Notes under the pieces: generated by a model
Seen by the model: the letters and a program-made list of their open reading frames with translations, nothing else
Database searches by the model: none
What the model was told of the DNA's origin: nothing
Assembly (NCBI RefSeq): GCF_902827225.1
Contig: NZ_LR792632.1
Coordinates: 119,030 to 143,029 of the forward strand
DNA: 24,000 bases
Direction of reading: 5' to 3'
Source of the DNA: Methanocaldococcus lauensis
GTDB taxonomy: Archaea > AGJL01 > Methanococci > Methanococcales > Methanocaldococcaceae
Part shown: positions 1 to 24,000 of the stretch, piece by piece
Numbering within the stretch: the stretch's first letter is position 1
Layout: each line of letters opens with the position of its first letter
Position numbers and translations under genes: made by a program

Positions 1-298
1 ACAGAGGTTGTGCATTGCGAGAGCTATAGCGGTAAAGCCAGAAGTTATATTATTAGATGAGCCAACCTCTGCATTAGATCCAATATCAACATTAAAAATA
101 GAGGAGTTAATGGTTGAATTATCTAAAGATTATACTATTGTTGTTGTTACTCACAATATGCAACAGGCAAGTAGGATTTCTGACTATACCGCATTTTTCT
201 TAATGGGAAAACTAATTGAATTTGGAAAGACAGAGGATATATTCTTAAATCCTAAGAGGAAAGAGACAGAAGATTATATTAGTGGTAGATTTGGTTAA
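1..298 (+). CDS. pstB: Phosphate ABC transporter ATP-binding protein PstB, C-terminal part (5' end lies outside the window)
   Basis: The reading frame is open to the window edge (..[27 protein letters not shown] = end of ABC signature, Walker B and D-loop; VTHNMQQA = H-loop). The C-terminus is PstB-like ([18 protein letters not shown]). phoU follows directly. Confidence 0.9.
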
Positions 299-328
299 AG
301 CTTTTAAATTTTTAAAGGAGGGTTAAAA

Positions 329-1006
329 ATGGTAAAAAAATTCGAAATGATATTAAAGGAAATAGAAAATGATTTAATGAAAATGGCAAATATGTGTATT
401 GAACAAATTGAAAACTCTATAAAGGCATTTACAGAAGGAGATAGAGAATTAGCTAAAATAGTTAGAAAGAAAGATGATGAAATAGATTTAATGGAGATTG
501 AAATAGAAGATAAATGTATTAAGGCAATTGCTTTATATCAACCAGTATCTGGAGATTTGAGGGAGTTGATAACTGCTATTAAAATATCTTCAAAATTGGA
601 GAAAATTGGAGACAATGCCTCAAAAATTTGTAAATTATTGTTAAAATCTAAAATAGAAGGTAGTAGAAAGAATGAATTATTGATAGTAATGAAAGACTAT
701 TTAATTACTATGTTAAAGAATGCAATGATTTCGTTTAAAAATAGAGATGAAGATTTAGCGAGAGAAGTTTATGAAATGGATAAAAGATTGGATGATTTAT
801 ATGAACAGTTATATAGGAGTATGATTAGCAAAATCTTAGAGGATCCTAAAAATCTAACCTTAGCAACAGAAATAATATTTGCGGCAAAATACTTGGAAAG
901 AAGTGGGAATATTGTTGCTTCAATTGGGGATAGAGTAGTTTATATGATTACTGGGGAAAGAATAAAAGAAGAAGAATTAGAAGAAAGAATTGAAGAAAAA
1001 GAATAA
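329..1006 (+). CDS. phoU: Phosphate uptake regulator PhoU
   Basis: 225 aa with the two-repeat PhoU pattern (..[22 protein letters not shown].. and ..[19 protein letters not shown]..). GGAGGG ribosome-binding site upstream. Sits immediately downstream of pstB. Confidence 0.9.
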
Positions 1007-1007
1007 T

Positions 1008-1056
1008 AATCTTTTTTTATTAATTTAATTTTATTAATTTAATCTTTTTTTATTAA
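1008..1056 (+). terminator. Tandem oligo-T tracts (two copies of AATCTTTTTTTATTAA), likely archaeal intrinsic terminator of pstB-phoU
   Basis: T7 runs at 1012-1018 and 1045-1051 lie directly after the phoU stop. Archaeal RNA polymerase terminates at oligo-T. Confidence 0.4.
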
Positions 1057-1184
1057 AGTTTTAAAGTTTTTATAAATGTAAGGTGTTATTGCAACAATTA
1101 TGGTAAAAATATTTTAAATTTCCTTAAATCTTGCTTAGAAAGTTTTAAATATTTTGTGTTTTATATGTGTTATTGGTGTGTATC

Positions 1185-1373
1185 ATGAGTAAGAGAATTC
1201 AGGTCACATTTACAAAAGAACAGTGGAGTATGATAGAAAAATTTCGTGGAATATTGGGAGAAAGTGACGCTGAATTAATTCGTAATATTGTGTTAATTTG
1301 GTTATCTGAAAAATCTATAATAACTACAAAAATAAAAAAAGAGATGGATGATGAAAATGGAAATAGAAACTAA
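1185..1373 (+). CDS. Small ribbon-helix-helix (CopG/Arc-like) protein, candidate controller of the adjacent R-M system
   Basis: The N-terminus MSKRIQVTFTKEQWSMIEKF.. fits an RHH beta-strand followed by a helix. I prefer the ATG at 1185 over the GTG at 1167 used by the ORF track. A TTTTATAT box at 1158-1165 would give a nearly leaderless mRNA. The 3' end overlaps the methyltransferase start by 26 nt. Confidence 0.5.
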   Translation: MSKRIQVTFTKEQWSMIEKFRGILGESDAELIRNIVLIWLSEKSIITTKIKKEMDDENGNRN

Positions 1374-2271
1374 TCATAAAATAATCTTTGGAGATTCAAG
1401 GAAAATGGATGAAATTGATGATGAAAGTGTCCATTTAGTTGTGACCTCTCCTCCATACCCTATGATTGAAATGTGGGATGATTTATTTAAATCTTTGAAC
1501 CCAAAAATAGAGAAAATATGGGAAAATATAGAAAATGAAGAAGATGAAGAAAAAAAAGAAAAAAATATTATAAAAATATATAATTTAATGCATGAAACTT
1601 TGTTACCTACTTGGGAAGAGATTTATAGAGTATTAGTTCCTGGAGGAATAGTTTGTATAAATATAGGTGATGCAACAAGAAAAGTTAATGGTATTTTTAG
1701 GTTGTTTCCAAATCATTCTAAGATAATAGAACACTTTGAGAAAATTGGATTCGTAACTCTTCCTTATATACTATGGAAAAAACCTACAAATAAGCCAAAT
1801 GCTTTTTTAGGTTCAGGATTTTTGCCTCCTAATGCCTATGTAACACTTGATGTTGAATTTATATTAATATTCAGAAAAGGAAAGCCAAGAAAATTTAAAC
1901 CCAAAGACCCATTAAGATATGCAAGTGCATACACAAAAGAAGAGAGAGACAAATGGTTTAGCCAAATATGGGAAGATATAAGGGGAGATAAACAAATACA
2001 TCCAAAAATAGAAAGACGAACAGCATCATATCCAGAAGAAATTCCAAGGAGATTAATTAGAATGTTTTCTATAATAGGAGACACAGTTTTAGACCCATTC
2101 TTAGGAACAGGAACTACAACAAAAGTAGCAATTGAATTAAAAAGAAATTCGATTGGTTATGAAATTGATGAAAACTTAAAGCCAATAATTGAAGAAAAAA
2201 TAGGTATAAAACAAAAAAGAATTGGGATAGATTTTAATGTGGAATTTCTTTATCGTAGTAAATCAGAGTAA
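1348..2271 (+). CDS. Beta-class DNA methyltransferase (SPPY catalytic motif, probably N4-cytosine; N6-adenine not excluded)
   Basis: Motif IV VTSPPYP is near the N-terminus and motif I VLDPFLGTGTT is near the C-terminus, which is the beta-class order. There is an acidic insert (ENIENEEDEEKKEK). It is convergent with a putative endonuclease. Confidence 0.9.
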   Translation: MMKMEIETNHKIIFGDSRKMDEIDDESVHLVVTSPPYPMIEMWDDLFKSLNPKIEKIWENIENEEDEEKKEKNIIKIYNLMHETLLPTWEEIYRVLVPGGIVCINIGDATRKVNGIFRLFPNHSKIIEHFEKIGFVTLPYILWKKPTNKPNAFLGSGFLPPNAYVTLDVEFILIFRKGKPRKFKPKDPLRYASAYTKEERDKWFSQIWEDIRGDKQIHPKIERRTASYPEEIPRRLIRMFSIIGDTVLDPFLGTGTTTKVAIELKRNSIGYEIDENLKPIIEEKIGIKQKRIGIDFNVEFLYRSKSE

Positions 2272-2855
2272 TCAATTTCTATTTCATTCTTTTTCTTTTG
2301 ATAGATTATGATTTTTCCTTTAAGTTCTTCCTTGAGATGTTTTTCCTGAAGATAAGAAGATGGTTTTATCGAGACCGGAATATCTCCAATATAACCATCA
2401 ATACCTTTACTTTCTTCATCTGGTGTTGATAATCTATAAGATTTTCCCATTTCTTCAGCGACCTTTTTCAAAATAGCTTCTTGAAGGTTGAGTCCCATAA
2501 ATGTCTTAACTAAAATTAAGTCCTCGACCCATTTTCTTATGGTTTTTTCATCAAGTTCATTTAGAACTTTTTTGAAATCATTTATTTTTTCCATAATCTT
2601 TTTAGTGGCTTCATCAATAGCGTTTGGATATTTTGATAAGTACCATTTTTTCCAATCTTCAAATGTTTTGCCTCCATTTGCTTTAAATTCTTTCATTAGT
2701 TCAGACATTTGTCCAACATTTTTTGGTCTTGTAGCTTGGGAATATATATTGGCAAGATTTATTAATTGGGAAGCATATTTTGGAAATTCTGGATTAGGGA
2801 GGGAAAGTAAATCTCTAACTTCATCATATTTTAATTTAGTTTTACCTTTCTGCAT
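2250..2855 (-). CDS. Putative type II restriction endonuclease (possible PD-(D/E)xK core ..GIDGY..VSIKP..)
   Basis: About 200-aa ORF convergent with the methyltransferase, with a 22-nt 3' overlap. Candidate catalytic D..(S)IK pattern near the C-terminus. I prefer the ATG start (MQKGKT..) at 2855, which is preceded by GTGATA. The product call is by context only. Confidence 0.5.
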   Translation of the reverse strand: MQKGKTKLKYDEVRDLLSLPNPEFPKYASQLINLANIYSQATRPKNVGQMSELMKEFKANGGKTFEDWKKWYLSKYPNAIDEATKKIMEKINDFKKVLNELDEKTIRKWVEDLILVKTFMGLNLQEAILKKVAEEMGKSYRLSTPDEESKGIDGYIGDIPVSIKPSSYLQEKHLKEELKGKIIIYQKKKNEIEIDYSDLLR

Positions 2856-2949
2856 TATATCACAACACAATAAAATTTATTTTATGTTTTAGTGTTTAAT
2901 TTATGACTTGTAAATAAATAATTTTTTATTGTTTTGTTGTGATAGCATG
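2853..2949. promoter_or_regulatory. Symmetric divergent control region: imperfect 23-26-bp inverted repeat spanning both start codons
   Basis: 2853-2875 (CATTATATCACAACACAATAAAA) matches the reverse complement of 2924-2949 (CATGCTATCACAACAAAACAATAAAA). The perfect 10-mer core is TATCACAACA (2858-2867) / TGTTGTGATA (2935-2944), and the centre is near 2901. Confidence 0.45.
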
Positions 2950-3813
2950 AGAGCATATCCTATTAAAACAAGATACATAAGAAAAGGAGAAAATTTTATC
3001 CCAATTGTTATTGAAGCAATAAAAAATAGTAGAATTAAATTAGAGGATGGAGACTTTGTTGTATTAAGTGAGAAGATGGTTTCTACATCAGAAGGAAATT
3101 TTATTGATGAAAGTAAATTTACTCCAGGAATATTAGCTTATTTTTGTTATTATTGGTCAAAATATGTTTGGGGCTATGTTCTTGGGAAACTTTTGAAAGT
3201 TAAAGAGGATAAAATAAAAAATTTAAGGAAATTGCCAAAAGAAGAAACTTTAAAACATAAGCAGGCAATTATAGAAACTGTGGGATTACTATATGCTTTA
3301 AAACCTTATGCTGAGGGTGGAGTAGATTTAACTAATGTTCCTGGAACTTATGCCTGCCCTTTACCAAAAAATCCAAAAAAATGGGCTGAAAAATTGTATA
3401 AGGAGATAAAAAAAGAGTTAGGAGTTGATGTAGTAGTTATGATATCTGACACTGATGCAACATATAAAGTTTTAAATTTTTACATTACTGCATTGCCTTA
3501 TGCTATTGATGGAATAATAAGTGGAGTAGGTGTTTTTGGTTTTATTCTTGGAAGATTAGCAGATGTTTTAAAGATTGGAGGATTTGCTGGATGCACACCA
3601 TTGGCTGTATATGGAGATTATAAAAAATATACAATTGGAGAGCTTGTAAGGATAGCGTATATTTGCGATAGAGTTCATAAAACTATAAAAAACATTAATG
3701 AAGTTTTTGAAAAATATAACACTTATATTATAACAGAGGATATACTAAAAAAATTAGAGCATACTCCAGTTGTGGTTGTTAAAATGAAAGAAGAATATAA
3801 GCCAGTAAAATAA
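2947..3813 (+). CDS. CofE-like (F420-0:gamma-glutamyl ligase fold) paralog of unknown function
   Basis: N-terminus ..IKTRYIRKGENFIPIVIEAI..LEDGDFVVLSEKMVSTSEG.., then ..EGGVDLTNVPG..PLPKNP..VVVMISDTDATYK... Both resemble CofE-family motifs. It carries two hydrophobic inserts. ATG at 2947 is the preferred start. Confidence 0.55.
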   Translation: MRAYPIKTRYIRKGENFIPIVIEAIKNSRIKLEDGDFVVLSEKMVSTSEGNFIDESKFTPGILAYFCYYWSKYVWGYVLGKLLKVKEDKIKNLRKLPKEETLKHKQAIIETVGLLYALKPYAEGGVDLTNVPGTYACPLPKNPKKWAEKLYKEIKKELGVDVVVMISDTDATYKVLNFYITALPYAIDGIISGVGVFGFILGRLADVLKIGGFAGCTPLAVYGDYKKYTIGELVRIAYICDRVHKTIKNINEVFEKYNTYIITEDILKKLEHTPVVVVKMKEEYKPVK

Positions 3814-4140
3814 GAAATAAAAATTAAACTCATAAAATTTTAAATTTTATTCATAAAAATTAATACTCAATCTAGGAATTTTTTCGACTTTAGTAATAAT
3901 TATTAACAAAGAAAATTTATTTTTTATTATTTTATAATAAAATTTTATAAGTTTTTAGTATTTTAATAATAATTTTTTAATATTTTTTGTTATTTTTTAT
4001 TACTTAGAGTGGAATTTTCCCGAGACTTGTTATTACTTTTGAAAAATATATAAATTAATAAATATATGAATTTAATTAAAAATAAAATTTCTATCTTTTA
4101 AACCCATAAGTAATTTTATTCATATCAATTATACCACTTT

Positions 4141-5276
4141 ATTTCCATCCCCTTAGGGGTCTGAGTTTTAAACCCATAGGGGGCTCTGCCCCCTATTAGT
4201 ATACCCCCGAATATTTGCCTTTTTGTTTAATTTTAGATATCCCGAACCATAGGGCTCCGCCCTATTGGGATACCCGGGATGCATTGCTTCGCTAACGCTC
4301 AGCAATGCATCTTAAATTAAAATCATTTTCCCTTAGGGGTCTGATTTTAGACTACACAGTTTCAGGACATATTGACAAAATAAAACTAACCTTTCCATCC
4401 CCTTAGGGGTCTGATTTTAGGCATTTAAACTTCATTTTCCCTCACCTTTGCCCTTGTTGTTTCCATCCCCTTAGGGGTCTGATTTTAGACCGTAACTAAC
4501 TTATCAAACCAAAACTTAAAGATTTATTGTTTCCATCCCCTTAGGGGTCTGATTTTAGACTTATGAAAACGGGATAACATATCTGAACAATACTTAGTTT
4601 CCATCCCCCTAGGGGTCTGATTTTAGACTGAGCATAATGTAAAAATCGAAGAAATTAAAAATAACTTAGAAGAATGTTTCCATCCCCTTAGGGGTCTGAT
4701 TTTAGACGCTGGATATGATATGGAGACGTTAGAAATTGTCGATGTTTCCATCCCCTTAGGGGTCTGATTTTAGACATATATAAATTCATTAATATATTCG
4801 GATAATAAAAAAAGTTTCCATCCCCTTAGGGGTCTGATTTTAGACAAGTTATAAAAGAAGTTAGAGAGATTAAAAAAGAGGTGTTTCCATCCCCTTAGAG
4901 GTCTGATTTTAGACTTTTATTTTACAATTTTTTTAGGGGGGCATTATGTTTTTGTTTCCATCCCCTTAGGGGTCTGATTTTAGACCAAGCAGGCGACACT
5001 TCAACGAGTTCGTGTAAACTTAGTTTCCATCCCCTTAGGGGTCTGATTTTAGACAGAAATAAGAAAAATCATAAGAGAAAGTATAAAAGAAGCATTAGAA
5101 GGTTTCCATCCCCTTAGGGGTCTGATTTTAGACGAAAGCATAAAGAGAATTCCAAAAGGAATTTGGGAATTTTTGTTTCCATCCCCTTAGGGGTCTGATT
5201 TTAGACATTTTTCTTTTTAGTTTCTACATATCCATATCTTTTTAGTTTCCATCCCCTTAGGGGTCTGATTTTAGAC
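4141..5276 (-). CRISPR. CRISPR array A: 13 conserved 32-nt repeats plus 3 decayed trailer repeats
   Basis: The repeat reads GTTTCCATCCCCTTAGGGGTCTGATTTTAGAC on the plus strand. Copies start at 4391, 4459, 4529, 4597, 4676, 4744, 4814, 4883, 4954, 5023, 5102, 5175 and 5245. The 12 spacers between them are unique and 36-47 nt long. Point variants occur in the repeats at 4391, 4597 and 4883. Decayed repeats lie at 4141-4173, about 4208-4239 and 4325-4352. Strand call: decay is at the low-coordinate end, and the reverse complement ends in ..GGAUGGAAAC, which resembles the AUUGAAAC-type 8-nt crRNA 5' handle. Confidence 0.95.
4174..4311. repeat. Two hairpin elements and one 10-bp-stem palindrome inside the decayed trailer of array A
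   Basis: 4174-4208 is CCATAGGGGGC-TCT-GCCCCCTATTAGTATACCCCC. 4238-4278 is TATCCCGAACCATAGGGC-TCC-GCCCTATTGGGATACCCGGG. 4278-4311 is GATGCATTGC-(TTCGCTAACGCTCA)-GCAATGCATC. Confidence 0.85.
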
Positions 5277-5640
5277 AGGGCATAATTTTTTGAGATTAAG
5301 GACTAAAATTACTTTATTATGCTTCTTTGTTGGGGGGTTATAGTTTGGAGGGTCAGTAACCCTTGTTATTTATATACCTCCGAACTTATATATAAACTTT
5401 TCTATTTTTATTTATTAGTTTAAAAATTCTTTAAATTTTTATTATTAACTTATTTATCGGGGAAAATTGAAGATAAAAATAAATTACTAAAATCTCCTAA
5501 AAATCTCAATAATTTAATAAAACCAAATACTCAAATTAATCAAAATAGAAGACCCTTCGAAATTTGATAAAATCTTTTAAAATTTAAAAATTTCAAATTA
5601 AATCCCTCCAAATCAAAAAATAAAAATTTTTAGCGAGGGA
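5277..5640 (-). promoter_or_regulatory. Leader of CRISPR array A with a candidate TATA box
   Basis: AT-rich non-coding DNA flanks the best-conserved repeat. On the minus strand TTTATATATA (complement of 5387-5396) lies about 110 nt from the first repeat. A degenerate member of the hairpin family sits at about 5332-5383 (GGAGGGT-CAGTA-ACCCTT..TATATACCTCCGAA). The outer boundary is uncertain. Confidence 0.55.
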
Positions 5641-5689
5641 AAATATCTAAATGGAACTGCTATTAAATCGAAGATGTGGTTTCTTTAAA

Positions 5690-5835
5690 CCCCGATTGCC
5701 AGCCGATGAACTTAGGAGGCTGGAAGGTTCTTCGCTACAATTTCTTCCAGTAGCGGAGAACCAGAACGGTCTGTCTCCGTTCAGCCTGGAAGTCCAATGA
5801 ACTTATGGCAGAGAGATTGGCATTCTCGATGAAAT
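5690..5835 (+). ncRNA. GC-rich structured RNA candidate of unknown family
   Basis: This is an isolated GC-rich island in AT-rich non-coding DNA. One hairpin pairs 5726-5738 (GGTTCTTCGCTAC) with 5750-5762 (GTAGCGGAGAACC) over 13 bp; it contains one pair that is U-G on the plus strand but A-C on the minus strand. A second hairpin pairs 5764-5769 with 5777-5782 (GAACGG/CCGTTC). CCAGCC at 5699-5704 pairs with GGCTGG at 5718-5723. The motif CCRATGAACTTAKGG is duplicated at 5703-5716 and 5794-5808. The strand call is weak. Confidence 0.4.
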
Positions 5836-5932
5836 TTCCATAGATATCGGTTTATATAAATTAAGTTGTTAAATGCTATAATATGCTATGGAAATGGAAA
5901 ACAGTCTCCGTTACTATTCGTTCTGTATATGT

Positions 5933-7591
5933 TTAGTATCTCAATACAGCTCCTTCATCAGCTGATGTTACAAGTTTAGCATATCTTGCCAAGTAACCTT
6001 TTTTAACTTTTGGTTCAGGTTTTTTCCATTTAGCTAATCTTTCTTTTATCTCATCTTTATCCAAATCTAAATCTAATTTTTTGTTTATCATATCTATTTT
6101 AATTATATCTCCATCTTTAACTATCGCTATTGGTCCTCCAGCCATAGCTTCTGGTGAAACATGCCCAATACAGGGCCCTCTACTACCTCCACTGAATCTA
6201 CCATCTGTAATTAATGCTACTGAATCATCTAAACCCATTCCACATATTGCTGAAGTTGGAGCTAACATTTCTCTCATCCCAGGCCCTCCTGCAGGACCTT
6301 CATATCTAATAACTACAACATCTCCTCTTTCTATCTCTCCATTTAATATTGCATCAACAGCCTCTTCCTCACTATCAAATACTCTTGCAGGCCCTTCATG
6401 TTTATACATCTTTGGATTTACAGCACCTATTTTAACCACTGCTCCATTTGGTGCCAAACTACCTTTTAATATCCTTAAACCAGCTGTTTCATGGACTGGA
6501 TTGTCAATTGGTCTTATAACATTATAATCAATATATTTAACTTCATTAATTATCTCTCCAAGGGTCTTTCCACTAACTGTTAGACAGTTTTTCCTTATTT
6601 TCTCTTCTAAAACCTTTAATACTGCAGGAATGCCTCCTGCTCTATGTAAATCAATCATAAAGTGTTCTCCACCAGGTCTTAAAGATGCAATATGTGGCAC
6701 TTCGTCAGACAACATATCAAAGTCATCCAACGTTATAAATTTTGGCTTTATTTCATTTGCTATTGCTGGGATATGTAAGGTTGTGTTTGTTGAACCTCCT
6801 AAAGCTAAATCAACTAATATTGCATTTTCAAATGCCTCTTTAGTTAATATCTTATCTGGAGTTATATTATTTCTAACTAAATCAACTATTCTCATCCCGC
6901 TTCTCTTAGCTATTCTTATCTTTTCTGCTGTTGTTGCATGAGCTGTTGCGCAATAAGGAAGAGACAAACCCATAGCTTCAGTTAAACAAGCCATTGTATT
7001 TGCTGTAAATAAACCCGCACAACTTCCAGCCCCTGGACAGGCAATATCTTCAATTTCTTTAAGTTCTTCCTCTGTAATTTTCCCAGCAGCACAAGCTCCA
7101 ACCCCTTCAAATACACTAATTAAATCATATTTTTTCCCTCTCAACTCTCCAGGAAACATTGGACCTCCAGTAACAACTATAAATGGTAATCCAGTTCTTA
7201 TAGCTCCCATTATCATTCCAGGAACTATTTTATCACAACTTGGTATTAAAACTAAGCCGTCAAATCCATGGGCTTTTGCCATACTCTCTACAGTGTCAGC
7301 AATAATCTCTCTTGAAGGTAAAGAATACTTCATCCCCTCATGACCCATAGCTATTCCATCACATATTGCCATTGTGTTGAATTCAAAGGCAGTTCCTCCA
7401 TTTGCATATATTCCTTTTTTTACAGCTTCAGCAATGTCTCTTAAATGTACATGTCCTGGAACTACTTCAGTAAAGCTATTAACAACTCCAATAAAAGGTT
7501 TTTCTAATTCTTCATCCGTGTATCCACAAGCCTTTAACAAACTTCTATTTGGAGCTCTTTTTAGCCCTTTTTTTACTCTATCACTTATCAT
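5933..7591 (-). CDS. ilvD: Dihydroxy-acid dehydratase
   Basis: Full-length IlvD/Edd family match by eye ([21 protein letters not shown].., CDKIVPGM, ..GHVSPEA..). The start is taken at the ATG preceded by GGTGGA. The track's earlier start is a GTG lying inside that Shine-Dalgarno box. Confidence 0.95.
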
Positions 7592-7700
7592 TTTATCCAC
7601 CTTTAAAAAAACTTAAATGCTAAGCTTAATGCTATTAATGAAATTTAAAAACTAATTTAAAAAGAAAAAATAATTTTGTTGAACTTTTATCCATTATTAT

Positions 7701-8207
7701 TTAACCTTCTACTTTCATCTTCTTCTTTAAATATGGCATTAATCCACCTGCCTCTAAGATTTCCATCATAAATTCTGGAAGTTTGTTTCCTTGTAGAACT
7801 TCTCCAGTAGTTAAGTTTTTGATCTCCCCAGTTTTTAAATTAACCTCTAAAATATCTCCTTCATTAACTTTCTCTGAAATTCCTTTACATTCAATTACAG
7901 ACAAACCTACATTAATAGCATTTCTATAAAATATTCTTGCAAAACTTTCAGCAATAACACAGCTAATTCCAGCCCCTTTTAATCCTAATGGTGCATGCTC
8001 TCTACTTGAACCACAACCAAAGTTCTTTCCTCCAACAATTATATCTCCAGGTTTAACTTTTTTTGGAAAGTCAGGATCAGCCCCTGTCATAACAAACTGT
8101 GCTAACTCCTCTGGCTTAGTATAAACTAAGTATCTTGCTGGCAATATAGCATCTGTATCTATGTTATCTCCAAACTTCCAAACTCTTCCTTTTATTATCT
8201 TTTCCAT
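7701..8207 (-). CDS. leuD: 3-isopropylmalate dehydratase (isopropylmalate isomerase) small subunit
   Basis: Aconitase swivel-domain small subunit (..[17 protein letters not shown].., [10 protein letters not shown]). The YLVY loop matches the pattern reported for the Methanocaldococcus isopropylmalate isomerase small subunit, as opposed to YLRT in homoaconitase. ATG start after GGTGA. Confidence 0.85.
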
Positions 8208-8275
8208 TATTCTCACCTATATATTTTTAAAAATAAAAAAGATTCGAAGTATAATAAATACTTTTATGATATATA

Positions 8276-9493
8276 TTATAATTCCTTCAATAATTTCTTT
8301 AAAATTTCCACGTCACATTCAATTTTTATTGGCTCTTCACTCGCTCTTATAGCAGCATCTGGGTCTTTCAATCCATGTCCTGTTGTTATACAAACAATTC
8401 TTTCATCTCTATCAATAATCCCTTCTTCTAACAACTTCTTAAGTCCAGCTATTGAAGAGGCTGAAGCTGGTTCAACAAAAATTCCTTCTCTCCTTGCTAA
8501 TAATTTTTGTGCCTCTACAATCTCTTCATCAGTAACTGCCTCAGCATAGCCATTTGATGAATATATAGCATCTAATGCTTTTGGAGCATTTACTGGATTT
8601 CCAATTCTTATAGCAGTAGCAATTGTCTCTGGATTTTTGTATGGAACTATATCCTTTGCCCCTTTTCTAAATGCTTCAACAATTGGCTTAGCTCCTTCAG
8701 CTTGAATACCTGTCATTTTTGGAAGTTTGTCAATAATTCCAGTCATCTCAAACTCTTTAAATCCTTTCCATATTGCTGAAATATTTCCAGCATTTCCCAC
8801 TGGAACAATAACTCTATCTGGAACTTGCCAATTTAGTTGGTCGCAAATCTCAAATGCAATTGTTTTTTGTCCCTCCAATCTAAATGGATTTATTGAATTT
8901 AATAAATAAATTAATTTTTCTTTTGCTAACTGTTTAACCATATCTAAGGCATCGTCAAAGTTTCCTTTAATTTGTATAACTTTAGCTCCATAAAACATAG
9001 CCTGAGCTAATTTACCTAATGCCACTTTCCCCTCTGGTAATAAAACTATGCATTTTTTTCCACATCTTGCTGAATATGCAGCTAAAGATGCTGATGTGTT
9101 TCCTGTTGATGCACAACCAACAACTTCAACTCCTAACTCATTAGCTCTTGTTACCCCAACAGTCATCCCTCTATCTTTAAAACTTCCTGTAGGATTAGCC
9201 CCCTCATTCTTTACATAGAGTTCTTTAACTCCAAGCTCTTTCTCTAAGTTTTTACATCTATATAGGGGAGTCCCTCCTTCACATAAACTTACAATTTTAC
9301 TTTCATCTTTTACTGGTAAGTATTCTAAATACCTCCAAACACCAATTTCCCTTTCTCTAAATTTTTCTTTTGAAACTTTATCCTTTATCTCTTCATAATC
9401 ATAAACAATTTCTAACAATCCACCACACTCACAAGTATAAACTATTTCATCCACATCGTAAGTTTTTCCACACTTAATGCATCTTTGTATCAT
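8276..9493 (-). CDS. thrC: Threonine synthase
   Basis: N-terminal Cys-rich ribbon (CIKCGK..CECGG). PLP-lysine motif NPTGSFKDRG. Full-length PLP fold-type II pattern. GGTGA ribosome-binding site. Confidence 0.92.
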   Translation of the reverse strand: MIQRCIKCGKTYDVDEIVYTCECGGLLEIVYDYEEIKDKVSKEKFREREIGVWRYLEYLPVKDESKIVSLCEGGTPLYRCKNLEKELGVKELYVKNEGANPTGSFKDRGMTVGVTRANELGVEVVGCASTGNTSASLAAYSARCGKKCIVLLPEGKVALGKLAQAMFYGAKVIQIKGNFDDALDMVKQLAKEKLIYLLNSINPFRLEGQKTIAFEICDQLNWQVPDRVIVPVGNAGNISAIWKGFKEFEMTGIIDKLPKMTGIQAEGAKPIVEAFRKGAKDIVPYKNPETIATAIRIGNPVNAPKALDAIYSSNGYAEAVTDEEIVEAQKLLARREGIFVEPASASSIAGLKKLLEEGIIDRDERIVCITTGHGLKDPDAAIRASEEPIKIECDVEILKKLLKEL

Positions 9494-9640
9494 TATTACT
9501 CACCTCGTATAATTAAGATGATGTATTTCAGAAGATTATTTATATAGTTATTTATTGAATATTTGAAGTATTAATTAAAGTAATGTTTAATTTAAGATTA
9601 ACTTAAATTTAATTTTTGTAAAAGTATAGAGAGGGAGAAT

Positions 9641-10396
9641 GTGAAGATTGGAGTTTCGACTTGTATATTTTTAGATACTGATAAAAATTTAGAGAAATCC
9701 TTAAATATCTTAGAGAAAAAGGTTAAGTATGTTGAATTAGGTTGCGATGGAAATTTAAATATAATGTCAGATAAAAATATCGAAATAACAAAATCTTATA
9801 ATTTAAGATATACTTTACACTGTCCTATAACAGATCTAAATATATCATCATATAGAGAAAAAATAAGAAAAGTTAGTTTAGAGTTTGTTATAGATATTTT
9901 AAAGTGTGCAATAGATATTAACGCTAAATTAATCGTTTTACATCCTGGATATTCTGTTTTTAAAAGTGACTACAATAAATCTTTATCATCTTTAATAAAA
10001 AGTTTAAAGGAATTAAATAAAATTCAAGAAGAGTATGGGATACAGATAACTATTGAAAATATGCCCTCTTATGATATGTTTATGTTTAGACATCCAGAAA
10101 AATCAATTATAGAAAATTTAGATGAGTTAAAAATAACTTTTGATATAGGTCACTCTTTTTTAAATAATAATATCCAAAATTTTTTAGAGCTGTCTGATTT
10201 AATTGCTCATATTCATATCCACGACAATAATGGAGAGTTTGACGAACATCTATGTATTGGAAAAGGAAAAATCAACTTTAATGATTTTAAGAAAGATTTA
10301 AAAAGAATTAACGCCATAAAAATGATTGAATTACAAAAGAAAAGTTTAAATGATTTAGATATATGCATACAAAATTTAAAAGAACTTTTAAAGTGA
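9641..10396 (+). CDS. Xylose-isomerase-like TIM-barrel protein (sugar phosphate isomerase/epimerase family)
   Basis: MKIGVST.., ..LHPG.., ..ENM.., ..HIHIHDNNGEFDEHLCIGKGKINF.. follows the metal-ligand pattern of the AP-endonuclease-2/xylose-isomerase-like fold. GTG start. Confidence 0.7.
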   Translation: MKIGVSTCIFLDTDKNLEKSLNILEKKVKYVELGCDGNLNIMSDKNIEITKSYNLRYTLHCPITDLNISSYREKIRKVSLEFVIDILKCAIDINAKLIVLHPGYSVFKSDYNKSLSSLIKSLKELNKIQEEYGIQITIENMPSYDMFMFRHPEKSIIENLDELKITFDIGHSFLNNNIQNFLELSDLIAHIHIHDNNGEFDEHLCIGKGKINFNDFKKDLKRINAIKMIELQKKSLNDLDICIQNLKELLK

Positions 10397-10401
10397 TGTA
10401 T

Positions 10402-11172
10402 ATGGAGATAGAAAATGTATTGTCAATGGATGATTGGAGAGCATATAAAGTTCCCCATAATGTGGAAGTTGATGGTTTAGTAGAAAAAACAAAAACCTTA
10501 ATAATTGAATTTGAAAATAAAAGAAGAGTTTTATCTACAAGAGAAGGATTTAAGATAGTAAAATATGTTGGAAATCATTCAATTCCAGAGGTTTTTTGGG
10601 ATAAAGTTCATCACTATAAAGATTATGAAAGTAAAATTTTAAAAACTATTGGAATAAAAAAGGATGAGATAGCGTTATTATCAACTGGAGCTAATATGGA
10701 TAATTTAGCAGTTGCAAAAGAAGAGTTTGATGAGTTTTATGTAATTGCCTTTACCACTGCTGGGGCAAAATATAACGCAATTAGATTGGGAGATGAAGAG
10801 GCAGATTATATAGAAAAAGATTTTAAAACATACAAAATAGTAGATGGTAAGATAGTTCCAAAAGAAAATATAGGGACAGTTAATATTATTTTAATAACCA
10901 ATGCTAATCTAACAGATGGAGCTATGGCAAGGGCAATAATAACCATTACAGAGGCAAAAACTAATGCATTCCAAGAATTGAATGTTAGGAGTACCAAACA
11001 TCCTGAATTATTAGCCACAGGAACAGGAACTGACAATATAATTGTTGTTAAAGGTTTTGGAAGAGGAGTAGATTATACTGGAGGACATACAAAGATGGGA
11101 GAGATGATAGCAAAAGCCGTTAAAAAGAGTGTTATTGAAGCTTTAATAAAACAGGATAATATTAAAATTTAA
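10402..11172 (+). CDS. CbiZ-like protein (adenosylcobinamide amidohydrolase family)
   Basis: ..FTTAGAKYNAIR.., ..GTVNIILITNANLTDGAMARAIITITEAKTNAF.., ..ATGTGTDNIIV.. resemble CbiZ-family motifs. An alternative start at 10396 would overlap the upstream stop (TGATG). Confidence 0.5.
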   Translation: MEIENVLSMDDWRAYKVPHNVEVDGLVEKTKTLIIEFENKRRVLSTREGFKIVKYVGNHSIPEVFWDKVHHYKDYESKILKTIGIKKDEIALLSTGANMDNLAVAKEEFDEFYVIAFTTAGAKYNAIRLGDEEADYIEKDFKTYKIVDGKIVPKENIGTVNIILITNANLTDGAMARAIITITEAKTNAFQELNVRSTKHPELLATGTGTDNIIVVKGFGRGVDYTGGHTKMGEMIAKAVKKSVIEALIKQDNIKI

Positions 11173-11207
11173 TTTAAAATTTAAAGAAAACTTGATGGAG
11201 GGTAAAA

Positions 11208-11420
11208 ATGAAGGTGGATATAAAGATAAACGAAGATTTTTGTAAAGGTTGTGAGATTTGTATTGTAGTATGTCCAAAAAAAGTTTATGAGAAGTCAAAA
11301 AAATTAAATAAAAGAGGTGTCTATCCACCAATCCCTGTAAATGCTGATAAATGCACATTATGTAACTTATGTATATTACAGTGTCCAGATCAGGCAATAT
11401 CTATTGATGTGCAAAAATAA
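11208..11420 (+). CDS. 2x[4Fe-4S] ferredoxin
   Basis: Two CxxCxxCxxxCP motifs (CKGCEICIVVCP and CTLCNLCILQCP) in 70 aa. GGAGGG ribosome-binding site. Confidence 0.9.
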   Translation: MKVDIKINEDFCKGCEICIVVCPKKVYEKSKKLNKRGVYPPIPVNADKCTLCNLCILQCPDQAISIDVQK

Positions 11421-11546
11421 CAAAAATATTCTTATAGATTTTTATTTATAAATTTATCAATTACAATTTAACAATTAGAAAAGGTTATAATTAAGTTACA
11501 GACTTAAATTTCTATTATCACCAAATATATTATGTGAGATGAGATG

Positions 11547-12353
11547 ATGATTCAAATAACTGTTATTCAGATAGACAATTACGGACCTTGGACAGTTACT
11601 CCAAATCCAAGGAGAGAAAGTGACTTACAGGCATTACAGAGTAGATTGTATGCTGATTTAAATCTTATGTTTGGAGCACATAAAGGACTTGTATTTTATA
11701 CAAGATTTGACAACTTAATTGCTATAACAAATGGAATTGATTTAATTACTCATAAAAGAATTCAAGAGAGTATAAGGAATAGGTATCCTTTTACTGTTAG
11801 TATGGCTATAGCTTCGGCAGAAACACCCTATGAGGCACAAAAATTGGCAACAGAAACATTACAAGAGTATGGAAGTGCTCAGGACGAGAATAGAAAAGAG
11901 GTTTTAGATGTAGCCAATGAGTTAGTTGTTGATGGATACGTTCAAATAGCCCATATTGACATAAACAACATTACTGGGACCTTTACAGACATCGTTAGTG
12001 CTTATGACACTTATATAAATGTAAATAAGGTTAAATTATATCTTATGGAGGAACTATTAAAACATAAGGCTTTACTGTTTTTTATAGGTGGAGACAACTT
12101 TATGGCTCCATCAAATGGTATGGATGAAGAGGATTTCCTAAAAATTTTTGATAAAATTAAAAATAAATACAATATTGAATTAAAGGCAGGAATTGGAATT
12201 GGAAAAACTGCTGAGGATGCTTCAAACTTGGCTGATATTGGATTAGAAAAGATAAGAATGAAGTTAGTAAATAAAAATATATGCGTTTTAAGACAAGAAG
12301 ATATTATAGAACAAAATTTATCAACTAAAAAGTTATGCGAATTACAAAGGTGA
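11547..12353 (+). CDS. gch3: GTP cyclohydrolase III
   Basis: The N-terminus [38 protein letters not shown].. matches the archaeal GTP cyclohydrolase III family as I recall it from Methanocaldococcus. Confidence 0.85.
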
Positions 12354-12361
12354 ATATTACA

Positions 12362-13141
12362 ATGAAAAAAATTGATAAACTACTTAAATTAAATAAAAAA
12401 GTTGTTTTAGCTCCAATGGCTGGAATTACTGATGGAGATTTTTGTATGCAATTTAAGGGTTTGTTTGGTATTGTGACAATTGGAGGATATAATTTAGATT
12501 CCTTAACTTATGAGGCAAGTATAAAAATGGAAAAAAGAGGAAGAAAAGAATTTGTAATAGATTTGGATGAATTTAATGATTATATTATAAATGAAATAAA
12601 AAAGGCAAGAAATAGTAATTCATTAGTGTCAGTTAATGTTAGATTTGTCAATATAGACGAAGCATATGATAGATTATTAACTATCTCAAAATATGCTGAT
12701 ATTATAGAATTAAATTGCCATTGTAGGCAGAAGGAGATAACTTCATTAGGAATTGGGCAGGAGTTAATGAAAAACAAATCTCTTTTAAAAGAATTTTTAT
12801 ATAGAATGAATAATTTAAATAAACCAATATTTTTAAAAATCAGATTAAATTATATTTCTTTAAGCAAATTAATAGAAAATTTAGACTATGTTAGAGACTA
12901 TTTTGATGGATTACACATTGACTGTTTTTATCCAGGAAATCCTTATGCAGATTTAAACTCATTAAAAATCTTATCAGAGAATTTTAAAGATAAAATAATT
13001 ATTGGAAACAATTCTGTTGATTCACTAAATAAAGCCTTGGAGATGCTAAAATATTCTGACTTTGTATCTGTTGCAAGATGTGTATTAAAGGGAAATATTG
13101 AATGGATAAAAGAGTTAAATAAAATTAATTTCAGTTATTAA
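12362..13141 (+). CDS. Dus-like FMN-binding TIM-barrel protein, function uncertain
   Basis: ..VVLAPMAGITDGDF.. resembles the dihydrouridine-synthase N-terminal motif, and ..ELNCHCRQ.. carries a candidate catalytic Cys. ATG at 12362 follows GGTGA. Confidence 0.55.
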   Translation: MKKIDKLLKLNKKVVLAPMAGITDGDFCMQFKGLFGIVTIGGYNLDSLTYEASIKMEKRGRKEFVIDLDEFNDYIINEIKKARNSNSLVSVNVRFVNIDEAYDRLLTISKYADIIELNCHCRQKEITSLGIGQELMKNKSLLKEFLYRMNNLNKPIFLKIRLNYISLSKLIENLDYVRDYFDGLHIDCFYPGNPYADLNSLKILSENFKDKIIIGNNSVDSLNKALEMLKYSDFVSVARCVLKGNIEWIKELNKINFSY

Positions 13142-14297
13142 CATTTTTTAAATGCTTTGCTAACTTTTCAAAAATTTCTTCATCTTCAATGTTTTCAAAT
13201 ATTTTTATTACGTCGTAAATTATCTTTTTGCACATAGCCTTTGAAAAGTTATCTAAGACTTCCTCAACAGGCTTATTTTTATTTTTTAGTATTTTTAAAG
13301 CCTTCTCTACCTCTCTTTTTCTCATATTTTCAATATACTGCCCAAATTCTTGTATTACTTTTTCAAATTTCATTTTGTCGAGAATTTCCTTTAAATTTCT
13401 TAGTTCTTCCTCAATAATTAACTCTACCTTTGGAATCTCATCCTTTCTCTTTTTTAGATTTTCCTCTGCCACCAATCTTAAATCATCTATTGTAAATAAA
13501 AATATATCTGGTAGTTCTCTGATGTCATCTGTTGTATCTCTTGGATTCGCTATATCAATAATAACTGTCTTTCCAGCGTTTTTTAATCTTTCTTTATTCA
13601 AAATTGGATGAGGAGCCCCAGTGGCAGAGATGACAATATCAGCATATCTCAAAGCCTCCTCCAATTTATCAAAATTTATGGCAATTCCTCCAAGTTCTTT
13701 AGCTAATTTTTCAGCCTTTTCATAAGTTCTATTTGCTACAATTATAGCTTTAATATTTTTCTCTTTTAACGCCTTAATAACTAAAGTAGCCATTTCTCCA
13801 GCTCCTATTAATAGAACATTTTTTCCCTCTAAACCAAAGATTTTTTCAGCCAACTCAACAGCCGCAGAACCTATTGAAACTCCTCCCTTATTTATGTTTG
13901 TTTCTACTCTTGCCCTTTGCCCAGTATGAATCGCCTTTAAAATTATCTTCTCTAATTTTTTTGATATTTTTCCTTTCTCTTTTGCCTTTAAATATGCATT
14001 TTTCAACTGTCCTAATATTTGGTCTTCTCCCACAATCATTGACTCTAAGCCACAGGCTACTCTAAAAATATGCTCTATTGCTTCATCTCCATATAGAATG
14101 TCAAATTTTTTTAAATCAATATTTTCAATTCCTTTAATTTCATCTAAACTGTCAGCGTCAAAAATTAATTCTACCCTATTACAGGTTTGTAAAAGTATAG
14201 CGTTGTCAAACATCTTATAAAATTCCTCTTCATCAAATCTAAGTTTTTCTAACTCAGAGACATTGTATTTTTTATAATCTGCCTTTAATATTATCAT
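13131..14297 (-). CDS. hemA: Glutamyl-tRNA reductase
   Basis: ..LLQTCNRVEL.. (catalytic Cys motif). NADPH Rossmann motif ..LLIGAGEMA... The length and architecture fit HemA. Confidence 0.93.
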   Translation of the reverse strand: MIILKADYKKYNVSELEKLRFDEEEFYKMFDNAILLQTCNRVELIFDADSLDEIKGIENIDLKKFDILYGDEAIEHIFRVACGLESMIVGEDQILGQLKNAYLKAKEKGKISKKLEKIILKAIHTGQRARVETNINKGGVSIGSAAVELAEKIFGLEGKNVLLIGAGEMATLVIKALKEKNIKAIIVANRTYEKAEKLAKELGGIAINFDKLEEALRYADIVISATGAPHPILNKERLKNAGKTVIIDIANPRDTTDDIRELPDIFLFTIDDLRLVAEENLKKRKDEIPKVELIIEEELRNLKEILDKMKFEKVIQEFGQYIENMRKREVEKALKILKNKNKPVEEVLDNFSKAMCKKIIYDVIKIFENIEDEEIFEKLAKHLKNVNN

Positions 14298-14913
14298 TTT
14301 TCTCCCGTTCCCACTTTTTTATTAAATTTTTTAGTTCTTCTCTAAATCTTTCATCTTCAAAAATCATTTTTAATATTTTTTTTCTATCCTTTTGATTTGG
14401 ATAATTTTCTTTTAAAAATTCTCTAATATTTGCTATTAAATCAATATCTTTTGATTTTAAATAATTTTCAACGAAAATTCTTATATTTTTTGCAATTAGA
14501 GGGCTTTTTCCTTTTGTGTATATGCTAAATATTACTTCATCCACTTCTGTGTATGCAGGAATTATAAAATTAACTCCTTCAACATTTGTTGAAGAATTTA
14601 CGAACTTATTTAACTCCTTAGAAATTTTAACTATTCTTTTATTAATTTCATCGTTTATAGCAGAGACAATAAAGTCATAATTACTTATAATGTTTTTTAG
14701 ATCATCATCACTTAATTTATTAATATCTATTTTAATTAACTTCAAGTTTTTATTATTTTCTTTTAACTTTAAAATTTCTTCATCAAATTCCTTAGAATAA
14801 ATATCAACAATGCCCCCATTTTTTAATATTTTTTTTGCTCTCCGTTTTCCAACTTCTCCACAACCAAATATAGCAATTTTTTTACCTTCGAAAGATAACA
14901 AAACAGGAAGCAA
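14272..14913 (-). CDS. sirC: Precorrin-2 dehydrogenase / sirohydrochlorin ferrochelatase (SirC/Met8-like, siroheme synthase N-terminal type)
   Basis: ..IAIFGCGEVGKRRAKKIL.. Rossmann motif and ..YTKGKSPLIAKNIR.. motif. Overlaps hemA by 26 nt. Confidence 0.8.
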   Translation of the reverse strand: MLPVLLSFEGKKIAIFGCGEVGKRRAKKILKNGGIVDIYSKEFDEEILKLKENNKNLKLIKIDINKLSDDDLKNIISNYDFIVSAINDEINKRIVKISKELNKFVNSSTNVEGVNFIIPAYTEVDEVIFSIYTKGKSPLIAKNIRIFVENYLKSKDIDLIANIREFLKENYPNQKDRKKILKMIFEDERFREELKNLIKKWEREKNDNIKGRL

Positions 14914-14914
14914 C

Positions 14915-16417
14915 TTAATCCCCCCACAATATCCCTTCTAAATATTTTTTATAAGCTTTAATTATTTTAACTTTTTTTATTTTTCCAATATATTGAGATC
15001 CATTTTTAACAACAACCATTAATCCACTATCTGGGAGATAGCCAATAGCGTCATTTTTGTTTTTAAAGTGCCTTTCTGATATTATAACCTCCAAAATTTT
15101 TCCAATATATTTTTTCTTTATCTCTAAGTTTATTTTGTTGGCAGTTTCTTTAATTAATAATGAATACTTTGAAATGTTCGGCTTAAAATTCTGAAATGCA
15201 GACATTGGGAGTGGTCTAAACTTATAGACAGTTATTTTATCAATGTAATTTTTAATTTTGTGCATAAAATTAATTGTATTCTTTACAGTTCTTTCATTCT
15301 CTCCCGGTAGTCCGTAAATAAAATAAACTTGTGCCTTTAAATTATATTTTTTTGCCAATTTTACAGCTTTTAAAACATCGTTTGGAGTAGATGGCCTTCC
15401 TAATAATTTACAATGTTCTTCATCTCCACTCTCACAGCCAATATATATTGAAGTTTTTAGATACTTACTGAATATTTTTGCCACTCTTTCATTAAACAAA
15501 TTTGCCTTTACATTCTCAACTAATATATTTGCCTTATACTTATTAGCCAATTCTTTGCATTTAGATAACAATGACTCAATTGCCTCATAATTTGGTTCTG
15601 GATAGTATGGATTTATTAACTTTTCTTCTCTCTGATAATCTAAAAAATCTGGAGCAGATAAAACTATCTTTTTTACACCTTCTTTTAATAACTCTTCTAT
15701 CTCTATTAAGATAGCATCTTCATCTCTACTCCTTGCATAACCAAAAACTGATGGGACAGAGCAGAAGCCACAACCTGGATTTATATTTAAAGGACATTTT
15801 AATGTTCCATTTTTACATAAATTACACTTTTTATTGGTGCATAGTAATAGAGGTCTTTTAAAATTACTACAACCTCTAACAACTTCCACATATACTCTTG
15901 CAGAAAAATAGTTTTTGTAATCTTTAATCTCAGTTGATGGCGTTATTAGCTTTAAATCAGTTAAAATTTCTCTTAGTGGATTTATTTTTAGTTCATCACT
16001 ATCATAATCCCAGTATGTAGTTCCTTTAACTCCTTCAGCATTGAAATCTTTTTTTATCAGTTCTCTTATAGTAATCTCTCCCTCTCCTACTATGCTAATA
16101 TCTCCCTCTATTTTTTCTAAAAGATATAAATCATTAGCTATTGGACCTCCAATAATTATTTTACTGTCAGTTTTTAACTTAAGTTTTTCAACTAACCTTT
16201 TAACACATTTAAAATCTGATGTCATTGCACTGATAAAAATTACATCGTATTTTTTAGTTTCATTAATGTTTAAATCTTCTATTGGTATAATTTTGGCGTT
16301 AATACCTTCATTTTGTAAAATTCCTTTAACAGTTCTTGGTCCCGCCCCTATGACATCTCTCGCTAAAACTCTTTTTCCGTCTGTAGAGGCTAAACAGTCA
16401 ATAATTAACGATTTCAT
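14915..16417 (-). CDS. Radical-SAM protein with B12-binding-like N-domain and C-terminal TRAM domain
   Basis: The cluster motif is split: ..VVRGCSNF.. and ..GCGFCSVP.., separated by a Cys-rich insert (CTNKKCNLCKNGTLKC). The C-terminal ..GKILEVIISE..GKIKKVKIIKA.. is TRAM-like. Confidence 0.7.
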   Translation of the reverse strand: MKSLIIDCLASTDGKRVLARDVIGAGPRTVKGILQNEGINAKIIPIEDLNINETKKYDVIFISAMTSDFKCVKRLVEKLKLKTDSKIIIGGPIANDLYLLEKIEGDISIVGEGEITIRELIKKDFNAEGVKGTTYWDYDSDELKINPLREILTDLKLITPSTEIKDYKNYFSARVYVEVVRGCSNFKRPLLLCTNKKCNLCKNGTLKCPLNINPGCGFCSVPSVFGYARSRDEDAILIEIEELLKEGVKKIVLSAPDFLDYQREEKLINPYYPEPNYEAIESLLSKCKELANKYKANILVENVKANLFNERVAKIFSKYLKTSIYIGCESGDEEHCKLLGRPSTPNDVLKAVKLAKKYNLKAQVYFIYGLPGENERTVKNTINFMHKIKNYIDKITVYKFRPLPMSAFQNFKPNISKYSLLIKETANKINLEIKKKYIGKILEVIISERHFKNKNDAIGYLPDSGLMVVVKNGSQYIGKIKKVKIIKAYKKYLEGILWGD

Positions 16418-16640
16418 TATCTCACTATGTTATTAATTTTTCTAAAGTAAAAATTAAATAATCAAAACAATGCAATGAACCATAAATGAGGTTATTGTTA
16501 AAAAATTATCTAAAATTATCTTATTATTCCTTATATTTGGACGTCACATAAAGTATAAACAACCATAAAATTTTTATAGATATTATTATACTACAATCTA
16601 CATTCTTTATTAAGCCTATTTTATTTTTAAGGAGATGTTT

Positions 16641-17507
16641 ATGGTAAAGATAACAATCATATCTCCAGAAGGAAAGAGTTGTAGCGTTTGGAACTTAAAA
16701 AATGAAATTGAAAAATTGGGTTATAAGGCGGAAATATTTTTACTTTCTCATCCTGAAGCATTAATGAGTTATGATTTTAAATTGGATTGTGATTTAATTC
16801 ATTCAAGATGTGGAATTGGATGTTATTTTGACAGATTAACTCTTTACTCATGGCAATTTATAAATGCCTTAGAAATTGAAGGTTATAAATTTGTTAATTC
16901 TCTCAAAACTATTTATTTAACTTCAGATAAATTTAAAAGTATTAAATTACTTGCAAAAAATAAAATACCTACTCCAAAAACAGCATTAATTAGAGATTAC
17001 GAAGATGCTGTAAGATTTATAAAAAAATACAATTTAAGTTTTCCAGTAGTTATAAAAGATTCATTTTCAAAGTGCGGTTTAAGAGTATTTATAGCAAGAA
17101 ATTTTGATGAGTTAAAAAATCTTACAAAAAATGCTATATGGGAAGGTAAATTAATACAAGAATTTATTAACTTTAAAGAAGGAGATTTATATAAAGACAT
17201 GAGAATATTAGTTGTTGATGGAGAAGTTGTAGGGGGATATAGGAGGGTTAGCAGAGATTTTAGAACTAATATTTACTTAGGAAACTATGTTGAAGAATTA
17301 AAAATAGATGAAGAACTCGAAGAATTAGCATTGAAATGTGCTGAATTGTCAGGGGCTATAATATTAGGAGTAGATATTCTACCAACTAAAGAAGATTATT
17401 ATGTTATTGAATTAAACTCTGCTCCTGGAACTAAAGGTTTTAAATATTTAGGAATAAATGCAGATAAAAAAATAGCTGAGGCATTAGTGAGATATGCTAA
17501 ACAATAA
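16641..17507 (+). CDS. RimK-type ATP-grasp alpha-L-glutamate ligase (MptN/CofF-like)
   Basis: ATP-grasp pattern (..FPVVIKDSFSKCGLRVF.., ..ILGVDILP.., ..VIELNSAPG..). Methanocaldococcus RimK homologues are MptN and CofF; I cannot tell which this is. The start at 16641 gives better spacing from GGAG than 16635. Confidence 0.75.
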   Translation: MVKITIISPEGKSCSVWNLKNEIEKLGYKAEIFLLSHPEALMSYDFKLDCDLIHSRCGIGCYFDRLTLYSWQFINALEIEGYKFVNSLKTIYLTSDKFKSIKLLAKNKIPTPKTALIRDYEDAVRFIKKYNLSFPVVIKDSFSKCGLRVFIARNFDELKNLTKNAIWEGKLIQEFINFKEGDLYKDMRILVVDGEVVGGYRRVSRDFRTNIYLGNYVEELKIDEELEELALKCAELSGAIILGVDILPTKEDYYVIELNSAPGTKGFKYLGINADKKIAEALVRYAKQ

Positions 17508-17516
17508 GGTGGAGTT

Positions 17517-18440
17517 ATGATTGCTAAGTATATAATAAAGCATGGATTAGAGTTAGCACATGACATTAAAGCAGATGCATTTATGATATTTACAGAAACT
17601 GGGAACTCTTATGAAATACTAAAAAAACTACTAAAAAAAAGCAATAACACAAAAATATTTGATATTTTGAATATACACAAAAAATTAAAAATAATTGTAG
17701 CTACTCCAAATAAAGCAACTTACAAAAAAATTACCAAAGAAAATATTGACAGTGTTTATCCTTTATATATTAAGCATAGAGAAGACAACAGATGCATGAT
17801 AATAAGTAGCGGGATAGTTCATGCCCTTCAATTAAATATTTTAAAAGATAATTATAGAATTGTAGCTGTAGTTGGAGAGCCAAAAGTTCCTGGTAAGTTA
17901 GATACTATAATGGTTGTTAATGTGAAAGATCACGTAAAAGAGTTAGAATTATATAAACTCTTTGAAGAGTTAGATGAAAAACAGAAAAAAACATTAAAAG
18001 AAATTTTAAAATTAGCTATGGAGATTGGGAGAGAGGGAAGAGAAGGAAAATATGTAGGAACAATATTTGTTATTGGAGATACTTTAAATGTTATGAGTAT
18101 GTCAAAACCTTTAATATTAAATCCATTTGCAGGACACGATGCAAGTATCTTTGATGAAAATGTAAAAGGGACTATAAAAGAACTCTCATCAATAGATGGA
18201 GCATTTATAATTACTGACGAAGGAAAAGTAGTTTCTGCTGGAAGACTTATAGAATGTAAAGGAGATATTAACATTAAAAAAGGATTAGGAGCGAGACACG
18301 TAGCTGCAGCAAGTATAACAAAAAATACAAATGCCATTGCCGTTACAGTATCTCAAAGTGGTGGAATAGTTAGAATATTTAAAGATGGCAAAATTGTTTT
18401 TGAAGCAGACCCAAGGGAGAATATTTTATTACTTGAATGA
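17517..18440 (+). CDS. dacZ: DacZ-type diadenylate cyclase (pyruvate-kinase-C-like N-domain plus DAC domain)
   Basis: DAC-domain motifs ..GTIFVIGD.., ..DGAFII.., ..GLGARHVAAASIT.., ..VSQSGGIVRIF... The N-terminal ..ADAFMIFTETGNS.. resembles the PK C-terminal fold. GGTGGA ribosome-binding site. Confidence 0.8.
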   Translation: MIAKYIIKHGLELAHDIKADAFMIFTETGNSYEILKKLLKKSNNTKIFDILNIHKKLKIIVATPNKATYKKITKENIDSVYPLYIKHREDNRCMIISSGIVHALQLNILKDNYRIVAVVGEPKVPGKLDTIMVVNVKDHVKELELYKLFEELDEKQKKTLKEILKLAMEIGREGREGKYVGTIFVIGDTLNVMSMSKPLILNPFAGHDASIFDENVKGTIKELSSIDGAFIITDEGKVVSAGRLIECKGDINIKKGLGARHVAAASITKNTNAIAVTVSQSGGIVRIFKDGKIVFEADPRENILLLE

Positions 18441-18445
18441 TTATG

Positions 18446-18573
18446 GTTTATTAAAATAAGGATGGAAACCTGTATAAAAATAAAAATAATTAAAAAAAGC
18501 AAGCTTAATATGGGAGGTATACCAATAGGAGGGTGGAACCCTCCTATGGGTTTATTAAAATAAGGATGAAAAC
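18446..18573 (+). repeat. Two 24-nt mini-repeats (deletion derivatives of the 37-nt class B CRISPR repeat) flanking an 80-nt segment with a hairpin element
   Basis: GTTTATTAAAATAAGGATGGAAAC at 18446-18469 and GTTTATTAAAATAAGGATGAAAAC at 18550-18573. Hairpin element GGGAGGTATACCAATAGGAGGGT-GGA-ACCCTCCTATGGG at 18512-18550. Confidence 0.8.
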
Positions 18574-18596
18574 AGTGTAATAAGATAGAAAAATGA

Positions 18597-18821
18597 GGAA
18601 GTATTCTCAATCGAAGGATTATTGAAGAAGTAGATTGGATGAAACCAATATGTCCAAGACTTTTATGTTTTGCAGATAATGTAAATTTAGCTAAAGCAAT
18701 AAAATACGCTTCTGAAAAAGTAAATGGAAGTGGGGGAAGGCATAAATTTGCTTGTGGAGCATATATACCAAATAATAAAAGGGAGTTTATAAAATATCTT
18801 AAATTATTTTATGGTGATATT
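18597..18821 (+). pseudogene. Possible C-terminal remnant of a DHH/DHHA1-family phosphoesterase, in frame with cas6b
   Basis: The frame is open from 18597. ..[31 protein letters not shown].. resembles the DHHA1 GGGHxxAAG motif region with two substitutions. There is no N-terminal DHH domain upstream, only CRISPR-repeat debris. Confidence 0.3.
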
Positions 18822-19487
18822 GTGCAAATTCCACTTTTAATAGTTCGTTTAAAAACAGATAAACCACTTAAAAAATCACAAACACCATTTTTGAGAGGTT
18901 ATATTTTAAATATATTTGGTAAAGAAAATTATGTGGAGTTGCATAATCATAGCGGGAATGGTTTTGTCTATACCTATCCAAAAATACAGTATAAAATCAT
19001 TAGTGGAGATGCTGTTTTAATTGGTATAAAAGAAGGAATAAACATTTTGGGAGAGATTATTTTAGACATTAGAGAGTTGAATTTGAAAGGGGAAGTTTAT
19101 AAGGTTGTAAATGGTTATGCAAAGGTTAAATTTGAAGAATTTGGAGTTGCTGATGAGATGATAAAATATAAGTTTATCTCTCCATGGATTGCTTTGAATG
19201 AGAAAAATTATTTAAAATATAAAGAGTTGGATGATGAAGGAAAAAAAGAACTGTTAGAAAGGATTTTAGTTGGAAATGTTTTGTCAATGAGTAAGTATTT
19301 AAATTACACTGTTGAAGAAAAACTAAAAGCAGAGTTTTTAAAATTTAATGATTTAGTTGTTAAATACAAAGGCAATAAGTTTATTGGCTTTTTTGGAGAA
19401 TTTTTAATTAACTTTAATATTCCAAATTATTTAGGAATTGGTAGAAAAGTTTCTAAGGGCTTTGGAAGTGTTGTTAGAATACCATAG
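18822..19487 (+). CDS. cas6b: CRISPR RNA endonuclease Cas6b-like
   Basis: ..[18 protein letters not shown] (H-x-H)..YTYPKIQYK.. and the C-terminal glycine-rich loop [13 protein letters not shown]. The GTG at 18822 is preceded by GGTGATATT, the same box used by cas3 (GGTGATATT-ATG). The ORF track instead starts at an upstream ATG (18639) inside the in-frame remnant. Confidence 0.7.
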
Positions 19488-19531
19488 ATAGGACTTTGCT
19501 TCCTTTATTGGCATATATTTCTATTTTTTTA

Positions 19532-19568
19532 ATTTGTATCCTTGTTTTAATGGACTACCTATTCAAAC
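19532..19568 (-). repeat. Solitary class B CRISPR repeat (37 nt, 5 mismatches to the copy at 21192-21228)
   Basis: ATTTGTATCCTTGTTTTAATGGACTACCTATTCAAAC compared with GTTTCCATCCTTGTTTTAATGGACTACCGATTTAAAC. Confidence 0.8.
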
Positions 19569-19805
19569 CCTTACAACTATTGCTTATTTTATACTCAAAC
19601 TCCTATATATAATTTTCTTTTTTTAGGTGAATTTTCTGACTGCCTATTTATCAAACCATTTATAATCTTAAAATTCCTTACGGAATTTTAAAACTTATTC
19701 GCTACGCTCATAAGAAGTAAGAAAGATTATGCAATAATTTTATAAATAAAATGCACAAATTGTAAAGAAAAAAATTTCAATAAAATGAAAATATTGTTTT
19801 TATAT
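19569..19805 (-). promoter_or_regulatory. Leader copy a (paralog of the leader at 21229-21410), carrying a 48-nt double-hairpin insertion
   Basis: It aligns by eye with 21229-21410 over most positions (..CAACTATTGCTTATTYTATAYTCAAACTCCTATATA.., ..TTTTCTGACTGCCT.., ..GTAAGAAAG.., ..TATAAATAAAATGCACAA..). The segment 19666-19713 is absent from copy b. Confidence 0.7.
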
Positions 19806-19822
19806 AATTTAGTAGAGAATCT

Positions 19823-19871
19823 GTTTTATTCCTTATTTTATGGAGTGAATCTTTGGACTAAGGATTCAAAC
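19823..19871 (-). repeat. Degenerate class B repeat with a 13-nt internal insertion
   Basis: GTTTTATTCCTTATTTTATGGA[GTGAATCTTTGGA]CTAAGGATTCAAAC. Confidence 0.6.
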
Positions 19872-19886
19872 TTAAAAACCTCTTTT

Positions 19887-20384
19887 CTAAATCTTTGGGA
19901 AATACTTATATTTATCCCCCTCTCGTTCCCCAATCTTTTTTAAATGCCTTAAAATATTTTCAAAGCCTTTAACATTTTGAAATTCAACAATATTTAATAA
20001 ATATTGAATTTTATTAGCGTATTCTTTAGCATCATTTACTTCTTTTATTGTTATTTTATGAATAATGTTATAATCTGAAAGTTTTCTTAAATTGTGGAGA
20101 TTGTATAACATATTGGATATTTCCATTAATTCTTGACTTTTTATTATCTTTGAGAGCTTGTATAAGTAAATTCTAATTATTTTATGAACTAATCCAGATG
20201 TGTAATATTTTTCAAGTTCTTCTCTTTTATCTATATCCCATATAATCTCTCTAAGAGTTAAAAAGATTGAATAATAGTATCTTCCAATTGCAGTTCTATA
20301 TTTTCCTTCTTTTGGAAGTGTTTCAAAGTTAGGAAGTTTTTCAGCAATTTCTTTAAATTCATCTACATTAAATTTTTTATTCAT
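19887..20384 (-). CDS. HEPN-domain protein (classical HEPN/UPF0332-like), putative toxin
   Basis: ..YRTAIGRYYYSIFLTLREII.. and ..LHNLRKLSDYN.. resemble the two conserved helices of the classical HEPN domain (R..DY). The start overlaps the upstream gene by 8 nt (ATGAATAA). Confidence 0.55.
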   Translation of the reverse strand: MNKKFNVDEFKEIAEKLPNFETLPKEGKYRTAIGRYYYSIFLTLREIIWDIDKREELEKYYTSGLVHKIIRIYLYKLSKIIKSQELMEISNMLYNLHNLRKLSDYNIIHKITIKEVNDAKEYANKIQYLLNIVEFQNVKGFENILRHLKKIGEREGDKYKYFPKI

Positions 20385-20763
20385 TGTATTCCCTCATAAT
20401 AATTACTGCATTATAAAGAGGGGCATCCTCAAATTTAGAATCTATGAGAGAATACAACTTATTTTCAATTATAATTTTTTCATTTGAATCAATATCTTTA
20501 ACCAAAACACAAATTATGTTCATTTCATCATCTAAATCGTAATCTAATAATATACTAAAATTTAAATTTTTATGATATTTCTTTAAATACTTTTCAACAT
20601 ACTCAGCAATTTCAAAGGCAATATTTTTATTTTTTGAATATTTTTCAAATAATTTGGTTTTTTTAAATTTCTTTTTTAATGCTTCTTTTTTTAAAATCTC
20701 TATTGCCTCTTTTTTTGATATTAAAGCAGGAAGTTCTAAAGTTACCTTAACTTTAGATTTCAC
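20377..20763 (-). CDS. HEPN-associated partner protein with an RHH-like N-terminus and no recognisable nucleotidyltransferase motif
   Basis: The GTG start is preceded by GGTGATACT. The N-terminus KVKVTLELPALISKKEAIEILKKEAL fits a beta-strand plus helix. There is no G[SG]..DxD minimal-nucleotidyltransferase (MNT) signature. It is translationally coupled to the HEPN gene. Confidence 0.45.
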   Translation of the reverse strand: MKSKVKVTLELPALISKKEAIEILKKEALKKKFKKTKLFEKYSKNKNIAFEIAEYVEKYLKKYHKNLNFSILLDYDLDDEMNIICVLVKDIDSNEKIIIENKLYSLIDSKFEDAPLYNAVIIMREYNE

Positions 20764-20836
20764 AGTATCACCAAAATTATAATATAGGTTTTAAAAATAT
20801 TTAAAAATATTGGTAGAGTGTTTTTAAAAACAAAAA

Positions 20837-21228
20837 AAGTTTTTTATTAATCCATAGAAAGGCAAAACCTCCTCTATTGGAAATTCCCCCTTTTTAGAAA
20901 AACTATTTTTTATCCTTGTTTTAATAAACCCATAGGAGGGTTTCACCCTCCTATTGGTATACCTCCCATATTAAGCTTGCTTTTTTTAATTTAGGGTATA
21001 GGGCGGAGCCCCCTATTGGTATACCCCCAGAGTATTCTATTTTTTATTTGTTATTCCTTGTTTTAATAAACCCATAGGGGCTTCGCCCCTATTGGTATAC
21101 CCCATTTAATTTTAGTTATTATCCTTATTTTAATAGACTATCGATTCAAACATCCAATGAGAGCAGTACAAATGCATCCTGATCCCAACAAGTTTCCATC
21201 CTTGTTTTAATGGACTACCGATTTAAAC
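20837..21228 (-). CRISPR. CRISPR array B, largely decayed: two 37-nt repeats, then mini-repeat/hairpin units
   Basis: Repeat B1 is at 21192-21228 and B2 at 21115-21151 (7 mismatches), separated by a 40-nt spacer. Leftward lie mini-repeats at 21050-21071 and 20911-20929, with remnants near 20981-20990 and 20837-20850. Each is followed by a hairpin element (21071-21103, 20994-21028, 20929-20967, 20852-20890). Confidence 0.75.
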
Positions 21229-21410
21229 ACTACCAACTATTGCTTATTCTATATTCAAACTCCTATATAAATCTTTCTTTTAACACTCGATTTTTCTGAC
21301 TGCCTGATTATCAAAGTATTTATAAGAGTAAGAAAGTTTGTGCTAACTATTTATAAATAAAATGCACAACCACGAACAAAAATCTCAATAATTAAAAGTT
21401 ATTTTATATC
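21229..21410 (-). promoter_or_regulatory. Leader copy b of array B with a candidate TATA box
   Basis: Adjacent to the best-conserved class B repeat. On the minus strand TTTATATA (complement of 21264-21271) lies about 40 nt upstream of the repeat. It is a paralog of 19569-19805. Confidence 0.65.
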
Positions 21411-21661
21411 TTTATATCTTTAAAAATAAAATCAAACTTAAAACACATAAAATAAAAACAAATAACTAAAATCTATAAAAAATCTAAATTTTAATAGGAA
21501 AAAATTAGTATTACTTTTTACCATTTTTCTAGTACCAAATCCAAACAACCCCTTTATAAAAGCAAGAAAGTAAAATTAAAAAATCTAATATATATATTAA
21601 AAAATCCAATAACAAAAACTAAATACAATAATACATAAAAACTTATGCTAAAGGTGATATT

Positions 21662-23056
21662 ATGCTACTATCTCATCCAAATTATCCTTTAAAAAGTCAT
21701 CTGATTAATACAAAAAATAGAGCATTGGAAAAATACAAACCTCCAAAATTAAAATATTTTGAAGGAGAAATAATAAGAGAAATTTTAAAAATCATAACAT
21801 TATCACACGATTTTGGAAAAGCAACAATTTACTTTCAAAAATACATTAGAGGAGAAAAAGTCAAAAATTCTTTAAAAAAATATTCTACAATTTCATTTTT
21901 ATTAACAAACTATGTAATTGAAGAGTTTCTAAAGAATTACAACATAAAAAATAACTATTATCAACTATTTTCTTTGTGTGTTAAAAATCACCACTCCTTT
22001 ATAAGCAATCCAATACACGACTTAGGTAGTGTAGAGGAAAATAAAGACTTACTAAAAGAGCAGTTTAACTCATTGGACATTGATTTTATAAACAATATTT
22101 TGAAAGAAAATAATTTACCAGTAATTGAAGATGACTTTTCTAATATCTTAGAAAAATTTTATAATTTAGAGGATATTTATGAAGATTTGTATGATGAAAA
22201 TAATGAGCTAAAATATGAGTTCTATTTACTCTACCTATATTTATTTTCGTTGTTAATATGTTCTGACAAAGAAGATGCAATATTTAAAGGTAGAATTGTA
22301 AAAAGCTATCCAACACTACCATATAGCATTGAAAATTATATCAAAAATCTCCCAAAGAAAAATGACATTGACTATCTAAGAACAAAAATGTTTTTTGAAA
22401 TAGATAAAAAGGTTGATGAAATTGATTTGAATCATAGAATTTACTCTTTGAATGCTCCAACTGGAATGGGAAAAACTTTAACTATCTTCAATTTTGCATT
22501 AAAATTGGCTAATAGAATCAAAAGAGAAAAAGGCATTAACATGAGAATAATTTATTGCCTACCATTTTTAAGTATCATAGACCAAAATTATGCTGTTTTA
22601 GAAAAAGTATTAGAAAAAACTTTAAAAAATCAAATAACATCTGATATTCTTTTAAAACATCACCACTTATCAGATATTTCTTATAAAATAGAGGAGGAAG
22701 AAGTAGATGTTGATGAATCTCTCCATTTAATAGAAACATGGAACTCAAAAATAATAACTACAACTTTTATGCAACTTTTTTATAGTATATTTTCTAACAA
22801 AAACAAAAATTTAAAAAAATTTTATGCATTAAGTAATTCAATAATTATCTTAGATGAGATACAGGCAATTCCTTATAAATATTGGCATGCGATAAATAAA
22901 ATCTTCAAATTTTTGGCAGAGGAATATAATATTTACTTTATATTATGCACAGCAACACTTCCAATGATTTTTGAAGATAATATAGAGCTCTTAGATAATA
23001 AAGAAGAATACTTCAACAAAATGAATAGAACAAAAAAGAGATTTATAATGCATTAA
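21662..23056 (+). CDS. cas3: Cas3 part 1: HD nuclease domain and helicase motifs I-III
   Basis: HD motif ..LSHDFGKAT.., also ..NHHSF.. and ..CSDKEDA... Helicase motif I NAPTGMGKT, motif II ILDEIQ, motif III CTATLP. GGTGATATT-ATG start. It ends 5 codons after an A_AAA_AAG heptamer. Confidence 0.85.
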   Translation: MLLSHPNYPLKSHLINTKNRALEKYKPPKLKYFEGEIIREILKIITLSHDFGKATIYFQKYIRGEKVKNSLKKYSTISFLLTNYVIEEFLKNYNIKNNYYQLFSLCVKNHHSFISNPIHDLGSVEENKDLLKEQFNSLDIDFINNILKENNLPVIEDDFSNILEKFYNLEDIYEDLYDENNELKYEFYLLYLYLFSLLICSDKEDAIFKGRIVKSYPTLPYSIENYIKNLPKKNDIDYLRTKMFFEIDKKVDEIDLNHRIYSLNAPTGMGKTLTIFNFALKLANRIKREKGINMRIIYCLPFLSIIDQNYAVLEKVLEKTLKNQITSDILLKHHHLSDISYKIEEEEVDVDESLHLIETWNSKIITTTFMQLFYSIFSNKNKNLKKFYALSNSIIILDEIQAIPYKYWHAINKIFKFLAEEYNIYFILCTATLPMIFEDNIELLDNKEEYFNKMNRTKKRFIMH

Positions 23057-23817
23057 AAGAAATGGATTTAGAGGGAGATTTTTACTATTTATCAACAAAC
23101 ATCTATCCAAAAGAGAGATTAAATAGGATTAAAGAAATAAACAGAAATAAGAATAGGAAGATTATTGTTTCAACTCAATTAATTGAGGCTGGAGTTGATA
23201 TAAGCGTTGATGTGATTTATAGAGATATTGCTCCTTTTGATGCTATAAATCAAACTGCTGGAAGGAGACATAATGAAGGTAGAAGGGGAATAGTAAATAT
23301 TGTTAAGTTAGTGGATGATAAAGGAAGGAAATATGCCTCTTACATTTATGAAAAGCATCTTATAACTAAGACAGAGGAATTGTTAAATAAGTATGATGTT
23401 ATTGATGAAAGAGAATTTTTAAAATTAAACATCAAATATTTCCAAAAATTGAGGAATTATAAGGACAAATCAAAAGAAATCTTAAAAATAATTGAGAACT
23501 TTAAATATGATGAAATTAATAATAAATTTAAGCTAATTGAAAATCCTCCATCTATTGACTTGTTTGTTTGTGTTGAAGATGAAGCAGAAAAGGTTTGGGG
23601 GGAATATAAGACAATAATGGAAATAAAAAATATTTATGAAAGAAGAAAAAAATTTTTAGAAATAAAAAAGAAGTTTTATGAGTATGTTATAAGTGTTCCA
23701 GAGTATAGTATAAAAGGAAAGAATATTTTATTTAACCATTTGGATAAAATTGATGAAAAATATTATGATAGAGAAACGGGGTTTAAGATTGTTGAAGATA
23801 ATACACTAATACTATAA
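23029..23817 (+). CDS. cas3: Cas3 part 2: helicase C-terminal half, in the -1 frame relative to part 1
   Basis: The frame is open from 23029, and the first ATG is at 23062. ..VSTQLIEAGVDISVDVIYRDIAP.. is motif V and ..NQTAGRRHNEGRRG.. is motif VI. Homology continues across the junction if the reading shifts -1 at 23032-23038. Confidence 0.8.
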   Translation, partial: NKKEIYNALKEMDLEGDFYYLSTNIYPKERLNRIKEINRNKNRKIIVSTQLIEAGVDISVDVIYRDIAPFDAINQTAGRRHNEGRRGIVNIVKLVDDKGRKYASYIYEKHLITKTEELLNKYDVIDEREFLKLNIKYFQKLRNYKDKSKEILKIIENFKYDEINNKFKLIENPPSIDLFVCVEDEAEKVWGEYKTIMEIKNIYERRKKFLEIKKKFYEYVISVPEYSIKGKNILFNHLDKIDEKYYDRETGFKIVEDNTLIL

Positions 23818-23840
23818 TACAATAAATATAACAAAAAACT

Positions 23841-24000
23841 TTAGATAACTATATTTTTCCAAGGCATTTTATCTATCTTCCCTAAGTATTTATCCAATAA
23901 CTTATCTTTTTTTAATGCACTAATTAAGTTTGTTGGATTTTTTGAAACATCCAAATAATTACTAAGATTTTCATCTCCTCTGGCTAAAACACACTGACAA
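23841..24000 (-). CDS. 3' end of an unidentified minus-strand ORF (continues beyond the window)
   Basis: My own translation of the minus strand gives 52 open codons, ..CQCVLARGDENLSNYLDVSKNPTNLISALKKDKLLDKYLGKIDKMPWKNIVI, then a stop (stop complement at 23841-23843). It is not in the supplied track and I recognise no family. Confidence 0.3.
   Translation of the reverse strand, partial: CQCVLARGDENLSNYLDVSKNPTNLISALKKDKLLDKYLGKIDKMPWKNIVI

Follow-up and report, generated by a model that had tools for sequence, protein, structure and literature searches.

The trailer end of array A and the block in its last slot

The window, i.e. the whole 24,000-nt stretch of DNA analysed here, belongs to the genome referred to below as G000 and contains two CRISPR loci with different repeat classes. 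Array A (class A) consists of 15 repeats when read on the plus strand. Because the reverse complement of its repeat ends with ATGGAAAC, which is the usual 8-nt handle, the crRNA sense probably corresponds to the minus strand; judged from this handle the leader probably lies at 5278-5650 and the left end of the array would be its trailer. Between the leader and the ilvD gene there is a GC-rich stretch without open reading frames (5650-5930), which is present at the same place in G005 (L082:140-330) and which has no match in Rfam at E-values up to 1. At the other end of the window, beside the class-B locus, a cas3-like reading frame is split in two (ORFs 21662-23056 and 23062-23817). The features discussed in the following are:

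3990-4095, plus strand: AT-rich trailer flank, homologous to the flanks past the terminal repeat of several other class-A arrays
4096-4110, plus strand: decayed copy of the terminal-repeat/element junction, with the 13-mer TTTTAAACCCATA
4141-4173, plus strand: terminal CRISPR repeat, on the strand opposite to the likely crRNA
4174-4208, plus strand: hairpin 1 with its TATACCCCC tail (TATACC), an H1-type unit of the family; predicted hairpin
4209-4235, plus strand: linker of the composite element, containing the supposed repeat remnant
4236-4277, plus strand: hairpin 2 with outer arms; predicted hairpin
4278-4311, plus strand: palindrome with an 11-bp stem and the 12-nt loop TCGCTAACGCTC; stem pairs covary
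4312-4324, plus strand: AT-rich end of the element (TTAAATTAAAATC), found likewise after the palindrome of the non-CRISPR copies L019, L031 and L032
4325-4352, plus strand: penultimate repeat, decayed, with a 4-nt deletion near its plus-strand 5' end
4353-5277, minus strand: remainder of array A, with 13 more repeats and unique spacers
5278-5650, minus strand: leader of array A, approximately 370 nt, conserved among arrays
19694-19714, plus strand: small hairpin within the class-B locus (leader copy a), whose loop is of the palindrome type (TCGCTACGCTC)

As the earlier note had described, the terminal and penultimate repeats are separated by 151 nt (4174-4324) instead of a spacer of the length typical for this array, 36-47 nt, and hairpin 1 begins right at the end of the terminal repeat, with position 4174 directly following 4173. 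The palindrome is perfect, as had also been noted, but its stem has 11 rather than 10 bp; the perfect stem is private to the copy in array A and the copies in the other arrays have one mismatch. The inner part of hairpin 2, from position 4247 on, is common to nine of ten arrays, and its orientation in array A is flipped relative to most other composites, which is unsurprising in a near-perfect palindrome. With respect to the two repeats that enclose the block, the terminal one is 33 nt long with one inserted G, ends with AAAC in place of AGAC and reaches 35 bits with the Rfam model CRISPR-DR39, i.e. under the gathering score. The deletion in the penultimate repeat takes part of the 3' handle region (crRNA sense), and the same 4-nt deletion is present in other arrays of G000 and in arrays of G013.

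Outside the terminal repeat, the flank 3990-4095 is shared with the arrays at 609927, 1241392, 1272130 and 1346283 and with G013 arrays. A conserved AT-rich flank extending 250-300 nt past the terminal repeat is found at roughly half of the class-A arrays in this genome and at G013 arrays (L021-L029). We rejected the idea that the trailer flank is a degenerate second leader or the terminal repeat of a mobile cassette, since the flank-versus-leader score fell within the range of shuffled sequences. Between flank and terminal repeat a partial element start had been suggested at 4096-4110. The 13-mer TTTTAAACCCATA occurs nine times in the genome (0.29 expected) and eight of these sites are repeat/element junctions of arrays; the ninth, 4096-4108, is therefore a decayed second copy of the junction, in agreement with that suggestion.

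All three hairpins of the block are predicted on both strands, with z = -4.6 on the minus and -5.7 on the plus strand relative to shuffled sequences; folding of the minus-strand transcript had been proposed as a check. In a minus-strand pre-crRNA the block would form three stable hairpins just ahead of the last repeat. Moreover, an alignment of 81 copies revealed many double changes in the stem of the palindrome (for example U-A in 66 and C-G in 11 copies; G-C in 60 and A-U in 14; C-G in 44 and U-A in 33). This covariation fits selection for a DNA or an RNA hairpin, or palindrome-templated repair, and it does not separate a mobile element from a part of an RNA. Searching 3900-5950 with the Rfam covariance models (E up to 1) returned matches to CRISPR-DR models alone, leaving the hairpins without a family. 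Likewise, in a scan for bacterial-type intrinsic terminators, none of the three hairpins was directly followed by a T-run on either strand, and the terminator pattern on the plus strand was fitted only by the CRISPR repeats themselves.

We also considered that the block might be a genuine spacer, and rejected this on the basis of its length (151 nt), its repetition in other arrays and its presence at non-CRISPR loci. It has no match in the phage and plasmid collections, and nothing therefore indicates that it came from a virus or plasmid. In BLAST searches with the 151 nt against the whole genome, 36 pieces were obtained. The block is present in full length with 98.7% identity in the trailer of the 440-kb array, and long parts of it align with non-CRISPR loci at 268 kb (block positions 1-117, 81% identity), 847 kb (5-140, 80%), 511 kb (1-117, 73%) and 1273 kb (1-122, 74%). 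The order hairpin 1, linker, hairpin 2 and palindrome recurs at the non-CRISPR loci L031, L033 and L003 in two other genomes, and at non-CRISPR loci in three genomes hairpins 1 and 2 are likewise joined by this linker, the string in array A having two substitutions relative to the linker elsewhere. The string that had been interpreted as a remnant of the 3' half of a repeat at 4226-4239 (it in fact occupies 4225-4238) belongs to this conserved linker and is also found at non-CRISPR loci, and that interpretation has to be abandoned. Judged from these alignments, the block is a single contiguous composite of hairpin 1, linker, hairpin 2, palindrome and AT-rich tail. Array A consequently does not hold a set of independent repeat-abutting insertions, contrary to what had been proposed; one contiguous fragment matching other genomic loci is the outcome that the earlier note had itself named as speaking against that proposal.

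The module in other arrays and other genomes

There are ten class-A array loci in G000, and nine of them carry a trailer module in the same position and orientation, with ten modules in class-A arrays in all. The layout is terminal repeat, hairpin 2, palindrome, AT-rich tail and penultimate repeat with the 4-nt deletion, where hairpin 2 plus palindrome make up a core of approximately 78 nt; in two array trailers an H1-type hairpin replaces hairpin 2. The array at 1272130 is the sole class-A array lacking the module. Array A and the 440-kb array have 73 extra nt, corresponding to hairpin 1, the linker and the outer arm of hairpin 2, and this extension was otherwise found only in one G005 array. 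While the trailers at 123 kb and 440 kb are near-identical, their outer flanks are unrelated, as are their first spacers. The array at 1346283 has, besides its end module, a second and complete module in its middle, separating seven leader-side repeats from 12 canonical ones towards the trailer. This internal module is the variant seen at 885186, and the array has a spacer in common with the array at 1210240; the shared spacer and the internal module are evidence of recombination between arrays. Finally, the locus at 1241392 is reduced to two modules and two decayed repeats and is without a leader. The core is a trailer module of the whole cassette, and its regular placement points to inheritance and homogenisation together with the array, not to fresh hits.

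Copies of the unit were also observed at other places around arrays. In three of nine G000 arrays (847.5 kb, 1209.8 kb and 1273.4 kb) a palindrome plus hairpin 2, inverted relative to the trailer copy, lies about 20 nt past the far end of the leader, as is also the case in G013 and G005 arrays (L081, L033), and short remnants of the element are present at other leaders. At 1209795-1210568 the array at 1210240 and its leader are bracketed by inverted copies of hairpin 2 plus palindrome, which are identical at 66 of 66 positions and represent a variant found nowhere else in G000. An invertible segment or a composite transposon would look similar; no flanking duplication was seen around the two copies. 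In addition, an orphan decayed class-A repeat is directly followed by a minimal hairpin unit at 793546-793598, with no array or leader nearby.

Among the relatives, the hairpin 2 plus palindrome unit is present in 13 of the 16 other genus genomes and also occurs in one further genus, where both genomes carry it. The class-A repeat/element junction is confined to G000, G013 (12 matches) and G005 of the 17 genus genomes. In the sister species, G013, at least nine arrays were inspected, and these follow the same plan including the 4-nt deletion and the long conserved outer flank. In G005, the array beside the ilvD ortholog carries the full composite (L030, L082; G005:C61), and its trailer flank matches the 588-kb array locus of G000 and G013. 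This mismatch of the flank reflects either recombination or rearrangement of arrays or a chimeric metagenome-type contig. The comparison of trailers between related genomes, which the earlier note had recommended for dating the insertions, thus reveals a common plan in G013 and G005 arrays, as expected for an inherited cap. An array beside the ortholog of the gene to the left of array A is absent in G004, G007 and G008, which has no bearing on the dating.

For one orthologous pair, the 588-kb array of G000 and C31 of G013, the divergence of the different parts could be compared. The unique flank is identical at 251 of 258 positions (97%). The corresponding numbers are 112 of 128 aligned positions for the module (140 with gaps; 80-87%) and 308 of 365 for the leader (84%). 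Also, the arrays of each genome share that genome's own variant of the repeat and of the palindrome loop. With the module and the leader being more diverged than the unique flank, it follows that leader, repeat and cap evolve in concert or are exchanged as a unit.

Similar arrangements exist outside the three genomes with class-A junctions. In G028, which belongs to another genus, the cap is reduced and arrays end with a variant terminal repeat, an AT-rich hairpin, a near-identical palindrome and a decayed penultimate repeat. The M. jannaschii-like genome G010 has 25 matches to the family, none of which is a class-A junction, and at the one G010 array inspected there is no module; a pattern search in five genomes for a module splitting the M. 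jannaschii-type repeat gave nothing.

With respect to the class-B arrays, these end with a 24-nt truncated repeat that is directly followed by a hairpin unit. Such junctions were detected in G000 (seven), G005 (three) and G011 (one, at a long array whose last slot holds hairpin 1, hairpin 2 and palindrome), and class-B loci can have up to three elements in series with a truncated repeat ahead of each. All hairpins belong to one superfamily with the order CCATAG, G-run, loop, C-run, CTATTGG and TATACC. In this loose sense it is correct that the two CRISPR loci of the window share their hairpin families, as the earlier note had it, but no hairpin 2 plus palindrome unit was found at the class-B locus of the window. 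The recurrence of the palindrome loop in leader copy a of that locus, also pointed out before, was confirmed: the genome contains 13 TCGC..GCTC loops enclosed by stems of 5 bp or more, 12 of them in palindromes that adjoin hairpin 2 and the thirteenth in the insertion in leader copy a at 19699.

Dispersal and insertion of the element family

In G000 we counted approximately 49 hairpin units, of which 12 are in class-A arrays, nine in class-B arrays and four beyond leaders. About half of the units thus lie in CRISPR cassettes, which constitute only about 1.3% of the DNA in G000; this enrichment exceeds what neutral parking alone would give, with the reservation that copying of cassettes inflates the count.

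To characterise the insertions we compared the two flanks of 49 dispersed hairpin 2 plus palindrome copies, collected genus-wide, using mismatched flanks as controls. In 28 of the 49, direct duplications of the flanks scored above the 99th percentile of the controls. The target duplications vary in length between 30 and 74 nt; the left copy stops 0-4 nt short of the element's CCATAGG end and the right copy starts 0-22 nt past the palindrome. Two of the G000 insertions (208 kb and 1278 kb) have an empty counterpart site in G016 in which the target is present just once, which means that the duplication was made at insertion. Clearly, the element family has moved. The earlier suggestion of active spread rather than local duplication consequently holds for the dispersed family, given the empty sites, and probably does not hold in the sense of fresh hits in array A.

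Open reading frames reach to within 0-25 nt of most copies, and the ends of genes are duplicated at L005, L008 and the 208-kb locus. The orientation of the copies relative to the neighbouring genes is weakly biased (27:17 and 26:14), and with a bias of this size an orientation-dependent RNA role of the dispersed copies is unsupported. At L089 (657350-657750) a hairpin unit is located next to the 3' end of a tRNA-like sequence, the last bases of which are duplicated together with the flank on the other side of the unit. As to the inserting enzyme, the search for the Y1 transposase domain (PF01797) in G000 gave no match while the controls responded. Cas1-Cas2 was considered as well and dismissed, the variable length of the duplications being unlike the products of a ruler-type integrase; the genome has a single cas1, which adjoins the 609-kb array.

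Origin of the cap and comparison with known systems

The explanation that we favour, with a probability of about 0.68, is an old insertion of an MJRE-type element into the last repeat, which was subsequently inherited and homogenised with the array cassette. The cap is then most likely an inherited passenger, for which no function is required. Neither the Rfam, terminator and orientation analyses nor the distribution of the cap among the arrays gave a positive sign of one. The original insertion would have duplicated the last repeat, resulting in the order terminal repeat, element and penultimate repeat. As decayed repeats flank the element, the repeat-to-repeat recombination that removes ordinary spacers would be hindered and the element retained. 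Copying of arrays and recombination between them would then have taken the unit along and homogenised it together with leader and repeat, a step for which the shared spacers, the internal copy of the module and the concerted divergence provide part of the evidence. The 73 extra nt in array A and the 440-kb array may represent the full ancestral composite, lost elsewhere by deletion between two CCATAGGG strings, or a later addition.

Besides the enrichment of hairpin units in CRISPR cassettes, two points speak against this scenario. A duplication of repeat length at the last repeat would give the order repeat-element-repeat, but any slot in an array is flanked by repeats anyway, and the flanking repeats may be two pre-existing ones rather than a target duplication. 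In addition, a member of the family stands at the last repeat in class-A arrays, in class-B arrays and in arrays of another genus, such that a single insertion needs shared ancestry of the cassettes; without it, the last repeat must be a favoured place for insertion or retention.

An alternative that we consider doubtful is that the module is a selected part of the cassette. The hairpins together with the intact terminal repeat would in that case shape the 3' end of the pre-crRNA, having been co-opted from the family, and could perhaps, though this is no likelier, stop an exonuclease, aid termination or insulate the neighbouring gene. Its constant position and orientation in nine of ten arrays here and in G013 and G005 is what selection predicts, as are the nearly unchanged palindrome at the same place in the arrays of the other genus, the analogous class-B cap in three genomes, the compensatory changes in the palindrome stem and the strong minus-strand fold. 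The covariation is, however, equally expected of a mobile palindrome, and no T-run follows any of the three hairpins on either strand. The array at 1272130 manages without the module and another one has it in mid-array followed by 12 perfect repeats; G010 has the family with none at the one array inspected and no class-A junction match. Furthermore, at the orthologous locus the module is more diverged than the unique flank.

It appears less probable still that the family prefers the ends of CRISPR repeats as targets and that the caps are recurrent independent hits. Each such hit would duplicate a repeat and, in an equally improbable extension of the same idea, generate new repeat units without Cas1-Cas2. 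That in repeats of two classes the element starts exactly where the repeat ends agrees with such targeting, and the same applies to the class-B loci with serial elements each preceded by a truncated repeat, the different hairpin variants in the same slot of different arrays, the elements at the far end of leaders and target duplications of about the length of a repeat. Yet the modules have their tail in common, as well as the 4-nt deletion in the adjoining repeat, and several arrays also share the outer flank, which indicates inheritance and not convergence. Also, duplications between 30 and 74 nt are unlike those of a ruler-type integrase, and while the family occurs in 14 of the 17 genus genomes, counting G000, 14 of the 17 are without the class-A junction.

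A far-fetched third possibility is that the plus strand might encode a small RNA consisting of anti-repeat, hairpins and T-run, which would pair with the pre-crRNA repeats like a tracrRNA: the plus-strand order of conserved AT-rich flank, terminal repeat, hairpins and ATTTTT in most arrays would suit it, but half of the arrays do not have the flank, the elements are clearly repeats of a dispersed kind and the system is type I/III-like. To our knowledge, type I/III systems process crRNA with Cas6, and we know of no need for a tracrRNA-like RNA in them.

The passenger reading explains an anomalous, structured 151-nt "spacer" as a repeat element. The oldest end of the arrays is a conserved structured cap that is common to arrays, species and even genera. 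If it is a passenger, it would be a selfish repeat surviving where decayed repeats shield it against deletion. Were the cap to have a role, such as a contribution to the 3' end of the pre-crRNA or a boundary mark for the array, archaeal CRISPR loci would gain a new accessory component. Target duplications of 30-74 nt in turn point to an unusual mechanism of insertion. It is conceivable, though we would not expect it, that hairpin 2 plus palindrome is a working end-piece of the cassette in Methanococcales, or that the family homes to the last repeat and thereby makes repeat units. A dispersed palindromic repeat would then be mechanistically linked to CRISPR arrays of two repeat classes in two genera. 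Our literature searches retrieved no paper describing a mechanistic link between palindromic repeats and CRISPR arrays, and no description of repeat elements at CRISPR trailers or array ends in Methanocaldococcus.

Among the known systems, the closest described family is MJRE1-3, the palindromic repetitive elements of Methanocaldococcus jannaschii (Suyama, Lathe and Bork, FEBS Lett 2005; 579:5281; as cited in PMC2229807). The likeness lies in short GC-rich non-coding palindromic units with many diverged copies between genes and at gene ends. Diverged GC-rich palindromic copies are numerous here as well (about 49 units in G000, with the family in 13 of 16 other genomes), and copies are situated at or inside gene ends without destroying the gene. 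The assignment as MJRE-type is by analogy and rests on these shared properties and on the presence of the family in G010, not on consensus sequences. The description by Suyama, Lathe and Bork reportedly covers neither a link to the last CRISPR repeat nor target duplications of 30-74 nt.

The bacterial REP, BIME and REPIN sequences are similar in being modular, GC-rich extragenic hairpin repeats, which occur singly or as composites with flipped orientations and have compensatory stems. REPINs, however, depend on RAYT, a Y1 transposase, and G000 is without a Y1 domain; moreover, we know of no long target duplications for REPs. With MITEs, such as the Sulfolobus SM elements and the Correia elements, the family has in common that it is small, non-autonomous, dispersed and foldable with empty sites in relatives. 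It differs from classical MITEs in having no distinct terminal inverted repeats beyond the internal hairpins and no fixed short duplication (30-74 nt and variable instead), and no cognate transposase was found in G000. Finally, CRISPR trailer ends are often degenerate: their oldest unit lies between decayed repeats and is kept across arrays and strains, in contrast to the turnover of leader-proximal spacers. The trailers studied here conform to this picture except that the conserved unit is not an old spacer but a strongly structured copy of a dispersed repeat, 78-151 nt in length.

Follow-up and report, generated by a model that had tools for sequence, protein, structure and literature searches.

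A HEPN-fold gene and a non-MNT partner gene between degenerate CRISPR repeats of Methanocaldococcus lauensis: a probable self-contained cassette in a decayed type I-B locus

Results

Organisation of the gene pair and of the class B repeats

The window, i.e. the whole 24,000 nt stretch of Methanocaldococcus lauensis DNA that was analysed, contains on its minus strand two ORFs which overlap by 8 nt. The upstream ORF (20377-20763), with a GTG start codon and the SD sequence GGTGAT placed 3 nt before it, encodes a partner protein of 128 aa, and the downstream ORF (19887-20384) encodes a HEPN-fold protein of 165 aa. Along the minus strand, this dyad is preceded by a leader (L1), an intact repeat (R1), a 40-nt spacer, a degenerate repeat (R2) and four hairpin units, in part fused to half-repeats, and it is followed after 15 nt by a degenerate terminal repeat (19871-19823), a second leader copy (L2), a solo repeat and the 3’ end of cas6b. 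The GC content of the gene pair is 22-24% versus 28% for the window. Both here and in the sister strain (locus L003), the dyad is located between repeat-derived sequences, all being co-oriented with the pre-crRNA; the initial annotation had described a HEPN gene with an overlapping upstream partner in just such a setting, and the ORFs, the repeats and their orientation are confirmed.

The class B mini-array (21115-21228, minus strand) consists of R1 (21228-21192), a 37-nt repeat of sequence GTTTAAATCGGTAGTCCATTAAAACAAGGATGGAAAC with 0 edits, the spacer (21191-21152) and R2 (21151-21115), which carries 7 edits. Repeats were sought by Sellers edit-distance and mismatch scans. The terminal repeat harbours an internal insertion of 12 nt and for this reason fails an ungapped scan or one at an edit distance of ≤11, while its 3’ half, taken alone, is of low complexity, with 1.3 chance matches per window at ≤5 mismatches. 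These two properties are what would be expected if the flanking ‘repeats’ represented a chance likeness between AT-rich sequences and the CRISPR context were illusory. Against this, the 5’ half of the terminal repeat agrees with R1 at 14/17 positions and with R1 of the sister strain at 16/17, where 0.045 matches per window (both strands) are expected by chance at ≤3 mismatches, and a gapped score as high as its 33 was obtained for 0.1% of random segments of 100 nt. Its sequence is conserved in the sister strain (at 10849) and resembles the terminal repeat of the M. jannaschii mini-array, and there is no ambiguity about R1, R2, the two leaders sharing a conserved promoter or the homology to the M. 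infernus and M. jannaschii arrays. A chance origin of the repeats is refuted by the repeat alignment, the M. infernus homology and an alignment of six leaders, and retains hardly any probability; the earlier assignment of the flanking sequences to class B thus holds when they are properly aligned.

Between the mini-array and the gene pair, a dispersed palindromic element is present in four copies on the minus strand (20837-21104). In two of these, H1 (21104-21048; fold z -3.6) and H3 (20966-20906; fold z -3.8), the hairpin is joined to the 3’ half of a class B repeat, whereas H2 (21028-20995) is a hairpin unit and H4 (20880-20837) a degenerate one. The mini-repeat/hairpin units proposed in the initial annotation are real, seven matches having been obtained versus 0.25 expected. 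The palindromic element also occurs in non-CRISPR intergenic DNA, and near the dyad it is joined to the 3’-terminal ~20 nt of a repeat; further hairpin/half-repeat units are present on the opposite (plus) strand at 18443-18573, with 18487-18573 representing an inverted copy of 20993-20907. A literature search on palindromic elements and on M. lauensis returned nothing useful. The sister strain lacks segment 21190-20883 and has the layout leader-R1-[hairpin + cassette]-terminal repeat, in which an intact R1 precedes the start codon by ~120 nt.

Leaders, transcript orientation and spacer

Leader L1 (21229-21618, minus strand) shares 74% identity with the leader of M. infernus across 434 nt, abuts the start of cas3 with its distal end and contains at about 21281-21263 the BRE/TATA sequence AAAGAAAGATTTATATAGG, which is conserved in the six-leader alignment. 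The second leader copy and its solo repeat occupy 19532-19790 on the same strand (L2 at about 19569-19790; repeat family D3 and D13), the solo repeat (19568-19532; 5 edits) abutting the 3’ end of cas6b. A homologous leader and repeat adjoin a cas6b remnant in M. jannaschii, and the leaders can be aligned with their M. jannaschii and M. infernus counterparts. The pre-crRNA is assigned to the minus strand because of the leader homology, the distal position of the degenerate repeats, the repeat 3’ end ATGGAAAC and the homology to M. infernus, whose leader and array both support this orientation. No match to the spacer was retrieved in the window, in the fetched loci or among viral contigs, and the absence of any 11-mer match to the module, to the module promoter or elsewhere in the window led to the rejection of a CreA-like self-targeting spacer.

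Decay of the type I-B cas genes

On the plus strand, cas6b (18822-19487; GTG at 18822, SD GGTGAT) encodes a protein of 221 aa (orthologues, 217-226 aa) with Cas6b_N and Cas6b_C domains, and appears to be intact. It possesses an HNH..Y catalytic region, as judged by eye against the catalytic residues H38/H40/Y47 of M. maripaludis Cas6b (PMC3479195). The annotated start of this ORF at 18639 adds a C-terminal remnant of RecJ (RecJ_Meth 396-446, corresponding to aa 5-55). A cas3 pseudogene (21662-23817, plus strand) is divided into two pieces (21662-23056 and 23062-23817; profile coverage 3-419 and 468-706 of 711) by a deletion of ~116 nt at 23034/23035, visible as a gap relative to cas3 of the sister strain and of M. 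infernus; the gene is a pseudogene in both M. lauensis strains, which carry different lesions.

The genes cas4, cas1, cas2, cas8b, cas7 and cas5 have been deleted, leaving no Cascade or adaptation genes; cas5, cas7 and cas8 are absent from the window, as they are from the surrounding 10 kb in the sister strain. In M. infernus, where the orthologous locus is intact, the genes run cas8b-cas7-cas5-cas3-cas6b, and the dyad is therefore not in an effector slot. The deleted genes map to the junction between L1 and cas3 (21618/21643), away from the module, so that the position originally claimed for the module, namely that of cas8b-cas7-cas5, is contradicted by both the gene order and the deletion junction.

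The HEPN-fold protein

The 165-aa protein scores 17.0 bits (E 0.0067) with Pfam PF05168, which is below the gathering score of 22. Its AF2 model is all-helical (pLDDT 90.6), and the top PDB matches obtained with Foldseek (TM by target 0.5-0.63) are HEPN proteins, these being 2hsb (prob 1.0, E 5e-3), 1wwp and 2q00, with 4nqf, 1ylm and 5yep as further HEPN structures and with HepT among the best matches. On the basis of this model, the protein is assigned to the HEPN-T type of the HEPN fold, in agreement with the initial annotation. A profile search of the PDB with the HEPN alignment gave weak HEPN matches (E 0.03-0.8); matches to polyubiquitin in the same search, caused by resemblance to a repeated ‘LEDGRTLSDYNIQKE’, are spurious and were disregarded. 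The protein also matches phrog_5176, a family of virus proteins without known function (E 2e-10), while the alignment found no relatives among IMG/VR viral contigs.

Invariant positions of this alignment are R100-x3-D104-Y105 and H67. The RNase motif Rx4-6H, expected where helix 3 ends, is absent, with D replacing the H of the motif and H109 not being conserved, and the C-terminal extension (aa 133-165) includes the conserved sequence ...GFENILKHLKK...YKYFP. Considering that the canonical motif is absent and that the Pfam gathering score is missed, the protein may not be an RNase. A D-for-H variant with a conserved H elsewhere has been described for HEPN-T/PF05168, and so has the clustering of this family with R-M operons (PMC3710099).

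The partner protein

The 128-aa partner has 32 homologues, every one of which derives from Methanocaldococcus, Methanotorris or vent metagenomes, and in a search of 1.8 billion proteins the family yielded only 11 cluster representatives. When genome contigs were searched with the partner alignment, the only loci retrieved were two from MAGs, both already known. No match was found in the Pfam, NCBIfam, PADLOC or PHROG families, and the alpha/beta AF2 model (pLDDT 84) has no Foldseek match at E<1e-3. The partner is thus restricted to Methanocaldococcaceae and matches no known family or fold.

Particular attention was given to the MNT and RHH families. NTP_transf_2 and Polbeta were not found in Pfam at E≤1, the top 50 Foldseek matches do not include any MNT, and hhalign assigned a probability of 0.1% to an alignment with the MNT that neighbours one of the dyads (locus L008), which together rule out an MNT and uphold the earlier remark that an MNT signature is lacking. 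The partner alignment contains neither an invariant G nor a G[SG] motif; its acidic strand LLDYDLD is invariant, but the first D is D, E or G in distant homologues. As regards the RHH-like N-terminus that had been suggested, an RHH family was not found in Pfam at E≤1, the AF2 monomer has helices at residues 17-32 and 37-42, preceded by coil at residues 1-16 (pLDDT 57-79), and support ends at the 12 strand columns that hhalign aligned, with a probability of 1.2%, to a CopG sequence. A distant homologue (P0054) is fused to a NTase_sub_bind HEPN domain, and the partner may act on the HEPN protein as an antitoxin or a regulator.

The dyad in other loci

Pairing of the two genes is maintained in 9/9 loci examined, which all belong to a single archaeal family, even where identity falls to 33%/39%, as in a paralogous pair of M. 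vulcanius. The nine loci, eight of them outside M. lauensis, represent four kinds of neighbourhood: in Methanotorris igneus the dyad is embedded in a type I R-M operon (hsdM-hsdS-TIR-[pair]-hsdR), one locus is a provirus-like segment with an integrase, and elsewhere polysaccharide genes and an MNT-HepT pair adjoin. The two ORFs are separated by a 1-nt gap or overlap by 4 nt in these other loci, and similarity between loci extends from the SD to the stop codon. Neither CRISPR repeats nor hairpin units were present in the fetched flanks of the eight dyads outside M. lauensis; the CRISPR context is confined to this species.

The HEPN protein is shortened in 3/9 dyads (118, 124 and 31 aa) as compared with 0/9 for the partner, and 32 partner clusters were obtained versus 14 HEPN clusters. 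In the sister strain, the HEPN gene is frameshifted although its flanks have been kept. Decay of the HEPN gene alone fits toxin loss with antitoxin retention, and small, co-directional, overlapping genes that remain paired across changing contexts are a trait of type II TA cassettes which the dyad shows.

Transcription signals and the Cas6b tag

Oligo-T acts as a terminator signal in archaea. Considering that the organism is an archaeon, bacterial promoter and terminator scanners were left aside, and T-runs and BRE/TATA-like strings were read directly off the sequence, such calls weighing little as evidence in DNA with 75% A+T. From the L1 promoter to 20902 no run of at least five T’s is present, and the oligo-T sequences between the hairpin units and the gene pair are T5, T7 and T5, of which the T7 and T5 runs at 20826-20838 (minus strand) lie between H4 and the gene pair. 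Downstream of these follow a TATA-like TTTAAATA (20806-20799) and the SD GGTGAT, and an archaeal terminator-like T5 run (19874-19878, minus strand) separates the HEPN stop codon from the terminal repeat.

The 8-nt tag of M. maripaludis Cas6b products corresponds in position to the repeat 3’ end ATGGAAAC of the current locus (PMC3479195). Among the repeats around the module, the cleavage/tag sequence (…GG|ATGGAAAC) is retained, as GGATGGAAAC, only in R1. The 3’ end of R2 reads GGATAATAAC, the half-repeats read GGAATAAC and GGATAAAA and the terminal repeat reads GGAATAAAAC, the endings at the tag position being AATAAC, AAAAAA or AATAAAAC. Trimming or stabilisation of the cassette mRNA by Cas6b, as had been suggested, is disfavoured by this restriction of the tag to R1 and by the T-runs on both sides of the genes.

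Discussion

It is probable that the dyad represents a self-contained, horizontally mobile cassette of TA-like or defence character, restricted to Methanocaldococcaceae and equipped with a non-MNT partner. The cassette would have landed in the trailer of the class B mini-array, formally a spacer slot between the leader-proximal and the terminal repeat, and the surrounding type I-B locus would since have decayed or been rearranged. Expression of the dyad most likely relies on an AT-rich promoter and an SD of its own, and L1-driven transcription of the pre-crRNA probably ends at the oligo-T runs that precede the dyad, although the co-oriented repeats flanking it in both strains would also permit read-through from the leader. 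The partner stands in the place usual for an MNT antitoxin, the HEPN-T-type protein being the likely toxic or effector component, and a type II TA or abortive-infection mode is likely, in which the partner would be made first and would neutralise the HEPN protein.

A different function, namely that the dyad encodes a non-catalytic, nucleic acid-binding HEPN protein with an accessory factor, such as a regulator derived from a (pro)virus, whose location is incidental, is considered unlikely though not negligible. The missing Rx4-6H motif suits this proposal, since HEPN domains without it can be non-catalytic binders (PMC3710099), as do the match to phrog_5176 and the provirus-like context of one dyad. 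The invariant R100, D104, Y105 and H67, however, conform to the pattern of a potentially active HEPN-T (PMC3710099), viral contigs of IMG/VR yielded no relatives, and the overlap of a 5’ partner with a 3’ HEPN gene, the patchy spread, the R-M embedding and the asymmetric decay fit a TA or defence system.

The initial annotation had instead proposed a protein-coding cargo in a spacer position, whose mRNA, produced by read-through from the leader, would be trimmed or stabilised by Cas6b, thereby coupling a toxin module to CRISPR. This proposal draws on the co-oriented leader-repeat-[cassette]-terminal repeat arrangement kept in two M. lauensis strains, on the short distance between the intact R1 and the start codon in the sister strain, on the conserved leader promoter and on the apparently intact orphan cas6b next to it. 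It is nevertheless very unlikely: apart from R1, the flanking repeats have lost the cleavage site, T-runs (T5, T7 and T5 before the genes, T5 before the downstream repeat) intervene, and the spacer has no 11-mer in common with the module or its promoter. Furthermore, there is no effector to which a host could be addicted, because cas5, cas7 and cas8 are gone and cas3 is broken; the frameshifted HEPN gene of the sister strain and the eight dyads that exist without a CRISPR link likewise contradict an addiction-type coupling. A narrower version, in which the dyad is co-transcribed with the pre-crRNA and orphan Cas6b cuts at R1 to generate a 5’-AUGGAAAC-tagged mRNA, is judged highly improbable. 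If true, it would make HEPN expression dependent on Cas6b, since the cut at R1 would release the mRNA, and this dependence could explain why an intact orphan cas6b has been kept. Nothing indicates that the dyad is wired into the CRISPR machinery, and because a coupling is unsupported, no new principle of CRISPR-toxin linkage emerges from the locus.

Among known systems, the dyad most resembles the MNT-HEPN type II/VII TA modules (HEPN-T, PF05168; for example AF_0298/AF_0299 and HepT-MntA of Shewanella), with which it shares an overlapping two-gene operon with a 3’ HEPN gene, a four-helix HEPN fold (closest structures 2hsb and 1wwp), the replacement of the motif H by D together with an H conserved at another position, and a patchy, mobile distribution that includes embedding in R-M operons, such modules being abundant in thermophilic archaea. 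In contrast to these, the 5’ gene does not encode an MNT (no G[SG], NTP_transf_2 match or MNT fold), and AMPylation-type neutralisation can therefore not be assumed; the HEPN protein also differs in falling below the Pfam threshold and in its extension at aa 133-165. A narrow partner family thus consistently replaces the MNT upstream of HEPN-T-type genes, which would imply control of the HEPN protein by a means other than AMPylation.

CreTA modules are CRISPR-regulated toxin and antitoxin RNAs encoded in type I cas loci, with Cascade being guided by the CreA pseudo-crRNA, which is partly complementary to the creT promoter. The current locus is similar in that a putative toxin module lies within a CRISPR-cas locus, beside degenerate elements that resemble repeats, but both components are proteins, the only spacer does not match the module and the arrangement is known from one species. 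The view of the dyad as a protein-based analogue of CreTA, as advanced in the initial annotation, is accordingly not sustained: a coupling of this kind would call for Cascade and for a pseudo-crRNA partly complementary to the toxin promoter, whereas cas5, cas7 and cas8 are missing and the spacer has no 11-mer match elsewhere in the window.

Counterparts of the locus as a whole are the degenerate or orphan CRISPR-cas remnants and mini-arrays of Methanocaldococcus, for example that of M. jannaschii with recJ (MJ0977), a remnant of cas6b (MJ0978) and a mini-array of the form leader-R-S-R, in which the same recJ-cas6b-leader/repeat neighbourhood is seen and the mini-array likewise has a degenerate terminal repeat and an unrelated co-oriented gene downstream. 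In M. lauensis, by comparison, recJ survives as a stump whereas cas6b has its full length, the HEPN dyad is found between the repeats, and a second leader/array plus the broken cas3 have been joined to the locus. The M. lauensis locus is a clear case of CRISPR-cas decay and scrambling in Methanocaldococcus, and such decay can place an ordinary cassette ‘inside’ an array. Marks of this decay are the loss of the genes from cas4 to cas5 at the leader/cas3 junction, the independent cas3 lesions of the two strains, the recJ stump and the palindromes on half-repeats.

Layout of the class B locus and direction of transcription

The window is collinear, at 95-97.5% identity, with a second M. lauensis assembly (L003, GCA_902827205.1; hereafter the sister strain), and contains a class A CRISPR array of 15 repeats (4142-5310) and a scrambled region (18440-23817) with class B repeats, which are 37-nt type I-B repeats. 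Read along the minus strand, this region comprises the leader copy L1 (~21618 to 21229), the intact repeat R1 (21228-21192) followed by a 40-nt spacer, the degenerate repeat R2 (21151-21115), four hairpin units H1-H4 (21104-21048, 21028-20995, 20966-20906 and 20880-20837), T5, T7 and T5 runs, the partner gene (20763-20377), the HEPN gene (20384-19887) with a T5 run after it, a further degenerate repeat (19871-19823), and lastly the leader copy L2 with a solo repeat (19568-19532), where the region meets the 3' end of cas6b, a plus-strand gene and thus opposite to the dyad and the leaders. The reading frames, the 8-nt overlap of the two genes and the 15-nt spacing to the downstream repeat all match the initial annotation. 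A segment of 308 nt (the spacer, R2 and hairpins H1-H3) is present in the window and absent from the sister strain.

The class B repeat described downstream of the HEPN gene is real, though split by a 12-nt insertion into a 5' half, identical to R1 at 14/17 positions and to R1 of the sister strain at 16/17, and a 3' half terminating in GGAATAAAAC. At the stringency of the 5' half, 0.045 matches per window are expected by chance, and the gapped score is equalled by 0.1% of random segments; the repeat is also similar to the terminal repeat of the M. jannaschii leader-R-S-R mini-array.

Pre-crRNA transcription can be assigned to the minus strand, in the direction of the dyad genes, because the leaders carry a conserved promoter (the BRE/TATA block AAAGAAAGATTTATATAGG, ~36 nt 5' of the first repeat and common to M. 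jannaschii and M. infernus), degenerate repeats lie at the distal end, and the ATGGAAAC 3' end corresponds to the position of the 8-nt Cas6b tag. Cas6b of M. maripaludis leaves such a tag when it processes 37-nt repeats (PMC3479195). The proposed co-orientation of array and dyad is thus upheld by three agreeing features. In the segment from 19532-19620 running into 19487, leader L2 retains the conserved promoter with only the solo repeat downstream, and is directed in antisense orientation into the cas6b 3' end; no T-run lies between them, and therefore an antisense cas6b transcript is possible.

Decay of the cas genes

The intact orthologous locus of M. infernus consists of the array, leader and cas4-cas2-cas1 on one strand, followed on the other by cas8b-cas7-cas5-cas3-cas6b. 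Compared with this locus, the leader homology of the window (21191-21618) directly adjoins the cas3 homology starting at 21643, so that the ~5.4 kb of cas4 through cas5 was lost at this junction and not at the position of the dyad. The idea that the dyad occupies the place of cas8b-cas7-cas5 is therefore contradicted. At window 21618-21662, the deletion of cas4-cas2-cas1-cas8b-cas7-cas5 falls exactly at the interface of leader and cas3 start.

The cas3 gene is divided into two ORFs (the second from 23062) by a ~116-nt deletion at 23034/23035, whereas the sister strain has a lesion near the 5' end instead, generating products of 70 aa and 657 aa; as these lesions differ, decay was independent in the two strains. 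The cas6b gene derives from a different ancestral neighbourhood, recJ-cas6b (cf. MJ0977/MJ0978 of M. jannaschii, where a full-length recJ lies 5' of a cas6b remnant). The first 61 codons (18639-18821) of the annotated 282-aa cas6b ORF represent a RecJ C-terminal remnant, corresponding to the last ~50 residues (RecJ_Meth positions 396-446 of 449), and the true start is probably GTG 18822, giving a protein of 221 aa like its orthologues.

A HEPN protein with a new partner family

The 165-aa protein (100% identity to an M. lauensis entry) scores 17 bits against Pfam HEPN, below the threshold of 22, and its HEPN identity is supported by fold: the AF2 model is confident (pLDDT 90.6) and its closest PDB structures are all HEPN (2hsb, 1wwp, 2q00, 4nqf, YutE and HepT). 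Invariant in the family alignment are E26-G-x-Y-R-T-A-I-G-R-Y-Y-Y, H67 and L-R100-x3-D104-Y105; the canonical Rx4-6H motif is therefore absent. The same variant, with D replacing H and a conserved H elsewhere, was described by Anantharaman et al. for HEPN-T/PF05168, a group including 1wwp and 2hsb and often clustered with R-M operons (PMC3710099).

The new element of the locus is the partner family. The 128-aa partner (98% identity to an M. lauensis entry) has no match in Pfam, NCBIfam, PADLOC or PHROGs, and in an exhaustive profile search only 11 of 1.8 billion cluster representatives proved to be family members. Its AF2 model (pLDDT 84) consists of an unstructured N-terminus, three helices and a beta-beta-alpha-beta unit, for which Foldseek returned nothing at E <1e-3 and no nucleotidyltransferase. 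Assignment as an MNT was rejected, hhalign against a genuine neighbouring MNT giving 0.1% probability, in keeping with the suggestion that the partner is not a canonical nucleotidyltransferase. Comparison with CopG by hhalign gave 1.2%, with the alignment confined to the strand. A distant family member carries an NTase_sub_bind (HEPN-M) domain as a fusion, and therefore the HEPN proteins with which the family pairs are not limited to a single type.

Distribution of the dyad and its relation to CRISPR

The order partner-HEPN is constant across all loci recovered, and similarity among them extends from the SD to the stop codon. M. vulcanius possesses a pair of dyads, of which the second shares just 33%/39% identity; that of Methanotorris igneus is embedded in hsdM-hsdS-TIR-[dyad]-hsdR; another is carried, along with an integrase gene, by a metagenomic segment resembling a provirus; and in several MAGs the dyad adjoins polysaccharide genes, in one case with an MNT-HepT pair next to it. 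Of the nine dyads, three encode a truncated HEPN protein (sister strain, frameshifted gene, 118 aa; M. vulcanius, 124 aa; provirus-like locus, a stump of 31 aa) and none a truncated partner. In the flanks of the dyads outside M. lauensis, repeats of either class, the GGATGGAAAC tag and the hairpin element were all absent; recurrence inside CRISPR loci was not found among these homologues.

The initial annotation had proposed that leader read-through and Cas6b trimming at flanking repeats couple the dyad, as a CreTA-like addiction module, to the CRISPR machinery. Cargo in a spacer position is a fair formal description, most so in the sister strain (leader-R1-[hairpin + cassette]-terminal repeat), but a functional role has several points against it: the Cas6b site is retained in R1 only, and the dyad has its own SD and TATA-like strings. 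Oligo-T is an archaeal termination signal; such runs, here putative terminators, lie between array and gene and again 5' of the downstream repeat, with none within the mini-array. A function is further opposed by the absence of any effector to which a toxin could enforce addiction, by decay of the HEPN gene already in one of the two strains, by the restriction of the CRISPR association to one event in one species, and by a spacer that matches neither the dyad module nor viral contigs. Functional coupling via Cas6b is accordingly very improbable. Downstream of the M. jannaschii mini-array an unrelated membrane-protein gene is co-oriented in a similar layout, and therefore such arrangements arise easily. 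The dyad is rather likely to be an ordinary, poorly known mobile pair of a HEPN-T-like protein and a novel non-MNT partner, a probable toxin-antitoxin or abortive-infection cassette; its site is the trailer of a type I-B remnant that has decayed.

Palindromic elements and other features of the window

Each hairpin unit is a copy of one dispersed palindrome, GGTATACCAATAGGGG-loop-CCCCTATGG (7 matches versus 0.25 expected), found at window 4175-4277 (in the class A array trailer), 18513-18573 and 20837-21104, and, away from CRISPR, in ordinary intergenic DNA of the sister strain (L003 1690-1905). Near class B repeats it is joined exactly to the final ~20 nt at the 3' end of a repeat; in the class A array, the terminal repeat to which it is joined is almost complete. 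Copies are concentrated at the trailer end of either array. An 87-nt hairpin/half-repeat unit with upstream AAAAAAGCAAGCTTAATAT forms an inverted pair (18487-18573, plus; 20907-20993, minus) enclosing cas6b, leader L2 and the HEPN dyad. Inversion or deletion could take place between the two copies, of which the upstream one is absent in the sister strain. A second palindromic element, GATGCATTGCTTCGCTAACGCTCAGCAATGCATC (4278-4313, class A array trailer), recurs in non-CRISPR intergenic DNA of that strain (L003 1837-1872).

Between the class A leader and ilvD, a GC-rich island (5655-5850; ~52% GC versus 28% in the window) folds better than shuffled sequences (plus-strand z -3.1, minus-strand z -2.05), has no Rfam match at a cutoff as loose as E<=1, and may represent an unannotated structured ncRNA of a hyperthermophile. 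The convergent pair at 1348-2870, an N6/N4 methyltransferase (1348-2271, plus) and a 206-aa ORF (2250-2870, minus), is a DNA-level homologue of the M. jannaschii RE_MjaI/N6_N4_Mtase restriction-modification pair (L013 12540-14126).

Follow-up and report, generated by a model that had tools for sequence, protein, structure and literature searches.

The window, that is, the whole 24-kb stretch of DNA analysed here, is AT-rich and belongs to Methanocaldococcus, in the group formed by M. villosus, M. infernus, M. indicus and sp. 28A; its F420-ligase-like protein shares 96% identity with a protein of MAG contig JALWEP010000019 and 87% with its sp. 28A counterpart. It holds two CRISPR loci, arrays A and B, both transcribed from the minus strand. 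The intact part of array A (4391–5276) contains 13 repeats, assigned to the Rfam family CRISPR-DR39, with the leader to its right (approximately 5280–5600). Two further minus-strand copies of the repeat flank a block of hairpins: the outermost copy on the left (4142–4173; TTTCCATCCCCTTAGGGGTCTGAGTTTTAAAC on the plus strand; CRISPR-DR39, 35 bits) and a degenerate copy on the right (4326–4352) in which the ATGGAAAC handle has been lost. Array B is a stub, with a CRISPR-DR7 match below the Rfam threshold. Its remainder (21121–21228, minus strand) comprises a degenerate repeat (21121–21151), a 40-nt spacer and a full 37-nt repeat (21192–21228), and two short minus-strand fragments of its repeat are found at 20914–20929 (CCTTGTTTTAATAAAC, with a degenerate handle) and 21056–21071. 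An inverted fragment of array B (18446–18575, minus strand) is homologous to 20914–20990 and to a locus in another genome, L036 (L numbers denote loci in other genomes throughout); it consists of a short repeat (18552–18575), a hairpin element, an AT-rich stretch and another short repeat (18446–18469).

The leader of array B lies at the right (approximately 21229–21400), and a second copy of it is present at 19569–19760. The repeat and leader occur together as a unit twice, with approximately 83% identity (19538–19760 and 21192–21370), and between the duplicates are two small unannotated minus-strand genes (19887–20763) without a Pfam hit. This duplication, together with the inverted array fragment, is evidence of local rearrangement. 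The CRISPR loci are adjoined by cas6b (Pfam Cas6b_N and Cas6b_C), whose 282-aa ORF has an over-extended start as judged from its homologues, and by a split cas3, present as two ORFs (21662–23056 and 23062–23817) that encode the DEAD/ResIII part and the Helicase_C/Cas3 C-terminal part. Taken with the very small size of array B and the rearranged copies of repeat and leader, the split cas3 suggests a decaying type I-B locus. Between the array A leader and ilvD, a GC-rich segment of approximately 190 nt (5650–5840) folds as RNA with z = −4.2 on the plus strand relative to shuffles, and is conserved at approximately 80–85% identity in sp. 28A (L005) and, next to the orthologous leader, in L031. 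No Rfam family matched this segment, and it is a candidate unannotated structured RNA.

The hairpin element considered here, H1, has the frame CCATAGG–stem–loop–stem–CCTATTGGTATACC. Its 14-mer is found with at most one mismatch at 4192, 4261, 18516 (minus strand), 20950, 21012 and 21088 in the 24-kb window; at up to three mismatches it is matched eight times against 1.57 expected, and eight matches were reached in none of 100 shuffles, so that the conserved frame described in the original prediction is well founded. Six copies are solid: 4174–4208, 4247–4275, 18512–18549 (minus strand), 20930–20967, 20994–21028 and 21072–21103. Each of the six folds into a hairpin (z-scores of DNA folding, −1.5 to −4.9), and all of them adjoin CRISPR repeats or repeat fragments, either at leader-distal array ends or in the inverted array fragment. 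Eight copies had been proposed, and the other two (20852–20890, plus strand, and approximately 5332–5383) stay at chance level in the covariance model (E of about 1.2), which is not significant alone; they are possible decayed relatives of H1, the former resembling the sister form H1′ (CATAGAGG..CCTCTATTGCTATACTCC).

A decayed H1′-like sequence that resembles 20852–20890 overlaps the stop codon of cas6b (19482–19517, plus strand) and supplies CCA TAG. The last codon and the stop of Cas6b (...VVRIP*) are drawn from it, and the Cas6b of M. infernus ends in ...VVRVEE*. A matching decayed sequence is present at the cas6b end in L036 (approximately 113–155), and in L055, from a MAG with a 95% identical Cas6b, the contig breaks exactly at this sequence. 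The region at 5332–5383 coincides with a motif of the array A leader, GGAGGGTCAnTnACCCyTGTTATTTATATACCTCCGAA, that occurs in three genomes (the window, L031 at approximately 470–510 and L046 at approximately 1485–1530); its likeness to H1 is loose (stem GGAGGGT, tail TATACCTCC) and not significant under the covariance model.

At the end of array A, the hairpin block 4174–4314 is a plus-strand composite of H1, a T-rich linker, a second H1 and a different hairpin module, H2. The first H1 (4174–4208; stem ATAGGGGGC/GCCCCCTAT; covariance model score 53.9 bits) is followed by the AT-rich T-tract linker (4209–4235; GAATATTTGCCTTTTTGTTTAATTTTA), and this H1 subtype has the same linker behind it in L031, L029, L042 and L044. 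The second is a long form (4236–4275, 52.2 bits) with an outer arm GATATCCC..GGGATACCC starting at 4236 and its core at 4247–4275, and the H2 hairpin behind it (4276–4314; GGGATGCATTGC..GCAATGCATCTTA; z = −6.6) is the module that usually accompanies H1 at dispersed sites. The copy at 4236–4275 and its orthologue in L031 share the outer arms GRTATCCC and GGGATAC, but the inner 23 nt enclosed by them are reverse-complemented in one relative to the other; the palindrome has been flipped in place, a flip-flop inversion. In array B, two plus-strand copies have the stems ATAGGAGGGT/ACCCTCCTAT (20930–20967; 48.8 bits; z = −4.9) and ATAGGGGC/GCCCCTAT (21072–21103; 54.5 bits), the latter with the same junction and element in L028 and L040. 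Between them is a plus-strand variant with an altered 5′ arm (20994–21028; GGGTATAGGGCGGAGCCCCCTATTGGTATACCCCC; 40 bits), and the minus-strand copy of the inverted fragment (18512–18549) also scores 48.8 bits. The conserved 3′ flank, GGTATACC, belongs to this longer outer stem as its 3′ arm; the 5′ arm of the stem is absent in many copies. The description of these elements as filling spacer slots holds only loosely, since the flanking repeat copies are 49, 126 and 152 nt apart and the gaps are not spacer-sized as a rule.

The stems differ between copies and remain complementary, as had been proposed from the window. When 66 H1 copies from other genomes were aligned to the covariance model, 94.7% of cells paired and five of ten pairs showed changes on both sides; the observed covariation score was reached by none of 500 shuffles, and the signal was destroyed when the 3′ partner was slid. 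Direct outside-in pairing of 72 copies (the 66 and the six of the window) yielded at least 14 distinct stems, including GGC, GGGC, GGGGC, GGGGT, GGGG, GAGGGT and AGGAGGC, nearly all of them perfectly complementary and only two with a G·T pair. Much of this variation is symmetric lengthening of G/C runs. The hairpin is thus maintained, and the complementarity fits a DNA-level or an RNA-level hairpin equally.

H1 is spread over genomes of the Methanocaldococcaceae. An exact-pattern scan (CCATAGG N5–25 CCTATTGGTATACC) of one genome per species returned 45 stretches, of which 44 are from Methanocaldococcaceae (sp. 16A, sp. 28A, M. indicus and four MAGs) and the other is a chance match; in the same scan, the exact pattern was not found in M. 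jannaschii. The covariance model detected 66 H1 copies in 302,601 bases from 44 loci. H1 often occurs as inverted pairs approximately 100 nt apart (L003, L005, L029, L031 and L034), and most copies lie at ordinary gene boundaries, where they are usually fused to a further GC-rich hairpin module: H2 (GGGATGCATTGCC..GGCAATGCCTCTTA), H3 (ACGTCCATTAAGTTGGGGC..GCCCCAATTAATGTCC) or H4 (AAATTTACACCTCTGCC..GGCAGAGGTGT). Other repeats are found in the same neighbourhoods. Inside an H3 hairpin at a CRISPR trailer (L007, 2570–2680), a true MITE has been inserted, bounded by perfect 16-bp terminal inverted repeats (TAACCAATTATCAAAG), and an AT-rich hairpin (GATGAAACTTTTTCTAAAAGTTTC) recurs beside H1 in L009, L020, L025, L027 and L032. 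Rfam 15, searched at the gathering threshold over the whole window and by E-value over both regions, yielded only CRISPR-DR39 and CRISPR-DR7 and no match to H1. The block 4160–4320 had no match among plasmids and phages, and the H1 pattern had none in IMG/VR. In the open literature, the H1 and H2 strings were not found in an archaeal context, a single string match being to an unrelated Plasmodium microarray paper.

It is exceedingly improbable that the copies are ordinary spacers acquired from one family of viral or plasmid protospacers. Their size is close to that of spacers and they lie between repeats, but dozens of chromosomal copies are situated outside arrays, and the register of the copies relative to the repeat is fixed while the stems vary. 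An origin in a protospacer family is effectively refuted, as no plasmid, phage or IMG/VR match was obtained.

The flanks of H1 units carry direct repeats. The ungapped flanking direct-repeat score is at least 15 in 26 of 50 clusters, with a 95th percentile of 12 in controls, and with gapped alignment 20 of the 37 non-CRISPR clusters exceed the 99th percentile of controls, the duplications being 21–84 nt long with a median in the mid-40s; a flanking duplication was not detectable in the other 17 of these 37. On the left, 11 of 16 inserts start exactly at (C)CATAGG; on the right, inserts end a few A/T-rich bases beyond the second hairpin. Inserts measure 43–133 nt, the usual unit being 45–115 nt. 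No target motif, ..AAAC or other, was seen at the non-CRISPR insertion junctions. Nor do the units have terminal inverted repeats, the ends CCATAGG... and ...GCCTCTTA not being inverted copies of each other.

Empty sites in relatives, which the original prediction had recommended seeking in orthologous arrays, are available for three non-CRISPR insertions. In a MAG (L026), H1 and H3 are inserted at the start of ribL (FAD synthase) with a duplication of approximately 55 nt that comprises the ribosome-binding site, the ATG and 13 codons; the site is uninterrupted in FS406-22 and two other relatives (91–94% protein identity), and in L026 a 43-aa ORF reads through H1 and H3. A second site is filled in sp. 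28A by a 98-nt insert with an exact 26-nt duplication and is empty in sp. 16A, the flanks sharing approximately 94% nucleotide identity. The third, a gene-start site with a duplication of approximately 28–35 nt (L016, 3450–3730; L037, 1586–1790; L006, 3860–4230), is filled in sp. 16A and in the distant MAG JAADDS01 and empty in sp. 28A, an arrangement that points either to precise loss by way of the direct repeats or to a site used more than once, an insertion hot spot. Because of these three filled/empty comparisons, H1 units are regarded as target-duplicating insertions. A gene start lies inside the duplication in L006, L016, L022, L026, L037 and L039; hence an intact gene is kept beside a truncated copy that reads into the hairpin. 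A gene end serves as the duplication in one case, hypD in L027, whose 3′ end is present three times (81–381), the copies being separated by the AT-rich hairpin element and by an H2+H1 unit.

These duplications bear on how the units could have been moved. The first hypothesis offered for the window was a small palindromic mobile element inserting 3′ of the ..AAAC end of repeats in the IS200/IS605 manner, and its two halves fared differently: the element is dispersed and mobile as indicated by the three filled/empty pairs, but duplications of 21–84 nt and junctions lacking an ..AAAC motif do not agree with the IS200/IS605 form. A PATE- or REP-type single-strand element moved by an IS200/IS605 TnpA or a RAYT-like HUH enzyme would explain the hairpin ends with conserved flanking bases, the BIME-like clusters in alternating orientation and the sharp 5′ end. 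IS200/IS605 and REP elements, however, make no target duplications, and their existence here excludes peel-and-paste transposition of the IS200/IS605 or RAYT type. The junctions also show no conserved tetra- or pentanucleotide, there is no GTAG/CGTC head, and no Y1 transposase was seen near the copies among 493 clustered ORFs at 44 loci, where no transposase of any kind recurred and only housekeeping orthologues and a paralogous ATPase family did. We consider movement by such enzymes very unlikely.

Integration by the CRISPR adaptation machinery, with Cas1–Cas2 or a relative inserting H1 in repeats and off target, is a similarly faint prospect. It would account for the flanking duplication as a duplicated repeat, as spacer integration yields exactly a repeat–insert–repeat arrangement; single modules are spacer-sized (32–40 nt), the off-target duplications centre on approximately 35–50 nt, near the 30–37 nt of repeats, and H1 abuts the repeat end in several arrays. 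Against this, inserts of 43–133 nt are much longer than spacers, modules stand side by side without intervening repeats, the fixed junction is on the PAM-distal side, and the array copies are all at the trailer although integration occurs at the leader. A fixed ruler, tried as an explanation of the duplications, does not suit the distribution of their lengths, which is too broad (21–84 nt).

Within arrays, the copies have a restricted position and a shared history. Of 52 clusters, 13 have a CRISPR repeat core no more than 150 nt away, so the claim that copies all occur beside CRISPR repeats is true of the window (six of six) but not of the family, in which approximately 75% of clusters are elsewhere; the original description of an undescribed CRISPR-associated element cannot be kept, as the element is not CRISPR-specific. 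Of the two observations that, according to the original prediction, would together refute it, spread through the genome is therefore found, whereas a lack of enrichment beside repeats is not clearly found: 4.1% of the sampled bases are within 150 nt of a repeat core in a sample that is itself biased towards arrays, and in 53 kb fetched for unrelated reasons the sole H1 copy is at an array trailer. With all six window copies and this sole copy at CRISPR loci, H1 may have a true preference for arrays in this lineage. Every array-associated copy is leader-distal, which contradicts the proposal that the hairpins form a protein-binding module of leader–repeat junctions.

The array-associated copies make up approximately three conserved blocks that are common to several species and to paralogous arrays. 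Block A is found in the window, in its orthologue L031 and in L042, with a reduced form in L046. Block B, a short repeat followed by H1, is shared by the window, L004 (sp. 28A), L028, L036 and L040. Block C/D, consisting of a variant repeat, H3, an inverted H1 and a repeat, is found in two MAGs, one of which carries it in three arrays; it is ancestral, because the MAG with three arrays has C-type array repeats but a D-type trailer block. The 13 CRISPR-adjacent clusters trace to approximately three old events and were inherited by the arrays, so that roughly three of approximately 43 insertions are independent events in arrays. This share is presumably close to that of CRISPR in the non-coding DNA of such genomes, an estimate based on M. 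jannaschii. The flanking repeat copies are like the duplications seen elsewhere, with 21 nt of repeat in L040 and L004 and approximately 25 nt in L046; in array A, they span the whole repeat (4142–4173 versus 4326–4352). The insertion signature of the element itself, namely its long duplication, therefore explains why a hairpin appears to occupy a spacer slot. The short repeat may be a 13-nt deletion variant that arose independently of H1 or, equally, a duplicated copy of 21–25 nt.

That the trailer blocks are conserved between species, and among several arrays within one genome, speaks for the hairpins as a functional array end, acting as a 3′ terminator or stabiliser of the pre-crRNA, as a barrier to antisense read-through or as a source of crRNA-like RNA. 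The T-tract behind the H1 subtype at 4174–4208 on the plus strand, and the near-intact ATGGAAAC/ATGAAAAC handles on both sides of H1 in the inverted fragment 18446–18575, point the same way. The same elements are, however, mostly at non-CRISPR sites and none is at a leader–repeat junction, module content varies between orthologous trailers, and the flanking fragments at 20914–21071 have no handle. A function of this kind is improbable in our estimation. The related proposal of structured pseudo-spacers giving rise to crRNA-like RNAs appears unlikely at 20837–21114, judging from the sequence, since no ATGGAAAC handle is left in the repeat fragments that flank the hairpins there.

We consider it likely that H1 is a selfish, non-autonomous mobile hairpin repeat module, similar to REP/BIME elements or MITEs, that has spread across Methanocaldococcaceae. 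The usual unit begins exactly at CCATAGG and runs into a second hairpin module (H2, H3 or H4), and its insertion copies 21–84 nt of the target and leaves the element between two direct copies of the landing site. At ordinary sites, the duplicated piece often contains a ribosome-binding site, a start codon and the first codons, leaving the downstream gene intact, and the long direct repeats would permit precise loss by recombination. With a CRISPR repeat as the target, the product would be repeat–hairpin–repeat and would mimic a hairpin in a spacer slot. Array insertions may survive only in leader-distal positions, where repeats are degenerate, do not recombine with the rest of the array and are dispensable; those in the interior would be purged through repeat–repeat recombination or would be harmful. 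The trailer blocks would then be passed on to descendant and duplicated arrays. Neutral retention is the simplest account of the restriction to trailers, and we infer it along with the selfish, non-functional status of H1.

As for the chemistry of insertion, a trans-acting nuclease making widely staggered cuts is one candidate. The other is a replication-fork route, in which a hairpin-protected 5′ flap would escape FEN1 or a hairpin-stalled polymerase would switch template. Both are proposed because the duplications are variable and the boundary at the foot of the hairpin is sharp. The tail TTGGTATACC is invariant across species, asymmetric and non-palindromic, which implies a sequence-specific protein partner or a host function. 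We put forward, with considerable reserve, the possibility that H1-type units represent an undescribed mode of DNA insertion in archaea, with one precise end, no terminal inverted repeats, no linked transposase and a target duplication of 20–85 bp that is reversible through the direct repeats, carried out by a new widely cutting nuclease or integrase or by a replication-fork process. The length of such a duplication suffices to restore a gene start or reproduce an entire CRISPR repeat, and if this reading were true there would also be a Cas-independent route to repeat–insert–repeat units inside CRISPR arrays.

For CRISPR annotation, odd structured spacers at array ends in Methanococcales should preferably be interpreted as members of a chromosomal repeat family that inserted and were inherited, and not as a CRISPR-specific device. 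The trailer hairpins mark the ancestral trailer and could help to trace the descent of arrays. The small mobile DNA of archaea is poorly understood, and the filled/empty pairs of sp. 16A and sp. 28A, which are close and have complete genomes, would make the mechanism tractable. The signature of H1 transposition, with one precise end, long and variable duplications that regenerate gene starts and apparent precise loss, fits no standard prokaryotic class.

Like Cas1–Cas2 spacer integration, H1 insertion places an insert between two copies of a sequence of approximately 30 nt, but the lengths of the duplication and the insert are not fixed, and H1 is found at the trailer and at ordinary genes; H1 also differs from CRISPR spacers in being multicopy in the chromosome, without a foreign match and in slots of 49–152 nt. 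MITEs such as Sulfolobus SM1–4 are likewise small non-autonomous insertions flanked by target duplications, but H1 units lack terminal inverted repeats, and their duplications are variable (21–84 nt) where those of MITEs are short and fixed. With the IS200/IS605-derived PATEs, H1 shares hairpin-bearing ends and asymmetric, non-inverted termini, whereas PATE insertion takes place 3′ of a fixed short target and creates no duplication, and H1 shows neither feature. The likeness to bacterial REP/BIME/REPIN elements extends to GC-rich imperfect palindromes of 20–40 nt with conserved flanking bases, non-coding and in high copy number, and to mosaics of several hairpin types in alternating orientation. 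H1 is itself a short GC-rich imperfect palindrome in many copies, with clusters of alternating orientation. Bacterial REPs, in contrast, lack the target duplication and are linked to a RAYT gene, and no recurrent transposase-like family was present among the 493 ORFs near H1; moreover, the head of H1 is CCATAGG and its tail TTGGTATACC, in place of the GTAG/CGTC head of REP–RAYT systems. In mitochondria, mobile GC clusters and double-hairpin elements are, like H1, GC-rich double hairpins that spread in an AT-rich genome, including at gene ends; they belong to another host domain, and we know of no description of long target duplications for them. Among the features tested, H1 lacks some that define the MITE, PATE, REP–RAYT and spacer classes. 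A search of the literature on long target duplications, MITEs and hairpin repeats in Methanocaldococcus found nothing specific, and as far as it extended, a long, variable target duplication that restores gene starts is undescribed.

The MJRE elements of M. jannaschii are reportedly palindromic, roughly 100 bp long and mostly extragenic, sometimes lying inside or fused to coding sequence, and neither long target duplications nor a location at CRISPR trailers is said to have been reported for them. They share the host family of H1, and the truncated gene starts that read into H1 are comparable to MJRE fused to coding sequence; the exact H1 pattern, on the other hand, is absent from M. jannaschii in the scan. 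Two articles (PMC2229807; PMC2996958) that cite the original study (Suyama, Lathe & Bork 2005, FEBS Lett 579:5281) describe MJRE1–3, palindromic repetitive elements of M. jannaschii, as having entered protein genes or become fused to them. Compared by description only, MJRE are probably kin to the H1 family. H1 shares with MJRE the features of a multicopy, palindromic and extragenic element of Methanocaldococcus, of which some copies are fused to coding sequence.
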